Origin: Candidatus Latescibacterota bacterium
Lineage (GTDB): Bacteria > Latescibacterota > UBA2968 > UBA8231
Length of the DNA: 64,000 nucleotides
Reading direction: 5' to 3'
Assembly (NCBI GenBank): GCA_965206595.1
Contig: OZ242214.1
Span: 320,001-384,000, forward strand
Part shown: piece by piece, positions 1 to 64,000 of the stretch
How the letters are laid out: every line of letters starts with the position of its first letter
Position numbering within the stretch: the stretch's first letter is position 1
The notes under the pieces: model-generated
Told to the model about the DNA's origin: nothing
Seen by the model: the letters and a program-made list of their open reading frames with translations, nothing else
Database searches by the model: none
Program-made: the position numbers and the translations under genes

Positions 1-1043
1 TCGCCGTCGAACATCTGGTCCGGGGCGTTGTCGAATTCGGGCACCGAGGAGATGCTTCCGCCGCGGGCAACGAGGTCGCGGGCGAGGTCCTCGCCGGCCT
101 GCCAGACCTCTATATCGGCGACCCTTGGGCGCTCCCGCCGATAGTACCGCACCGGTCCCCGCCGATGCTCCGGCAGCCGCTCGTAGTTCTCCTCGAGGAC
201 CGGCAGCTCGCGGCCATCGTTGAGAATCTTGATGAAATCGACGGCCCCGGCATCCTCCGGGGACTCGCGCAGCAGGCGCTCGTGCTCGGCCGCGGATATC
301 CCGGAACCGCGGTCGAGCCGCGAGCCGCGGGCGACGATCTGGATGAAGCGCACCACCATCTCGCGGGTCTCGTCGGGGACTTCCGAGAAATCGATCTCGA
401 ACCTGCGGAGGGAGGTGTTGGGCTCGGTCACCTGCAGCGCCGGGAGATAGTCGAGGCTCTGCCCGGCGATGGCGGATATCGGCTTCAGGCCGTCCGAGGT
501 GAGGACCTCGAACAGGTAGAAGGGATCCCCCATCCCCTCGCCGACGAAGGAGACGACGATCCTGTCGGCGACGACGACGCGGCCCAGATCGACGGAGAAC
601 CACCAGGTCGCGTCGACGGCCGAATTCGCCGGAGGGGGTTCGGGTTCCCAGAAAGTCTTCGGGTCGCCGTCGAGCACGTTGAGCACGCCCTCGCGGTTGG
701 TGCCGGCAGCGATGGCGTCGAGCAGCTCGATCTCCTCCGGAGCTTTGCCGGCGAGGTGTTCCGGGGGGTGCGCCCGCAGGAACTCCAGAATGTTGTGGAG
801 GGCGTTCGTGTTCAGCCTCCAGCGGCGCGGCTTCACCCCGCCCTCCGGGGTAATCGTCAACGACCCCTTGGGGAGGTGCCATTCCTGCCAGTGCCGCTGC
901 GAATCGGTGGCGATCTGACGGGCGCCGCGGTCGATCCGGTAGCCGCTTTGGGCGCCCGCACCCAAGTCCTGCAGGAGTGCGAGGGCGGCGAAGACCGGGG
1001 CCGTCAGCCAAACCCCCGGTGCATTCTTTTTCAGTAGAGCCAT
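1..1043 (-). CDS. Secreted protein with discoidin-like domain, probably the same family as the FlgD-tailed proteins; runs off the window start
   Basis: Absent from the ORF track; hand translation from ATG 1043 gives MALLKKNAPGVWLTAPVFAALALL...NVLDGDPKTFWEP...WWFSVDLGRVVVADRIVVSF...LFEVLTSDG, with a signal peptide and DGDxxT/DLG motifs like those in 10236..12512 and 39340..41328. Confidence 0.75.
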   Translation of the reverse strand, partial: MALLKKNAPGVWLTAPVFAALALLQDLGAGAQSGYRIDRGARQIATDSQRHWQEWHLPKGSLTITPEGGVKPRRWRLNTNALHNILEFLRAHPPEHLAGKAPEEIELLDAIAAGTNREGVLNVLDGDPKTFWEPEPPPANSAVDATWWFSVDLGRVVVADRIVVSFVGEGMGDPFYLFEVLTSDGLKPISAIAGQSLDYLPALQVTEPNTSLRRFEIDFSEVPDETREMVVRFIQIVARGSRLDRGSGISAAEHERLLRESPEDAGAVDFIKILNDGRELPVLEENYERLPEHRRGPVRYYRRERPRVADIEVWQAGEDLARDLVARGGSISSVPEFDNAPDQMFDG

Positions 1044-1057
1044 CGGCGTCGCGCCGC

Positions 1058-3982
1058 CTACCTGAGGGCGGCGAACATCGTCACAAAGACGAGACCGGCG
1101 GTTCCGCTCTCGTTGTCGCGTCCGGCGATCTCGAAGGAACGGCGGTCGACGCGGATGCCGGCCTGCGTCGTCAGGGCGTATCCCAGGTAGTCCCGGGTAT
1201 TGGTCAGCTGCGCGGCCAGGGCGGTCCCGTGGAAGTCGCCCGTCCTCTGCCCGTTCGCGACCTCCCCTTCCCCGGCGCGTGTATCGTAGAACAGCCTCTG
1301 CTCCCAACCGAGCCGGATGCGGCTCGAGCGCAGCAGCGGAACTTCGATCTGAAGGGACAGCATGCCGTCCCACGACCGCCGTTTCCGCAGGTCCCTGCTG
1401 AAGGGCGTCGCGCGCTGCAGCTCGCTCTTGACGCGGGGGGCGATCGCCACCTGCCGCCAGAAGCAGAGGTACTCCGCCTTGTTGATGATGCCGAAGAAGC
1501 CGGAGCGGGCGCGCCCGTTGCGGCCTTCGACGCCGAGGGGATCGAAGACGTCGAGGGTGTCGCCGGAGGAATCGAGGGTCGCGACGGCCCCGGTCCCCTG
1601 CTGGCGCCAGATCTCCCACTTCACCCGGTGCAGGGTCGACCACCTTCGCGCCGAGTCGAACCCCCAGTCGGCGTAGGCGGCGTTGATCCAGGTGTCCGCG
1701 GCGGCGAGCAGGTCCGGCACCGCCTGCAGCCTGCCCGGGGAGCTGGCCGGACCGCCTTCGGAAGCCTCGGGAACGATCCATTGCACCAGGTCGTCGGCGA
1801 TCGCGTCCTCCGCCTTCTTCAGCATGTCGAAGAACCGCATCCTTCCCAGCCCCGGGTGGTGCCTTTCAAAGGTGATCATCCCGTAGTCGGTGTGGTTCCG
1901 GCGCTCGGACTCCCGCATCCCCTGGCGCAGCCGGCCGAGCCTCATCTTGGCGCCGGGAGCGATCTCGACGGTGCCGAAGAGATTGTACCCCCAGTGGTCC
2001 CTCCTGTACGGCAGGTCGGGCTCCTCGTCGTTCTCGAAGCGTTCCGGCCATCCATTGTTGTTGAGGTCGATGCCGAACAGGAACTGCGGGCGGTCGGACC
2101 GGAAGCGCACGAAGGGCTCGTCGTAGTCGGGGAAGAAGTTGGGACGCTCCGGGTTGTTGTTCTGGTTGAAGTCCGATATGAAGTCGCCGTTCTCGTCGTA
2201 CCCGGGAAACACCTCGGGGTCGGCGACCCCGCGCTCGACGACGTTCCTGATCTGGGTGGCGCGCTGCGGCACCAGCGACCCCTGCAGGAAGCGCAGCTGA
2301 TCGGGGTGGCGGTCGTTGTCGTCGTTGTCGTCGACGAAGTCGTAAAGCAGGCGGGTGTTCTCCGGCGAGAAGTCCGGAAGTCCCGAACGGTCCATCGGCA
2401 GCACGGAGGTGGTGTAGCCGTCGTCCATGCCGAACCCTTCGCCGAAGAGAGACAACGGTCCCTTTCTCCAGGACGCGTTGACCATGAAACCGAGCGCCCC
2501 GCTCTCACCGGCGATGCCGGAGAAGGCCCTGCGGGCGTTGCGGTCCGGCGTCGGGTATTTCAGGTACAGCGTGTTGACGTTGAGCTCGCCGTAGAGGTCG
2601 ATGCCGAGGAAATCCCTCAGTTCCGCGGTGAGGCCGTAGGTCTGCAGCGCCGTCGGCAGCCCGTAGCTGAACACGACCTCGCGCTGGTTGACCAGATCCT
2701 TCGTGTTCCCGTCCGCCCTGGTGACGAGGCGGAACTGCGGCACGCCGTCGAGGTTCGTCTGGTGGTCGGACGACATTTCTATGCGGTAGTCGTTGGCCAG
2801 CACCAAGCGAAAGCGAACCTCCTCGATGTTGGCCACCACCTCTTCCGCCTGGAACCGGTCGAGCAACAGGGGGCGCTCGAGCAGGGAGGCCAGGGTACGC
2901 AGCTGGTCCTCGTCCGCAAGCTCCGGCGACGGCCCGAGATAGTAGCGCATGACGATCTTGCCGGAGCCGTCCGCGGTGCGCAGTCCCTGGCGCAGAAGGC
3001 CCCCCTGGATCAGCGGCCGGAAGCCGATGCTCGAGCCGGTGATGAGGGTGTCCTTCATGACGGTGATCGCGGTGTCGCCGGAGACCACCTCCCTGGGAAC
3101 CCTGGTTCGAATCTCGACGTCGTGGGCGATCAGGACGGCGCCTCCCTCGTTGTCCTCGGGGGAGTCGTCGCTCAGCTGCACGACGATGAGGTTGGGCCGC
3201 CGGGAGGTCTGCTCCAGCGTCAGGAAGCCCTTCAGGGGATTGCCGTCGAAGCTGTCCCTGCTGCCCTGGCTGTTGTGGCTGTTGACCAGGGTGAAACCCA
3301 TGGTCAGGCGGTCGCCGATGTCCGCTTCGACGCGGCCGGCGCCGAGGTTGGTCATCTGGTCGAACTTCGAGGTGCCCGAGAGCACGGGGTCGCTCAGGCG
3401 CGAGAAGATCCCGGTGGCGCGGAGGCGGCCGGTGGAGAAGCTGGTGACCACCCCGTTGAATCCCGCCTTGCGGAAGGTCATCGGCGTCAGGGTGGTCGCG
3501 ATCTCGTCGCCGACCATCAGAGACAGGGCGAAGTCTCCTTTCTGGTCCGACGAGACGATCAGGCGGCCGAAGAAGTCGATGAAGCGCCCCGTCTGCTTGA
3601 TCGACGAGCTCTCCGAGATGCGCGGCTGACTCTGCCGCCAGTCGTAGACGAGGTAGCCGCGGGTGACGTAGTCGCCGTAGAAGTCGTAGAAGTCGTCCCC
3701 GTCCTGGGCCGGGCTCCCGTATCGGTAGTAGCGCTGCCTGGCGTAGTTCGTCCACTCCCACTGGCGGCGTCCGTACTCCTGGAAGAAGATCTGCGGCATG
3801 TACCAGCGGTGCACCGTGGGATCGAGGGTGTTGGTGTATATCGGCACACCCGTCGGGCGGTAGGAGAACCCCCCCTTCGCGGGGGTGCCCAGCCGGAACC
3901 CGTAATCCTCCCGGGCCGAGGCCAGGCTCGCGAGCCCGCCGGCGACCAGAATTGCGCCTGCCAACGCAACGCGAAGCTTCAT
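1058..3982 (-). CDS. Large secreted, putative outer-membrane protein, paralog 1 (~974 aa)
   Basis: True start MKLRVALAGAILV at 3982 overlaps the upstream stop (ATGA); signal peptide; motifs RWYMPQ, FYDFYGDY, DDNDDND, FPGYDENGDFISDFNQN, DLNNNGW; amphipathic-strand C-terminus (VFVTMFAALR). Confidence 0.8.
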   Translation of the reverse strand: MKLRVALAGAILVAGGLASLASAREDYGFRLGTPAKGGFSYRPTGVPIYTNTLDPTVHRWYMPQIFFQEYGRRQWEWTNYARQRYYRYGSPAQDGDDFYDFYGDYVTRGYLVYDWRQSQPRISESSSIKQTGRFIDFFGRLIVSSDQKGDFALSLMVGDEIATTLTPMTFRKAGFNGVVTSFSTGRLRATGIFSRLSDPVLSGTSKFDQMTNLGAGRVEADIGDRLTMGFTLVNSHNSQGSRDSFDGNPLKGFLTLEQTSRRPNLIVVQLSDDSPEDNEGGAVLIAHDVEIRTRVPREVVSGDTAITVMKDTLITGSSIGFRPLIQGGLLRQGLRTADGSGKIVMRYYLGPSPELADEDQLRTLASLLERPLLLDRFQAEEVVANIEEVRFRLVLANDYRIEMSSDHQTNLDGVPQFRLVTRADGNTKDLVNQREVVFSYGLPTALQTYGLTAELRDFLGIDLYGELNVNTLYLKYPTPDRNARRAFSGIAGESGALGFMVNASWRKGPLSLFGEGFGMDDGYTTSVLPMDRSGLPDFSPENTRLLYDFVDDNDDNDRHPDQLRFLQGSLVPQRATQIRNVVERGVADPEVFPGYDENGDFISDFNQNNNPERPNFFPDYDEPFVRFRSDRPQFLFGIDLNNNGWPERFENDEEPDLPYRRDHWGYNLFGTVEIAPGAKMRLGRLRQGMRESERRNHTDYGMITFERHHPGLGRMRFFDMLKKAEDAIADDLVQWIVPEASEGGPASSPGRLQAVPDLLAAADTWINAAYADWGFDSARRWSTLHRVKWEIWRQQGTGAVATLDSSGDTLDVFDPLGVEGRNGRARSGFFGIINKAEYLCFWRQVAIAPRVKSELQRATPFSRDLRKRRSWDGMLSLQIEVPLLRSSRIRLGWEQRLFYDTRAGEGEVANGQRTGDFHGTALAAQLTNTRDYLGYALTTQAGIRVDRRSFEIAGRDNESGTAGLVFVTMFAALR

Positions 3983-6798
3983 CTCAGTCCCGCGTATACC
4001 GTAATGAACGTTGTCACCTCGGTGCCGACGTCTTCCCCCTTCCGCAGCGGTCCGGCAGCGGACGGCTCGACGACCTCCCTGTAGGTGCGGTCGAGGAGAA
4101 AGCCGATCTGGGTGATCAGCCGGAACCCGAGGTAGCGGGAAGTGTTGCCGAATTGAAGACCGAATATCAGGGAGCGGGAGTCTCCGGTTTTCCCCTCGAC
4201 GCCGCGAGCGAGCAGCTCCCCCTCGTCGCGGGCAAGTTCCCGTTCGAGTGCGTACTCGATTCCCGTGGTCACCGAGCTGTGGCGCAGCGCCGGGAAGCGG
4301 GCGACGATCCCGGCGATCCCCGTCCATTCCCGGCGGTCCTCGGCGTTCCGCAGGAAGGCCTCCGATGACAGGAACTCGCTCTTGAATCTCGGGGTCAGGT
4401 CGATGGCGCGGAGGCGGCGATGGTACTCGAGCTTGTTGATCATCCCCAACAGCCCGCTCGTTTCCTGCAGCGCGTCGCCGTCGATGGATACGGCGTTCTC
4501 GTCGCGCTGGCGGTAGAATTCCCACTTGATCTTGTTGACCGCCCGGAAGGCCTCGAGGGCGGTGTAGTCGAGGCCGAGCCAGGCGGTGTTGATCCAGGTG
4601 TCCTGGGCCGGCAGCAGATCGTCGACAACGGGACGCTGCGCGGTTCTCGTGAAGCCGATGGCGCGCCGGTCGTCGGGGATGGAGTCCGAGGTCCGCTTGA
4701 GGGACTCGAAGAAGCGGACGCGGCCGAAACCGGGGTAGTCCCCGTCGAAGGTGAACAAGCCGTAGGTGGTGGTATTGTCGCGGTCCTGCGAGAGCATGCG
4801 CTCGTCGTTGCGGCCCAGCAGCAGCCGGGATCCCTGCATGAGGTCGGCTCCGGCAAATGCGTTGTATCCCCGCCGGTCCGCCTTGTACGGATAGTCGGGC
4901 AGGTCGTCGTCCTCGAAGCGGTCGATCCAGCCGTTGTTGTTGATGTCGATGCCGAACAGGAACTCCGGCCTGTCGACGTCGTGCCTGAGAAACGGTTCTT
5001 CGTAGTCGGGAACCTCGTTGGGAACGGAGACCGTGTTGTTCTGATTGAAGTCGGAGATGAAGTCGCCGTTCTCGTCCCACCCGGGAAACACCCCGTCGTT
5101 GTCTATCCGGGACTCGCCGCTGCGCACCCATTCCGGGCGCAGGTCCTGGTCGTCGTTGTCGTCGACGAATTCGTAGATGTACACCGCGGGTTCGTCGTAG
5201 GTGATGGAGCCGCGCCTGTCGACCACGAACGCCGAGGTCGAGTAGTCGTGGCTGATCGAGTAGGCCTCCCCGTAGAGGAACCAGGGATTCCCCCCACGGC
5301 TCAGGGTGGCGTACCCGGCATCGGCGCTGCGCGAGCTGATCTCGTGACCTTCGTTCTCCCGGAAGAGAACGGCGTTCGGATACTGGGAGTAGCGCACGTT
5401 GCGGTCCCACTCTCCGTACAGGTCGAATCCGAAGATGTCCGTGCCCTCGACGGTGAAGCCCCCGACGAGGTTCGCCGTGGGCAGGCCGTACTCGAAGTCG
5501 ACGCGCTGCATGTTGGAGAGATCGTCGACGTTGCCGACGGCGCGCCGGACCGGAAGCAGGAACGGGTCTTCCTCGGCCAGGACCTGGGGTGTGACCGGCG
5601 TCGGCAGGATCGCCGACGTCTGCAGGGAGGAAGCCTGACTGCCGCTGCCCCGGACGAGGTGTCGGTCCGACCAGACGTCGATGGTGTAATCGTTGGCGAT
5701 CACGTAATCGAACTCGACGTTGACAATGCTCGATACGTCCCCTTCGGGGAGCTGAAATGCGACGTTGGAGAAGTCGTAGTTGAGGACGATGCGCTCCTCG
5801 CCGTCTGCCACCAGCGCCCCCTGCCGGGGGAAGCCGCCGAAGATCCGCGGCCACTCCAACCCTTCGCGGACTACCTCGTCCTGCGCGTAGACGGTCTCCT
5901 CCCCGGTCTCGAAGTTGCGCACCGTGATACGGCAGTCGTGTCCGAACAGCGCCGCCCCTCCCCTGCCGTCGCCGGGAGAGTCGTCCCCGAGGACGACGAC
6001 GATGATGCCGGCAGGATGGCTGCTCTGGCCGCGGGCGAGGTTGCCGGCCATGAAGTGCCCCTCGGTAATGCCCAGCTCGGTGTTGGAGTGGCGGGCGTCG
6101 ACGAGGGTGGCGCCGACTTCGATCCGGTCGCTCACCTGGAAGGTCGCGCGGCCGCCGATGAGGCCGGTCGTGTGGGTGTTGCGCACCGCCTGCACGAACG
6201 CCTGCTGTGGGGTGCTGATACGGGAGGCGAGAAAGGTGGCGGCGAAGCGGTCGGCGGCGACGTCGAGCTGCACGCCGTTGAACCTCGGCTTGGAGAAGGT
6301 CAGCGGGGTAAGGGTGGTGCGCAGTTGGTTGCCGACGGTCACCGCATAGCTGTACTGTCCCCTGGAGTCGGCGCTGACCACGGCGCCGCTGAACCAGCCG
6401 TTGAACTTGTCGTCCTTGAACAGGGAACTGCCGAAATCCCCGGGCTGTTCCTGGCGCCAGTCGTAGATCAGCCAGCCGCGGCTGACGTAGTCCCCGAAGA
6501 AGTCGTAGAAGTAGTCCCCCTCCAGGGCGGTGCTGACGTAGCGCTGGTAGTGGTAGCGGGAGTAGTTCGAGAAATCGCGGTGCTGCCAGCGGTACTCGTT
6601 GTAGAGCTCCTGGGGGACGTACCAGCGCTGGACCACCGGGTCGAGGGCTCCGTACGTCAGACCGCTGCCGATCGGCTCGAAAGAGGGCCTGCCGCCGCGC
6701 TGGACGTCGAGCCTGGATCTGCCGGAAATGCCCTCGACAGGAATAAGAGACTGAATGACGAGGGCAGCGGCCGGAAGGAGGGGAAGGAGCCGTCTCAT
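3979..6798 (-). CDS. Large secreted, putative outer-membrane protein, paralog 2 (939 aa)
   Basis: Signal peptide; same motif series as 1058..3982 and 12521..15298; ends FITVYAGLR. Confidence 0.85.
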   Translation of the reverse strand: MRRLLPLLPAAALVIQSLIPVEGISGRSRLDVQRGGRPSFEPIGSGLTYGALDPVVQRWYVPQELYNEYRWQHRDFSNYSRYHYQRYVSTALEGDYFYDFFGDYVSRGWLIYDWRQEQPGDFGSSLFKDDKFNGWFSGAVVSADSRGQYSYAVTVGNQLRTTLTPLTFSKPRFNGVQLDVAADRFAATFLASRISTPQQAFVQAVRNTHTTGLIGGRATFQVSDRIEVGATLVDARHSNTELGITEGHFMAGNLARGQSSHPAGIIVVVLGDDSPGDGRGGAALFGHDCRITVRNFETGEETVYAQDEVVREGLEWPRIFGGFPRQGALVADGEERIVLNYDFSNVAFQLPEGDVSSIVNVEFDYVIANDYTIDVWSDRHLVRGSGSQASSLQTSAILPTPVTPQVLAEEDPFLLPVRRAVGNVDDLSNMQRVDFEYGLPTANLVGGFTVEGTDIFGFDLYGEWDRNVRYSQYPNAVLFRENEGHEISSRSADAGYATLSRGGNPWFLYGEAYSISHDYSTSAFVVDRRGSITYDEPAVYIYEFVDDNDDQDLRPEWVRSGESRIDNDGVFPGWDENGDFISDFNQNNTVSVPNEVPDYEEPFLRHDVDRPEFLFGIDINNNGWIDRFEDDDLPDYPYKADRRGYNAFAGADLMQGSRLLLGRNDERMLSQDRDNTTTYGLFTFDGDYPGFGRVRFFESLKRTSDSIPDDRRAIGFTRTAQRPVVDDLLPAQDTWINTAWLGLDYTALEAFRAVNKIKWEFYRQRDENAVSIDGDALQETSGLLGMINKLEYHRRLRAIDLTPRFKSEFLSSEAFLRNAEDRREWTGIAGIVARFPALRHSSVTTGIEYALERELARDEGELLARGVEGKTGDSRSLIFGLQFGNTSRYLGFRLITQIGFLLDRTYREVVEPSAAGPLRKGEDVGTEVTTFITVYAGLR

Positions 6799-6812
6799 CG
6801 CGCGTAATCTAC

Positions 6813-6882
6813 TGAAGGAAAACCGGTGAAGGAAATCCGGTGAAGGAAATCCGGTGAAGGAAATCCGGTGAAGCTAATCCGG
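6813..6882. repeat. 14-bp tandem repeat x5 (TGAAGGAAATCCGG)
   Basis: Units at 6813, 6827, 6841, 6855, 6869; middle three identical, first has 1 mismatch, last has 2; no spacers. Confidence 0.95.
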
Positions 6883-6928
6883 GCTATCAATCGGGAAATC
6901 CGGGCGATCCATCGTTGCGACGTCGGGC

Positions 6929-6966
6929 CGTTAGAATGGCGTAACTGCGTTAGAATGGCGTAACTG
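6929..6966. repeat. Exact 19-bp tandem duplication (CGTTAGAATGGCGTAACTG x2)
   Basis: Copies at 6929-6947 and 6948-6966. Confidence 0.95.
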
Positions 6967-7187
6967 GCTGTTTAATAATGTGATAGGGAAATTGACCCGC
7001 TGTTTGCCAAGGCCCGACCCAGAGAGAGGAACAAAAGTGCGGATGAAGGAGAGGGGAAACCGACTGCCCGCTTTCGAAAAATAGCTTGCTACAAGGTTTT
7101 GCCTTGCGTACCCTTACGCCTGTTTCAGACTATATAGCCTGTCAATGGGCCCTACAAGCCCTTCCAAATCAAATAAGGAGATGAGCC

Positions 7188-8108
7188 GTGAAGAGACTTG
7201 CAGCATGCTTGGCGATAACAGGTCTGATCTTCACCGCTGTGGATCGGACCGAAGCACACCAGCCCGAAGGGGTGTTGTACTTCCTGTGGCAGTGGCCCCC
7301 GGGTCAGCCGGTTCTGGATGCGGACCTCTCCGAATGGGACGTACTGCCCGAGGAGTACTGGTTCAGCAACGACGACTACGAAACCAAGATCTTCCAGAGC
7401 GAAGGCCAGGCCGGCCGCGTCACCACCGGCATGGATCCCGCGAAGATGGACATGCGCTACGCGATCAGCGCCCATGTGGAGGAAGACCGCTTCTACTTCG
7501 CCTACGAGCGCTTCGACAACGCCTGGACGGCGTGGGCCGACATCGAGCCGAAGATCGACGCCGATCACTCCGCCGGTTCCTTCTGGTTCGAAGAGGGCCA
7601 GTCGGAGGAGGAGCAGAAGCGGGCCAAGTCTCGCGGCGCCCAGCCGTACCACCTGTTCTTCTCCGGAGGCCAGCAGCCCGGCGGGGACTGGGCCTGGATG
7701 TGGCAGACCCAGGCTGACTGGTACGAGGATCCGCGCTTCTCCGACGCCGCCTACGTGTACACGGGCGAGCCGCTTTCCGAGCAGGAGTACACGATCACCG
7801 CCGAGTTCTACCTCTCGGGCATCAACGACTTCAAATGGGACGATCCCGACTACAGCTTCAACAACATTCACGACATCGAGGAGGGTCAGATCGCCGGTAT
7901 CGCCGTCGAGATCTACGACACCGATCCCGGCTGTGAATCGGCCACGGAGGGCGCCGAGTGCGCCGCTCGCTGGTCGCTGGCGACCTTCAACGAGACCTTC
8001 GGGAATGCCGACTTCTTCACCGATTTCCTGGTGATGCCACTCGACCCGGATACTGCGGTCGAGGAGGACAGCTGGGGCGCCATCAAGGCCTCGATGTCGG
8101 CGAAGTAA
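7188..8108 (+). CDS. Secreted CBM9/DOMON-like protein with C-terminal SWGxIK motif
   Basis: AAGGAG RBS before GTG; signal peptide; LDADLSEW, IDADHSAG; ends TAVEEDSWGAIKASMSAK. Confidence 0.8.
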   Translation: MKRLAACLAITGLIFTAVDRTEAHQPEGVLYFLWQWPPGQPVLDADLSEWDVLPEEYWFSNDDYETKIFQSEGQAGRVTTGMDPAKMDMRYAISAHVEEDRFYFAYERFDNAWTAWADIEPKIDADHSAGSFWFEEGQSEEEQKRAKSRGAQPYHLFFSGGQQPGGDWAWMWQTQADWYEDPRFSDAAYVYTGEPLSEQEYTITAEFYLSGINDFKWDDPDYSFNNIHDIEEGQIAGIAVEIYDTDPGCESATEGAECAARWSLATFNETFGNADFFTDFLVMPLDPDTAVEEDSWGAIKASMSAK

Positions 8109-8133
8109 AGCACTTCTGCATCATCAGCGTTCG

Positions 8134-8168
8134 ACAGGGGTGGGTCCTCCGGGACTCACCCCTGTTTT
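8134..8168 (+). terminator. Intrinsic terminator-like hairpin
   Basis: ACAGGGGTGGGTCC-TCCG-GGACTCACCCCTGT (14-bp stem with one G-U pair) followed by a short T run, 25 nt after the stop at 8108. Confidence 0.7.
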
Positions 8169-8172
8169 GCGT

Positions 8173-10173
8173 ATGTCCGAATATCCCGGAATAGCCCGCG
8201 ATCTCGTCCTGCTGCCCGCGCCCAGGCAGCTGACGCCCCTAGGTGGAGAGCTCGACCTCGAGGGAACGCCGGAGAGAGACCGCCTTATCGAGCTGGGGCC
8301 GGGCGACAGGGATTGCATGTTGCGGGCAGGCAGGGCGATCCGCGAGGCCCTGCAGATGGTCGCCGGGGAACGGTACCGGCTCGCGGCTGCCGGTTTCGGC
8401 GACGCCGCCTGCGCCTTGGCTGTCGATCCGGGCCGCGTCGGCGAGACGCAGGGGTACGGGCTCTCGATTCTGAGCGCCGGTATCCGCCTCGTCGGACATG
8501 ACGAGGCCGGACTATTCTACGGCGTCCAGACCCTTCTGCAGATCGCCCGCCAGCACCGCGGCCGCGGCCGCCTCCCACGCCTGGTCGTTCGCGACCGGCC
8601 CGATCTCCTGCACAGGGGGGTACAGCTCGATGTCAGCCGCAGGCGCATACCCACCATGGAGAGCCTGAAGCTGCTCGTCGACAGGCTCGCCCACCTCAAG
8701 GTCAACCAGCTCCAGCTCTACACCGAGCACACCTTCGCCTACCGCAACCACTCCGAGGTATGGCGGGACTACTCGCCGCTGACCGGGGAGCAGATCCTCG
8801 AGCTGGACCAGTACTGCCGCGAGCGCTTCGTCGAGCTCGTGCCGAACCAGAACACCTTCGGTCACATGGAGCGCTGGCTTCACCGTCACCGGTACGAGCA
8901 TCTGGCGGAGAACATGCCGGGGATGCCGATCCAGTATTACCTGAGCCCCTCCGACCCCGGGTCGCTGCAGCTCGTGGAGGAGCTGCTCGACGAGCTCCTT
9001 CCCCACTTCAGCAGCCGGCAGGCGATGGTCGGGCTCGACGAGGTCCGGTTGGGCGCCGGGGGAAGGAGCGCGGCGCTGTGCGAGGAGCGGGGAGGTCCGG
9101 AGCAGGTCTATCTCGACTACCTGAAGGAGGTCCATCGGATCGTGCGCAGGCACGGCAGCACGATGATGTACTTCGCCGACATGGTTGTGCAGCACGACCT
9201 GGTTTCCCGGGCTCCCGGCGACGCCATCGGCTTGATCTGGGGATACGACGAGGAGTACCCCTTCCGGGAACACTGTGCCCGCTACGCCGATGCCGGGATC
9301 CCTTTCTACACCGTGCCGGGCACCTGCTGCCACGCCAGCATCGGGGGCAGAACGGGGCTCGGCATGCGCAACATGGCCGCGGCCGTGGCCAGCGCCCTGG
9401 AGTTCGGCGGCTCGGGAACCCTGGTCGCCAACTGGGGGGACGGCGGCCATTGGCAGCCTCTGGCTGTAACGATGGCCGGGTACGCATACGGGGCGGGGGT
9501 GATGTGGGGACTCGGCGGCAACAGGGACGCGGATGTCGCCGCCGCCCTCGACGCCCACCTGTACCAGGACGAGGCGCAGGTGACCGGCAGGGTAAGCCTC
9601 GATCTCGGAAGAGCCTGCGAGCAGCTGCCGGCCCTGGCGGACTGGGTCGCATACCAGGCGATTCTGCAGCAGAAGCCCGGCGGCCACGAACAGTTGGCGC
9701 GCATCGAGCCGGGGGCGCTCGAACGGGCGGGGGAATTCATCGCAGGCACCCTGGATCCTCTCGGCAGGGCGGCGATGGGGTGCCCGGACGCCGGGATCGT
9801 CGCTGACGAGCTGCGGGTCGCCGCGGGCCTGATGCGCCACGCCTGCCACCTCGCACTGGCGCGTCTTCAGGCGGTGGGGACCGGATTGCCGGACCTGCCC
9901 GAAAGCTGGCAGATATCGCATATCCTGCCCGGGAACAGGACCCCCGCCGAGCGCGCCGCGGAGCGCTGCTACTACTGGCCCGAGCGTCCGGGAGACGCCG
10001 AGATTCCAACCTACGGCAGCGACCGGTTGCGCCCACTCGCAGTCGAGATGGAGCAGCTGCTTGCCGACTATCGCCAGATCTGGCTGGCCCGCAACCGGCC
10101 AGGAGGGCTCGATGAGAGCGCCGCGCGCTTTGCCAGGCTGCTGCAGCTGTATCGCCAGGGAATGCAGGGGTGA
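8173..10173 (+). CDS. GH20-family beta-N-acetylhexosaminidase-like protein
   Basis: LLPAPR, GLFYGVQTL, DRPDLLHRGVQLDVSR, VPNQNTFGHM, catalytic GLDE; start at 8173 is an estimate. Confidence 0.85.
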   Translation: MSEYPGIARDLVLLPAPRQLTPLGGELDLEGTPERDRLIELGPGDRDCMLRAGRAIREALQMVAGERYRLAAAGFGDAACALAVDPGRVGETQGYGLSILSAGIRLVGHDEAGLFYGVQTLLQIARQHRGRGRLPRLVVRDRPDLLHRGVQLDVSRRRIPTMESLKLLVDRLAHLKVNQLQLYTEHTFAYRNHSEVWRDYSPLTGEQILELDQYCRERFVELVPNQNTFGHMERWLHRHRYEHLAENMPGMPIQYYLSPSDPGSLQLVEELLDELLPHFSSRQAMVGLDEVRLGAGGRSAALCEERGGPEQVYLDYLKEVHRIVRRHGSTMMYFADMVVQHDLVSRAPGDAIGLIWGYDEEYPFREHCARYADAGIPFYTVPGTCCHASIGGRTGLGMRNMAAAVASALEFGGSGTLVANWGDGGHWQPLAVTMAGYAYGAGVMWGLGGNRDADVAAALDAHLYQDEAQVTGRVSLDLGRACEQLPALADWVAYQAILQQKPGGHEQLARIEPGALERAGEFIAGTLDPLGRAAMGCPDAGIVADELRVAAGLMRHACHLALARLQAVGTGLPDLPESWQISHILPGNRTPAERAAERCYYWPERPGDAEIPTYGSDRLRPLAVEMEQLLADYRQIWLARNRPGGLDESAARFARLLQLYRQGMQG

Positions 10174-10235
10174 CTCCGGCGGTTGTTGACGGCAGCGAGC
10201 GGCGATACATTTGCCTGCCATCCGGGGTTTCTCCC

Positions 10236-12512
10236 ATGCTGAATCTCCCACTCCTCCTCCTGCTCGGACTTGCGCTGTTCGTCCCTGGCGTCCGGGCCGC
10301 CGACCGTCCGCCGATCGTCGTCGGGGGGGACCAGGGCAGTCCCTGGAGAAACGGGGGGGGCGCCATTCCCGCGCTGGTGAAGACATCGCCGGCTGCCGTG
10401 GAGGAGACGAACACCCCGGGTGGGGTTCTCGACCTCGAGGTCGACGAGTTCCCCAACTGGGTCTTTCCGCAAAAGATCGACAGCACCCGCAGCATCCTCA
10501 TCGGGCTCATCGAGGGGCGTGGAGGCAGCGTCTACACCCCGACGCTGTCGTTCCGGGACTTCGAGCCGGACTTTCCGCTGATGTTCGACGACGACGGCAC
10601 CACCGCCTTCGCGATGCGGGCCCCCCGGCCCGGCGAGTCGGCGGGGGGACGCGGCCTCCTCATCCAGTTCGATCTGGGGGCGGTTTTCAGCATCAATCGC
10701 ATTAAGTTCTTTCCCCGCAACGCCGACCCGGATTACCCGGCGCCGACCACCCCGTTCCAGAAGGATTTCATCAAGGGATACGAGCTGCTGACCAACGACG
10801 GTTCCCCCGAGACCATTCACAACGGGATTCTCGAGTTCCCCAGGCTCGTCATTGAGGAGCAGAACGAGAGGTCCGTGGTCGATCACAAGTTCCCGCCCCG
10901 TTTCGTCCGTCACATCCGCTTCAAATCCCTGAGCGACGTCGACTTCGAGATAGCCGAGTTCCAGGTCTTCTCGCTCGGGTTCGTGCCGCAGGCGACCTAT
11001 GTGTCGAATGTGTTCGATTTCTCGGAGCCTGCGCTGCTCGGAAACCTGCGCTGGGTGGAGCACCAGATCGGCGACCCGCGGCGCTCCCGGGTGCGCCTGC
11101 GCACGCGCACCGGCCTCGACCGCCAACCGCTGGAGTTCACCAGGGTCGGAGTTCAGGGCACCGGAAAGACCAGGACGCGGCTGCTGGTCCTCGGCAGCTT
11201 CGAGGAGGAGATCCCCATCGACGCGGTCTGGAAGAAGGCGCAGGATCTGGAGGACTCCCCGCCCCTGTCGCAGCCGGTGGAGTTCCTGGGGCTCACCGTC
11301 ACCACTCCCTCGGCTCTCGTCGAACGAATCCTCGACAACGGGGATTTCGCCGGGCAGGAGGTGCTCCTTCTGTACGACCGGCTGCCCGCCGGGGACCGCG
11401 ATCTGCTCGCCCTCGACCGGGAGGCCTTCTTCGCCCTCGATGAGGCGGAGCGCACCGGCATCAGCGACGACTTGGTGAACTGGAGCCCCTGGTCTCCTCC
11501 CTACTCCGCCGGCGGCATCGTCGACCTTGCGGAGCTCGAGGACCAGGATGCCGGGACCGTCCTCACCTCACCGGACGGCCGCCGCTATTTCCAGTTAATG
11601 CTGGAGTTCGAAAGCGACGCCTTCGACGCCGCCACCGGGGTCGGCAGCATCGCCTTCGACGTCGGCACCCCGGGCCTGGCAGATTCCCTCGTCGCCGAGA
11701 TCGTGCCGCGGGCAGCCGCCCTGGGCCTGGAGACCGAGTTCACCTATGCCGTGCTCGTCCGGACCGGATCGGGGGAGGGCTTCGACCGCCTGGAGATCGC
11801 CACCCCGGTACGGACCGGTTCCGTGGGGTTCGTCGAGATCCTCGGTGCGGACGGCAGCCGCCTCGAGGCGGACTTTTCCGGGGCCGACCTCGATCACCTG
11901 CCGCAGTCGGTCAACGACATCGCCGTCGAGGAGGTCAGCGACGGCAGGCTGGCCATCTCGTTTCCCACCATCGACGGGGACGGCACCCTGGTAAAGGTGA
12001 GGTTCAGGAACGCCGTGCTGCGCTACGGCACCCGCTTCGACGGCAAGGCGCTCAGCGGCGCCAACCGCATCGGCCAGCGGGCGGTTGCGGGGAACGCAGC
12101 CGACCTCGGCGAGGTGGGAATCGAGGACCCCGACATCGTGTCGATCGGCAGCCCCAAGCCGGGCAACCTTTCGGTGTCGGTGCCGATCTCCGAGGACCTT
12201 CTCGTCAACGTCGCCGCGGTGCCGGCGGTCTTTTCCCCCAACGGGGACGGTGTAAACGACGAAGTGTCGATCACCTACGACGTCACCAACATCGGCAGGG
12301 AGACGGTGGTGAAGGTCGGGATATACGATCTCGGGGGCCGCCTGCTGCGCAGCTACGACAATCCGCGCACCAGCGGCCGCTTCGCCCGCTCCTGGGACGG
12401 CCGCGGCGATTCGAACGACCTCGTGCCCCCGGGCAACTACATCTACCGCGTCTCCATAGACGCCAAGAGCGCCGAGTTCGCCGAAGCCGGACTCGTCGCC
12501 GTCGTCTACTGA
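10236..12512 (+). CDS. Secreted discoidin-like protein with C-terminal FlgD-Ig / gliding-motility-CTD-like domain
   Basis: Signal peptide MLNLPLLLLLG; FDLGAVFSINRIKFFP; tail VFSPNGDGVND...IYDLGGRLL...WDGRGDSNDLVPPGNYIYRV. Confidence 0.85.
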   Translation: MLNLPLLLLLGLALFVPGVRAADRPPIVVGGDQGSPWRNGGGAIPALVKTSPAAVEETNTPGGVLDLEVDEFPNWVFPQKIDSTRSILIGLIEGRGGSVYTPTLSFRDFEPDFPLMFDDDGTTAFAMRAPRPGESAGGRGLLIQFDLGAVFSINRIKFFPRNADPDYPAPTTPFQKDFIKGYELLTNDGSPETIHNGILEFPRLVIEEQNERSVVDHKFPPRFVRHIRFKSLSDVDFEIAEFQVFSLGFVPQATYVSNVFDFSEPALLGNLRWVEHQIGDPRRSRVRLRTRTGLDRQPLEFTRVGVQGTGKTRTRLLVLGSFEEEIPIDAVWKKAQDLEDSPPLSQPVEFLGLTVTTPSALVERILDNGDFAGQEVLLLYDRLPAGDRDLLALDREAFFALDEAERTGISDDLVNWSPWSPPYSAGGIVDLAELEDQDAGTVLTSPDGRRYFQLMLEFESDAFDAATGVGSIAFDVGTPGLADSLVAEIVPRAAALGLETEFTYAVLVRTGSGEGFDRLEIATPVRTGSVGFVEILGADGSRLEADFSGADLDHLPQSVNDIAVEEVSDGRLAISFPTIDGDGTLVKVRFRNAVLRYGTRFDGKALSGANRIGQRAVAGNAADLGEVGIEDPDIVSIGSPKPGNLSVSVPISEDLLVNVAAVPAVFSPNGDGVNDEVSITYDVTNIGRETVVKVGIYDLGGRLLRSYDNPRTSGRFARSWDGRGDSNDLVPPGNYIYRVSIDAKSAEFAEAGLVAVVY

Positions 12513-12520
12513 GAGGGCCG

Positions 12521-15298
12521 ATGAGTGGGTTTCGAGCCGGCCCCTTGCTGCTGTCGATGCTGATCGGCCCATTCCTGTCCGCAGCCGCCTCCCAGGAATA
12601 CGGTTTCCGCACGGACCAGAGGGGCACGGGCTCCGGCTTCGGAGCGACCGGTCCGGGCGTTCTCTTCGACGCCCTTTCCCCGACCGTGCAGCGCTGGTAC
12701 GTGCCGCAGGAATTCTACAGCGAATTCCAGTGGAGGCAGTGGGAGCATACCAACTACAGTTCCTCCCCGTACAGGCGCTACGTCAACACCAATCTCGAAG
12801 GGGATTTCTTCTACGATTTCTTCGGGGACTACGTCAGTCACGGGTGGCTGGTCTACGACTGGCGCCAGGATCAACCGCAGGGGTCCGGCAGCGCCGTATT
12901 CAAGGGGAACCAGTTCGAGACCTGGTTCAGCTCGGTTGCGATCAGCAGCGATGCCAGGGGGCAGAACGCCTACGCCCTCACCGCGGGCAACCGCATCCGC
13001 GCCGGGCTGACGCCGATGACCTTCTCGAAGCCGACCTTCAACGGCGTGCAGTTCGATTTCACCTCGGACAAGTACGCCGCCACTCTCATCGCCTCGCGCA
13101 TCAGCGAGCCGGGCCAGGGGGTCGACGTCGAGCCGGAGCGGCTGACCAGCACTACCGGGCTCATCGGCGGACGGGTCACGAGCCAGGTCGGCGACTTCGT
13201 GACGGTCGGGGCAACCTTCGTCGACGCGCGCAACTCGAATACCGCCCTCGACATGTTCGAGGGGGACTTCCTCGCCGGCAGTCTGACCGGAGGCCAGTCC
13301 CGGGAGCCGATCGAGCTGATCACCGTCGTCCTCAGCGATGACTCGCCGCAGGACGGGGCGGGCGGGGCATCCCTGTTCAGCCACGACATCCTGATAACCT
13401 CCAGAGATTTCGACACCGGGGAACAGACCGTGTTCACGCTGGAGCAGGTGGTGCCGGAAGGATCGGAGTGGCCCGCGATTTTCGGTGGACTGCCGAAAGC
13501 CGGCTTCCTCGCCGCCGACGGCGAGGAGCTCATTGTCCTCAACTACGACTTTCGCGATCCGGGATACGACGGCCCCGACCCCACGGAGATCGTCGGCGTA
13601 AAGTTCGACTACGTGCTGGCCAACGACTACAAGGTCGAGGTCTGGTCCAACCGGCAGACCGGAATCCGCGCGATGCCGACGCCGCCCCTGAACCGGGAGA
13701 AGATCAGGTCCGACGAGCCAGCCCTGACAACCCTGCTGCGGGCGCCGGGAAACGTCGGCGACAAGTCCAACATCCGCCGCGTCCGCTTCGACTACGGCCT
13801 GCCGACCGGCAACCTGATCGGCGGGTTCACCATAGAGGGGACCGACCTGCTCGGCTTCGACCTGTACGCCGAGTGGGACCGCAACGTCAAGTACGCCCAG
13901 TTTCCCAACGCCGGCCTGTTCAACGCCAGGAGAGGCCACGAAACGACCTCGCGGAGCGCCGACGCCTGGCACCTGACGGTCTCGAGGATCTTCCACCCGT
14001 TCTTCCTTTTCGGCGAGGGCTACTCCTTCCACCACGACTACTCCACCTCCGCCTTCGTCGTCGACGCCGGGGGGAACGTCGAGTACGACAACACCCTCGA
14101 CTATCGCTACGAGTTCGTCGACGACAACGACGACCAGGACCGCATTCCCGACTGGAGCCGCAGCGGCTCCCTGGCAGGGGACCGCGTCGTCTTCCCGGGG
14201 TGGGACGCCAACAACGACTTCATCTCAGATTTCAACCAGAACGACAACTCCGCGGTCGCCAACGAGATCCCCGACTACGAAGAGCCGTTCCTGCGCCACG
14301 AGGTCGACCGCCCCGAGTTCCTGTTCGGGCCCGATCTCAACAACAACGGCTGGATCGATCGCTTCGAGGACGACGAACTCCCCGACTACCCGTACAAGAC
14401 CGACAGGCGCGGCTACAACGCCTACCTCGGTACCCATCTGGCGCCGGACGTTCGCCTGACCCTGGGCCGCACGGACGAGCGCATGTTTTCCGACGAGCGC
14501 CGCAACCGAACCGCGTACGCTACGCTGAACGTGGACCGCGCCTGGGCGGCCGGCCGCCTGCGCATATACGACATGCTGAAGCTCGCCGGCGATTCGATCC
14601 CCGACGACCGCCTCGAGCCGACCCCCTTCCTGCGCGCCCCCGGGCGGGTGACCGTTCTCGATGTCCTCCCGGCCCAGGACACCTGGATCAACACCCTCTA
14701 CCTCGGGCTCGACTACACCGGGGTCCGGAACCTGCGCATCGTCAACAAGCTCAAGCACGAGTTCTACGATCAGCGCCACAGCGCTCCCGTGGATGCAACC
14801 GGGAATCCGTTGCAGGAGCTCTCGACCCTCCTCGGCCTGATCAACAAGATCGAGTACGACCGCGGCCTGGGGATGATCGACTTCGCCGCGAAGCTCAAGA
14901 GCGAGTTGTTCAGCCAGGAGAGCTTCCTCCGGGGGGAGCCCGAGCGCAGGCACTGGATGAGAATCGCCACCCTGGTCGCGCGCCTTCCCCTGCTGTCGCA
15001 CAGCACCTTGACGGCTGGCCTGGAGCTGGCCGCCTTCGACGACCGCGAGCGGGACGAGGCCGGTTTGATCGCCGCCGGAGTGGCCGCGGAAACAGGCGAC
15101 TTACGCAGTGCCAACCTGGGGATCCAGCTGTCCAACACCTCGAACTACCAGGGGTACGTCTTGACGACCCAGCTCGGTTTCAGGCTGGGCCGCATCTCCA
15201 CGGAGACCGTGCGCGCCGACGACGGAGCCTTCGGGAAGGTGTTCGAGGGAACGGCGCAGAGAACGAGCTTCATCGTCGTGTACGCCGGTGTCGAGTAG
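12521..15298 (+). CDS. Large secreted, putative outer-membrane protein, paralog 3 (925 aa)
   Basis: Collinear with 3979..6798 (VQRWYVPQE, TPMTFSKP, YEFVDDNDDQD, PDYEEPFLRH); ends FIVVYAGVE. Confidence 0.85.
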   Translation: MSGFRAGPLLLSMLIGPFLSAAASQEYGFRTDQRGTGSGFGATGPGVLFDALSPTVQRWYVPQEFYSEFQWRQWEHTNYSSSPYRRYVNTNLEGDFFYDFFGDYVSHGWLVYDWRQDQPQGSGSAVFKGNQFETWFSSVAISSDARGQNAYALTAGNRIRAGLTPMTFSKPTFNGVQFDFTSDKYAATLIASRISEPGQGVDVEPERLTSTTGLIGGRVTSQVGDFVTVGATFVDARNSNTALDMFEGDFLAGSLTGGQSREPIELITVVLSDDSPQDGAGGASLFSHDILITSRDFDTGEQTVFTLEQVVPEGSEWPAIFGGLPKAGFLAADGEELIVLNYDFRDPGYDGPDPTEIVGVKFDYVLANDYKVEVWSNRQTGIRAMPTPPLNREKIRSDEPALTTLLRAPGNVGDKSNIRRVRFDYGLPTGNLIGGFTIEGTDLLGFDLYAEWDRNVKYAQFPNAGLFNARRGHETTSRSADAWHLTVSRIFHPFFLFGEGYSFHHDYSTSAFVVDAGGNVEYDNTLDYRYEFVDDNDDQDRIPDWSRSGSLAGDRVVFPGWDANNDFISDFNQNDNSAVANEIPDYEEPFLRHEVDRPEFLFGPDLNNNGWIDRFEDDELPDYPYKTDRRGYNAYLGTHLAPDVRLTLGRTDERMFSDERRNRTAYATLNVDRAWAAGRLRIYDMLKLAGDSIPDDRLEPTPFLRAPGRVTVLDVLPAQDTWINTLYLGLDYTGVRNLRIVNKLKHEFYDQRHSAPVDATGNPLQELSTLLGLINKIEYDRGLGMIDFAAKLKSELFSQESFLRGEPERRHWMRIATLVARLPLLSHSTLTAGLELAAFDDRERDEAGLIAAGVAAETGDLRSANLGIQLSNTSNYQGYVLTTQLGFRLGRISTETVRADDGAFGKVFEGTAQRTSFIVVYAGVE

Positions 15299-15346
15299 CG
15301 TCGTTCCGGGGATCTCCCGGTTCCGTTTCCGCGGGAGCTCCCGGAC

Positions 15347-18300
15347 GTGAATCTCCTGCGCTTCACGCTGTTCCTCTCCTTTGCGGCCTCCGGTTTCGCC
15401 GGACTCGTCTACGAGTCTATCTGGAGCCGCTACCTCAGCCTCTTTCTCGGGCACGCCGCCTACGCCCAGACCCTCGTCATCGCCCTGTTCATGGGCGGGT
15501 TGTCCCTCGGCTCCTGGCTGGCGAGCCGCCATTCGCCGCGCCTGCGACACCTGCTGAGCTGGTACGCGGCGGCCGAGGCCGCCATAGGCCTGATGGGACT
15601 GCTCTTCCACCCCCTGTTCGACGGCGCCACCCGGCTGGCCCACTCCAGCCTCATGCCTGCCCTCGGCTCTCCGGAAGCGGCCGGGGCCCTGAAGCTGGCG
15701 CTGTCGGGGCTGATCGTTCTTCCGCCCGCCATCCTGCTGGGGACGACCTTCCCGCTGATGAGCGCCGGCGTCGTCCGGCTGTGGCCCCGCCTGGCCGGCT
15801 CCTCTATCTCGATGCTCTACTTCAGCAACAGTATCGGCGCCGCGGCCGGGGTGCTGGCGAGCGGCTTCCTGCTGGTGGGCGAGCTGGGACTTCCCGGGAC
15901 CATCATTGCGGCCTCGGTGCTGAACCTCGCCGTAGCCGCGATTGTGTACGCAGCCGCCCGTTTCGCCCGGGAACCCGCCCCGGACGGCGAGATGCAAACG
16001 GCAACCCGGCCCCGTCCCGAGCGGGTCGGGTACGGCTTGATGCTGTGGGTGGCCGCCCTGACCGGGGCGGCTTCGTTCGTCTACGAGATCGCCTGGATTC
16101 GCATGCTCGGCCTCGTGCTGGGCAGCTCGACTCATTCGTTCGAGCTCATGCTGAGCGCCTTCATCTCCGGGCTGGCCTTCGGGGGCTTCTGGATCAGGCG
16201 GCGCCTGGACGGGATCGCCGAGCCGGTGCGCTGGCTCGGCGCGGTGCAATGGGCAATGGCGATGCTGGCGCTGGCGACGGTGCCGGTCTACGCCAACTGC
16301 TTCGAGCTCATGGCGGCGATCATGAGAGGCCTGAGCCGAACCGGCGAGGGGTACGTACTGTTCAACTTGGCCAGCCATTCGCTGTCGCTGCTGGTGATGT
16401 TCCCCGCCACCTTCTGTGCCGGGATGACCCTGCCCCTGATCACCTTTACCCTGCTCGCTCAGGGGGCTGGGGAGAGGAGCATAGGAGCCGTGTATGCCGC
16501 CAACACGGTCGGCGCCATCGCCGGGGTGGTCGCGGCCACGCACGTGGGGATGCCGCTGCTGGGATTGAAAGGACTGGTCGCCTTCGGGGCCGCGGTGGAC
16601 CTCGGCCTCGCGGTGCTGCTCCTGCGGGTCGTGCGTGACGGGTCCCGGTTCCTTCCCGGAATGGCCGCCGGCGCCGGGGCGGTTGCCGTCGTCGCCGTGC
16701 TGGCATGGGTGCGCATCGATCCTCTGGAGATGGTCTCGGGCGTCTACCGCTACGGCGAGCTCATTTCCCCGGAGAAGGCGGGCAACATCTTCCACAAGGA
16801 CGGCAAGACGACCAGCGTGGACCTGGTCCGCTACTCGTCCGGAAGGCTGGTCATCTTCACCAACGGCAAGGCCGAGGCATCGATCAACCTCGCCGGCGAA
16901 AGCGGACCGGCAAGCGACGAGGTCACGATGGTTCTCTCCGCGGCCCTGCCCCTGGCAGCCCATCCCGGGGCGACAGACGCCGCGGTAATCGGCCTGGGCT
17001 CCGGGCAGACCAGTCACGTCCTGCTCGGAAGCAGCCGCTTGGAGCAGGTCGACACCATCGAAATCGAAGCGGCCGTGGTCGAGGCGGCCCCCGAGTTCGG
17101 GCGACACGTCGAGCGCGTCTTCACCGATCGGCGCAGCCGCATTTTCATCGACGACGCCCGCAGCTTCCTGTCGGCGCGGAACGCGCAGTACGACCTGATC
17201 GTTGCCGAGCCCTCCAACCCCTGGGTGAGCGGCGTGTCCAGCCTCTTTTCCGCGGAGTTCTACGAGCTCGCCGAACGCCACCTGCGGCCGCGGGGAATAC
17301 TCGCCCAGTGGCTGCAGCTCTACGAGCTCGAGCCGCGACTGGTCGCCTCCGTCATGGCCGCTCTCGCCCGCACCTTCCCGGATTACGACGTGTACGCGAC
17401 CGACAACGCCAACATCCTGATCCTGGCGCGCAAGGGCGGGCAGGTCGGCGAGCTCCGGGGGGACCTGTTCGCCGATGGCGAGATCGCCGGCCAGCTGCGC
17501 CGGCACCACATCCACTCCGTCGCCGACCTCGAAACGAGGAGGATCGCCGGCAGCGCCTCGCTGCAGCCGTTTTTCGATTCCTACGAGGTGCCGCCGAACA
17601 GCGACTACTACCCCTTCCTCGACCTCAACGCCGTGAAATCCCGGTTTCTCGATCACAGCACCAGCGGACTCATGGCCCTGCGGACCTCTCCGGTCCCGGT
17701 CCTCGATCTCCTGCAGGCCGGGGAGGGCAGCCGGGAGTGGCGCCCTCCGTCGGCCAAAGGCGGGGTCGGAACAAAGGACGGGTATGCCCTGTTGCAGCTC
17801 GTTCAGAGCGCTCGCGCCATCCGCGCCTACCTGGTCGAGGGTGAAGAATCCGCCCTGAAGCGGATGCCGCCGTCATTGCGCGCCGACGCACAGATCTGCA
17901 GGCGGGGGCTCCAGGGATGCTTCGACCCTGTGGAGGCGCAACAATGGCTTGGCTCCCTCTATACCGTGGCATCGGTGGTCAATCCCGCCCTCGGAAAGGC
18001 CGGATCGAGCGGTGTCTGGAACAGGATCGCCACCTCACGCTGCTACGGCGCTCTCCCCCCGGTCGGGAAGGCCTGGGTCTCGCTGTTCGCAGCGATCGGG
18101 GCTCGGGACGCGCCTCGAATAGCGGCAAATGCCGAGAAAATACTCGCGCGCTCCGACCGGATGCCGAAGAACAGGCGCGGGTACCTCCTCTCCGCGGCGA
18201 TGGCCGGCCGCGCCGGGAGCGGAGACTGGAATGCCCTGTCCGCGCTGTGGGGGCGGTACGGTTCGGAGATTGCCCGCGGCGAATGGATCGGCAGGGAGGA

Positions 18301-18382
18301 GCTGATGTTCCGACTGCTGCGCGCGCACTCGGCCGCGGACGGCGTTGCGGACGGCCGGACCGCGGCGCTAGGTGAATCGTGA
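15347..18382 (+). CDS. Fused multi-TM (MFS-like) / spermidine-synthase-like protein
   Basis: Two SGxAGLxYE-type membrane repeats; VIGLGSG, IEIE, DDAR, EPSNPW motifs; ~250-aa extra C-terminal region. Confidence 0.85.
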   Translation: MNLLRFTLFLSFAASGFAGLVYESIWSRYLSLFLGHAAYAQTLVIALFMGGLSLGSWLASRHSPRLRHLLSWYAAAEAAIGLMGLLFHPLFDGATRLAHSSLMPALGSPEAAGALKLALSGLIVLPPAILLGTTFPLMSAGVVRLWPRLAGSSISMLYFSNSIGAAAGVLASGFLLVGELGLPGTIIAASVLNLAVAAIVYAAARFAREPAPDGEMQTATRPRPERVGYGLMLWVAALTGAASFVYEIAWIRMLGLVLGSSTHSFELMLSAFISGLAFGGFWIRRRLDGIAEPVRWLGAVQWAMAMLALATVPVYANCFELMAAIMRGLSRTGEGYVLFNLASHSLSLLVMFPATFCAGMTLPLITFTLLAQGAGERSIGAVYAANTVGAIAGVVAATHVGMPLLGLKGLVAFGAAVDLGLAVLLLRVVRDGSRFLPGMAAGAGAVAVVAVLAWVRIDPLEMVSGVYRYGELISPEKAGNIFHKDGKTTSVDLVRYSSGRLVIFTNGKAEASINLAGESGPASDEVTMVLSAALPLAAHPGATDAAVIGLGSGQTSHVLLGSSRLEQVDTIEIEAAVVEAAPEFGRHVERVFTDRRSRIFIDDARSFLSARNAQYDLIVAEPSNPWVSGVSSLFSAEFYELAERHLRPRGILAQWLQLYELEPRLVASVMAALARTFPDYDVYATDNANILILARKGGQVGELRGDLFADGEIAGQLRRHHIHSVADLETRRIAGSASLQPFFDSYEVPPNSDYYPFLDLNAVKSRFLDHSTSGLMALRTSPVPVLDLLQAGEGSREWRPPSAKGGVGTKDGYALLQLVQSARAIRAYLVEGEESALKRMPPSLRADAQICRRGLQGCFDPVEAQQWLGSLYTVASVVNPALGKAGSSGVWNRIATSRCYGALPPVGKAWVSLFAAIGARDAPRIAANAEKILARSDRMPKNRRGYLLSAAMAGRAGSGDWNALSALWGRYGSEIARGEWIGREELMFRLLRAHSAADGVADGRTAALGES

Positions 18383-18445
18383 CGACGACAGGCAACAGGC
18401 CAACAAGCCGCAAGAAATCTGGGAGCCAAAACTGGGAGATCGAGC

Positions 18446-20083
18446 ATGAACAGCATGCCTCTGCGTGAACTCGCCGCCGCTATTATCTGTGGGATCGCCC
18501 TTGCGGCGCAGGCTGCCGACGAAACCGTTCTCGCCTCGGTGGGAGAGCGGAAAATCACATCGGAGGACCTGAGAGCCTTCGAAACTCTCGCGGGCAGGGC
18601 CGTGTCCGCGGACCTGACCCCGACGCAGCGGGACAGCGCCCTGTTGCGGGCCCTGATCGACAAGACCGTTCTCCTCGCGGAGGCCCGCCTGCGCGAGATC
18701 GAGGAGGAGCACTGGTTCGAAAGACAGCTGCAGGCCCGCGTCGACGCCCACGTCCTCGGTCTCTACAACACCGCCATGATCAACGAGCAGGTATCGGTTT
18801 CAGAGGAGGAGATGGAAGCGCATTTCAAGGCCACCCACAGGGACCGGGCGCTACGCTACGCCGGTATCCTCGTGGAGACCGGAGAGGAAGCGAGGGAGAT
18901 ACTCGATCTCGTCGGGGAAGGCGCCGACTTCGCGGAGCTGGCGAGGGAGCACAGCCTGTTCGAGAAGACGCGCGACCAGGGGGGCGACATCGGTATCTAC
19001 CTGCTCAAGGACGAAACCGATCCACCGATCCGGCCGATCTTTCAGCTCGAGGTCGGGGCCTTGTCGGAGCCGGTGTCCGCTCCCTTCCGCGGCCGCGAGC
19101 ATTTCGCCGTCTTCAGGATCCTCGACGCACTTCCCGTCGGCCTCGAGACCGTGTTCGACGAGGTCGAGCAGGAGGTCTTCGGCCGCAAGCGGGTGGAGAG
19201 AGAGCTGGCGGTCCTCGACTCGCTGCGCGATCGCCATGCTCCCGAGATCCTCGAGGAGAACGTGAGGTCCGCTTCGGGGAAGTTCGCGACGGAGGGCCTT
19301 ACCGGGGAGTTGAGGAAGATGCCGCTGTGCGCTTACGATGGCGGCGAGATCACCGTCGAGGATTACCTGACCATGGCGGGGCGCAGCGAAGAGGGCATCT
19401 CGAGCCTCGCCGATCCTGTACGGGTAGTGAAAATGTTGAACGGCGGCATCATCCCCTCCGTCCTCTTCCTCGAAGCGGCGAAGACACTCGGCCTGCACGA
19501 GAATCCGCGCACGCTGCAGTGGCGGGAGAACGCGAAGCAGGACATGCTGATCAGCACGCTGAAAAGACGGGAAGTGAACGACCTCGTGCCGGAAACCACC
19601 TTCCTGGAAGCGGAGAAGTTCTACAAGGAGCATCCGGAGAAATTCATGACCTGGGAGACCGTCGAGATCACGGAGATCATGGTGGGGGACCGGAGGCGCG
19701 CAGAGGAACTGAGAGGGGAGCTCGAATCAGGCGCAAATGCCGGAAAGATGGCGCGGCAGCAAACGATACGGGAGGGCCTCGACCATCACGACGGCCTCAT
19801 CATCCTGAACAAGGGGACCCAGTTCCGTTACGGCCGGGCGCTGTTCGAGGCGGCCAGGAAGCTCGCCCCCGGAGAGATCGGCGGCCCGGTCGAGCTCGAT
19901 GAAGGATACTCCGTGTTCAAGGTCGTCTCGAACGTTCCCCCGCAGGTCAAGCCCTTCAACGAAACCTCGCAGAAGCGGGCAAGGGCGTACGTCAGAATCG
20001 ACCGCTACCAGCGCACCTTCGTCGAATTCCTTCGGATCCTGTGGGAGCAGCACCGGGTGCAGGTGTTCGCCGATTTCCTGTAG
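18446..20083 (+). CDS. Exported parvulin-type peptidyl-prolyl isomerase / SurA-PrsA-like chaperone
   Basis: Signal peptide; GADFAELAREHS...GGDIG rotamase motif; second, degenerate rotamase domain. Confidence 0.8.
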   Translation: MNSMPLRELAAAIICGIALAAQAADETVLASVGERKITSEDLRAFETLAGRAVSADLTPTQRDSALLRALIDKTVLLAEARLREIEEEHWFERQLQARVDAHVLGLYNTAMINEQVSVSEEEMEAHFKATHRDRALRYAGILVETGEEAREILDLVGEGADFAELAREHSLFEKTRDQGGDIGIYLLKDETDPPIRPIFQLEVGALSEPVSAPFRGREHFAVFRILDALPVGLETVFDEVEQEVFGRKRVERELAVLDSLRDRHAPEILEENVRSASGKFATEGLTGELRKMPLCAYDGGEITVEDYLTMAGRSEEGISSLADPVRVVKMLNGGIIPSVLFLEAAKTLGLHENPRTLQWRENAKQDMLISTLKRREVNDLVPETTFLEAEKFYKEHPEKFMTWETVEITEIMVGDRRRAEELRGELESGANAGKMARQQTIREGLDHHDGLIILNKGTQFRYGRALFEAARKLAPGEIGGPVELDEGYSVFKVVSNVPPQVKPFNETSQKRARAYVRIDRYQRTFVEFLRILWEQHRVQVFADFL

Positions 20084-20092
20084 GCCGGCGCA

Positions 20093-21157
20093 ATGATATG
20101 GTCCCGGCTCGCACTCGCGGCCGCGGCAACGCTCGCCGCCCTCGCAGGGGGCGAGATCGCGCTGCGGCTCTTCGTTCCTCCCCGCCCGATGGTGGTGTGG
20201 CGGCAGTTCGCCGGCATCGCAGAGCGCGTCAACGCCGTGCCTGCCGAGGAGCTCTTCGCCAACGACCCCGAGCTCTTCTGGCGTTTCCGGCCCGGCCTGG
20301 AGCGGCCCGACGCCTCCGGGCCGCTGTTCGGCATCCTGTCGAACAGCCAGGGCCTGCGCGAGGACCACGAGATCCCGAGGCCGAAAGGAGAGGGGGAGAT
20401 CCGCGTCCTTTTTCTCGGTGACTCCTGTACCTTCGGGGAGTATCTGAGCCACACCGACTCCTTCGTGCAGGGAGTCGAGGACAGGCTGCGCTCCGGGGTT
20501 CCCGGCGCCGCGGTCGAGTGCATCAACGCCGGGGTTCCCGGCTACACCCTCTTCCAGGGTTGGAGGTTCCTGGAAACGGAGGGGTACGGATATGAGCCGG
20601 ATGTCGTCGTCGTCTACTTCGGGTGGAACGAAGGTGCGTCCTGGGGGGGGATGAGCGACCCGGAGCAGTACGAGGCCGTACAGGCGCAGCTGCCGGTCCG
20701 GCCCCTGCGCTGGAGCCGGATCTGCCGGATGCTGTGGCAGGCCGCGGGCTCCTCTACCCCGGCGGAAGGGGACGGGCAGGCGAGCCGGGTTCGGCGCCCG
20801 AGGTTGCGCCCTGACGAGTTCCGCGACCTGCTGGCGCGGGTCCGCGAATCGACGGGCAGCCGGGGAGTGGAGCTCCTGGTCCTCGTCGGGCCTCACCGCA
20901 ACAACATCGCCGGCATCCCGGGCAGGCGGTCGCCCTACCAGATCGAGGCGGGGGACTACTGCGGGAGCATCTCCTTCGGCAGCGCGGACGGCTGCATCGA
21001 CACCGTTCCGGCTATCCAGGCAATGGCGGCGACCCATCCCGCATCGGCGCTTTTCCACGACCCGGTCCATCCCACGGCGCGCACCAACCGGCGCATCGCC
21101 GGGCTCGTGGCAGCCAAGCTCGAACCCTGGTTGCGGGTGCGGCTGGAGTCGAACTGA
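20093..21157 (+). CDS. Membrane-anchored SGNH/GDSL hydrolase
   Basis: LGDSCTFG, NAGVPGY, FGWNE, DPVHP. Confidence 0.85.
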   Translation: MIWSRLALAAAATLAALAGGEIALRLFVPPRPMVVWRQFAGIAERVNAVPAEELFANDPELFWRFRPGLERPDASGPLFGILSNSQGLREDHEIPRPKGEGEIRVLFLGDSCTFGEYLSHTDSFVQGVEDRLRSGVPGAAVECINAGVPGYTLFQGWRFLETEGYGYEPDVVVVYFGWNEGASWGGMSDPEQYEAVQAQLPVRPLRWSRICRMLWQAAGSSTPAEGDGQASRVRRPRLRPDEFRDLLARVRESTGSRGVELLVLVGPHRNNIAGIPGRRSPYQIEAGDYCGSISFGSADGCIDTVPAIQAMAATHPASALFHDPVHPTARTNRRIAGLVAAKLEPWLRVRLESN

Positions 21158-22866
21158 TGGCGTGCAGGGCGGCGTTTCTCGCCGTAATCGGGTGCGTTCT
21201 CCTGTCGACGCCGGGCAGCGGCCGGAACGGGACCTGGGAGATCCACACCGAGCGCGGATGGTCCCTGTTCGAGGCGGGCGACTACGCCGGTGCCGAGACC
21301 TCATGGCAGGCTGCCCTGGCGATCGCCGAGTCGCGCGGTCAGGGAGACTCCCGCCTCCCGGCCAGCCTGAACAATCTCGGGCTTCTCTACTACGTCAGGG
21401 ACGAGTACGCCAGGGCGGAGCCGCTCTTCCTGCGGGCGGTCGTCCTGCAGGAGGAGACCCTCGGCCCGGTCCATCCGGAGCTGGCGCAGACGCTGAACAA
21501 CCTGGGGCTGCTGTACTACGACCAGGACCGCTACCCCGAAACCGAGGCGGCGTACGGAAGGGCGCTGGCCATTGTCGAGGAAGCCCTGGGGCCGGACCAT
21601 CCCCGGGTGGCGACGGCGCTGCACAATCTCGCCGGGCTCTACAGGGCGCAGGGTCTGAACGCCAGGGCGGAGCCGCTCTACGAGCGTGCTCTCGACATAC
21701 GCGCCAGGGCGCTGGGGCCCGACCATGCGGACCTGGCGCCGATCCTCAACAGCCTGGCCCTGCTCTACTCCGACCAGGGCCGCCTGGGAAAGGCGGAAGC
21801 GGCCCTGGCGCGAACGCTGGCGATATACAGGAATGCCTTCGGGCCCGATCATCCGGGGGTGGCGAAGACCTTGAGCAACCTCGCGGGGCTGTACTACGCC
21901 CGCGGCCGGTACGAAGAGGCGGAGCCGCTCTACGTGCGAGTCCTCGAGATTCGCGAGAAGGCCTACGGGCCGGAGCACCCGGACGTCGCGCAGTCGCTGA
22001 ACAATCTCGCCACCCTCTACCACGCCCGGAACCGCTACGCCGAGGCCGAGCCCCTGTACGAGCGCGCCCTCGCCCTCTACGAGAAGGAGCTGGGACCCGA
22101 CCATTTCGAAGTGGCTGCCTGCCTGCTGTCGGTGGCCGGGTTTCGCCGCGACCAGGGCCGGCATGCCCAAGCCGAGGCCCTGTTCAGGCGGTCGGTCGCC
22201 ATCCGCGAAAAGGCCATGGGTCCGGACCATCCCGACGTCGCCACGTCGCTGGCGGAGCTGGGGGCGTTCCTGGCCGGCCGCGGCAGGCACGGGGAAGCCG
22301 AGGAGGCGTACAGGAGAGCCCTGGAGATCCGGCAGCAGATGCTGGTGCCGGGGCATCCGGATGCAGTGGAGTCGCTGCAGACGCTGGTGGCCTTCCACCA
22401 CGGGCAGGGGCGGCATGCCGAGGCGGAATCGCTGCTCGTGAGGGCGGTCGCAATACAGGAGGAGGCGCTGGGTCCGGACCACCCCGGGATATCCCCGCTG
22501 TTGAACGGTCTGGCCGGCTTGTATTTCGCCGCCGGCCGCCACGATGAGGCCGGTTCCATGCTCGGCCGCGTCCTGGCGATCCAGGAGAAGGGGCTCGGCC
22601 CGGACCACCCTGCGGTGGCGGGAGCCCTCAACAATCTCGCCGGCCTGTACCGTCTGCAGGGCCGCTACGGCGAGGCGGAGCAGCTCCTCCGGCGCGCTCT
22701 CGACATCTACGAGGAGAAGCTGGGACCCGGCCGGGTCGAGGTGGCGCAGGCGCTCGGCAACCTCGCGGCGCTCTACCGCGCCCAGGGCCGGCATGAAGAG
22801 GCCGGTGCCCTGCTCGAGCGCGCCCGGCTCATTCGCGAGAAGAGCTCCGGGCGGAGCCGCGAGTGA
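21157..22866 (+). CDS. Secreted TPR protein with ~12 kinesin-light-chain-type 42-aa repeats
   Basis: Repeated LNNLAxLYxxQGRYxEAEPLYxRALxIxExxLGPDHP. Confidence 0.9.
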   Translation: MACRAAFLAVIGCVLLSTPGSGRNGTWEIHTERGWSLFEAGDYAGAETSWQAALAIAESRGQGDSRLPASLNNLGLLYYVRDEYARAEPLFLRAVVLQEETLGPVHPELAQTLNNLGLLYYDQDRYPETEAAYGRALAIVEEALGPDHPRVATALHNLAGLYRAQGLNARAEPLYERALDIRARALGPDHADLAPILNSLALLYSDQGRLGKAEAALARTLAIYRNAFGPDHPGVAKTLSNLAGLYYARGRYEEAEPLYVRVLEIREKAYGPEHPDVAQSLNNLATLYHARNRYAEAEPLYERALALYEKELGPDHFEVAACLLSVAGFRRDQGRHAQAEALFRRSVAIREKAMGPDHPDVATSLAELGAFLAGRGRHGEAEEAYRRALEIRQQMLVPGHPDAVESLQTLVAFHHGQGRHAEAESLLVRAVAIQEEALGPDHPGISPLLNGLAGLYFAAGRHDEAGSMLGRVLAIQEKGLGPDHPAVAGALNNLAGLYRLQGRYGEAEQLLRRALDIYEEKLGPGRVEVAQALGNLAALYRAQGRHEEAGALLERARLIREKSSGRSRE

Positions 22867-22874
22867 GGATTCCC

Positions 22875-24470
22875 CTACTGCAGGAGACGCCCCAGGGCCG
22901 AGCGGTCCGCCGGAAGCAGGGAATCGACCATCGATCTGAGGAAGGCGATCTCGCCGCGCTCGGAAAAAACGCGCCGTGCGGCCGGGTCGAGGCGGGGGAT
23001 TTGCAGGACCTGCTCCCGCACGAGGGAGGCCATATGCCGGCGCAAGGAGGCAGGCGGTTCCCTGTACGGAAGCTGGGCGAGAAAACGAATGAGGTAGTTG
23101 CGGGTGAAGACCTGGTCCCGCAGGGAGTAGCCCAGCCGCCGGGCATAGCGCTCGTAGTCGGCGAGCCCCCTTTCGCGGCGCGGCCCCCAGGCGCTGCTGA
23201 CCGGGTTCTCGGCGAGCGCCCCCATCAGGGTCCTGGCGATCAGGAAATGGCCGTACACCGTCGGGTGCAGGTACTCCGTGATCAGCTCGTTGCCGGCGAT
23301 CCCTTGCGGGGAGGCCGCGGCGAACGCCTTCTCGACGTCGTTAAGAACAACCCGCCCCCCGCTTTCCTCCGCCAGGTCGAGGATCACCTCGTTGAAGGAG
23401 GCGGGGGCGCGGAACCGCATGCGGTCGAAGTCGCGCGCCGAGGCGAACGCCTCGGCTGCCTGCGGGTAATGGCCCTGCAGGTAGCGCACCCGCCCCAGCT
23501 GGAAATGGAGGTCGGCGCATTCGGGGCGGTTCTCCAGTGCCAGGTCCGCGGCGGCCGCGGCGGCCTCCAGATTTCCCTCGCTCGCCAAGCCCTCGATCCG
23601 GTCCGACAGGCCGGAACCGTCGCACTGCGAACGCAGCGGATGGAAGTCCTTGAGGTTCGAGACCAGCGTCGACAGGACGACCGGGACGGCGTGCTCCTCC
23701 GCGAGCGCCAGCATCTCCTCGAGGTTGCGGCGGAAGTTGCGCCGCGTGGTCTCGTACCCCCGGTCCTGCGGCCCGATCTCGCGAGTCACGAGGTGCAGGC
23801 CGAACGGCTCTCTCGCAGCGCCGCCGGTTCCCCGGAAGCGCAGGCGGAAGATCAGCTCCTTGAGACCGTAGTGAATCCTGGAGCGCTGCAGGTACATGTA
23901 GAGCCGGACCCCGCGCCGGTCGTTGCCGAACTTCGCGAACGGGGTGGTGACGCCGTAGGGGCCGACGAACTCGTTATGGCCGGCGTAGATGACGATCAGG
24001 TCGGGGGAGTAGCCGGCGACCTCCCCGACGAAATCGAGCAGGCAGAAACTGTTGATCGCCGTAAGTCCGCAGTTGTTCACCTCGAAGCGCCGGGCGGGGT
24101 ACACGTCTGCGAGCATCAGCTCAATGAAGCGGGGGAAGGCGGTGTTGGGCGGGTTGGGGAAACCGGCGACAGTGGAGGCGCCGAGGACGAATATGCGCAC
24201 TGTGTTGGCCGGCTTGGGCTCCGTGAAGCCGGCGCCGCTGGCGAAATCGCGCCGGAACCGATGGGGGAAGAAGCGGTGGGCAACCTCGCGATTGGGGGTG
24301 TACCGGGTTTCCTGCCCGCGCCTCTCCTCGAGGAAGAGGCGGTTCGAGGGCCCGAGCTGCAGGAGCTGCAGCGTCGCCTCGAGAAGGAGTACGAGCCCCA
24401 CTCCCGCGAGCAGCGCCAGCGCGATTCCGCCCAGGGAGCGGAGCCTGTTTTTCGATTGATCCCGTCCCAA
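22875..24470 (-). CDS. Membrane-anchored SGNH-like hydrolase with TPR insert
   Basis: LGASTVAG, YAGHNEF, EYLHPT; one TPR unit. Confidence 0.75.
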   Translation of the reverse strand: MGRDQSKNRLRSLGGIALALLAGVGLVLLLEATLQLLQLGPSNRLFLEERRGQETRYTPNREVAHRFFPHRFRRDFASGAGFTEPKPANTVRIFVLGASTVAGFPNPPNTAFPRFIELMLADVYPARRFEVNNCGLTAINSFCLLDFVGEVAGYSPDLIVIYAGHNEFVGPYGVTTPFAKFGNDRRGVRLYMYLQRSRIHYGLKELIFRLRFRGTGGAAREPFGLHLVTREIGPQDRGYETTRRNFRRNLEEMLALAEEHAVPVVLSTLVSNLKDFHPLRSQCDGSGLSDRIEGLASEGNLEAAAAAADLALENRPECADLHFQLGRVRYLQGHYPQAAEAFASARDFDRMRFRAPASFNEVILDLAEESGGRVVLNDVEKAFAAASPQGIAGNELITEYLHPTVYGHFLIARTLMGALAENPVSSAWGPRRERGLADYERYARRLGYSLRDQVFTRNYLIRFLAQLPYREPPASLRRHMASLVREQVLQIPRLDPAARRVFSERGEIAFLRSMVDSLLPADRSALGRLLQ

Positions 24471-24491
24471 GCCTTTGCCTAGTTACTCCTC

Positions 24492-25715
24492 ATGCGACTC
24501 GCATTGTTGCTGACATGGGCGGCGCTCGCAGCCGCGGAACCCGGTGCCGCCGATACCGCCCCGGGCGAAGACCGACGACAGGAAGAGCATCTCCCGCCCG
24601 AGGCCTGCGGCGAATGCCACCGCACCGTGTACGACGGTTACCTTGAGACCTCGCACGCCCGGGCGATGCGGCCGGTCGAGCCCGGAAAGCTCGACGACCA
24701 GTTCGCCCCGGAGCACGAGTACTTCTACGTCAAGAAGGACACCGCGGGCAGCGCCTTCTTCCGGCTGGCGATTGCCGAAGCGGGGTACGAGCAGCAGATC
24801 TTCATACCGGGCGACAACGGGGCCGAGGAGCTCGTCCGGCTCCCCCTCGATCTCGAGGTGGGATCCGGCAAGTTCGCCAGAGCTTACCTGCGCTGGGACG
24901 GAGACAGGCTCTTCCTCAACCCGCTGTCCTACTACAGCGGCCCGGAGCGCTGGGCCTTCGGTCCCGGAATATTCGGCCACCTGGCGAGCATGCAGGGCGG
25001 ACGGCCGGTGACCGCGGCTTGCCTGGACTGTCACTCCGGGCATTTCGAGGTGAGGGACCGGTCGGAGTACGACGGGGCGGCGCGCCCGCTCGACCAGTAC
25101 CTGCATCCTGCCGATACCTTCGTGATGGAAAAAGCGAACTTTGTCCTGCCCATTTCGTGTGTCAAGTGTCACGGTCCCGCGCAGCGCCACGTCCGCTACC
25201 ACCGCGACAATCCCGGCGACAGTACGGCGCGCCACGTCGCCAGGATCGGCGACCTGACGCGAATTCAGCAGGTAGAGGTCTGCGGTTTCTGCCACACCCC
25301 GCCCGGGGCAGTGGTGCGCCCCCCATTCAGCTTTAGGCCGGGCGACGCCTATTCCGACTTCATCGAGCCCGCGGCGGTGGATTTCCGGGAGACGGATCCC
25401 CATGCCACGCAGGCGCCGTACCTGATGGCGAGCCAATGCTTCGAGCGCACTCCCTCGATGACCTGCACCACCTGCCACGACCCGCACCGCAACCAGCGCG
25501 GCGATCTCGCCATGTTTTCCAGGCGCTGCATGGAGTGCCACGAGCCGTCGTCGGGCAGGCACTGCACCGGGATGCCGGTGCAGGAGGCCGCGGCCCCAAC
25601 AAACTGCATCGACTGTCACATGCCGCGGCAGACGTCCTCGGCCCTGCGGGTGGTGGGCGAGCAGGGGGAGTCCCTCCCCCTGCAGATGCGAAACCACTGG
25701 ATCAAGATCCACTAG
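24492..25715 (+). CDS. Exported multiheme c-type cytochrome (7 CxxCH)
   Basis: CGECH, CLDCH, CVKCH, CGFCH, CTTCH, CMECH, CIDCH; signal peptide. Confidence 0.9.
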   Translation: MRLALLLTWAALAAAEPGAADTAPGEDRRQEEHLPPEACGECHRTVYDGYLETSHARAMRPVEPGKLDDQFAPEHEYFYVKKDTAGSAFFRLAIAEAGYEQQIFIPGDNGAEELVRLPLDLEVGSGKFARAYLRWDGDRLFLNPLSYYSGPERWAFGPGIFGHLASMQGGRPVTAACLDCHSGHFEVRDRSEYDGAARPLDQYLHPADTFVMEKANFVLPISCVKCHGPAQRHVRYHRDNPGDSTARHVARIGDLTRIQQVEVCGFCHTPPGAVVRPPFSFRPGDAYSDFIEPAAVDFRETDPHATQAPYLMASQCFERTPSMTCTTCHDPHRNQRGDLAMFSRRCMECHEPSSGRHCTGMPVQEAAAPTNCIDCHMPRQTSSALRVVGEQGESLPLQMRNHWIKIH

Positions 25716-26881
25716 TGTCATGTCGTGTAATTAACTGTACAAACAATTGAAAGTGCCGTAGGTTTCCCTTATCCCCCTTCTGAAAGGAGAGACCTATGGT
25801 GACGGGGCGTCCATTAACGCCGTTAGAGCTGAGTCCGTCGGACCGGGAACGACTGGAATCGATGGCCAAATCACGAAGTCTTCCCCACGGATTGGTGCGG
25901 CGAGCCGAGATGGTGCTGCTGGCCGCCGATGGCTGGCCCAATGAAGCGGTCGCTTCCGCGGTGGGTGTGACGCGAGCTACGGTGGGCAAATGGCGCCGGC
26001 GTTTTCTCGACAACGGACTCAATGGCTTGTATGATGAACTACGTTCAGGGGCGCCGCGATCGATCACGGACGAGCAGGTAGCCGAGGTGGTATACAAGAC
26101 CCTGAAGACCAAGCCCAAAGACGAAACACAGTGGTCGGTGCGCTCCATGGGCGAAGAAACCGGCCTGACCAAGGACGCGGTTCATCGCATTTGGCGCACG
26201 TATGGTTTGCAGCCCCATCGACACAAGCGCTTCAAGCTTTCCACCGATCCTTTCTTTGTCGACAAAGTACGGGATATCGTCGGCTTATACCTGAATCCCC
26301 CCGAGCACGCCCTGGTGCTGTGCGTGGACGAGAAGAGCCAGATCCAGGCGTTGGAACGAAGTCAGCCCATGCTGCCCCTGGGACTGGGATACGTGGAAGG
26401 GATTACGCACGACTACAAGCGGCACGGCACCACCACCCTGTTTGCCGCCCTGGACATCGCCACCGGGGAAGTGATGACCCAGTGCAAGCCCCGTCATCGT
26501 CACCAGGAGTTCCTCCAGTTCCTGCGCCACATCGAGGCCAACGTGCCCGCTGACCTCGATATTCATCTCGTCGTCGACAACTACGCCACGCATAAGCATG
26601 CCAAGGTCAAGCGATGGCTGGCACGGCGTCCCCGATTTCACCTTCACTACACTCCCACGTATGCTTCGTGGCTCAATCAGGTGGAGATCTGGTTCAATAT
26701 CCTCACCCGCCAGGCGGTTCGGCGCGATTCGTTCCGCAAGGTGTCGGAGCTCATCGAGCGAATCGAACGCTACACGGCCAAATGGAACGCCAACGCACAC
26801 CCTTTCGTCTGGACGGCTACGGCGGATTCCATCCTCGCCAAAATCAAGAGACTTTGTGAACGAATCTCTGCGACAGGACAC
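25715..26881 (+). mobile_element. IS630-family insertion sequence
   Basis: Imperfect terminal inverted repeats (GTGTCATGTCG...ACAAA versus GTGTCCTGTCG...ACAAA); TA duplicated at 25713-14 and 26882-83 within a CTAG target; lower GC. Confidence 0.9.
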
Positions 26882-26884
26882 TAG
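25796..26884 (+). CDS. IS630-family transposase
   Basis: HTH N-terminus; [35 protein letters not shown] (DDE); AAGGAG RBS. Confidence 0.95.
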
Positions 26885-27038
26885 CAAGTGGATCCCTGAG
26901 GGCCGGCTTTTCCCGGACTTCGACTGCCTTCACGATCTGGCGCCGACCCGGATCGTGCCTGCCGTTTTCCGGTTGTACGGACTCGGCAGCGTTTCCGCGC
27001 CTCCAGAACCCAACGAGCCTTCTGCTTCCCGGTGTGGT

Positions 27039-28859
27039 CTACTGCTGCTCGACGGTGAGGAACTGGTTCGGCGCCACCCCTTCCATCACCTGCCGGGTGC
27101 CGTCCTGCCAGATGACCTCCAGGCTCCCCACGGCCCCGCAGTCGCCGAGCCCGAAATGCTGGCGGATGTCGTTGGCGGAGGCGTAGCTCCCGCTCGTCCT
27201 GACCTCCCGCACCTGCGTGGCCCCGCCGCAGGTGACGGCGATTCTCGATCCGACGGCATCCCTCGCCGGGGCGCCGACCAGCCGCACCGAAAGCCAGCTC
27301 CTCCCCGCAGGCAGGTCGTTGCGCAGCAGCTGCGCCGGGCCGTTGCAGTTGGTCACCAGGATGTCGAGGTCGCCGTCGTTGTCGTAGTCTCCGCGTGCGC
27401 TCCCGCGCGACACCAGCGCCGGTGCGAGGCCGGGACCGCTGGCCCCGGAGACGTCGACGAACCCCGTGCCCGGCCTGTTCTCGAACAGCTGGTTGGGCTG
27501 CTCGTATGAAATCCCTTCGTTGCCGGCGATGAAACGGACCTTGTCCTGGACGTGGCCGTTGGCCACGAACAGGTCGAGGTCGCCGTCGTTGTCCGCCTCG
27601 AAGAAGAAGGTGCCGAAACCGAGAGGTCGGTAGCTGCTCTCCGCCAGCTCCAGGAGCGGGGTCACGTCGCGGAAGCGGCCCCCCTCGTTGCGGTACAGGG
27701 TGTTGGTCTGCTTCGAGTAGTTGGTGACGAACAGGTCGTAGTCCGCATCGGCGTCGTAGTCGGCCCAGTCCACCCCCATGCCCGCTTCCGGCCTGCCGTC
27801 CCCGTTGTAGGCCGCTCCTGCGGTCAGGCCGACCTCGCGGAACCGCCCCCGGCCGTCGTTGCGGAAAAGGAAGTTCCTCACCCCGTCGTTGGCGACGTAG
27901 AGGTCGGTGTCGCCGTCGCTGTCGTAGTCCGCGGTGACCGCGCCGAGCCCTTTGCCGTCGGCGATGAGGACGCCGGCGGAGCGGGTGGCGTCCTCGAACC
28001 GGCGGCCCGTGTTGCGATAGAGAACGTCCGGGGAGCCGCGATAGCGGTCCGGACTGCAGTAGCTTCGCCGGTCCTTGCGCACCCGCACCACCGTTCCCGC
28101 CGCGGACCGGAGGCTGGCGTCCTCGACCCCGCATATGCGGTTGTTGCCGACGTGGAAGTCGACGTAGTTGACCACGTAGAGGTCGAGGAGGCCGTCGTTG
28201 TCGTAGTCGAAGAAGGCGGCCCCGGCCCCCCAGCGCGCGTCGCCGACGCCGGCCTGCGCGGTCGCCTCGGCGAACGATCCCCCCTCCGGTGCCTCGTTCT
28301 CGAACAGCGCGTTGGGCCCGTAGTTTACGACGTAGAGATCGGGGTCGCCGTCGTTGTCGTAGTCGCCGGTGGCGCATCCCATCCCGTAGCCGCGGTCGCC
28401 GGCGCCGGGAGCCGCGGCGAAACGGTCCCCCCCGTTCCTGTAGAGCCTGTTGCCCAGGGGAACAGGGCCGCGCTGGCGGACCAGGGCAACGAGGCTGTCT
28501 GCATCTCCGGGGTGTCCGGCCGCAGTGTCGCCTGCCCCCCTGACGAGATAGTGATCCGCCTTTTCATCGACGAGGTTCGCCGGGTGCAGATCCTCCCCGA
28601 TTCCCCGCAGGGGGAAGCCGTCGACGAGATAGATGTCGAGGTGTCCGTCGAGGTCGTAGTCGAGGAAGCCGCCTCCCGCTCCCATCGTCTCGATCAGGTA
28701 GTAGCGGCCCGCGGCGCCGTTCGTGTGGGTGAATCCGATCCCCGCCTCCGGCGCGGCGTCGACGAAGAAGGCGGACTGTGGGTTCGCTGCTCCGGCTGCG
28801 TCTTCGCAGCGGGCGAGCAGGGCCGCGGACGCCGCGGCCAGGATGAGGACCCGGTTCAC
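27039..28859 (-). CDS. CRTAC1-family FG-GAP propeller + ASPIC/UnbV protein
   Basis: Repeated DYDNDGxxDLYV; C-terminal SGSYASAN...QHFGLG...EVIW; signal peptide. Confidence 0.9.
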   Translation of the reverse strand: MNRVLILAAASAALLARCEDAAGAANPQSAFFVDAAPEAGIGFTHTNGAAGRYYLIETMGAGGGFLDYDLDGHLDIYLVDGFPLRGIGEDLHPANLVDEKADHYLVRGAGDTAAGHPGDADSLVALVRQRGPVPLGNRLYRNGGDRFAAAPGAGDRGYGMGCATGDYDNDGDPDLYVVNYGPNALFENEAPEGGSFAEATAQAGVGDARWGAGAAFFDYDNDGLLDLYVVNYVDFHVGNNRICGVEDASLRSAAGTVVRVRKDRRSYCSPDRYRGSPDVLYRNTGRRFEDATRSAGVLIADGKGLGAVTADYDSDGDTDLYVANDGVRNFLFRNDGRGRFREVGLTAGAAYNGDGRPEAGMGVDWADYDADADYDLFVTNYSKQTNTLYRNEGGRFRDVTPLLELAESSYRPLGFGTFFFEADNDGDLDLFVANGHVQDKVRFIAGNEGISYEQPNQLFENRPGTGFVDVSGASGPGLAPALVSRGSARGDYDNDGDLDILVTNCNGPAQLLRNDLPAGRSWLSVRLVGAPARDAVGSRIAVTCGGATQVREVRTSGSYASANDIRQHFGLGDCGAVGSLEVIWQDGTRQVMEGVAPNQFLTVEQQ

Positions 28860-30652
28860 GGCAGGTTCCGCCGCAGGCTGCGGGTTTCGTCCGGGAAGTA
28901 GCGGGTGGCGATCCCGAGGATCCGCTCGGCGCAGCTCCGGTCCCCCATCTGCATGCAGAGCTCGATCAGCTCGGCGTAGCGGCCGTAATAGTTGAAGGCC
29001 ACCGGATCCACTGAAAGTCCGGTCTCATATGCCTGCCGCGCCCCCTCGCTGTCCCCGACCTGCCTGCGCACGCGAGCCAAGCTGACCCATGCGACGACGC
29101 GATCCGGGGCTGCCTCCACCACGCGTTCGAATACTGCAATCGCCTCCGCGGGCTTTCCCTGGATCGCCATGATCGAGCCGAGATTGAACCAGGCCTGCCA
29201 GTGGGTCGGGTCGCGGGCGACCGCGGTCTGGTACTCCCGCCTCGCCGCCGCGGGGTCCCCCTCCCGCGTGTGCGCCACCCCGAGGTTGAAGTGGATGGCC
29301 GCGTCCCCGTCGAGATCCATGGCGCCGACCCGGAAGTTCGACAGCGGCAGCAACAGGGCGATGCAGAGGGCGGCCAATCCGGCAGCGGTCCGGTTGCCGC
29401 CCCGAAGCTCCGCGGCGAGGCAATGGCCGGCGTATGCGGCATGGATGAGCAGCAGCGGCACGACCGGCAGGCGGTAGCGGGAGGTGACGAAGAAGGCGAT
29501 GACGGAAAGGCTGTACAGGGCGATGAAGAGCAACGGCAGCGAAGCGCCGTCCCGGCGGAACGCGAGCAGGGCGCCGGTCAGCGCCAGTGGAGCGACGATT
29601 CCGAAAGGGAAGGCGATTACCCGCTTCCACAGGGCGAGGCTCAGTATATCGGAAAAGTTGCGCCAGAAATAGATCCCCTGGTTGCGCCCGATCTCGTCGC
29701 CGTGCCAGAACAGGAAGAGCTTCCTGGCCAGCAGCTGGAGGGAGTCCGCGGGGCGGGACCTGATGAACTCCCACGACCGGGAAAAGAAGAAGGCGGATCG
29801 GTCGCTCGGCCGCGTGATCCCGGCCTCCTTGCGCGGCCGGTCGAGGAACTCGTCCCACTCCCACCCCGGCCTGATTCCCACCTCCTCGTCGTAGTTCCCG
29901 TTGTTGCCGAGATAGAAATTCACGCCGGCATTGTAGGAGATGAGAACGGCGTCTCCCCCGATGGCGATGTTGCGCACCGAGACCGGAAGGATGGGGAGGA
30001 GGACACCGAGGGCGAACGCCGCGGGAAAGGCGAGCCGCGGCGCCGAAAGGGGGGCTCCCCGCTCCACCTTTACCCAGATGAAGACCCCGGCCGCGGCGGC
30101 GAAACCGAGCACAGTGGCGACGGTCAGCGACGCCAGGCCGAAGAGGGCGCCGGCGCCGAAGAAGCCCGGGGCCGAGGGATTGCGCAGGCAGCGCAGCAGC
30201 AGGGCGACACCGGCGAGATCGAGAAAGGTGGCCAGGCTCGCCGGCAGGATCTCCCCGTCGAAATAGATGAGGGGCCCGTACATCGCGGCTGCCGCCCCCG
30301 CGGCCAGACCGACGCCGGGATTGAAGATCCGTCTCCCGAGGGACCAGACGAGCAGACAGGTGGCTGCACCGGCGAGCGCCTGGAAGAGACGTACTGCGTA
30401 GAAGAAGGCGTCGCCGCCGATGAAGAGGCGGAAGATCCCGAGGAAGTAGGGATAGAGCGGGGGCTGCCAGAACGGCTCCTGGCCGCGGCCGAGCCAGTTG
30501 CCTGCGGCGATGGCCTGCGCCTGGTTTACGTAGGTCTGCCCGTCGACCGGCGGGTTGGTGAAGGTGGGGGAGTCGTCGATCTCGAAGATGTAGAGGGTGC
30601 GCAGGCACAGGGCGAGCGCGAAGATGAGAAGGGGCGCCGGCCGCGGTTTCAT
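28856..30652 (-). CDS. GT-C (ArnT/PMT-like) membrane glycosyltransferase with C-terminal TPRs
   Basis: Start MKPRPAPLL with ATGA overlap; VDGQTY, QPPLYPYFL, NFYLGNN, SRYRLP; TPR tail. Confidence 0.8.
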   Translation of the reverse strand: MKPRPAPLLIFALALCLRTLYIFEIDDSPTFTNPPVDGQTYVNQAQAIAAGNWLGRGQEPFWQPPLYPYFLGIFRLFIGGDAFFYAVRLFQALAGAATCLLVWSLGRRIFNPGVGLAAGAAAAMYGPLIYFDGEILPASLATFLDLAGVALLLRCLRNPSAPGFFGAGALFGLASLTVATVLGFAAAAGVFIWVKVERGAPLSAPRLAFPAAFALGVLLPILPVSVRNIAIGGDAVLISYNAGVNFYLGNNGNYDEEVGIRPGWEWDEFLDRPRKEAGITRPSDRSAFFFSRSWEFIRSRPADSLQLLARKLFLFWHGDEIGRNQGIYFWRNFSDILSLALWKRVIAFPFGIVAPLALTGALLAFRRDGASLPLLFIALYSLSVIAFFVTSRYRLPVVPLLLIHAAYAGHCLAAELRGGNRTAAGLAALCIALLLPLSNFRVGAMDLDGDAAIHFNLGVAHTREGDPAAARREYQTAVARDPTHWQAWFNLGSIMAIQGKPAEAIAVFERVVEAAPDRVVAWVSLARVRRQVGDSEGARQAYETGLSVDPVAFNYYGRYAELIELCMQMGDRSCAERILGIATRYFPDETRSLRRNLP

Positions 30653-31398
30653 GGTTCCGACTGTGCGGCCTTCAGCGTCCGGAAGCGCTCGAGGTGGATC
30701 CCGGCGAGCACCTCCCGCCCTGCCCGCAGGTAGAGCTGCGCGATGCGGTAGTGCGCCGCGGCGAGCCCGGGATCGCGCTCGAGGGCGGCGGCATACAGCT
30801 CGAGGGCGCCCCTTGCGTCCCCATCCCTTTCGAGCACCATTCCGAGCCGCAGGTACCCCGGGGCGAATCCGGGAAGCGCGGCGACCGCCTTCTCGAAAAA
30901 CTCCCGAGCCTCGCCGGGCCGGTTCCTGCGCTCGCTGATAACCCCGAGGTCGTAGAACGGCATCTCCTGTTCCAGGCCCAGCTCGATGGCGCGCAGGTAG
31001 GCCGCTTCCGCGGCGTCGTGGTTCATCAGCAGCATGTGCTGCTTGCCGAGATGCAGGAAGTAGGTGCCGTTGCCGGGATCCAGGGCGATGGCCTTCTCGA
31101 TCTGCTCGATTGCCTTGCCTGTCTGCAGGCGGAAGGAGTAGGCGAGCCCGAGCAGGTCGTGGGCTTCCGCCGACTCGGGGGCCAGGCGGACCGCCAGGCG
31201 CAGCTCGGAGATCGCCTGCGCCTGGTCCCGGACTTTCAGGTATCGGCGCCCCCGGGCGAGGTGGAGGGCTGCGGAGTCCGCCGGTGCCAGGGTTTCGACA
31301 GGGGCAGCTGCCCTCGCCGGGGAGGATTCCGCAGCCCCCTGGGTACCGAGGCAGGAAAGCAGGAAAATGCCAGCCAGGAGGGCCGGACGCACGATCAC
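30649..31398 (-). CDS. Secreted TPR protein
   Basis: GTG start overlapping the upstream stop; signal peptide; ~5 TPR units. Confidence 0.8.
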   Translation of the reverse strand: MIVRPALLAGIFLLSCLGTQGAAESSPARAAAPVETLAPADSAALHLARGRRYLKVRDQAQAISELRLAVRLAPESAEAHDLLGLAYSFRLQTGKAIEQIEKAIALDPGNGTYFLHLGKQHMLLMNHDAAEAAYLRAIELGLEQEMPFYDLGVISERRNRPGEAREFFEKAVAALPGFAPGYLRLGMVLERDGDARGALELYAAALERDPGLAAAHYRIAQLYLRAGREVLAGIHLERFRTLKAAQSEP

Positions 31399-32849
31399 TC
31401 CCCCGTTTCGGTGCCGAGCCGGCGCGACAGGTCCGCGAGGGCGCGCCGCACCCTGTCGTTGCCCGGCTCCAGCTCGAGGGCCCGCCCGTACGCCAAGGCA
31501 GCCATTTCGAGGCGTCCGAGCCGGGCCTGGGCGGCGCCGAGGCTGGCATGGGCGCCCGGGTCGTTCGGACGCAGGTCGATGGCCCTGAGGTACTGGTCGA
31601 CCGATTCCTCGACGTTTCCCAGGCGGAAGAGCACGTGCCCGAGGTTCAGGGGCGCCTCGGCAAGGCCGGTGTCGAGACGGGCGGCGGTCTCGAACGCGGC
31701 GCGGGCGTCGGTCAGCCGTTCCAGCTTCCTGTACCCCCAGCCCAGCCGCGTCCATGCGACCGGATCCTCCGCGTCGATCTCGACGGCGCGCTCGAGATGA
31801 ACGACCCCGTCCGCGGCCTTCCCGGCCTCCAGGAGAAGCATTCCGAGCCCGGTATGGGGGTCCTTGCGGTCGGGCGCGATCGCGATCGCGCGCTGGAACT
31901 CCCGCATCGCGTCCTCCGGCTTTCCGCTCATGGCGTACGACAATCCCATGTGGTAGTGATCCCTCGCCGAGCCCACCAGCACCGCTTCCCCCTGCGAGGG
32001 AGGGCGGATCTCGGCGTGCAGCTCGGACAGGCGCCCCAGCTGGCGCCCCGCGGACTCCAGGAGCCTCCGGCCTTCCTCACGCCGGCCGGTGCGCATGTAC
32101 AGGTTGCCGAGGTTCAGGCGCATCTTGTGGTCGACGGGATTGAGCTCGGTCGCCCTCTCCATGCTGGCCGCGGCGCTCTCGAGGTCGCCGAGGTTGCGGT
32201 AGGCGAGCCCGAGGTTGAAGTGCGCTTCGGCATCCTCCGGGGCGTGGAAGACCGCCTTGCCGAAGCTCGCTAGCGCCCCCTCGAGCTCTCCCTGCCGGAG
32301 GTGGAGGTGGCCGAGCTTCTTGTGGGCAGGGGCGTACGTCGAGTCCGCTCTCACGGCCGCGGCGAAGGCGAGGCGCGCCAGCAGGGTGCTGTCCAGGTAT
32401 CCGTACACGACCCCCAGGTTGAAGTGGGCTCCCATGCGCGACGAGTCCAGGGCGACAGCTTTGCCGAATGAGGAGATCGCCGCGGCGGCGTGGTCCGCCT
32501 GTCTCCCGGTGTAGGCCCGCGACGTGTACAGGCCGGTGTGGATTATGCCGAGGGTTTCGTGCAGCCGCGGGTCCCCCGGGTGGATTTCGATGGCGCGCTC
32601 GATATGGACACGGGCGGAGTCGTACCTGCTGAGAAAGGTGTACGACCGGGCGAGGTAGAAGAGGGTGCTCGCGTCTTCGGGGTTCCGTTCCAGGGTGTGG
32701 CGAAAGCGGTCGATCGCTTCGGCGTATTCCCCCCTGGAGTACTGGAGCCAGCCGGGAGGTTTTTCCGCAACGGGGCCGCCGTCCGGAGCGCAGGACGCTG
32801 CGACGCAGAAGGCGATCAGGCTGCAGGGATCAAGGTGTCGATTGCCCAT
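31395..32849 (-). CDS. TPR protein, possible lipoprotein
   Basis: Many AHFNLG-type TPR units; lipobox-like VAASC; start approximate. Confidence 0.8.
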   Translation of the reverse strand: MGNRHLDPCSLIAFCVAASCAPDGGPVAEKPPGWLQYSRGEYAEAIDRFRHTLERNPEDASTLFYLARSYTFLSRYDSARVHIERAIEIHPGDPRLHETLGIIHTGLYTSRAYTGRQADHAAAAISSFGKAVALDSSRMGAHFNLGVVYGYLDSTLLARLAFAAAVRADSTYAPAHKKLGHLHLRQGELEGALASFGKAVFHAPEDAEAHFNLGLAYRNLGDLESAAASMERATELNPVDHKMRLNLGNLYMRTGRREEGRRLLESAGRQLGRLSELHAEIRPPSQGEAVLVGSARDHYHMGLSYAMSGKPEDAMREFQRAIAIAPDRKDPHTGLGMLLLEAGKAADGVVHLERAVEIDAEDPVAWTRLGWGYRKLERLTDARAAFETAARLDTGLAEAPLNLGHVLFRLGNVEESVDQYLRAIDLRPNDPGAHASLGAAQARLGRLEMAALAYGRALELEPGNDRVRRALADLSRRLGTETGE

Positions 32850-32979
32850 GGGAGTTCGCTGGTGGGACCGGTGAAACGTCAGCATGCCGGGCGCCTCGGC
32901 GTCCCAATTCTGTCAATCTATCCCCGCGGCGGGACAGTAGCCGGTGGGTGAAGATGATCAGGGGCCGGGCTGCCAAACC

Positions 32980-34482
32980 TCAGTCGACGAACTGGAAGGC
33001 GTAGATCCGCATGGAGCGGATGCGGAAGTGAAGCCGCAGCGACTCGCGGGACACCTCTTCTCCGATGGCCGCGCTGCCGTTCCAGCGCAACCGCTGATCC
33101 AGTCCGTCCTGCCGCACCGGTTCGCAGCTTCCGAAGGTGTACCCCGCGATCGGATCGTGGGTTTCGGAGGAGACCAGCTGTACGTGGATTTCAGGGTCGG
33201 GCCCGGTCGGCTCGGCGTTGATCACCAGGCCGCTCCCCTCGAAGGCCAGGGGCCGCAGCGAGAACTGCCCGCCCTCGGCGCTTCCCTCGATGCCGACCAC
33301 CCGGTCCCTGCCGAAGGTGACCCGTCCGACCCTACTCTCCGGTTCGTAGTCGAGCTCGACGGGCCGGCTGCCTGCGTGGGGGCCGTCCCCCGAACGGTAG
33401 TAGAGCGCCCAGGTGTCGCCGTCGACCGGGACGATGCCGGGGGCGACGGAGATGATGTAGCAGTCGAATTCCCCGGGGACCCCGAGGGCAATGAAGGTGT
33501 CGCGGCAGGGCCGGGCCCAGCTGCGGTTGTCGCGGCTCGTCAGCGCCTGCACCTCGAAGGTCCCTTCGAAATGGCGGTAGAACGAGGGGAACATGTAATG
33601 GGCGTTGTCGTTGTCGGGGTGGCGGCTGTAGGCGCTGTTGTAGACATCGGTGTTGAGCCCGTCCTCGAGGTCCGGAACGATCGCCGGCTCGGGGTTCGAC
33701 CAGGTGCGGAAATCGTCCGAATCGAGGCGCACGACCGAGCGCCCCCGGCGCTGCGGCTCGACCTGCAGGGGGCCGGCGTCGAGGCCGGCGAAGCCGGCCA
33801 GCCTGCGGTGGTAGCAGACGTATCTGCCCAGCGTCGGGTCCCAGGTCGCCGCGTTCTGCGAATCGGGATAGTAGGTGGTGAAGTTCTCGCGGTAGCGCTG
33901 CCAGTGGATGCCGTCGCTCGAGCAGGCGCCCCGCATGGCCCCGTTCGATGGCTGCCCCGCGGCGAACAGCCGGCGATCGATCCACTCGGCGTAGACCATC
34001 TTGTACTCCTCGCCCGGTTCGGCCGCGGGATCCCTGAAGACGCTGCCCATCTCCGGGGAGCTGCCGTCGCGGCCCCCTTCGAAGACGATGTTGTGATCGC
34101 GGCAGCCGTCGACCTCGAGGAGGTTGAGGACCGGGCGCCGCCAGGTCAGGCCGTCGTCGGACTCGGCGTAGCTGACCCGCATGCCGCGGCGGTCGCTCTG
34201 GGAGGAGTTGTACCACATGCGGTAACCGCCTGCTTCCCGCATCACCGAAATCCATGCCATCGACTGCTCGAAGGGAGCGTCGCTGACCATGATGGGGCCG
34301 TCCGACTTTTCGACCGGGCCGTTGGAAAAGCGGACGTTCCAGGCGATCTGGTCCCAATGGTTGCGGTCCGCCAAGTGAAGGTGGAAATCGTCGAACAGCA
34401 GCTGGCGGGCGGAGCCTGCGTAGAACGGCTTCGTCGCCGCCACGAGCGGCCTCGGGTTGATGTCGGCGAAGGCGTCTGTCAT
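32980..34482 (-). CDS. Beta-propeller glycoside-hydrolase-like protein (GH32/43/130-like)
   Basis: Asp-box motifs AESDDGLTW, SSDGIHW, SDDFRTW, SRDNRSW; QLLFDD N-terminus. Confidence 0.7.
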   Translation of the reverse strand: MTDAFADINPRPLVAATKPFYAGSARQLLFDDFHLHLADRNHWDQIAWNVRFSNGPVEKSDGPIMVSDAPFEQSMAWISVMREAGGYRMWYNSSQSDRRGMRVSYAESDDGLTWRRPVLNLLEVDGCRDHNIVFEGGRDGSSPEMGSVFRDPAAEPGEEYKMVYAEWIDRRLFAAGQPSNGAMRGACSSDGIHWQRYRENFTTYYPDSQNAATWDPTLGRYVCYHRRLAGFAGLDAGPLQVEPQRRGRSVVRLDSDDFRTWSNPEPAIVPDLEDGLNTDVYNSAYSRHPDNDNAHYMFPSFYRHFEGTFEVQALTSRDNRSWARPCRDTFIALGVPGEFDCYIISVAPGIVPVDGDTWALYYRSGDGPHAGSRPVELDYEPESRVGRVTFGRDRVVGIEGSAEGGQFSLRPLAFEGSGLVINAEPTGPDPEIHVQLVSSETHDPIAGYTFGSCEPVRQDGLDQRLRWNGSAAIGEEVSRESLRLHFRIRSMRIYAFQFVD

Positions 34483-34495
34483 GAAACTCGATCGC

Positions 34496-35170
34496 TCACT
34501 CGTTCGGCTCCGGCCACAGGTGCGTCGACAGTCCCCTCCGGGGTCGGCCCGTGCTGTTGCCGCTGGTGTAGTGCAGGGTGCGCCCGTGGTGGATGGTCGC
34601 GTCCCCCGGGCCGTACTCGACCTGCACCGCCCGGTTTTCGTCCACCATCACCTCGAGGGCGGCATTGATCGGGTTCCTGTGGCGGGCGTCGACGTGCTCG
34701 GCGATCCCCTCGAGGTGGCTGCCGGGGACGAACTGCATGCCTCCCATGTCGGTGGTCACCTCCGACAGAGCCAGCCAGCAGGTGCCGCTGCGGTAGTTGG
34801 CCTTGCCGCGCCAGCCGTACCCGGCGTCCTGGTGCCAGAGCAGCTCCACGGTATTGTGGGGCGGTTTGAAGATCAGCTGGTCGTAGCGGTACTCGATGTC
34901 GTCACCGAGCAGCTGTCTGGCGGCGGCGGCGATGCGCCGCATGTACGGGTGGCCGCGCCACCCCGGGATGTTCTTGTGGGGGTTGCCGAGCTGCAGGATC
35001 CGGTCCGGGGCTATCTTCCACCCGGGCACGTCGTAGCGGCCGGCAACGGCCGCGTCGTAGCCGGCCCGCAGCTCGTCGACCATCTCTTCAGGGATCAGTC
35101 CGCGCAGCACGACGAATCCCTGCTGCTTGAACTCCCCTATCTGTTCCTGCTCGAGAACGATCTCGTCCAT
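34496..35170 (-). CDS. Phytanoyl-CoA dioxygenase (PhyH) family Fe/2OG enzyme
   Basis: GGAGGAG RBS before MDEIVL; WHQD, VPGSH, HHGRTLH. Confidence 0.9.
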   Translation of the reverse strand: MDEIVLEQEQIGEFKQQGFVVLRGLIPEEMVDELRAGYDAAVAGRYDVPGWKIAPDRILQLGNPHKNIPGWRGHPYMRRIAAAARQLLGDDIEYRYDQLIFKPPHNTVELLWHQDAGYGWRGKANYRSGTCWLALSEVTTDMGGMQFVPGSHLEGIAEHVDARHRNPINAALEVMVDENRAVQVEYGPGDATIHHGRTLHYTSGNSTGRPRRGLSTHLWPEPNE

Positions 35171-35486
35171 GGTCTCCTCCACCTTTTCCGTTTCAGGCAC
35201 AGGATACGCGCCGAATGACCGGGCCGCCAACCAGGGAACCCGCACCGGATGTCGGCATGTCCCCTGGTCTCCGGGGCCTCGGCCCCCGGCGGCAGATTCC
35301 GCTGTCGCTGCCCCGCGGAGGTCCGGCCCGGAAGCAGCAGGTCGGTCTGCCCGAACCGCATCCTCCGGAACGGGTGTCATGTCCGAACAGATTTCTTGCC
35401 ATTATTCCAGCGATCCGTCTTCCTCGTGGGGCCCCGATGATTTGGCAACCTGTTCCCGAACCGGACACTCGTGCGCCGGCAGATGA

Positions 35487-38400
35487 TCACCTGCCTGCTG
35501 CGCCGCGGCGCAGCAGGCTGCGGATCTCCGAGATCGTCGGCACGCCAGGTATCCCCAGCAGGATGCGTCCGTCCGCGGCGGTGATCAGCGTCGCCGGCAG
35601 GGCCTCGAGGCCGGTGGTCCGTGTCAGGGTCTCGCTGAACTCCGATACCTGCTTCGGGCTCAGGTCGGTGCGCAGCCCGTAGGCCGGCCGGTACTTCGCA
35701 GCGTAGGCGTCGAGCTTTTCTTCCCCCTCGTCCGAGTCGACGGGAACCCCGGTCATCTCCAGCTCCTCCTCGGTGAAGGCGTCCCGCAGCGCCTGCAGCT
35801 GCGGCAGGCTCGCCTTGCAGGAGGGGCACCAGGTGGCGGTCGAGGTGTACATCCGCAGTGCAAGCCCGGCTCCGGCCTCCCCCGAAGTCGACGGCAGGCT
35901 GAATTCCCCGGTCTCCTCCTTGCGGGGCGGCCCTGCCCGCCCCGCGGGAGCCGGTCTCAGGTACGGCTCGGCGACGAAGGCCTTTCCGGTGGGGGAATGG
36001 GCCGGGTTTTCATACACCGTGAGCAGGATGCCTGCTGAAACCGGGCCGGAACGCTGCACCGTTCCCCCGGGCCAGCGCACCTCCACGGCGTCGGCAGCCG
36101 CCCGGTTGCCGATCCCGACCAGCATGGTGGCGCTGTTCTGCGCCGCCAGACCCTCACCGCAGCGGTGCTCGCGCAGCAGCTCCGTTTCCCCCAGCGATAC
36201 GGTCGCCCTGGCGCCGTACCCGTCGCGCGGACTGTAGCCGGAGGGCTGTGGTGAGTGATTGCCCCCTGAGAAACGGAGCGCGATTGCGTTTCCGGTGCCG
36301 CCTCGTTCGGCGATGTCGTTGTGAAACAGCTGCATCAGGGGAGCGTTGACGTTGACCGCGGCGACGTCCTGCCAGCCGTCGCGGTCGTAGTCGGTCAGAG
36401 CGAAGGCGCGGCCGTCGGCCAGGGCGTCCAGCCCGGACACCCCGGACAGATCGCGAAACTGCCTCCCGCCGGCGCCGAGGAACAGGCGGTTGCGCTCGTA
36501 CCCGCTGATCGAGAGGGAGATCTCCCCTCCCGGCTCCGCCATCCAGCCGGAAGTCGCGCCCCCCTTCCAGCGCTGTTCGGCCATCCCGGTCGCATCCAGC
36601 TCCGCGGCGACCTGCTCATCGGTGCGCACGACCGTGCGCCAGAAGAAGCTTCACAAGTCCGCTTCGGGAATGGCGATCTCCGGGGGAGCGGAGTAGTAGC
36701 CGGACAGGGAGTAGATGTCGAGAAATCCGTCGTTGTCGAAGTCGGCGAACTGGCCTCCCCAGGCCCAGCCGACCTTTTCGACGAGCAGGGAGGGGGGCTC
36801 GACCCCGGAGACCTTGCGGAAATGCCCGCCCCGGTTGCGGAACAGGGAGTTGCCCCCGGCGAGCATGACGATGCGCGGATCCAGCCCCGGGATCTTGCCC
36901 ATGATCCGGTTGCCCGCCTTGCTGTACATGTTGCAGACGTACAGGTCCTGCAGGCCGTCGTTGTCGTAGTCCCCCCAGCTGACCCCCATGCCGAAGCCGA
37001 TGTCCGAGGTCCCCGTCTCCGCGGTGACGTCGCTGAACCGATCGCCGTCGTTGCGCAGCATGTTGTTGGGGGCGAAGTCGTTGGCCGCGTACAGATCGGG
37101 GTCGCCGTCGCCGTCGTAGTCCGCCCAGGTCGACTGGAAGGTGTTCCGCCACAGGGCGAGCTGTTGGCTTTGCGGGGCCACCGCGAAGCGGCCCGCTCCC
37201 CGGTTCACCAGCAGCAGGTTGGGAGGCCCGTAGTGATCGCGGAAGCGATGCCCCTTCCTGCGGCGCGCCAGCAGCTCTCTCGCCTGGCTCCGCGGCATCA
37301 GCTCGAGCACCTCGCGCAGCCGGTCCCATGTGTCGTCGTGGGCATAGGTGGAGAAGTAGACGTCGAGCAGCCCGTCGCCGTTGTAGTCCACGGCCGAGAT
37401 CGAGGTCGCGAAGTTCGGCAGGGCCGAGGGCGGGAGGGTCCCGGAGCGGTCGACGAAACGTCCCTCCTCGTTGGCGAAGAACAGGCTGCGCTCGAAGGTG
37501 CGCCCGATGAAGGCGTCGGCGTCGCCGTCGTTGTCGAAGTCGGCGAAGACGGCGCTGGAGCAGAAGTTCTCGAGGTCGAGACCGACCTTTCCGGCGATAT
37601 CCTCGAACGTCCCGTCTCCCTGGTTGTGGAGGAGCAGGTTTTGCCCCCACGTGGGCATGACGTAGATGTCGTCGTACCCGTCGCGGTCGACGTCGACGAC
37701 CGAGACGCCCGGTTTCTGGTAGAGGGAGGAGATGTCGAACAGCACGTGCGGCTTCTCGAACCGGTTGGCGCCGGCGATCAGGTCCCTGCCCCAGGCGACG
37801 ACGAGCTGCTCCTGGATCGACTCGCGGGCCCGCTTGCGGTCGGGGTCCTTCGGCAGGGCCCTGTCGAGGGCGTCCGAAAACAGGGGATTCGCGGCCTCGT
37901 GGGTGGTCAGGCTCTTCAGGTGCCAGCGCTCGATCCGCCAGTCTTCCCAGTCGGCATTCGACGGATTCGACCCCTGCTTCGCGGCGTCCGCCCCGGTGTT
38001 CCAGCGGGTGGAAAGCTTCCCCGCGACCGCCAGCAGCGATCCGGTCGGCGTCCGGGCAGCCCCGGCGAAGGCGATGTCCGCCTCCCACTGCCGGCGCCGC
38101 CCGTCGACGAAATTCCCCCGCTCGAAATGGAACTTCGCGTGCTCGAAGAATTCGACCCGGTCGAACAGGGGGCGCCAGAGGCGCAGCGAGGAGGAAGGGG
38201 CGGTGCGTTCGGTACCGTCCAGGGGCCACCCCGACGAACGCACGGCCACGCCGGGCAGCTGCTCGGCGGAGAGCGGTCCCGAGGCGGCCAGGTCGGTGAA
38301 CGATACCTCGTCGGCGAACAGACCAGCCCCGGCGTGGTGGGGGAGCTGCAGGTTGAGCACATCCCTGCCGAGCCGTTGCAGGCGGGGGGTCAGCGAGAGG

Positions 38401-38570
38401 ATCGCCTCCTCGGTGGCGAGGATCTCGGCGAAGTCCGCGGTCCCGCCGGGGCCTGCCGGCGCCGCGGGGGCAGGCCCCCGCGGCAGGAGGGCGAGGGCGG
38501 CGCCGGCCAGCAACAGTCCCGGCCGAAACCCGGGCAGCCGTTTCCCGGCGTCACCGGTACGGATCCGCAT
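35487..38570 (-). CDS. Candidate selenoprotein: FG-GAP propeller + ASPIC/UnbV + thioredoxin-like domain (~1027 aa, UGA at codon 640)
   Basis: ORFs 36651..38570 and 35487..36629 are in the same frame; GAC TTG TGA AGC TTC TTC TGG CGC reads DL-U-SFFWR; SECIS-like hairpin downstream; WCPSC in the C-terminal domain. Confidence 0.75.
36624..36639 (-). promoter_or_regulatory. Putative bacterial SECIS element
   Basis: mRNA UGA-AGCUUCUUCUG(11 nt)-GCGCAC-GGUC-GUGCGC: perfect 6-bp stem with a G-first GGUC loop. Confidence 0.7.
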
Positions 38571-39312
38571 CCCCTGCGAACTCGAGCCCGAGGGTTTCGC
38601 GGGCCCTGCGCACGTTGCAGTGCCGTTCCGCCTCCGGCGAGCCGGCGAGGTTGAGCACCTCGAGGCCGATCTCCTCCTTTTCGAGCGCCAGCCGGCAGGC
38701 CTGCGCCAGGTCGTGACGGCAGATCCAGCTCACGCTCCAGGAGCCCGGCTCCAGCGGGTCTCCCAGCTTGTCGATCCCCTTTCTCAGGTCGACGATCGAG
38801 CAGGGGCGCAGAACGACGATAGACATCCCGAACGCGTCGTGGTACTGGCGGCACATCTCCTCCTGCAGTCTCTTGGTCACCGAGTAGAGGCCGGCGTCCG
38901 GCCGGCGCACCTCGGAGGTGAAGAAGACCCCATCCGGGTGCACCACCTGGCAGGAACCGATGTGGACGACGCGCCGGATCCGCCGCGTGCGGGCAGCTTC
39001 CAGCACGTTCCACAGCCCCTTGAGATTGACCAGGAACGGCAGCTCGTCGTCCACCCCGTAGGCGCCGGGCGCCCCCGAGAAGTACACCGCGGCGTGCACG
39101 ACCGCATCCATCCCTTCCAGGACGCGGTCGACGCTGCCGTAGTCGGCGACGTCCGCGTGGAGGACCTCGCCGCGCCATTCGCCGTCGATCCGGGCCCCGG
39201 CCTTCCAGGCCTCGGGGGACCGGTCGCAGGCGCGCACCTCGTGGCCGCGGCACAGATTGTCGAGGATCGCTCGCCCGACCCAGCCGGCGGCACCGAACAC
39301 TGCGATCTTCAT
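38551..39312 (-). CDS. NAD-dependent epimerase/dehydratase (extended SDR)
   Basis: GAAGWVG, YSVTK. Confidence 0.85.
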   Translation of the reverse strand: MKIAVFGAAGWVGRAILDNLCRGHEVRACDRSPEAWKAGARIDGEWRGEVLHADVADYGSVDRVLEGMDAVVHAAVYFSGAPGAYGVDDELPFLVNLKGLWNVLEAARTRRIRRVVHIGSCQVVHPDGVFFTSEVRRPDAGLYSVTKRLQEEMCRQYHDAFGMSIVVLRPCSIVDLRKGIDKLGDPLEPGSWSVSWICRHDLAQACRLALEKEEIGLEVLNLAGSPEAERHCNVRRARETLGLEFAGDADPYR

Positions 39313-39339
39313 CGTTTGTGAGGGGTCCTTGCCGGGAGG

Positions 39340-41328
39340 TCAGTACGCCAGGGACACGAGCCGCTCGACGCTGAACTCGCCGTCATCGGCGTCGACCTTC
39401 AGACGGAGGAGGTAGATGCCGGGGGGCAGAAGCTCGCCGCGGCCGTCGCGGCCGTCCCACCCGGCCCGGTGGGGCCCGCTGGTGAGCGGCGCGAGCGGCA
39501 GATCGGCAACCAACCCTCCGGTCAGGTCGTAGACCAGGATGCTGGCCGGTACCGCGGCCGAGAGGTTGACGAGATCGAATTCCAGATCGAGGAGATCGTT
39601 GACCCCGTCGGCGTTGGGAGTGAAGACGGGGGAGGAGAGGTGGAGATCTTCGAGGGTCCTCGCGGCGACGTTCGAGAGCTCGACGCTGAGCGCGTTGTTG
39701 TCGGTGCGGAAGTCGGCGTCCCCGGCCGCGAGCAGATGGGGCACCTCCCAGGGTTTCTCGCTGTCGAAGACGCGGCCGTGGAACTCGGTCCCGAAACTGT
39801 AGATCCGGGCGTCGAACAGGACCTCGACGAGGTCCCCGGTATTGCGGTCGTCCATGCGCGGGATCCGCACCGTGAAGTCGTTCGGCCCGATCTCCTGCCC
39901 CCACTCCGAGGGGTCGAGCTGCCGTCCTTCGACCGCCACCGAGACGACGCTGTCGACGAGCGCCGGGGTTTCGATGCGGATGCTGTCGAATCCCAGGTCT
40001 CCCACAGAAATTTCGGTGGAGAACACGAAGCTGAAACGGGACCTTTCGCGGGCAGGCACCGCCCCGGGGCCGATTTCGGCGATGCCGCCGGTGACTATGG
40101 GGGGCTGCGACACGGAGAACTCGAAGAAGTCGAGGCGGCCCCCGGACCGGAAGTCGGCGCTGAGCTGGACATAGCGGCGCGGCCGCCGCTGCGGGAGGAT
40201 CTCCTCCCCGCGGGCGAACTCGAGAACGGAGCTCCAGTGCGACCAGTTGTCGAGGTCGGGGGCGATGCCCGCCTGTTCCCCCGCCTCGAGGCCGAAGTAC
40301 TCGGAGCGGACCAGGGGTCGGCCCTCGGCGTTCAGCCGGCTTCGCTCCCGGCCCCGGAAGGTGTTGCGGAAATAGAGGTTGGGATCGGTGGTGTCGCCGG
40401 CGCGCACCCTGATGTCCACGTTCGCACCGGGGTGGAGTGCCCCCGACCAGGTCACCGGACCGAGGGTTCCCGGCTCGCCGAAGTCGATGAGGTTGGTGGT
40501 GTAGTTGGCGGCGTTGGCGAAGCCGTCGAAGAGCAGCTCGAACTCGGCGATCTCCCAGTTTCCGATGGGGGCGATGAATACGACCTCCTTCACCGGCTCG
40601 TCGTCGAAATCGAACTCGAGCAGGGGTTCGTTGTTCTCCGCCACCTCGGACACGAGGTCGAAAGAGCCGACTATGAAGACCGCGGAGTCGGAGTGATTGC
40701 CGAAGGTCCGGTCCTGCCTGCCGAACTTCAGCGGGTCGCCGTCGCTGATCCCGAGAGTGTAGGTGGGGATGAAGCGGTTTTCCTCGTTGCCGGGGATCGG
40801 GTAGATCCGGATCCGCTGCAGCGGGTAGGCGCCGGGAAGAATCATGTGGATGTATTTGCAGTAGTTCGGCCGGCTGACGCAGAAAGGGGAGCCTGCCGAC
40901 GCGAGGTTGCGCTCCGCCTCCCAGGGCGGAACGCCGCCGTTGAACGCCGTCTGCGGATCCCCGTCGAGCAGCTTGATCAACTCGTCGTCGGTTCCCCATC
41001 CTTCGCGGCCGGGGTGCCGGACCTGGATGCGGCCGCCCCGGTCGACTATCTCCGGGGTGAGGTTGGCGAGCGCCACCTGGTCGGCGCGGACGGAGTCGGG
41101 CTGAATGACCACGAGATGGGCGCTCCCGAACGGGGCGCCGTGTGCATCGCTCCATGGCAGCTGCACGAACCGTATCGACCCGGCCGGGGCGAGACCGCCG
41201 GCATCGGGGGCGGGCAGGCTTTCGCCGCCGATGCGATAGATCGTCAGTCCGCCGCTCGGGACCGGGGCGCCCTGGCAGGCCCCCAGGGCACAGACGAGGA
41301 TGCATTTTCGCAGGAACCGGCTACTCAC
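39340..41328 (-). CDS. Secreted discoidin-like protein with FlgD-Ig tail, paralog of 10236..12512
   Basis: GGAGGA RBS before GTG 41328; LGAC possible lipobox; WEIAEFEL, RRYVQL, GFDSIRIETP, VFTPNADGVND, WDGRDGRGELLPPGIY. Confidence 0.8.
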   Translation of the reverse strand: MSSRFLRKCILVCALGACQGAPVPSGGLTIYRIGGESLPAPDAGGLAPAGSIRFVQLPWSDAHGAPFGSAHLVVIQPDSVRADQVALANLTPEIVDRGGRIQVRHPGREGWGTDDELIKLLDGDPQTAFNGGVPPWEAERNLASAGSPFCVSRPNYCKYIHMILPGAYPLQRIRIYPIPGNEENRFIPTYTLGISDGDPLKFGRQDRTFGNHSDSAVFIVGSFDLVSEVAENNEPLLEFDFDDEPVKEVVFIAPIGNWEIAEFELLFDGFANAANYTTNLIDFGEPGTLGPVTWSGALHPGANVDIRVRAGDTTDPNLYFRNTFRGRERSRLNAEGRPLVRSEYFGLEAGEQAGIAPDLDNWSHWSSVLEFARGEEILPQRRPRRYVQLSADFRSGGRLDFFEFSVSQPPIVTGGIAEIGPGAVPARERSRFSFVFSTEISVGDLGFDSIRIETPALVDSVVSVAVEGRQLDPSEWGQEIGPNDFTVRIPRMDDRNTGDLVEVLFDARIYSFGTEFHGRVFDSEKPWEVPHLLAAGDADFRTDNNALSVELSNVAARTLEDLHLSSPVFTPNADGVNDLLDLEFDLVNLSAAVPASILVYDLTGGLVADLPLAPLTSGPHRAGWDGRDGRGELLPPGIYLLRLKVDADDGEFSVERLVSLAY

Positions 41329-41531
41329 GGGCGATCCTCCATACAGCCGCTTGCAGACAGCGTTTCGTAAGTATGTCGGCGATAGCCTTCCCACGCAATC
41401 GGCAGGTGTTTCGCCGGCGCGCGGCCCTTTCTCCCGCTCCGTGTTCCGGTCCGCAGTGCGCGGAAATGCGGCCGCCGGAAAGGGGGCGCTTTCGTCCATT
41501 GCGGTCGAGGCGATCGAAGGGAATACCTTCA

Positions 41532-41996
41532 TCACTGGTCGAAGCTGATCTCGCCCCTGGAGGCGTTCCGGAAGTACTCCTCGACTTTTTCCCGCGAGCG
41601 CGGATAGTCGCGGCTGATCTCCTGGACGATGGGCCGGATTTCCTCCGCGTCGGCCCCCATGTCGAGAAGCAGGCGGGCGTACACGAACAGGAGGGCCTCG
41701 CTGCGCCGGTTGGCCTCGAGCGCCTTTTCGAGATGCCGTCGGGCCTCGTGCAGCCTGCCCTGGTCGGCCAGGGCCTTGCCCATCATGAGATTCGGCCCGG
41801 CCCCTTCGGGGTAGAGCTCGAGCAGCACCTGGGACAGTTGCTGCAGCGATTGTCCGTAGAGCTGGGGATTGCCCTTGGCGTCGTCGCGGGATGCGAGGTG
41901 TCCGAAGGTGCGGGACTGGTGCTTCTCGAACAGCCCGATGCCCGCGCCCAGAACGGCGAGATAGAGCAGAAAGCGGAGGGACTTGAGGTAACGCAC
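41532..41996 (-). CDS. Small membrane-anchored TPR protein
   Basis: GTG start 5 nt after the upstream stop; N-terminal TM; TPR-like helices. Confidence 0.65.
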   Translation of the reverse strand: MRYLKSLRFLLYLAVLGAGIGLFEKHQSRTFGHLASRDDAKGNPQLYGQSLQQLSQVLLELYPEGAGPNLMMGKALADQGRLHEARRHLEKALEANRRSEALLFVYARLLLDMGADAEEIRPIVQEISRDYPRSREKVEEYFRNASRGEISFDQ

Positions 41997-42001
41997 GGGA
42001 C

Positions 42002-43060
42002 CTACAGCCCCTCCTGGACTTCTTTCTTGCGGACCTTCCAGATGAAGGAGTCGTAGTAGTAGTGAAGCAGGGAAAACGAGGCGATCAGGGAATAGCTGAA
42101 CAGGTCGTAGTTGGTGTTGTAGCCGATGACCCCGAACCCGAAATCGCGCGCGTACCCCTCCGACAGGGCGTGGTAGACGAGGGCGTAGGCGGCGCACAAC
42201 AGCAGGAATGCCTTGAGATTCCCCGGCCTGCCGAGGTAGGCGAGCAGGGCGGACTCCCCTCCCATGCGCTCGAGCTTGTTCCTCAGGTAGAAGTAGACCA
42301 TGACGATGTACTGCATGCCGTGCATGACGCGGTGGGCGAAGGCGAACACGAGCAGGTAGGTCGTCGAGAAGCTGGCGTAGTACCACAGGAAGTAGCTGGA
42401 GAAGAGAAACAGGTACTTGAGGGGATTGAGGGTGTATCCCCGTCGCAGGCACCAGAGGACGTGCCCGGCGTAGACGACGAGGAAGAGGATCGTCGCCGTC
42501 CACGACACGGCGTGGATGGTCCGCACCGTTTCGGCGCTGACCGGGATGTGCATCTCGTGGACCATGCGCACCCAGATCACCGAGAACAGCGGCGATACCA
42601 CGAGCATGTTGACAAACAGGATCCAGTTGAAAAGCAGGTCGAACCTGGCGGTGACCGCCGCCCCCGCCCTGGCCTTGAAGTCGTAGATCCTCGCGAACCC
42701 GTACTGCTGCATCAGGCTGTGCTGGTGGTCCCAGAGGCTGACGATGAGGACCAGGGTCAGCGGGGCGTAGCGGATCGCGACGTACGCCATCAGAACCATG
42801 AGGAACGGCCCGATGACGAAGCGCTCCCGCCAGCGGTTGAAATCGGCCGGCGAGGCGTACACCCGCAGCCAGGTGGCGAAGTGGTGGGGGACGGTAACCC
42901 ACAGGGCGACCGCGGCCACCGACTCCCCGGGCAGGTGCTCCTGCATTGCGAACGCCGCGGCCAGGGCTGCGAACGGCAATGCCAGGAACCAGATGAAGTC
43001 GGTTCGGCGGTCGACGATGTAAGCGCTGTCGAAGCGGGCGGCGGGGCTGCTCATTTCCAT
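42002..43060 (-). CDS. Polytopic membrane protein with His motifs, function unknown
   Basis: GGAGG RBS; ~8-9 TM; PHHFAT, HQHSLMQQYG, HGMQY, LHYYYD. Confidence 0.8.
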   Translation of the reverse strand: MEMSSPAARFDSAYIVDRRTDFIWFLALPFAALAAAFAMQEHLPGESVAAVALWVTVPHHFATWLRVYASPADFNRWRERFVIGPFLMVLMAYVAIRYAPLTLVLIVSLWDHQHSLMQQYGFARIYDFKARAGAAVTARFDLLFNWILFVNMLVVSPLFSVIWVRMVHEMHIPVSAETVRTIHAVSWTATILFLVVYAGHVLWCLRRGYTLNPLKYLFLFSSYFLWYYASFSTTYLLVFAFAHRVMHGMQYIVMVYFYLRNKLERMGGESALLAYLGRPGNLKAFLLLCAAYALVYHALSEGYARDFGFGVIGYNTNYDLFSYSLIASFSLLHYYYDSFIWKVRKKEVQEGL

Positions 43061-43130
43061 TCCTTACACCCTCCTCCAGGACCTAAATTCCTAAATCGAG
43101 AGGTGCCCTGCAATTGAGAGGTGTCCTGTT

Positions 43131-44492
43131 ATGTCGCTCTCCCTTCCGTTCTTCGCCGCCCTGCTCGCTGCCGGATGCGGCCAGGCCGGCCCGCCGGATC
43201 CACCGCCGCCGGTCATCCTCGCCCGCGTCGACACCGTCGCGATCACCGGCGCCGACTTCGAGAAGGCCATGGCAAGGATCGACGTTTCCCGCGACGACAA
43301 CACCCTGGAGCAATGGCGCCGCCGCCTGCAGCTCCTCATCGACCGGCAGCTGCTGGTGATGGAGGCTCGCAAGCGGGGTTTCCACGACGATCCGCGCGTG
43401 CTTGGCGAGGTGGCCCAGTGGCGGCGCTCCCGGCTGTTGAAGGGCCTGGTCGACCGCGAGGCCGGCACCCGGCTCGCCGAAGAGGAGGAGGTCCGCGATT
43501 TCTTCCTCCTTTCCGGGGCCGGCCGCGAGGTGCAGGTCGGCCGCCTGGCGATCTCCGGGCGCGCCCGCGCCGAGGAGGCTCTCGACCTCGCCCGCAAGGG
43601 GGGCGTCGGCTTCGAGGAGCTGCAGGCCAGGTATGGAAACCCCGGCCCGGAAGATGGCGGCGGGCACCTGCGCTGGCTGAGCCCCCTGTCCGTGAGCGAG
43701 CCCCTTCTGCGGTCACTGCTTCTTTCGGGGCCGGGATCCGCCGAGCTCATCCGCGGAGAGAAGGGATACACCCTGATGGTGGCGGTTGCCGAGCGCACGG
43801 CGACGTTCGAGGAACGCCGCGAGCAGACGGAGCGGGCCCTGGCCCATCGCCTTCGCGTCGAAGCCTGCCGCGGCCTCGTCTCCCGGCTCGCCGACAAGTA
43901 CGGCGCCTCGATGGACGGACCGGTCGCAGCGGCCCTGGGCAGGGGCTCGAATCCCGGCCCGCAGGAAGTCCTGGTGCGCAGCTCTCTCCCCGACTGGACC
44001 TTGGGGAAGTACGCCAAGGTCTCCGCATCCCTGGCGCCGCGGGACCGCGGCCTGCTGGGCCGGGACAGCTCCCGGAAACAGCGCGTCCTGTTCGCCTTTG
44101 CGATCGATCTGCTGGTAGAGCCGGAAGCCGCGGAGGCCGGGCTCGAACCGGTTTCGGCCGCGCAGGAGCGGATGGAGCTCGACCGCCGGGCGATCGAGGC
44201 GCTGTGGGCGGAGGAGGCCCTCGATCGCATTGCGGTTACGGATGCGGAGATACGGGAGTATTTCGCCAGGCACCGCGACCGTTACCCGCCGGACTTCGCT
44301 CCCTCCGGGGGTGCGGCGGCGATCTGGGACCGGGTCGCCCGCGAGCTCAGGGAAGAGCGGGCGCAGCCGCTGTTCTCCGTCTACGTCGCCGGCTTGCGCA
44401 GCCGTTACGAATCCCTCGTGGAGGTGTACGAGGAACCCTTCTTCTCACTGGTGTCCGGCCTCAGGAGAGAAAGGGCGCCCGTTCCGTTCTGA
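43131..44492 (+). CDS. PrsA/SurA-like lipoprotein with degenerate parvulin domain
   Basis: LAAGC lipobox; LIDRQLLVMEA; GFEELQARY...GGHL; similar in layout to 18446..20083. Confidence 0.7.
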   Translation: MSLSLPFFAALLAAGCGQAGPPDPPPPVILARVDTVAITGADFEKAMARIDVSRDDNTLEQWRRRLQLLIDRQLLVMEARKRGFHDDPRVLGEVAQWRRSRLLKGLVDREAGTRLAEEEEVRDFFLLSGAGREVQVGRLAISGRARAEEALDLARKGGVGFEELQARYGNPGPEDGGGHLRWLSPLSVSEPLLRSLLLSGPGSAELIRGEKGYTLMVAVAERTATFEERREQTERALAHRLRVEACRGLVSRLADKYGASMDGPVAAALGRGSNPGPQEVLVRSSLPDWTLGKYAKVSASLAPRDRGLLGRDSSRKQRVLFAFAIDLLVEPEAAEAGLEPVSAAQERMELDRRAIEALWAEEALDRIAVTDAEIREYFARHRDRYPPDFAPSGGAAAIWDRVARELREERAQPLFSVYVAGLRSRYESLVEVYEEPFFSLVSGLRRERAPVPF

Positions 44493-44646
44493 CGGAGCTT
44501 GACTGGGTTGACGGCCTGAAAGAGGGGACCGCTGCCGATTGCTGCGGATAGCCGCCCCTTCAGCACTTTCAGGGAAACCACTGCACCCTTACCGGGCAAC
44601 GGCGGTTCCCCTTATCTTCGCCTTTTTCCCGATGACTCCGATTTTC

Positions 44647-46209
44647 ATGAATGCAATCGCTGCCCTGACCGTCGCTCTCGCACTGCTTTCCGGATGCCAA
44701 CGCCAGGCCGAGCTCGACGGCGTCGAGAAAGGTTCCGGTTCCGGGGAAAGGCCTGCTGCCCCTGCCGGCGACGCCGTCGCCCTGCGCAGCAGCCTGATGT
44801 CGGCACCGCTCTCGGTACCGCGGATCTACGTAGGCGAGGGAGCTGCCGAGCCGGACCTGCCGCCGGGAGGAGTCCTGCGGCTCCGGGCCCTGGCCAGAGC
44901 GGACTCGAGCGACCAGGCCTCCCGCTACTGGCTGGCCGAGGCCCTGCGCCGCGACCGCGACTACCGCGGCGCCGAGGAGCATTTCAGGCAGGCGATCCGC
45001 CTCGGTCCGGGGCAAACCGATTCCTACGTCGGCCTGGCGCGGGTGCTCAAGGCGGTGGGGCGGTACGCGGAGGCCGCGGCCGTACTGGACGATGCCGCGG
45101 GAGCAGCATCCCCAACGGCGGGGCTGCATTTCCTCCGCGGCCTGCTCGCCGCCCGCCGGGAGCGCTGGGAGCAGGCCGCCGCGGCCTTCCGCCGGGCCGC
45201 GGAGATCGACCCGTCCAGCGACCGGGTGCACTTCGAGCTCGCCGGGATCCACCTGCGCCGGGGCGCGGATTCCCTGGCGGTGGCAGCCTTGCGGCGGGGG
45301 CTCGACCATATCCCCGACAGCATGGGGCTAAGGCTGCGCCTCGTCGAGCTGCTGAGCGAGGCCGGCGACTACGAGGGGGCTCTCGAGCAGGTGGCCCTGG
45401 TCGCCGAGGCGAATCCCGCCCTCACCCCGGCGCACGTCGCCAGGGCCAGGTTGCACCGCCGGCGCGGCGACCTGGCCTCGGCCCGTGCGGCGGTAGACGC
45501 CGGCATGGAGATCGACTCCCTGAAGATCGATCTCGCCGCGGAGCGGGGCATTCTTCTCGTCGAAGAGGGGCGCGAGGCCGAGGCGGTTCCCTACCTGGAA
45601 AAGGCGGTCTCCGGCGACCCCGACCTGCTCGAAGCCTGTTCAGCCCTGGGGGAGGCGTACGAACGCACCGGGGCGGAGGACAAGGCCCGGCTGATGGCGG
45701 AATACGTCGAGCACCTGCGCGATCACCAGGAGGAGATCCGCCGGCTCAAAACCGCCATAGCCCTCGATCAGACAGACGGGGCCGCCTTCCTGGCGCTCGG
45801 CAATCTCTACTCCCACCTGGTGCGGCCGCTGGCGGCGGCGCAGGCGCTCGAGGTCGGTCTGCAGATCCTTCCCGACGACGTCGAGGCGCTGGAAAACCTC
45901 GCCCTCGTGTCCATCGGCATGCGGCGGCTCCCGCGCGCCATCGAGACGTACGAGCGCCTCCTGGCCCTCGACTCGACGCTGGTTTCCGCCCACGCCAACC
46001 TCGGCAGCGCCCTCGCCATCTCCGGGGAGCCGGAGCGTGCAGCCGCCTCGTTCGAGCGCGCCCTGGTCCTCGAACCCGGGTTCGCCCCGGCACACATGGG
46101 CTTGGCCCGGGTGTACGGGCAGCTGGGGCGGGCCGAAGAAGCCGCCGCGGCCATGGCGGAGTTCAAACGGCTGCGTCCATCGCAGGCGGCCTCCTCGGGC
46201 GACCACTGA
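44647..46209 (+). CDS. TPR lipoprotein
   Basis: LLSGC lipobox after MNAIAAL; >10 TPR units. Confidence 0.8.
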   Translation: MNAIAALTVALALLSGCQRQAELDGVEKGSGSGERPAAPAGDAVALRSSLMSAPLSVPRIYVGEGAAEPDLPPGGVLRLRALARADSSDQASRYWLAEALRRDRDYRGAEEHFRQAIRLGPGQTDSYVGLARVLKAVGRYAEAAAVLDDAAGAASPTAGLHFLRGLLAARRERWEQAAAAFRRAAEIDPSSDRVHFELAGIHLRRGADSLAVAALRRGLDHIPDSMGLRLRLVELLSEAGDYEGALEQVALVAEANPALTPAHVARARLHRRRGDLASARAAVDAGMEIDSLKIDLAAERGILLVEEGREAEAVPYLEKAVSGDPDLLEACSALGEAYERTGAEDKARLMAEYVEHLRDHQEEIRRLKTAIALDQTDGAAFLALGNLYSHLVRPLAAAQALEVGLQILPDDVEALENLALVSIGMRRLPRAIETYERLLALDSTLVSAHANLGSALAISGEPERAAASFERALVLEPGFAPAHMGLARVYGQLGRAEEAAAAMAEFKRLRPSQAASSGDH

Positions 46210-46358
46210 GCATCAACCCGCAAAAAAGGATTTCTCCGGGAGCCCCCGCTCGTAGAGCCAACCAATCGGCCTTCGACGGGAATTTCTCCCGAGTGCCTGG
46301 GCGTGCAGGCAAGCGGCCGGATTCAACGCGGAATTGCGCGCAGGCACCAGCGTCCCCC

Positions 46359-48287
46359 TTACATCTGGGTGATCAGGGTGCCCCGCTCCCCCGATATCCA
46401 GAAGACGATCCACCAGAACCCGGCGGCGCTCGCCTCGCCGACGATCATGCCGAGGAAGAAGTTTTTGAGGTCCTGAAAGGTCCGGCCCCCCCAGACCTTG
46501 AGAACGACCGCCTTCAGCAGCCAGGCGACGAAGGCGGAGAACCACAGCATTCCTGTCAGGAAGCCGGTGCCGATGGCGAAGCCGATCGGATGCAGCGGCC
46601 ACCAGAACCATCGATGCTGCGCCCACACGAGGAAGAACTGCGACACGCCGCCGACCGCGGTGAAGAACCAGCCGCGCATGTACGCGCCCGGCATCTCGTT
46701 CATGACCGGGGGCAGCAGCTGCCAGCCGTGGACGCCGACCCAGTTGATGTTGAAGAGGTTCAGGGCCCCGTGCTCGTGCGTCATCGTCATGATCATCCAG
46801 GTGCCGGAGAGAAACGTCGCCGCCAGGGAGATCATCAGCCCCCAGAACAGCCGGCCCTTGGGTCCGCGGATGCGCTCGGCCAGCCTCAGGGCGTTGGAAC
46901 AGGCGATCATCGGGGACTGGCGCATCTCTCCCTGCCAGACCATGGTGAAGTTGAGCGCCACGATTCCCCTGGCGCCGAGAATGCCGGTGCCGAACCCGGA
47001 GATGACGAAGAACTCCGGCACCAGGGGACCCCGCGCCGAGGCGACCCCGGCGCCGGTCACGACCCGCGTGATGAAGACGTACCAGCACAGTCCGACGAAC
47101 AGGACGATCGGGATGATCACGGCCGGAACCCCGGTGCGCCAGAGCCACAGGGCGAAGAAGACCATCCCCGCGGCGAAGCCGGCGACCGCGGTGCGGTAGC
47201 TCATCAGCTCATCCGCATCGGCCGGGTCGCGGGCCCCGGACCAGGCCTTGAGCGCCGCCTCCTTGAGGTGGCCGCGCGCACTCCAGACGACGAGGAGCAC
47301 GAAGACGATCGCCGCCCCGGTCGCCTGGTGGGTGATGTCGGTCTCGTGCCCTCCCCCCTCGTAGGCGCTCAGCACCTCGCTGCCGGCGATCCCGAGGGTG
47401 GTGAAGACCGCCTTCTCGATTTTGAAGAGGACGAAGAAGAACCAGATGCTGAAGGTGATGTCGAGGTTGACGAGGAAGAAGAAACCGACCCAGGCGAAGC
47501 TGAAGACGATCGGCAGGTTCACGGTGGGGCCGGCCAGCGGTATGTGCCCGTGGTGAAAGGGGAAGGCCGGAATCACCGGATGGAAATGGTGCAGCCCGGC
47601 GAGGCTGAACAGGCAGAAGGGGATGGAGAACCCGATCCACATCGTCCGATCCCTGAAGAAGGGGGCGATCAGCCCGCGGCCGTCCTCCTCGATCATCCGC
47701 TCGGGCAGCTGCATCATCGGGTAGGTCAGGCGCTCGTGGGACGACCACTGGCGATGGAAGATCGCGCTCAGGCAGATCAGCATGAAGCCGATGACGAGAA
47801 AGAAGAGGAACCAGTTCGCAAGCGGCTCGAGCCAGGCGTCCCACTGCAGCGGCATCCCCTCCGGGAGCCCCTCGTAGTAATGCTTGATCGCCGTCAGGTC
47901 GTTGGGGGCGATCCACTCCGGGATCCAGTCGAGGTACATCTCGCCGAAGCGGTTTTCCGGGGTGGCGTGGTAGAAGGGCCATACCATGGTGCCGAACAGG
48001 AAGAAGAGGAATCCCCAGGTCGGCACGGTCAGCGACATCAGCATCATCGCGTACACGAGGACGAGATCCGCCCTCGAAAGGGCGAGGGGCCGCGCCGCCA
48101 GGCGCAGAATGCTGTTGACGAACAGGGTGACGAGGAGGAACAGGAAGATGGCCGCGGGAGAAGAGGGGTTGAACCCGATCTCCGCGTAGGCGTGCATCAT
48201 GCCGTAGGTGCCGACGAGGCCGATGAAGACCGACAGTGATGTGCCGACCAGCAGGCCCTTGAGGCTGAACGGCGACCCGGTTTGCAT
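46359..48287 (-). CDS. Large polytopic membrane protein, DUF6785/DUF6784-like putative transporter
   Basis: QWSSHERLTYP, WWPLHPIG, FFLGMIVGE; many TM segments. Confidence 0.7.
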   Translation of the reverse strand: MQTGSPFSLKGLLVGTSLSVFIGLVGTYGMMHAYAEIGFNPSSPAAIFLFLLVTLFVNSILRLAARPLALSRADLVLVYAMMLMSLTVPTWGFLFFLFGTMVWPFYHATPENRFGEMYLDWIPEWIAPNDLTAIKHYYEGLPEGMPLQWDAWLEPLANWFLFFLVIGFMLICLSAIFHRQWSSHERLTYPMMQLPERMIEEDGRGLIAPFFRDRTMWIGFSIPFCLFSLAGLHHFHPVIPAFPFHHGHIPLAGPTVNLPIVFSFAWVGFFFLVNLDITFSIWFFFVLFKIEKAVFTTLGIAGSEVLSAYEGGGHETDITHQATGAAIVFVLLVVWSARGHLKEAALKAWSGARDPADADELMSYRTAVAGFAAGMVFFALWLWRTGVPAVIIPIVLFVGLCWYVFITRVVTGAGVASARGPLVPEFFVISGFGTGILGARGIVALNFTMVWQGEMRQSPMIACSNALRLAERIRGPKGRLFWGLMISLAATFLSGTWMIMTMTHEHGALNLFNINWVGVHGWQLLPPVMNEMPGAYMRGWFFTAVGGVSQFFLVWAQHRWFWWPLHPIGFAIGTGFLTGMLWFSAFVAWLLKAVVLKVWGGRTFQDLKNFFLGMIVGEASAAGFWWIVFWISGERGTLITQM

Positions 48288-48380
48288 CGCGAGAGGGTTC
48301 CTCTATAATTGCGCCGCGTTCACTGATGGGCCCCGAAGCGGGCTCTTCGGCGTCCGGCGAAGAGGGGATGGAATGTAGCC

Positions 48381-48893
48381 ATGGTCGAGGTGCTGATCAT
48401 CTACCACACGTACGGAGACGGCCCCGTCGGGCGCCTCGCCGAGGGGATTCGGGCCGGCGCCGCCGAGGTCGAGGGCGCCGCGGTTACGGTCAAGCCGGTC
48501 TCCGAGGTGAGCGACGAAGACCTCGTCAGGGCGGGCGGCATCGCCATCGGCTCGCCGAAGATGCCGGGGCACACGGTCTCTCCCGAGATTGGCGCACTGA
48601 TCGGCAGAATGTCCGAAATCCGCGAGCAGCTCCATTACAAGGTCGGCGCCGCCTTTTCCGGATCCCACGGCTCCTTCGGGGGCCAGGAGCCCGTCATCGA
48701 GGTGATCCTGCGCTCACTCCTGCTCTACAACATGGCGGTGATCGGACAGGGCACCCCGGAAGCCGGCGGTTCCGACTTCGTCGGCGGCGTCATCGTCGAA
48801 CAGCTGGACGAGGATACCGCGGCCTGGGCTGCCCGGCTCGGCCGCCGTCTGGCGGAGATGTCCGTGCTCGCAGCCAGGGGCCGATCCGCCTGA
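48381..48893 (+). CDS. Flavodoxin-like / WrbA-family protein
   Basis: IIYHT, IAIGSP, KVGAAF, GGQE. Confidence 0.8.
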   Translation: MVEVLIIYHTYGDGPVGRLAEGIRAGAAEVEGAAVTVKPVSEVSDEDLVRAGGIAIGSPKMPGHTVSPEIGALIGRMSEIREQLHYKVGAAFSGSHGSFGGQEPVIEVILRSLLLYNMAVIGQGTPEAGGSDFVGGVIVEQLDEDTAAWAARLGRRLAEMSVLAARGRSA

Positions 48894-48918
48894 TGCGGAG
48901 AAACTGAGGAGGAACTCC

Positions 48919-49977
48919 ATGCCTGTCTGTCTCGGGGCGTACGCCCGGTTCGAGCCTGTGATGAAAGACAAGACCCTCCTGCGGTCGCTCGCCCAGTTCG
49001 GCGTCGACAAGGTCATCGTCGGCTGCATCGACCCCAGTCTCAATCCCGGCGGCAAGACCGGGGGAAGCAAGCCGGGCCTGCGCTGGGACTACCTGAGGCT
49101 GGTGAACCTCGTCAACGAGATCCGCGACCTCGGCATGGAGCTGGGCACCCTCGAGCTGGCCGGCCAGGCCGAAGCATCGGCCATGGAGCACATCTGGCTC
49201 GGCGGGGAGCTGCGCGACCGGCAGATCGACAATCTCGCCCACAACATCCGGCTGGCGGGAAAGGCGGGGGTCACCCTGATGGCCTACCACTGGATGGTCA
49301 ACCCCCCGACGATGGTCAGCGCCTCCTGGCGCCATTCGTACGAAGTCCGGGGCCGCGGGGGCGCGCTGCTGTCCCGGATCGACATGGACAGGCTGGAGCC
49401 GCTGCCCCTGTTCCGGGGCCGCGAGTACAGCCGCGAGGAGATGTGGGACAACTACGAGTACTTCGCCCGCAGGATCGTGCCGGTATGCGAAGAGGCGGGG
49501 GTGAGGATGGCCGTGCACCCGGACGACCCGCCGGTGGCGAGCATGGGAGGGGTGCCGAGGCTGTTCCACGACCTCGAGGGACACCTGCGCGCACTGGAGA
49601 TCGGCGGCAGCGAGATGTGGGGGGTCAACATGTGCCTGGGAAACTGGCAGGCTATGGGGATCGACCTCGATCACGCGATCCGCTCCCTGGGGGGAGAGAG
49701 GATCTTCATGGGCCACGTGCAGGCCGTCAACGGCACCGTCCCGAGTTTCGGGGAGACCTTCCTCGACCTCGGCGACTGCGATCTCCTCGCCGTCATCCGC
49801 TCCCTCAACAGGGCCGGCTCCGGCGCCCACCTCGCTCCGGCGCACTGGCCCCGGGTCGACGGGGACGGAGAGTTCCGTCAGACCAACGCCTTCGACCTGG
49901 GGTACATGCGCGCGCTGATAAAGACCGCGGCAAGAGAGCCGCAGGCCCCGGAACCGGACCCGCCGGCATCCGGTTGA
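48919..49977 (+). CDS. Mannonate dehydratase (UxuA)-like TIM-barrel protein
   Basis: GAGGAGG RBS; EEMWDNYEYF, PVCEEAGVRMAVHPDDPP, ETFLDLGD, GYMRAL. Confidence 0.8.
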   Translation: MPVCLGAYARFEPVMKDKTLLRSLAQFGVDKVIVGCIDPSLNPGGKTGGSKPGLRWDYLRLVNLVNEIRDLGMELGTLELAGQAEASAMEHIWLGGELRDRQIDNLAHNIRLAGKAGVTLMAYHWMVNPPTMVSASWRHSYEVRGRGGALLSRIDMDRLEPLPLFRGREYSREEMWDNYEYFARRIVPVCEEAGVRMAVHPDDPPVASMGGVPRLFHDLEGHLRALEIGGSEMWGVNMCLGNWQAMGIDLDHAIRSLGGERIFMGHVQAVNGTVPSFGETFLDLGDCDLLAVIRSLNRAGSGAHLAPAHWPRVDGDGEFRQTNAFDLGYMRALIKTAAREPQAPEPDPPASG

Positions 49978-50047
49978 CGACCCGTACGGGTGACCTGGGC
50001 CGGGAATCGACGAGCACCCGTTCAGTTGCAAAAGGGGGATAACCGGA

Positions 50048-51004
50048 ATGGACTTCCGCCGCCTGACCGACAGCGAACGCGAGCAGTGGGACCGCGACGG
50101 CTATTTCCTCATCGAGGGTGCGCTGACCGAGGCGGAGATGGCCGCCATCGACGCCGAGATCGACCGCTGCGACGAGCTCTCCCAGCGGCACGGGCGCGAG
50201 GCCGGCACCTACCTCGACCTGATGAACATCGTCGACCGCACCATCGACAGGTCGAACGGAAACACCCCGCTTCCCACCCGGCCCAACCAGGTCTTCATCG
50301 ACCTGCTCGACCACCGCAGTCACATCGGGCGGGTCTGCGGCCTGATGGGAGCCGCGGTGCACGCCCTCGCCACGCAGGTCATGATCCGCCCTCCCGACCC
50401 AAAGCCGAAGAGCCGCTGGCACCGCGATACCATGGCGCCCTACGGATTCCCGCCCGCCGCCGGCCTGCTGCCGCTGCAGCAGTTCCGGATCGGCTGGTTT
50501 CTCACCGACATGCCCGAGCCGGACATGGGCAACTTCTGCGTCATTCCGGGAAGCCATCGCCTGGGGTTTCCGAAAATCCCCGCGGGCCTGGACCACGCCC
50601 TCAGGCTGACCTCCTTCGCCTCGTACCAGGAACTCGACGATATCTGCGAAGGCTGCCCCGGTGCCGTGCAGATCACCCTGAAAAGGGGAGACGCCGTCGT
50701 CTTCCACAACGCCCTCTTCCACGCCGTCTCCCGCAACACCTCGGACGTGTACCGCCGCAATCTCTACTACGTGTACGGCCCCTGGTGGGCGCGGCTCAGC
50801 GACCGCAACGGGGTGTCCCACGAGGCCGCGGAGATGTGCAGCCCGGTGCAGAAGCAACTCATCGGAGCCACCCTCGAGCCGAGCGCCGACTCGCAGGCTG
50901 ACCCAGACGAACGCATGCCCCTCATTGAGCTGTTCGAAGGCCGCACCTTCAAGGAGACCTTCGACCGCGAGGTGGAGCAGTACATCCTCGAGTCGCAGGG
51001 GTGA
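50048..51004 (+). CDS. PhyH-family Fe/2OG dioxygenase
   Basis: WHRD, VIPGSH, GDAVVFHNALFH. Confidence 0.9.
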   Translation: MDFRRLTDSEREQWDRDGYFLIEGALTEAEMAAIDAEIDRCDELSQRHGREAGTYLDLMNIVDRTIDRSNGNTPLPTRPNQVFIDLLDHRSHIGRVCGLMGAAVHALATQVMIRPPDPKPKSRWHRDTMAPYGFPPAAGLLPLQQFRIGWFLTDMPEPDMGNFCVIPGSHRLGFPKIPAGLDHALRLTSFASYQELDDICEGCPGAVQITLKRGDAVVFHNALFHAVSRNTSDVYRRNLYYVYGPWWARLSDRNGVSHEAAEMCSPVQKQLIGATLEPSADSQADPDERMPLIELFEGRTFKETFDREVEQYILESQG

Positions 51005-51130
51005 GACAGAAGCCCGGGTCGGCTGCCTGATTCCCGGGTCTTTTATCTGGTCAGGCGCGGCAGCCGACCCCTCTTGCGCAATCTGGAAGTCGCGGGGCCG
51101 TGACGCGGCGAAGCGGGCGGGAGCCGCTGC

Positions 51131-51994
51131 CTACAGCCCCACTCCGAACTCCGCCTTGAAAGCGGCCCAGACCTCGGGCGGGATCTCCGCGGTCGCCGCC
51201 TCCATCGCGTCGTCGACCTGCCGACGGTCCTTCGGCCCGGCCAGGACGATCCCCTCGATGTCGGCGGCGAGGCAGAACTGCATCGAGAGGTGGCGGATGT
51301 TGACGCTCCGCTCCCGGCACCACTGCCACATGCGGTGGGCGAGCGGCTCGGCATTGCGGTCGGGCTCGACCCCGGTGAGACGGCCGAGGCCGAGGGCGCT
51401 CGCAAGGATCACCCCGACTCCGCGTTGGCGGGCAAGCGGCAAGGTCGTCGCCGCGGCCGACTGGTTCATGAGGTTGTAGTCGAGAAAGGTGAGCACGATC
51501 TCCACCCTGCCGGTCTCGATGGCGCGGCGATGAAAGGGCTGCGGGCGGCAGCCGAGGCCGACGTGTCCGATGACCCCCTCCTCCTTCATGCGCCAGAGCT
51601 CGTCGAGAGCGCCCCCGGGGGCCAGCGCCGGCTCGATGTCGGCCGGATCGTGGATCAGGACGGCGTCGAGGTAACCGGTCCCGAGCTGCCGCAGGCTGTT
51701 CTCGACCGACCAGCGCGTGCCGGCGGCCGAGTAATCCCCGCGCCTGTCGCGGTGGGTGCCGGTCTTCGTCTGCAGGTAGACGCGCTCGCGCCACCCCCCT
51801 GCGAGCGCCAGGCCGAGCAGGCGCTCGCTGTCGCCGTACCCGGCCGAGGTGTCCATGTAGTCGACGCCGAGCTCGATGGCCCCGCGCACCGCCTCGACGG
51901 CGTCGGCCTCGGTTTGGAGGTGGGCCCAGCCGAAACCGAGGGCCTTCGGCGTCATGCCGGTCCTCCCCAGGACGCGGGTTCCTATTTCAGGCAT
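51131..51994 (-). CDS. Aldo/keto reductase
   Basis: LGRTG, DTSAGYGDSE, QTK, SVENSLRQL, IHDP. Confidence 0.9.
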   Translation of the reverse strand: MPEIGTRVLGRTGMTPKALGFGWAHLQTEADAVEAVRGAIELGVDYMDTSAGYGDSERLLGLALAGGWRERVYLQTKTGTHRDRRGDYSAAGTRWSVENSLRQLGTGYLDAVLIHDPADIEPALAPGGALDELWRMKEEGVIGHVGLGCRPQPFHRRAIETGRVEIVLTFLDYNLMNQSAAATTLPLARQRGVGVILASALGLGRLTGVEPDRNAEPLAHRMWQWCRERSVNIRHLSMQFCLAADIEGIVLAGPKDRRQVDDAMEAATAEIPPEVWAAFKAEFGVGL

Positions 51995-52301
51995 CTGGAT
52001 TCTTTCTGCAGCCGATCCGTCTGCTTTCCCCGGAAGGTTCCGGGATTACAGGTAACAAAGGCCGGCGACGGATCGGTGCTTTGTTGAGGTGCTTTTCAGC
52101 AGTTTTCGAGTGGGGAAATATAAGGGCGGGGAGGAAAGCGGAGGCCCCCCGGAGTTCCCCGGAACGACGGGCGGCGGAGCGAAGTGGATGGCCGGCGGCC
52201 GGAGGTGGTCAGCAGAGGGCCGAAGCGGTGTTGCAGTTGAGGGGGGAGTTCTTTCCGGCTACCGGTAGGAACGGCAGCCCGAGGCATGAACGGGGCGCAG
52301 G

Positions 52302-52430
52302 CTACTCCATCTCCAGGTCGGCCTTGATTCGACCCCAGGAAATCGACTCGGCCGCGGAGCCTGCTTCCGGGTCGAAGAGTTGGCAGGCAGTAACAGCCCA
52401 TCGAGGAGGTGTCCGCTCGAAGGTCTGATA
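52302..52430 (-). pseudogene. Orphan, frameshifted 3' remnant of an SWGxIK-tailed gene
   Basis: Reads LRADT / LDGLLLPAN / DPEAGSAAESISWGRIKADLEME* across frames, matching the ends of 53509..54486 and 55447..56421. Confidence 0.8.
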
Positions 52431-52480
52431 TGCCGGCGCGAGATCGAGAACAGCCGCCAGGCCGGGAGACTACCAGTCCG

Positions 52481-53407
52481 TCAGCCAGCGCCGAGCCAGC
52501 GGCGCAGCCGGTCGAAAAACGGCTCCGGCCGGTTGGAGACGAAGCAGAGGCTCTCGCCGTCCGGGGACCAGGCCGGCTCCCGGTCCGTGACAAACTCCGC
52601 GGTCAATCGCCTGACCCCGGTTCCGTCGACGGCCATGCGGTAGACATGGAAGTTCCAGTCCCGGTTGGAAACGAAGGCGATCGCCCTGCCGTCGCCGGAA
52701 ATGGCCGGTTCCTGATCCTGTCCGGGGTGATTGCTGAGGTTGACCACCTCCCCGCCGGCTGCCTCTGCGATGCAGATCTCGAGATTGCCGAAGCGGTCGC
52801 TCTCGAAGGCGATGCGGCCGTCCGGCAACCAGGCCGGGCGCGCGTCGTGCCCCTCGTGCCGGGTCAGGTTGCGCAGGTTGCCGCCGTCGCGGTCGGCGAC
52901 GTAAACCTCAAGATTGCCGTCGCGGAAGGTGGTGAAAGCGATGAGCCGCCCATCGGGCGACCAGGCCGGCTGGATGCCGTTCTCCACGACCCGCCGGATC
53001 GCCGCTTCCCCGCCCCCCAGCTTAAGGACGTAGATGTCGAACGATCCTTCCGCCGTTCTGCCTCCGAAGGCGATGGCCGTACCGTCAGGCGTCCAGGAGA
53101 GGCCGGCCACGCTGGCTATATGCGACGGTACCGGTATCCTCATCAGTTTTTCCCCGGCCGGGGAAACCACGTGGAACTCGCTCCGGCCTTCGGTGTGAGC
53201 GACGTACAGGACGCGCCGCCCGTCCGGGGCCCAGCGCGGGCTGGCGGTTCCCCATCCCCAGTTCTCCGCGGAGATGCGCACGATGGAGGATCCGTCCCGC
53301 GCCATGCGAAAGACGCTCCCCTCGAAGTCGTGGGCCGCAGCGGGTTGCTGCCAGAGGAGCGAACAGAGCGTCAGGATGACGGTCAGCCTGTCGGATGATC
53401 CAGACAT
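52481..53407 (-). CDS. Secreted TolB-like (PD40) beta-propeller protein
   Basis: Repeated PAWSPDG; signal peptide ending AAA-H. Confidence 0.85.
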   Translation of the reverse strand: MSGSSDRLTVILTLCSLLWQQPAAAHDFEGSVFRMARDGSSIVRISAENWGWGTASPRWAPDGRRVLYVAHTEGRSEFHVVSPAGEKLMRIPVPSHIASVAGLSWTPDGTAIAFGGRTAEGSFDIYVLKLGGGEAAIRRVVENGIQPAWSPDGRLIAFTTFRDGNLEVYVADRDGGNLRNLTRHEGHDARPAWLPDGRIAFESDRFGNLEICIAEAAGGEVVNLSNHPGQDQEPAISGDGRAIAFVSNRDWNFHVYRMAVDGTGVRRLTAEFVTDREPAWSPDGESLCFVSNRPEPFFDRLRRWLGAG

Positions 53408-53508
53408 GACTCGGGTCCAAGGGGAAGGGTGAAAAAGAAGCGGATCAGGGGTGAGCCGACGGACCGTCAAGGCTCACCAGGAGAGACGAGATGGGATAGG
53501 ATGGAACG

Positions 53509-54486
53509 CTACTCGATTTCCAGGGAGGCCTTGATCCGGCCCCAGGAGACAGCATCGACGGCGCTGTCTTCGATCTGCCCGACTGGGTCGTTGGACAGCA
53601 AAAGCCCGTCGAGAAAGGTATCCGCCCGATGGGACAGTACGTTCCAGAACGTGGAGTTGTGCTCGCCCGACTGCTGGAAATCGGGCCCCCAATTTTTCCA
53701 CACTGAATCGGGACCGGGCGGGTCATGGTCATTCACTAGAATCGTGAAACCGATAACCCCGCCCGCGGAAAACCGGCTGACTGCGCTCCCGGCAGGGCCG
53801 TCCCAGGATTCTTCCCCCCAGCGGTCGAACGGCGTCACGTACAGCTCGATCACCCAGATGACCGGGGCTTCTCCGGCAACGCCGCCCCCGCTTTCCGCAT
53901 AGGGTGGAAGGGTCGTCCATGAAAGCATTCCAGTCTGGACTCTATACATCACATCACTCAAGGTCGGACCGCTGGCGGTGTGTGAAATAGCCGCGTAAAA
54001 CTGAGTCTGCCCGTGACCCGCGATCCATTCCTCCCTTGGGTCGTCGTTGGAATAACCCGCACCTCCGCTGTGATCTCCGTCGATCGCCAGCGTGATGCTG
54101 TCATTCGAGAGTACGTCTCGTCGAGTTATGATAGAACTGCCGTAGTCGTGGGTGTTCTTGTACACGTCGTCGCTGGCCACAAAGGCGACGTAGAGGCGGG
54201 CGGGCTCGTCGTGCCAGGCCAGCCAGATGCGGAAGTCCAGGTCGGAAGGATCAAGCGGGGAGTTCTGAAATTCTTCCGTGAAATCCAGCAGGGTCAGGGT
54301 CGGCTCGCCGAGCAGGTCGATCCACTCCTGTATCTGGCCGTCGTCGAGCCGGATCTCGGCCAGCATCTCGTCGCTGAGATAGGGAATCGGGTAAAGGCGG
54401 TCGCCGACGTGGGCCTCGGCCTGGATGCCCAGCCAGAGAAGCAGGCCCAGGGTGGAGGAAAACAGCTTTTTAATCTGCACGGGCAT
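53509..54486 (-). CDS. Secreted CBM9-like SWGxIK-tailed protein, copy A
   Basis: AAGGAG RBS; signal AEA-H; IDGDHSGG; ends SAVDAVSWGRIKASLEIE. Confidence 0.85.
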   Translation of the reverse strand: MPVQIKKLFSSTLGLLLWLGIQAEAHVGDRLYPIPYLSDEMLAEIRLDDGQIQEWIDLLGEPTLTLLDFTEEFQNSPLDPSDLDFRIWLAWHDEPARLYVAFVASDDVYKNTHDYGSSIITRRDVLSNDSITLAIDGDHSGGAGYSNDDPREEWIAGHGQTQFYAAISHTASGPTLSDVMYRVQTGMLSWTTLPPYAESGGGVAGEAPVIWVIELYVTPFDRWGEESWDGPAGSAVSRFSAGGVIGFTILVNDHDPPGPDSVWKNWGPDFQQSGEHNSTFWNVLSHRADTFLDGLLLSNDPVGQIEDSAVDAVSWGRIKASLEIE

Positions 54487-54671
54487 GGCTCTCCTTTCCT
54501 GCTCAAGACCGACTCGCCGGACCGGCCCTCAGGCTTTCCCGGTCGGGGTCGGGAGGTGTAGTTTCGCGCATTTACCGCAAAGATAAAAGGGCGGACAAGC
54601 GCCCCGCTGCACCTGGAAGAAGGGTCGCGGGACACTCGTCCGCCTGGGGCAGACCTGGGTAGGAGAGGGGG

Positions 54672-54878
54672 TCAGTTACACAGGCAGTAGCTGTAAGTCT
54701 CGGACCAGGAGTAGTTTCCGTGCCCCAGTTGGGAGCACTTGTAGGCGCATGCTCCATCGGAGTAAACCCCGCCGAAATAGTGGTATGAACTTGCGCCGAG
54801 AAACAACGCCCCGGCAGAGAGCATGACCCCCGCCACAATGGCGAGATGGATCTTGTACCGTCTCAGAAAGTGTAGCAT
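54672..54878 (-). CDS. Small secreted Cys-rich defensin-like peptide (68 aa)
   Basis: AAGAGGT RBS; basic + hydrophobic leader; CAYKC...CLC-N-stop. Confidence 0.7.
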   Translation of the reverse strand: MLHFLRRYKIHLAIVAGVMLSAGALFLGASSYHYFGGVYSDGACAYKCSQLGHGNYSWSETYSYCLCN

Positions 54879-55232
54879 TTTCTACCTCTTTTCGTTGTGA
54901 GGTGAGGTTTTCCCGGCATTGACCTGTTCCGAAGAAGCGGCTCCTTCCAGTCGTCGGGTCGGAAATCCGGCGCGCAACCTCGTCGCTCCCTCCTGTTGCC
55001 GCCGGCTATCGGTGCACTGCCTCCGCCTTCTCTATTGCTACTGCTGCTGCCCTCCAACACCAAGTCTGCAAGGAGTCCATCGGACACCAGCCCGATGGCT
55101 GCCTTGACGGGCAAGGTAAAAAAAAAGCTCGGGATCAAACCCCTTTTCATTGCCAAGGTCATTTACCCTTTCTGCCGCGAAATGGGGAACCGGTCCCCGG
55201 TCGGCTCGCGGTCGATGCCCTTGCGGTACGGA

Positions 55233-55438
55233 TTCGATCTTCCGGATCGTGTCGAAGAGTTGATGACGTCCTCTTCAAACCAGATCCGCTCCGCGGCCTC
55301 GATCCGCTGCGTCTCCTCGAGTACGAGGAGATGGTCGACAGCCTCACCCTCGAAGAGGTGCGAGAAGCCGCGGAGAAGTACTTCGACCTGGAGAACTACG
55401 TGCGGGTCGTGCTGCTGCCGGCGCCGGCTGACGGGTAG
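55233..55438 (+). pseudogene. Internally deleted remnant of an M16 protease 3' end
   Basis: 55291-55420 closely matches ~59457-59586 (GLDPLRLLEYEEMVDSLTLEEVREAAEKYFDLENYVRVVLLP); 55233-55286 resembles 59281-59328. Confidence 0.85.
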
Positions 55439-55446
55439 TCTGCCAG

Positions 55447-56421
55447 TCAGTCAGCCCTGGGCTGTTTCAGGGAGGCCTTGATCCGGCCCCAGGAGATCGA
55501 CTCGACCGCGCTGCCATCCGTTTCGGAGGGCAGCAGCAATCCGTCGAGAAAGGTATCCGCCCGCATGAATCGTATGTTCTGGAACGTGGTGTAGATCCCG
55601 TCCGATTGCTGCACTTCGGGCGCCCAATTTGTCCACTCTGAATCGTAAGGCGGCAAGTCATAATCAAACACTACCATCGTGAAACCGATCACCTTCCCCG
55701 CGGCAAAACGGCTGACTGCGCTCCCGGCGGGGTCCGCCCAGGTTTCCCCCCAGCGGTCGAACGGCGTAACGTACAGCTCGATCACCCAGATGACCGGCGT
55801 TTCTCCGGCCACGCCGCCGCCGCTTTCCGCATAGGGCGGCAGGGTCGTCCATGAAAGCTGGCCCGTCTGGATTCTATACACCTCATCACTCAAGGTCGGA
55901 CCGCTGACGGTACTGGAGATCGCCACATACGCTGGATTCTGCCCATGAATCTCGATCACTTCCTCCAATGGGTCGCCGTTGGAAACCCCCGCACCTCCGC
56001 TGTGATCTCCGTCGATCGCCAGGATGATGCTGTCATTCATGTGTACGTATCGTCGATTAACCTCAGAACTGTCGTAGTCGTGGGTGTTCTTGTACACGTC
56101 GTCGCTGGCCACGAAGGCGACGTAGAGACGGGCCGGCTCGTCGTGCCAGGCCAGCCAGATGCGGAAGTCTAGGTCGGAAGGATCAAGCGGGGAGTCCGCA
56201 ATTTCTTCCGTGAAATCCAGCAGGGTCAGGGTCGGCTCGCCGAGCAGGTCGTACCACTCCTGTATCTGGCCGTCGCCGAGCTGGATCTCGGCCAGCATCT
56301 CGTCGCTGAGATAGGGAATCGGGTACACCCGGTCGCCGACGTGGGCCTCGGCCGGGATGCCCAGCCAGAGGAGCAGGCCGAGGGCGGCGATCCATCGCTT
56401 TTTTTTACGGGAACGAGTCAT
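55447..56421 (-). CDS. Secreted CBM9-like SWGxIK-tailed protein, copy B
   Basis: Close paralog of 53509..54486; ends SAVESISWGRIKASLKQPRAD. Confidence 0.85.
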   Translation of the reverse strand: MTRSRKKKRWIAALGLLLWLGIPAEAHVGDRVYPIPYLSDEMLAEIQLGDGQIQEWYDLLGEPTLTLLDFTEEIADSPLDPSDLDFRIWLAWHDEPARLYVAFVASDDVYKNTHDYDSSEVNRRYVHMNDSIILAIDGDHSGGAGVSNGDPLEEVIEIHGQNPAYVAISSTVSGPTLSDEVYRIQTGQLSWTTLPPYAESGGGVAGETPVIWVIELYVTPFDRWGETWADPAGSAVSRFAAGKVIGFTMVVFDYDLPPYDSEWTNWAPEVQQSDGIYTTFQNIRFMRADTFLDGLLLPSETDGSAVESISWGRIKASLKQPRAD

Positions 56422-56747
56422 GGCTTTCTTCTCTCCCTCAAAGCATTGATGTCCGATTTGCCGCTGCCGGAGTGTGGGTCCGCAAGGCTGCGGCACTCGG
56501 CAGGCATCCTACCAAATCCCCAGGCCCAGGGGGGTCGCCGTGAAGGCGGGACGGGGCCGGGATTCGGCTGGCGCATCGTCACCTCTGACACTGCCGTCGT
56601 ACCCTGCTTGCCGCGGAGCAAACGAATGGCCAGATGGCTGGCTTGGGGAATAACGGGAAAAGGGGTGACTATCCAAAAGCTGTTTCTTTTTTACTCGGCC
56701 CTGGCAACGGGGAGAGCAGGCCGCGCCCAACAAATAAGGAGTGGTGA

Positions 56748-59598
56748 ATGATGAGGACGAGATTTTCGCGAACCCTGTTCTGTTTCGCCCTGGCGGCCCT
56801 GGCAGCCTGTGCCGCCAGGAAAGAAACCGCTCCTGCTCCGCAGCCCGCACTTCCGGCCGAGCCTGAGCTGGAGGCCGCGCTCTCGCTCGATCCGCAGATC
56901 GTCGCCGGCGAGCTGGAGAACGGCTTCCGCTACCTGATTCGCGCCAACCGGAAGCCGGAAAACCGGGCGGAGTTTCACCTGACCGTCGACGTCGGCTCCG
57001 TCCTCGAAGAGGAGGGGGAGCAGGGAGTGGCTCACTTCCTCGAGCACATGGCTTTCAACGGCACCGCCAACTTCGCCAAGCAGGAGCTGGTCGACTACCT
57101 CGAGAGCATCGGCATGCGCCTGGGACCCGATCTCAACGCCGGCACCGGCTTCGACGAAACCGTGTACATGCTCACCGTGCCGACAGACAGCACCGAGTTC
57201 GTCGAGACCGCGTTCCGGATCTTCGAGGACTGGGCCCACGCCATGACCCTGGATCCCGAGGAGGTCGAAAAGGAGCGCGGCGTGGTGATCGAGGAGTGGC
57301 GGCTGGGGAGAGGGGCGCTCCAGAGGATGCGCGACAGGCAGTTCCCGGTGATCCTGAAGAACTCCCGCTACGCCGAGCGCCTTCCGATCGGCCTGAAAGC
57401 CGTGCTCGACACGGTCGGACACACCAGCCTGCGCGAGTTCTATTCCAGGTGGTACCGGCCCGAGCTGATGGGGTTCGTCGCCGTCGGCGACTTCGACCCG
57501 GAATGGATCGAGGCGAAGGTGCGCGAGCATTTCTCCCGCCTGCAGCCGCGGGAGGATGCGCCGGAGCGGGCCGTCTACCCGGTGCCGGACCACGACGAGC
57601 CCCTGTTCGCCATCACCACCGACCCGGAGGCGACGGCGAACTGGATCAGCATCTTTTTCAAACAGGACGTGCGCCGGAAGCGGACTGCGGGAGACTACCG
57701 GCAACCTGGTCGAGGAGCTGTACGGCGGCATGATCAACCAGCGCCTGGATGAGCTGACCAGGTTGCCGGAGCCCCCGTTCGGGTTCGCGGTGGCGTGGCA
57801 GATGAGGATGGTGCGTTCCAAGGAATTCTTCCTGCTTGGGGCCGGGGTCGAGGACAACGGCTTCGACTCCGGGCTCGAGGCCGTGCTGACCGAGGTGGAA
57901 AGGGTGCGGGAGTTCGGCTTCACCTCCGGCGAGCTCGAGCGGCAGAAGAAGGAGATGCTGCGGAGGATGGAGCGGGCGTACCGCGAGCGCGACAAGAGGG
58001 AATCGGCCGCCCTGGCCCACGACTACGTCCACAACCTGCTCGACGGGGAGCCGGTTCCCGGACTCGAGAAGGAACTGCAGCTCCACCGGGCGTTGCTGCC
58101 GGGAATCCGGCTGGCCGAGGTCAACGCGTTCGCCGACTCCTGGACCGGCGAAAAGAACCGCGTCGTCGCTCTGTTCGCCCCGGAGAAGGAGGGCATTAAC
58201 GTGCCCTCCGAGGAGGAGCTGCTGGCGGTGTTCGCGCGCGTCTCGCAGAAGCAGATCGAGCCCTACGAGGAGGAGGTCTCCGAGGAGCCGATCGTCCCGG
58301 ACCTGCCGCAGCTGGCGGAGATCGTCGAGACCGACTCGATCCCCGGGCTCGGGGTGACGGAGTGGACCCTGTCCAACGGCATCCGGGTCCTTCTCAAGCC
58401 GACGGACTTCAAGAACGACCAGGTGCTGTTCAGGGCCTACAGTCCCGGCGGGACCTCGCTCGTCGAGGACGCCGATTTCGTGGCGGCGTCGACGGCCGCC
58501 GAGGTCGTCCGGGAAGGGGGCGTCGCCCGGTTCGATCTCGTCGAGCTGCGCAAGAAGCTGGCCGGAAAGGTGGCGTACGCCGGTCCCTGGATCGACGATC
58601 TGCAGGAGGGGATCTCCGGTTCGGCATCGCCGCAGGACCTGCGGACCATGTTCGAGCTGATCTACGCATCCGTCACCGCGCCGCGCCGGGACAGCACCGC
58701 TTTCGCCGCCTACCGGACGCGGACGAAGGCATACCTCGAAAACCGCAGCGCGCGCCCGGAGACCGCCTTCCGCGATACCCTGACCCTGACCATGGCGCAG
58801 TACCACCCTCGAGCGCGTCCCATGTCGCTGGAGACCCTGGAGGAAACCGACCTCGAGAAGTCGATGCGGATCTTCCGCGACCGCTTCGCCGACTTCGCCG
58901 ACTTCACCTTCTGCTTCGTCGGCAACTTCACCCCGAGGGAGCTGGAACCGCTGGTGCTGACCTATCTCGGGGGCCTGCCCGCAAGCGGCCGCCGCGAGAC
59001 CTGGCGCGATCCAGGCCTGAAAGCCCCGGCGGGAGTGATCGAGAAAACCGTGCGCAGGGGAATCGATCCCAAGAGCCGCTCCGCCATCGTCTTCACCGGC
59101 CCGTTCGAGTTCGACGGATGGCGAAACAATTTCGTCCTCGAAGCGATGGCGGACGTGCTCGAGATCAGGCTGCGCGAGGTGCTGCGCGAGGATCTCGGGG
59201 GCACCTATCACGTTTCCGTGGATGGCAGCGGCTCCCGATATCCCGGGGAGCGCTACCGCATCGATCTGGGCTTCGGCTGCGATCCGGGGCGGGTCGAAGA
59301 GTTGACCGGGGTCGTCTTCGCGCAGATCGACAGCCTGAAGACCGCGGGCACGACCAATGAGCACTTGACCAAGGCGAAGGAGACGGCCAAGCGAAAGCGG
59401 GAGGTGCAGCTGAAGGAGAACGAGTTCTGGGTCTCCCGGCTCATGGACGACGACTTCCACGGCCTCGACCCGCTGCGCCTTCTCGAGTACGACGAGATGG
59501 TCGGCAGCCTCACCCTCGAAGAGGTGCGCGAAGCCGCGGGGAAGTACTTCGACCTGGAGAACTAGGTGCGGGTCGTGCTTCTGCCGGAGGAGGAGTAG
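56748..59598 (+). pseudogene. M16 (PqqL-like) zinc protease lipoprotein with a frameshift and a late premature stop
   Basis: LAAC lipobox, HFLEH; frame break at ~57702 (TAC CGG C AAC CTG); TAG at 59563 where the remnant copy has TAC; natural stop at 59596-98. Confidence 0.8.
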
Positions 59599-59854
59599 GC
59601 GGACTGATGGCGGCGCGCGCATAAGCAAGCGGCCGAATTGACGCCGAACTGGGCGCGCAGGCACTGGAGTCCGGCGGTTCAGGCTGCAGGAGACCCACGG
59701 CATGAGGGGTACCGGGCGGCGCGAGGGCACGGGATTACCCTCGAGGGTGCGTCCTGCGCCGGAGGTTCGCGCACCCCCTGCGGGAAGCGAGGATATTGAC
59801 GGACTCCCCCGGTTTGGCGGTACTTGGCGCCCACTTCAGACAGGAGGGACAACC

Positions 59855-60850
59855 ATGAAACTGCGTCAACTGACTCTGGCACTGGCCTGCGTCGCGATCG
59901 GCATCGCTCTCGCAGGGGACGGCTTCGCGCAGACGCGCGAAAAGGGGCCGTGGTGGCCGCACCCGCTGTGGGGGGCCGAGGATCAGGCGGGAGGCTCGAA
60001 CTGGATTACCCCGGAGAAGATCCTCGAGGCGGTACAGCTCGTGAAGACGGGCAAGGTGTACGAGATCGGGCAGGTGTACGAGCGCGGCATGCCGCTGTTC
60101 GGAGACCGCACCTACTCGATGTTTATCCCGGGTTCCCCTTCCGGCGGCCCGTTCGGAGAGAACGGGCTCGTCTACCACGACGAGATCCTGACCGCCGAGA
60201 TCGGGCAGGTCGGAACCCAGTTCGACGGCCCGGGCCACATCGGCATCCGCACCACCATGGAGGACGGCTCCACCCAGGATCTGTTCTACAACGGCACGCC
60301 AGTGAGCGAGATGGCGGGCTCCTACGGCCTGCGGAAGCTGGGCATCGAGCAGGTGAAGCCGTACCTGACCCGCGGCATACTAATCGACATTGCCGGCCAA
60401 AAGGGGGTGGAAGCGCTCGATCACAGCTACGAGGTGACCGTGGCCGACGTGAGGGCGGCCCTCGAGCGCCAGGGGATGTCGGAGCAGGATCTGAAGGACG
60501 GGGACGCCCTCTTCTTCCGCTACGGGTGGTCGAAGCACTGGACCGACGCCGACAAATACAACACCAACCCACCCGGAATCGGTCTCGAGGTGGCGGCCTG
60601 GGTCGCCGAGCGCAATGCCTCGATGTGGGGGTCCGACCAGTGGAACGGCGAGGTGACCCCGAACCCCGATGCGGGCCTGGGTTTCCCCGTGCACACCGAG
60701 CTGATCTGCAAGCACGGCATCTGGAACCTCGAAAACATGGTCTTCGACCGGCTGGTCGAGGACGAGGTCTACGAGTTCCTGTTCGTGTTCGCTCCGATCC
60801 GCTTCAAGGGCGGGACCGGCTCTCCCGGCCGGCCCCTGGCGATTCGCTGA
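59855..60850 (+). CDS. Secreted cyclase-family (kynurenine-formamidase-like) metal hydrolase
   Basis: AGGAGG RBS; signal peptide; GTQFDGPGH, RGILID, NLEN, GSPGRPLA. Confidence 0.85.
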   Translation: MKLRQLTLALACVAIGIALAGDGFAQTREKGPWWPHPLWGAEDQAGGSNWITPEKILEAVQLVKTGKVYEIGQVYERGMPLFGDRTYSMFIPGSPSGGPFGENGLVYHDEILTAEIGQVGTQFDGPGHIGIRTTMEDGSTQDLFYNGTPVSEMAGSYGLRKLGIEQVKPYLTRGILIDIAGQKGVEALDHSYEVTVADVRAALERQGMSEQDLKDGDALFFRYGWSKHWTDADKYNTNPPGIGLEVAAWVAERNASMWGSDQWNGEVTPNPDAGLGFPVHTELICKHGIWNLENMVFDRLVEDEVYEFLFVFAPIRFKGGTGSPGRPLAIR

Positions 60851-60900
60851 GGGCCCGGCCTTCGCGGGGCAATCCTGGCTCCGGAAGGAGCGAAGATCCC

Positions 60901-61557
60901 TCATCCAGGGTCCCGTGCGATTTTGCACGGGACCCAGTTCCTGGTCCAGTGTTCTTCGCTCTGCACGTGGCCCGGGCGGACGCTCTTGCAGACACTGCGC
61001 TCAAATTCCGCCGCGGGGAATCCGCGGGCCAGCCGTAGTACGACGCCCTCCCGCTCTCCTCCAAGCAGGGAGGCTTCCCCGTGCGCGCGCTCCAGGAACG
61101 CACGTATCTCCGCAAGCGACCGGAAGCGGCCCTTGAACAGGATCGGGACAACCGGGATTTCCTGCCGCTTTGCATAGGCTTCGACTTCCGAAAAGGATGC
61201 GAATGCGCCATCTCCGCCCCTGAGCGCAAATGCATAGAAGGTCCGGTTTTCCGGCACGGGGTCGTACGCGATGCTGTGCACCCCGTAGATATCCTCGCCG
61301 TAGAGATACCGATCCGGCTCCCTCACTTTCCAGGCGTGGTGTTTCTTCACCATCGCCATCCATTTGCCTGCGCAAGGGGCCGACACGCTGCGCCCATATA
61401 CCTCGCCTGCGTGAAGCAGCGTGTTGCCGCCATCCAACTTCTCCGTCACCACCACGGGCTCGTCGACGAATCGACGGGGGTCCGGATGCACGGCGTCGTC
61501 ACGCCCAATGAACGGCGACCAGGGCCAGTACGGGGTCTTTGGATACTTGGGGTTCAT
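60901..61557 (-). CDS. ATP-dependent RNA ligase family protein (standalone nucleotidyltransferase domain)
   Basis: GGAGG RBS; KYPKTP, TEKLDGGN (motif I), LYGE, FYAF, EGVV, K-VR. Confidence 0.85.
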   Translation of the reverse strand: MNPKYPKTPYWPWSPFIGRDDAVHPDPRRFVDEPVVVTEKLDGGNTLLHAGEVYGRSVSAPCAGKWMAMVKKHHAWKVREPDRYLYGEDIYGVHSIAYDPVPENRTFYAFALRGGDGAFASFSEVEAYAKRQEIPVVPILFKGRFRSLAEIRAFLERAHGEASLLGGEREGVVLRLARGFPAAEFERSVCKSVRPGHVQSEEHWTRNWVPCKIARDPG

Positions 61558-61594
61558 CGGCCTCCCCCTCGGTTCTCACCTACCCCCCGGGAGG

Positions 61595-61850
61595 TCATTT
61601 TTTGGCGTGTTGAGGGCAGAGCTGCTTGACTTCCACGCCCAGTTCGTCCATCAACGGCTCGTGTTCGCCCCAGTCGCTGTCGGTCGCGTTCAGAACAACA
61701 GCTTCAGCAGCCACCGCGACCGCGAGAAACTTCCGGTCCGACCGGTCAAACCTGTTCTCGGGCACAAGCCAGTTGGCACAGATCATCTGCGTGGGTTGCT
61801 CTTGCGTTCGCGGCGATCGCGACGTTGGTATCCACGACGAATGCCGTCAT
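61595..61850 (-). pseudogene. PIN-domain protein, frameshifted and apparently internally deleted
   Basis: MTAFVVDTNVAIAAN... stops at 61746; FDRSDRKFLAVA...NATDSDW continues in another frame; ATGA-coupled to the ATPase. Confidence 0.7.
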
Positions 61851-62982
61851 GCGGACTGCTCCATCTTTCTTCTCAAGGAAGCCTTGGTGATCGCGGCGAT
61901 CTCACCCATTTCGTCGCCAAAGAACTGGTGAGGCCAGTTTTCGATCTCGCCCCACTCGTTAAGGGCAAGATCAGAAGCGTTCGCCACGCCACGATTCGTC
62001 GATACGAAATACAGCTTGACGTAGTCGGAGGAAATTTCCTCTTCAGCCACCCGGAGTTGCAGACGCCGCATCAGGTGCTCGCTGTGACTTTCCAGGATGA
62101 TCTGCACGTTTCGAGTCCCGGCGACCTTCAACATGACATCCGCCAACCCGCTCTGCACGGCTGGATGGAGATGGATTTCCGGCTGCTCCAGAAGCACCGT
62201 CGAACCTTCCGGGACGTAGTAGAGCAAGACCAAGGCCGGCAGAACCTGGGATACACCGAATCCGACGTCGGTCAGCGCCACCGGCACGCTCGACACGGAA
62301 GTCCTGACCATCTGGGATGCTCCCGCAGAGGACCGAGATAGAAGATGGAATCCATCAGTCTTTCATAGGCAAGTTCAAAGTCACCAAGGAAGTTCGCGTT
62401 CTGATAGTAGATCCTTGTCTCATCGGGAAACCGGTAGGTCTTTACCGGATGCGGGAGCCGCCAGGGACGGCCCCGGTTGCGTATGAACTCGAATTCTACG
62501 GTGTCGGCCAGATCGAATTCCGTTTCCGAGCCATCCTCGGGTTGCAGCCTGAAATCCACTCCGGCGAACCGATAGGCCAGCTCGTGCGGCCACAGGCGTG
62601 TCTGTCTCAAGCCGACCTCACACTGGGTTCGAAGGCGATCGCCTTCGAACAGCAGGCTGCCTCTGGGTCCCGTAGGGTCATTTATTTCGAGCTTCTCCGG
62701 CAGGGTCCAGTCGAGGGCCCAGCTTATTCGAGTTTGCTCGTCTTGCTGGTGAACCACGTCCTTGAAGGTCCCGAGATTCACCATGTCCCCAGGCCCCCCG
62801 AAATCGAGGACCAAGCCTCGGTCCGTGGCGTTTCGGGTCTGCTTCAGCAAAAGGAGAAACTGGAGAAGGCTGCTCTTTCCGGCGCTGTTGGGTCCGAAGA
62901 ACCCGGTTACTTTTCCGAGCGTCAGATCCGCTTCCTTCCACGCTTTGAAATTTCCGATTTTGAGGTGGTTCAGCATATCCAT
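61847..62982 (-). pseudogene. ABC/AAA ATPase (DUF3696-type) broken at ~62311
   Basis: Walker A GPNSAGKS in the 5' part; VGFGVSQ, LLEQPEIHLHP, ESHSEH, WPxxFF in another frame. Confidence 0.8.
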
Positions 62983-63236
62983 TGCTCCTGACGGATGCCG
63001 GGCTTCATCAAAGCCAGCTTTCCATCCGTATCGACGGGTTGTCTTGATGGAAATTTCAAGATGAGGAGTATTGAGGGCAACAACATGTTAGACGGTCAGC
63101 GCCTGTGAACAGCTGCCTGAATGGTATCCTGCCGAGCAAAATGAAACAGCGGGACGTCTGCGAAATAGGTTGCTCCTCATTACATAACTGGACTCGATGT
63201 GGAAGCCCATCTTTGTTGCTCCGGTGCGGGTCCGAG

Positions 63237-64000
63237 TTGCCGCATCGGGTAAATCGGGCGGTCGCGGCGCTGATGCTCGGCTTTGCTGTCGCCGCGGCCT
63301 CCGCTCCGGCTGATCGCGTCCGCGTCCTGGAGGATTTCGACCGCGGCGCCGGCCATTGGCGGCTGCGCCAGGCGAGCCTGGACCTCGTGGCGGCGGATCC
63401 CGGCCCCGGGTCCGCGGCCCGGCTCCAGTATCCCCGCTGGACCCGGGGGGCCGGCAAGTGGCCCTCGGCCCGCCTGCGTTTCGGCGACGGGGCATTCCGG
63501 GACGGCGACTGGAGCGCCTTCTCCTCCCTGAAGTTCGAGGCGCGGTCGCAGCTCGGCGGAACCGCCCATCTCAAGCTGCGCATCGACGACGCCGAGGGGC
63601 GCCGCGCTGTCCGCATCCTCGCGGTTTCCGCCGATACCATCACCACCTGCGCCGTCTCCATCGCCGGTATCGGCGGCGAGATCGACACCCGCCGCGTGCG
63701 CTTGATCGACCTGTACATGAGGCAGCCCTCCCGGGACCGCGCCCTCCTGATCGACGACATCCGCCTGGAAGCCGGGCGGCTCGAGCTTCTGGAGCTCGAA
63801 GCGAGCCGCGATCCCCTGGCATCCGGGGGGCTGCGCGTGGCCGCGAAATTCAACCGCCGGGCGGCGATCGAGGTCGTCGTCCGCGATGAGCGGGGAGTGC
63901 CGGCAGGGTACTCCCGCGCTCGCGACACGGAGATCGAGTACGAGTGGGAGCCTGCCCCCGAGGCTTCGCCCCAGACCTACACGGTGTGGCTGGCCGCCGC
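63237..64000 (+). CDS. Secreted protein with a CBM-like beta-sandwich N-terminus; runs off the window end
   Basis: Absent from the ORF track; reads ...AVAALMLGFAVAAASAPADRVRVLEDFD...DWSAFSSLKFE...LRIDD...LLIDDIRL; start is 63237 (TTG) or 63273 (ATG). Confidence 0.65.
   Translation, partial: MPHRVNRAVAALMLGFAVAAASAPADRVRVLEDFDRGAGHWRLRQASLDLVAADPGPGSAARLQYPRWTRGAGKWPSARLRFGDGAFRDGDWSAFSSLKFEARSQLGGTAHLKLRIDDAEGRRAVRILAVSADTITTCAVSIAGIGGEIDTRRVRLIDLYMRQPSRDRALLIDDIRLEAGRLELLELEASRDPLASGGLRVAAKFNRRAAIEVVVRDERGVPAGYSRARDTEIEYEWEPAPEASPQTYTVWLAA

Follow-up and report, generated by a model that had tools for sequence, protein, structure and literature searches.

A genus-restricted, fast-evolving family of predicted exported four-cysteine mini-proteins heading CBM9/DOMON-like gene cassettes in a Latescibacterota genome

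The 68-aa protein encoded in the stretch of DNA analysed here is most safely described as an exported mini-protein stapled by four cysteines, whose gene leads a cassette for CBM9/DOMON-like and propeller proteins and which belongs to a genus-restricted, fast-evolving family. The whole stretch of 64,000 nucleotides, referred to as the window, covers positions 320001-384000 of the single 7.05-Mb contig of a Latescibacterota genome (7,053,161 bp, GC 63.7%). As to function, we tentatively favour the possible reading that the mini-protein is a variable exported binding module acting with the CBM9-like proteins, and regard a membrane-active antimicrobial role as unlikely.

The ORF is a real gene, and the good ribosome-binding site and the signal-like leader proposed for it from the bare sequence are confirmed (Table 1). 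The hits of the family HMM come with ATG codons, ribosome sites, leaders and invariant cysteines, which places the ORF far beyond chance. The notion of a chance ORF in GC-rich DNA, which could draw on its shortness and on the missing database annotation, is refuted by the conserved paralogs and orthologs, the invariant cysteines, the ribosome sites, the purifying selection on the leader and the confidently predicted fold, and retains practically no probability. The leader consists of a basic MLHFLRRYK segment followed by about 20 hydrophobic residues (I10 to A29) that end in LGA; A29 is invariant in 14/14 aligned sequences, and LGA aligns with the VDA, VGA and LSA small-x-Ala sites of the paralogs. 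Such small-x-Ala sites after a hydrophobic stretch are typical of cleaved signal peptides, and we infer that the 68-aa precursor is cleaved there rather than kept as an uncleaved membrane anchor. The mature part contains exactly four cysteines (C44, C48, C65 and C67), two His and no fifth Cys, and its end reads ..TYSYCLC; with aromatic side chains at 9 of its 39 residues (7 Tyr, 1 Phe, 1 Trp) and a net charge of -1, it is indeed aromatic-rich and not strongly cationic, as the sequence-only reading had stated. The same reading had placed the gene in a lower-GC patch between two duplicated secreted genes, and both points hold: the GC content is 0.545-0.57 across positions 54700-54999 as compared with 0.637 genome-wide, and the flanking genes code for paralogs with signal-like leaders. 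The sequence datasets listed as covering positions 53400-56600 comprise six DNA sets from three studies and no RNA set.

Table 1. Coordinates of the mini-protein gene, its parts and the neighbouring elements in the window.
Feature	Position	Strand	Basis or remark
Gene of the 68-aa cysteine mini-protein	54672-54878	minus	ORF and translation; ATG start, TGA stop at 54672-54674
Shine-Dalgarno sequence AAGAGG	54885-54890	minus	6 nt ahead of the ATG, read from the sequence
Residues 1-29, basic n-region and hydrophobic leader ending in LGA	54792-54878	minus	Predicted Sec signal peptide
Residues 30-68, strand-helix-strand-strand core	54675-54791	minus	AF2 prediction and family conservation
Hairpin with 18-bp stem and CUUUUAUCUUU, intrinsic-terminator-like or attenuator	54579-54644	minus	About 30 nt past the stop codon of the peptide gene
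Downstream secreted CBM9/DOMON-like protein, 325 aa, ending ..SWGRIKASLEIE	53509-54486	minus	
Upstream CBM9-like paralog, 75-76% identical to the downstream one	55447-56421	minus	Sequence comparison
PD40 (TolB-like) beta-propeller gene closing the cassette	52481-53470	minus	Pfam PD40, E 3.9e-43; start codon uncertain

Across the genome of 7.05 Mb, the family HMM identifies 17 six-frame segments (E <= 0.0061); among 15 segments examined, 13 are intact paralogs, in which a GGAG-type ribosome site precedes the ATG codon and a hydrophobic leader is encoded. Others are broken copies. All four cysteines are invariant in 14/14 aligned sequences, the CxxxC...CxC pattern is kept throughout, and at least 90% of the sequences in the 14-sequence alignment retain Y46 and H53. 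Outside this genome, the family occurs in both of the same-genus genomes searched (about 10 matches in the sister species G002, and a single weak match in G001) and in none of the 165 other genomes of the phylum searched. A profile search of 1.84 billion representative proteins retrieved 35 metagenome cluster representatives at E <= 0.001. The core is complete in 24 of them, another 9 are relatives with truncations or frameshifts, and the remaining 2, a repeat protein and a eukaryotic Ig-like protein, are unrelated. A word-indexed search of 5.8 billion proteins returned, apart from the peptide, a single relative, P0002 (71% identity), the closest one outside the genome, which contains five Cys and has Gln in place of H53; a related-locus search with a six-row alignment likewise yielded only one locus, in the sister species. 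The cysteine conservation looked for in related genomes is therefore present, as the homologs retain the four Cys among paralogs, orthologs and metagenome relatives.

The composition of the family was recorded for 41 distinct relatives that pass a regular expression for the core, P0002 being dropped for its Gln at the position of His53. A net charge of zero or below is found in 37/41 of them, with a mean of -3.1. Only five members contain four Cys, whereas 25 contain five, one six, nine seven and one eight, which amounts to an odd number of Cys in 34/41 relatives and is at odds with disulfide bonding as their sole role. The extra Cys differs in location among the relatives, giving CCxC or CxCC, or lying in a loop or in an N-terminal His-rich segment, and most paralogs show HH, HxH or AHS segments after the leader. 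By a crude regular expression, GxC occurs in 26/41 relatives, and the metagenome relative P0007, with a full six-Cys C..CxxxC..C..CxC pattern and GKC, is the only member with the classical six-Cys spacing.

Sequence change is faster in the mature part than in the leader or the surrounding DNA. The window copy and its closest paralog share 87.8% of their nucleotides upstream of the gene, 88.5% in the leader, 78.6% in the mature part and 86.3% downstream. Over eight close pairs, the NG86 dN/dS of the mature part ranges from 0.40 to 1.40 and is at least 0.84 in 6/8 pairs, and that of the leader is 0.18-0.48 in 7/8 pairs, the remaining pair, in which changes are very few, giving 1.03; these values rest on 35-52 codons per pair and come without a significance test. 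As the mature dN/dS is high while the scaffold residues are fixed, the values suggest relaxed or diversifying selection on the mature surface.

AF2, run on the 14-row alignment, predicts strands at residues 33-36, 56-59 and 64-67 and a helix at residues 41-51, with block-mean pLDDT values of 85-88 over residues 31-68, and no helix for residues 1-32. The predicted helix contains C44 and C48 (block means of 88 and 86 for residues 41-60) and the last strand contains C65 and C67, so that the topology is a helix followed by two strands, plus an N-terminal strand as in the plant-defensin type. As CxxxC falls within the helix and CxC within the final strand, the core is predicted to adopt the cysteine-stabilised helix (CSH) arrangement of CS-alpha-beta peptides, and the corresponding proposal of the sequence-only reading is borne out as a prediction. 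The most likely pairing would be two disulfides, C44-C65 and C48-C67. The window peptide, having four Cys, is without the six-Cys framework and its third disulfide, and the GXC gamma-core is absent from this copy ahead of the CxC strand.

The matches of the predicted fold to defensin structures are weak and tied with PAN/apple modules. Foldseek returned 283 matches in the PDB with E <= 10, none of them reaching E <= 0.001, and the list is headed by TPP3, a defensin from tomato (E 0.6, with a TM of 0.53 relative to the target). Further matches include other plant defensins, mytilin, drosomycin, scorpion toxins, PAN/apple-type modules, which show lower rmsd values than the plant defensins (0.9-1.5 over 36-43 columns), and a few metallochaperones of the Atx1/HAH1/CopZ/MerP types, whose rows (E 1.3-3, probability 0.1-0.33) are no better than chance level. 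No Pfam family matches the peptide at E <= 1, the Pfam defensin models are matched by 0/19 family members at E <= 10, NCBIfam gave no match, the PDB sequence-profile search gave nothing relevant, and the ESM Atlas contained no usable match for residues 30-68. As motif and topology agree while no sequence model matches and the fold scores are weak, membership in the defensin superfamily is not demonstrated. Copper chaperones of the Atx1/CopZ or Cox17 type carry MxCxxC where loop and helix of a ferredoxin-like fold meet, or CCxC combined with twin Cx9C. The window peptide shows neither of these motifs, and CCxC is found only in some paralogs.

The 92.9%-complete genome contains no match to DsbB (PF02600), VKOR (PF07884) or Thioredoxin_4 (PF13462), and its only DSBA-family match has no leader, which is why we infer disulfide formation rather than take it as given. 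The genome encodes a haem-copper oxidase, and the organism therefore meets oxygen.

A look at the gene neighbourhood reveals a recurring cassette. A same-strand CBM9-like gene follows 0-1486 bp downstream of 18/19 peptide-family segments, the CBM9-like genes together taking up 74,184 of the 7,053,161 bp (1.05% of the genome), and the seven best peptide copies of the sister genome show the same gene order. The mini-protein is thus nearly always encoded just ahead of CBM9-like genes and probably works with their products. The PD40 protein of the window is matched within 6 kb of 14/17 peptide loci, mostly by close paralogs located after or inside the run of CBM9-like genes; its gene follows the CBM9-like gene in the window and lies between the peptide and the CBM9-like genes in a triplicated cassette elsewhere. 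Genes for immunity, ABC export or processing were not seen in the cassette. The intergenic 194 nt fold with -85.9 kcal/mol (z -3.28, 0/200 shuffles as stable), a terminator scan gave hits at 54605-54588 and 54607-54591, and a long hairpin occurs at the same place in 12/13 paralogs, as judged from the dot-bracket structures, with a clean T run in at least 5. The promoter side is less uniform: a sigma-54 -24/-12 element with 9-10 of 11 consensus positions lies at -75 to -123 in five paralogs, and a scored scan of the window copy and its closest paralog gave only a 7-of-11 match at -150. Allowing at most 2 mismatches, the sigma-54 pattern matches the window 8 times as compared with 17.7 expected, and none of these matches lies between the peptide gene and the upstream gene; sigma-70-like sites are at chance level, with one in 3.4 kb.

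The flanking 325-aa proteins have no family annotation in Pfam or NCBIfam. Their family counts 747 relatives at E <= 1e-10, and 77 of its six-frame segments lie in this genome. The three genomes of the genus contain at least 54 matches apiece (55 in G001); there are 34 and 16 in those of two other genera (G012 and G019, respectively), a few in most others of the taxonomic family, and none in 16 genomes from other families of the class. As the CBM9-like family occurs without the mini-protein in G012 and G019, and with one weak copy of it in G001, the mini-protein cannot be an obligatory subunit. A G012 array contains a 45-aa ORF that ends in CxxxxC..CxC and has no leader, whose resemblance to an analogous first-gene peptide is possibly due to chance; no such first-gene peptide was found in G019. 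A His residue directly past the predicted cleavage site is invariant in 78/78 CBM9-like sequences. A census of the post-cleavage residue, which gave His in 12/150 crude signal-like N-termini, was discarded as unreliable, as it recovered only 7 CBM9-like proteins.

The association of the two proteins was modelled in a two-chain prediction with residues 26-325 of the neighbouring CBM9-like protein (77-row alignment) and residues 30-68 of the peptide (19 rows). The ipSAE score was 0.37 (0.00, 0.37 and 0.47 in the individual runs), compared with 0.01 for the best of three controls, which counts as weak support. In the calibration, the pass mark was reached by 58/80 solved complexes and 2/110 mismatched pairs, and scores of 0.60 or below came from only 7/80 solved complexes and from both passing mismatches; these counts hold only roughly here, because custom alignments were used. 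The runs agree in at least 0% of the contacts, and the pLDDT of the partner is at least 61.

The binding-module reading is favoured because of the fixed gene order, the hairpin as a means of producing an excess, a surface rich in aromatic and acidic residues and the weak signal of the complex prediction. According to this proposal, the mini-protein of about 39 residues would be exported by the Sec system and fold with its CxxxC helix packed on the C-terminal CxC strand; the scaffold residues (the four Cys, Y46 and G52-H53) are retained while the surface changes quickly. The peptide gene is the promoter-proximal member of the cassette and is followed by the hairpin, by between one and five genes for CBM9/DOMON-like proteins and, in most cases, by a PD40 gene; the hairpin may serve as an attenuator, so that the small transcript would outnumber the downstream ones. 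The product may act in the cell envelope or extracellularly, as a variable binding module rich in aromatic and acidic residues, which would bind either the CBM9-like proteins themselves or their glycan or protein target. The number of about 77 CBM9-like segments to about 17 peptide genes in the genome counts against this proposal, and so do the genera that have CBM9-like genes but no mini-protein, the model run scoring 0.00, the lack of DsbB, VKOR and Thioredoxin_4 matches, the mostly odd numbers of Cys and the missing clear sigma-54 element of the window copy. From the sequence alone, an antimicrobial or host-interacting role had been put forward, together with the suggestion that target binding, and not membrane lysis, may be its mode of action. 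The data agree better with the latter suggestion than with the former role, which the findings do not support: 0/19 members match Pfam defensin models, the fold matches to defensins are weak, the family is acidic, most members carry an unpaired Cys, immunity and export genes were not seen, and the context is CBM9-like.

The peptide might alternatively be a stand-alone secreted defensin-like antimicrobial, a bacteriocin or an effector against a host or competitor, the variable copies reflecting an arms race. Toxin and antimicrobial peptide families often combine a conserved leader with a hypervariable mature part, a pattern also seen here with mature dN/dS values around 1, and the CSH motif, the predicted strand-helix-strand-strand order, the plant defensins, mytilin, drosomycin and scorpion toxins among the structural matches, the own hairpin-bounded transcription unit of the gene and the six-Cys pattern with GKC of P0007 would all be compatible with it. 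Such an assignment is possible but on balance unlikely, its specific support being limited to the scaffold and the variability. The charge is -1 here and zero or below in most relatives, while classical defensins are described as cationic, the Pfam defensin models fail, the window copy contains neither a third disulfide nor GXC, the cassette is devoid of immunity, ABC-export and processing genes, and a Sec leader would reach only the periplasm of a presumably diderm cell. Bacterial cis-defensins are known (excerpts of PMC11561630), but even the four-Cys peptide AdDLP shows, according to excerpts of PMC5116183, no antibacterial or antifungal activity and acts only against Plasmodium.

A small chance is given to a metal-binding or thiol-redox mini-protein, in which the Cys would stay at least partly reduced and, along with the conserved His and the His-rich N-terminal segment, would bind Cu, Zn or another metal, and which might be a chaperone or redox partner of the CBM9/DOMON-like proteins. 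The lack of matches to DsbB, VKOR and Thioredoxin_4, the odd Cys counts, the CCxC or CxCC variants of many paralogs, the nearly invariant H53, the His-containing segments after the leader, the invariant predicted first mature His of the CBM9-like proteins and the weak metallochaperone rows in Foldseek point in this direction. However, the four core Cys are located in mid-helix and mid-strand as in a disulfide-bonded CSH motif and not in loop knuckles, the metallochaperone matches do not exceed chance level, the window copy has only two His and no fifth Cys, P0002 carries Gln at the position of H53, the position of the extra Cys differs between paralogs, and the haem-copper oxidase implies an exposure to oxygen, under which exported thiols can oxidise without a Dsb system. 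An uncleaved leader would instead give a small bitopic protein of the inner membrane, its Cys domain facing the periplasm, for example to anchor the exported proteins of the cassette, assist their assembly or act as their partner in signalling; the long hydrophobic stretch of about 20 residues and the purifying selection on the leader would suit it, yet it is rendered quite improbable by the small-x-Ala site that ends the stretch in 14/14 sequences, the Gly-rich breaks before it and the lack of a predicted helix in residues 1-32. Equally improbable is a more far-reaching proposal, namely that these hypervariable CSH-scaffold mini-proteins, mostly with one free thiol, are metal or redox partners or specificity subunits of the CBM9/DOMON-fold proteins, and that the first-residue His of the latter forms a copper site of the histidine-brace type that acts on polysaccharides. 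If true, a defensin scaffold would serve as an accessory to enzymes, outside defence, in a fourth bacterial phylum, and the fold would either have been invented there independently or represent an ancient branch.

Among known systems, the two-disulfide myxobacterial precedent invoked by the sequence-only reading exists: AdDLP from Anaeromyxobacter dehalogenans contains only the CSH motif and no GXC, and peptides of this type are reported for A. dehalogenans and Stigmatella aurantiaca (Zhu 2007 and Gao et al. 2009, as cited in excerpts of PMC5116183). As compared by description, the window peptide resembles this type in being bacterial, small and (by prediction) exported, with only the four CSH Cys and no GXC. 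It differs in coming from Latescibacterota instead of myxobacteria, in belonging to a multi-copy, acidic family mostly provided with a fifth Cys, in heading CBM9-like/PD40 cassettes and in its predicted extra N-terminal strand. The 74 bacterial cis-defensins from Proteobacteria, Acidobacteria and Actinobacteria (classes I-V, e.g., xanthusin-1) all show a three-disulfide framework and the GXC motif, and bacterial CSH peptides are discussed as possible ancestors of the eukaryotic defensins (excerpts of PMC11561630). The window peptide shares with them, by prediction, a signal peptide and a CS-alpha-beta-type core with CxxxC and CxC, including the third, plant-defensin-like strand of class V, but has two potential disulfides, no GXC, a charge of -1 and its origin in a fourth phylum.

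The plant defensins among the structural matches (TPP3, 4uj0; NsD7, 5kk4; 1ti5) are eukaryotic, cationic and contain four disulfides, and the scores are too weak to argue for homology. The PAN/apple/WSC modules (HGF N, 7mob/3hms; TgMIC4, 4a5v; SML-2, 2yil; Kremen WSC, 5fws) are eukaryotic as well and comprise 70-90 residues, of which only about 40 are aligned, and their partner Cys reside on different strands and not in a CxC. Hevein/CBM18 and fungal CBM1 are modules of about 35-45 residues with 2-4 disulfides that stack glycans on surface Tyr and Trp and are no cationic killers. They may provide a working analogy, suggested by the 9/39 aromatic residues and the CBM9-like neighbours, although they have other folds and Cys patterns and did not appear in the Foldseek structural searches with the mini-protein. 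A full-text literature search for Latescibacter and defensin gave nothing related, as judged from the titles.

The mini-protein family would add a fourth, uncultured phylum to the three from which defensin-type CSH peptides are described (excerpts of PMC11561630). It is distinct in being acidic, aromatic-rich, multi-copy and fast-evolving with mostly odd numbers of Cys, and in being tied to CBM9-like secreted and propeller proteins instead of immunity or export genes. Should the Cys bind a metal, the resemblance to defensins would be convergent and the family would represent a new exported metal-binding mini-protein. Should the predicted fold and disulfides be correct, the CSH scaffold would serve a non-killing purpose in bacteria, and the mini-protein family would help to approach the function of the secreted CBM9-like proteins, a very large family without annotation.

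The two secreted CBM9-like genes that flank the gene of the exported Cys-rich mini-protein belong to a family in which all 78 aligned sequences would start, once the predicted signal peptide is cut off, with a His (AEA|H or AGA|H). Likewise invariant are several Asp, Trp and Tyr positions, as well as H92 and H139. Because this N-terminal His is strictly conserved, the alignment suggests that the CBM9-like proteins may carry a metal site using the free amino terminus. Fold comparison gave no match of the LPMO-like kind.

A secreted, TolB-like PD40 propeller gene recurs as the third member of these cassettes; 14 of the 17 peptide loci in the source genome show a match to the PD40 protein of the window within 6 kb. 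Its placement varies with the type of cassette, either behind or ahead of the CBM9-like gene. At locus L010 of the same genome, a cassette of about 4 kb is present in three tandem copies, each unit containing a divergent peptide, a PD40 and a CBM9-like gene. Between the units lies a 320-aa ORF, a putative transposase by its resemblance, whose N-terminus carries a Cys-rich, zinc-finger-like segment.

Features and their coordinates (G000, source genome; C1, its 7.05-Mb contig; G012, genome of another genus; L047, locus in G012)
Feature	Location	Strand	Remark
CBM9-like genes	window 53509-54486, 55447-56421	minus	alignment A5
PD40 propeller gene	window 52481-53470	minus	third cassette member, recurrent
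Weaker sigma-54-type candidate	window 56617-56632	minus	TGGCCATTCGTTTGCT
Tandem cassette L010	G000 C1 2743000-2754500		three copies
PD40 propeller gene of L010	L010 1175-2059		cassette member
Paralogs with sigma-54-type element	G000 C1 6984383, 6978096, 6970119, 522678, 6475728		peptide starts
DSBA-family match	G000 389087-389584		
36-codon open frame	G000 C1 975892-976002, 1442653-1442763, 7021057-7021167		example copies
Short ORF of G012	L047 523-867 = G012 C2 about 4204322-4204666	minus	

Five peptide paralogs of the source genome are preceded by sigma-54-type -24/-12 elements ([A/C]GGCAC-N5-TTGC[A/T/G]), which match 9-10 of 11 consensus positions, lie 75-123 nt 5' of the peptide start and are doubled in tandem in one case. 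No such element occurs upstream of the peptide copy in the window; the weaker candidate found there lies 5' of the upstream CBM9-like gene. As to genes for thiol oxidation, the whole genome contains no matches to DsbB (PF02600), VKOR (PF07884) or Thioredoxin_4 (PF13462), and its single DSBA-family match has no leader at its start. A haem-copper oxidase is encoded.

An identical 36-codon open frame (..SGAGAFSKTGSRACMMSCAQGRH..) occurs at 15 loci on both strands of the 7.05-Mb contig and is probably a piece of a repeated or mobile element. About 435 nt 5' of the CBM9-like array of G012, a short ORF has the C-terminal stretch ..GCSSGYCKYSKYDEEYDECVCS, which shows a CxxxxC..CxC pattern and is rich in Tyr and acidic residues; the ORF may have arisen by chance, as no hydrophobic leader follows its only Met. 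The helix-region profile of the peptide also matched six stretches (E 2.2e-9) of P0018, an unrelated 525-aa repeat protein from a metagenome with about eight tandem units, each carrying CKWKCSxxFHQSGNTC. This protein shares a similar C-x-aromatic-x-C-S-x-x-x-H signature with the peptide family, but differs from it in architecture.
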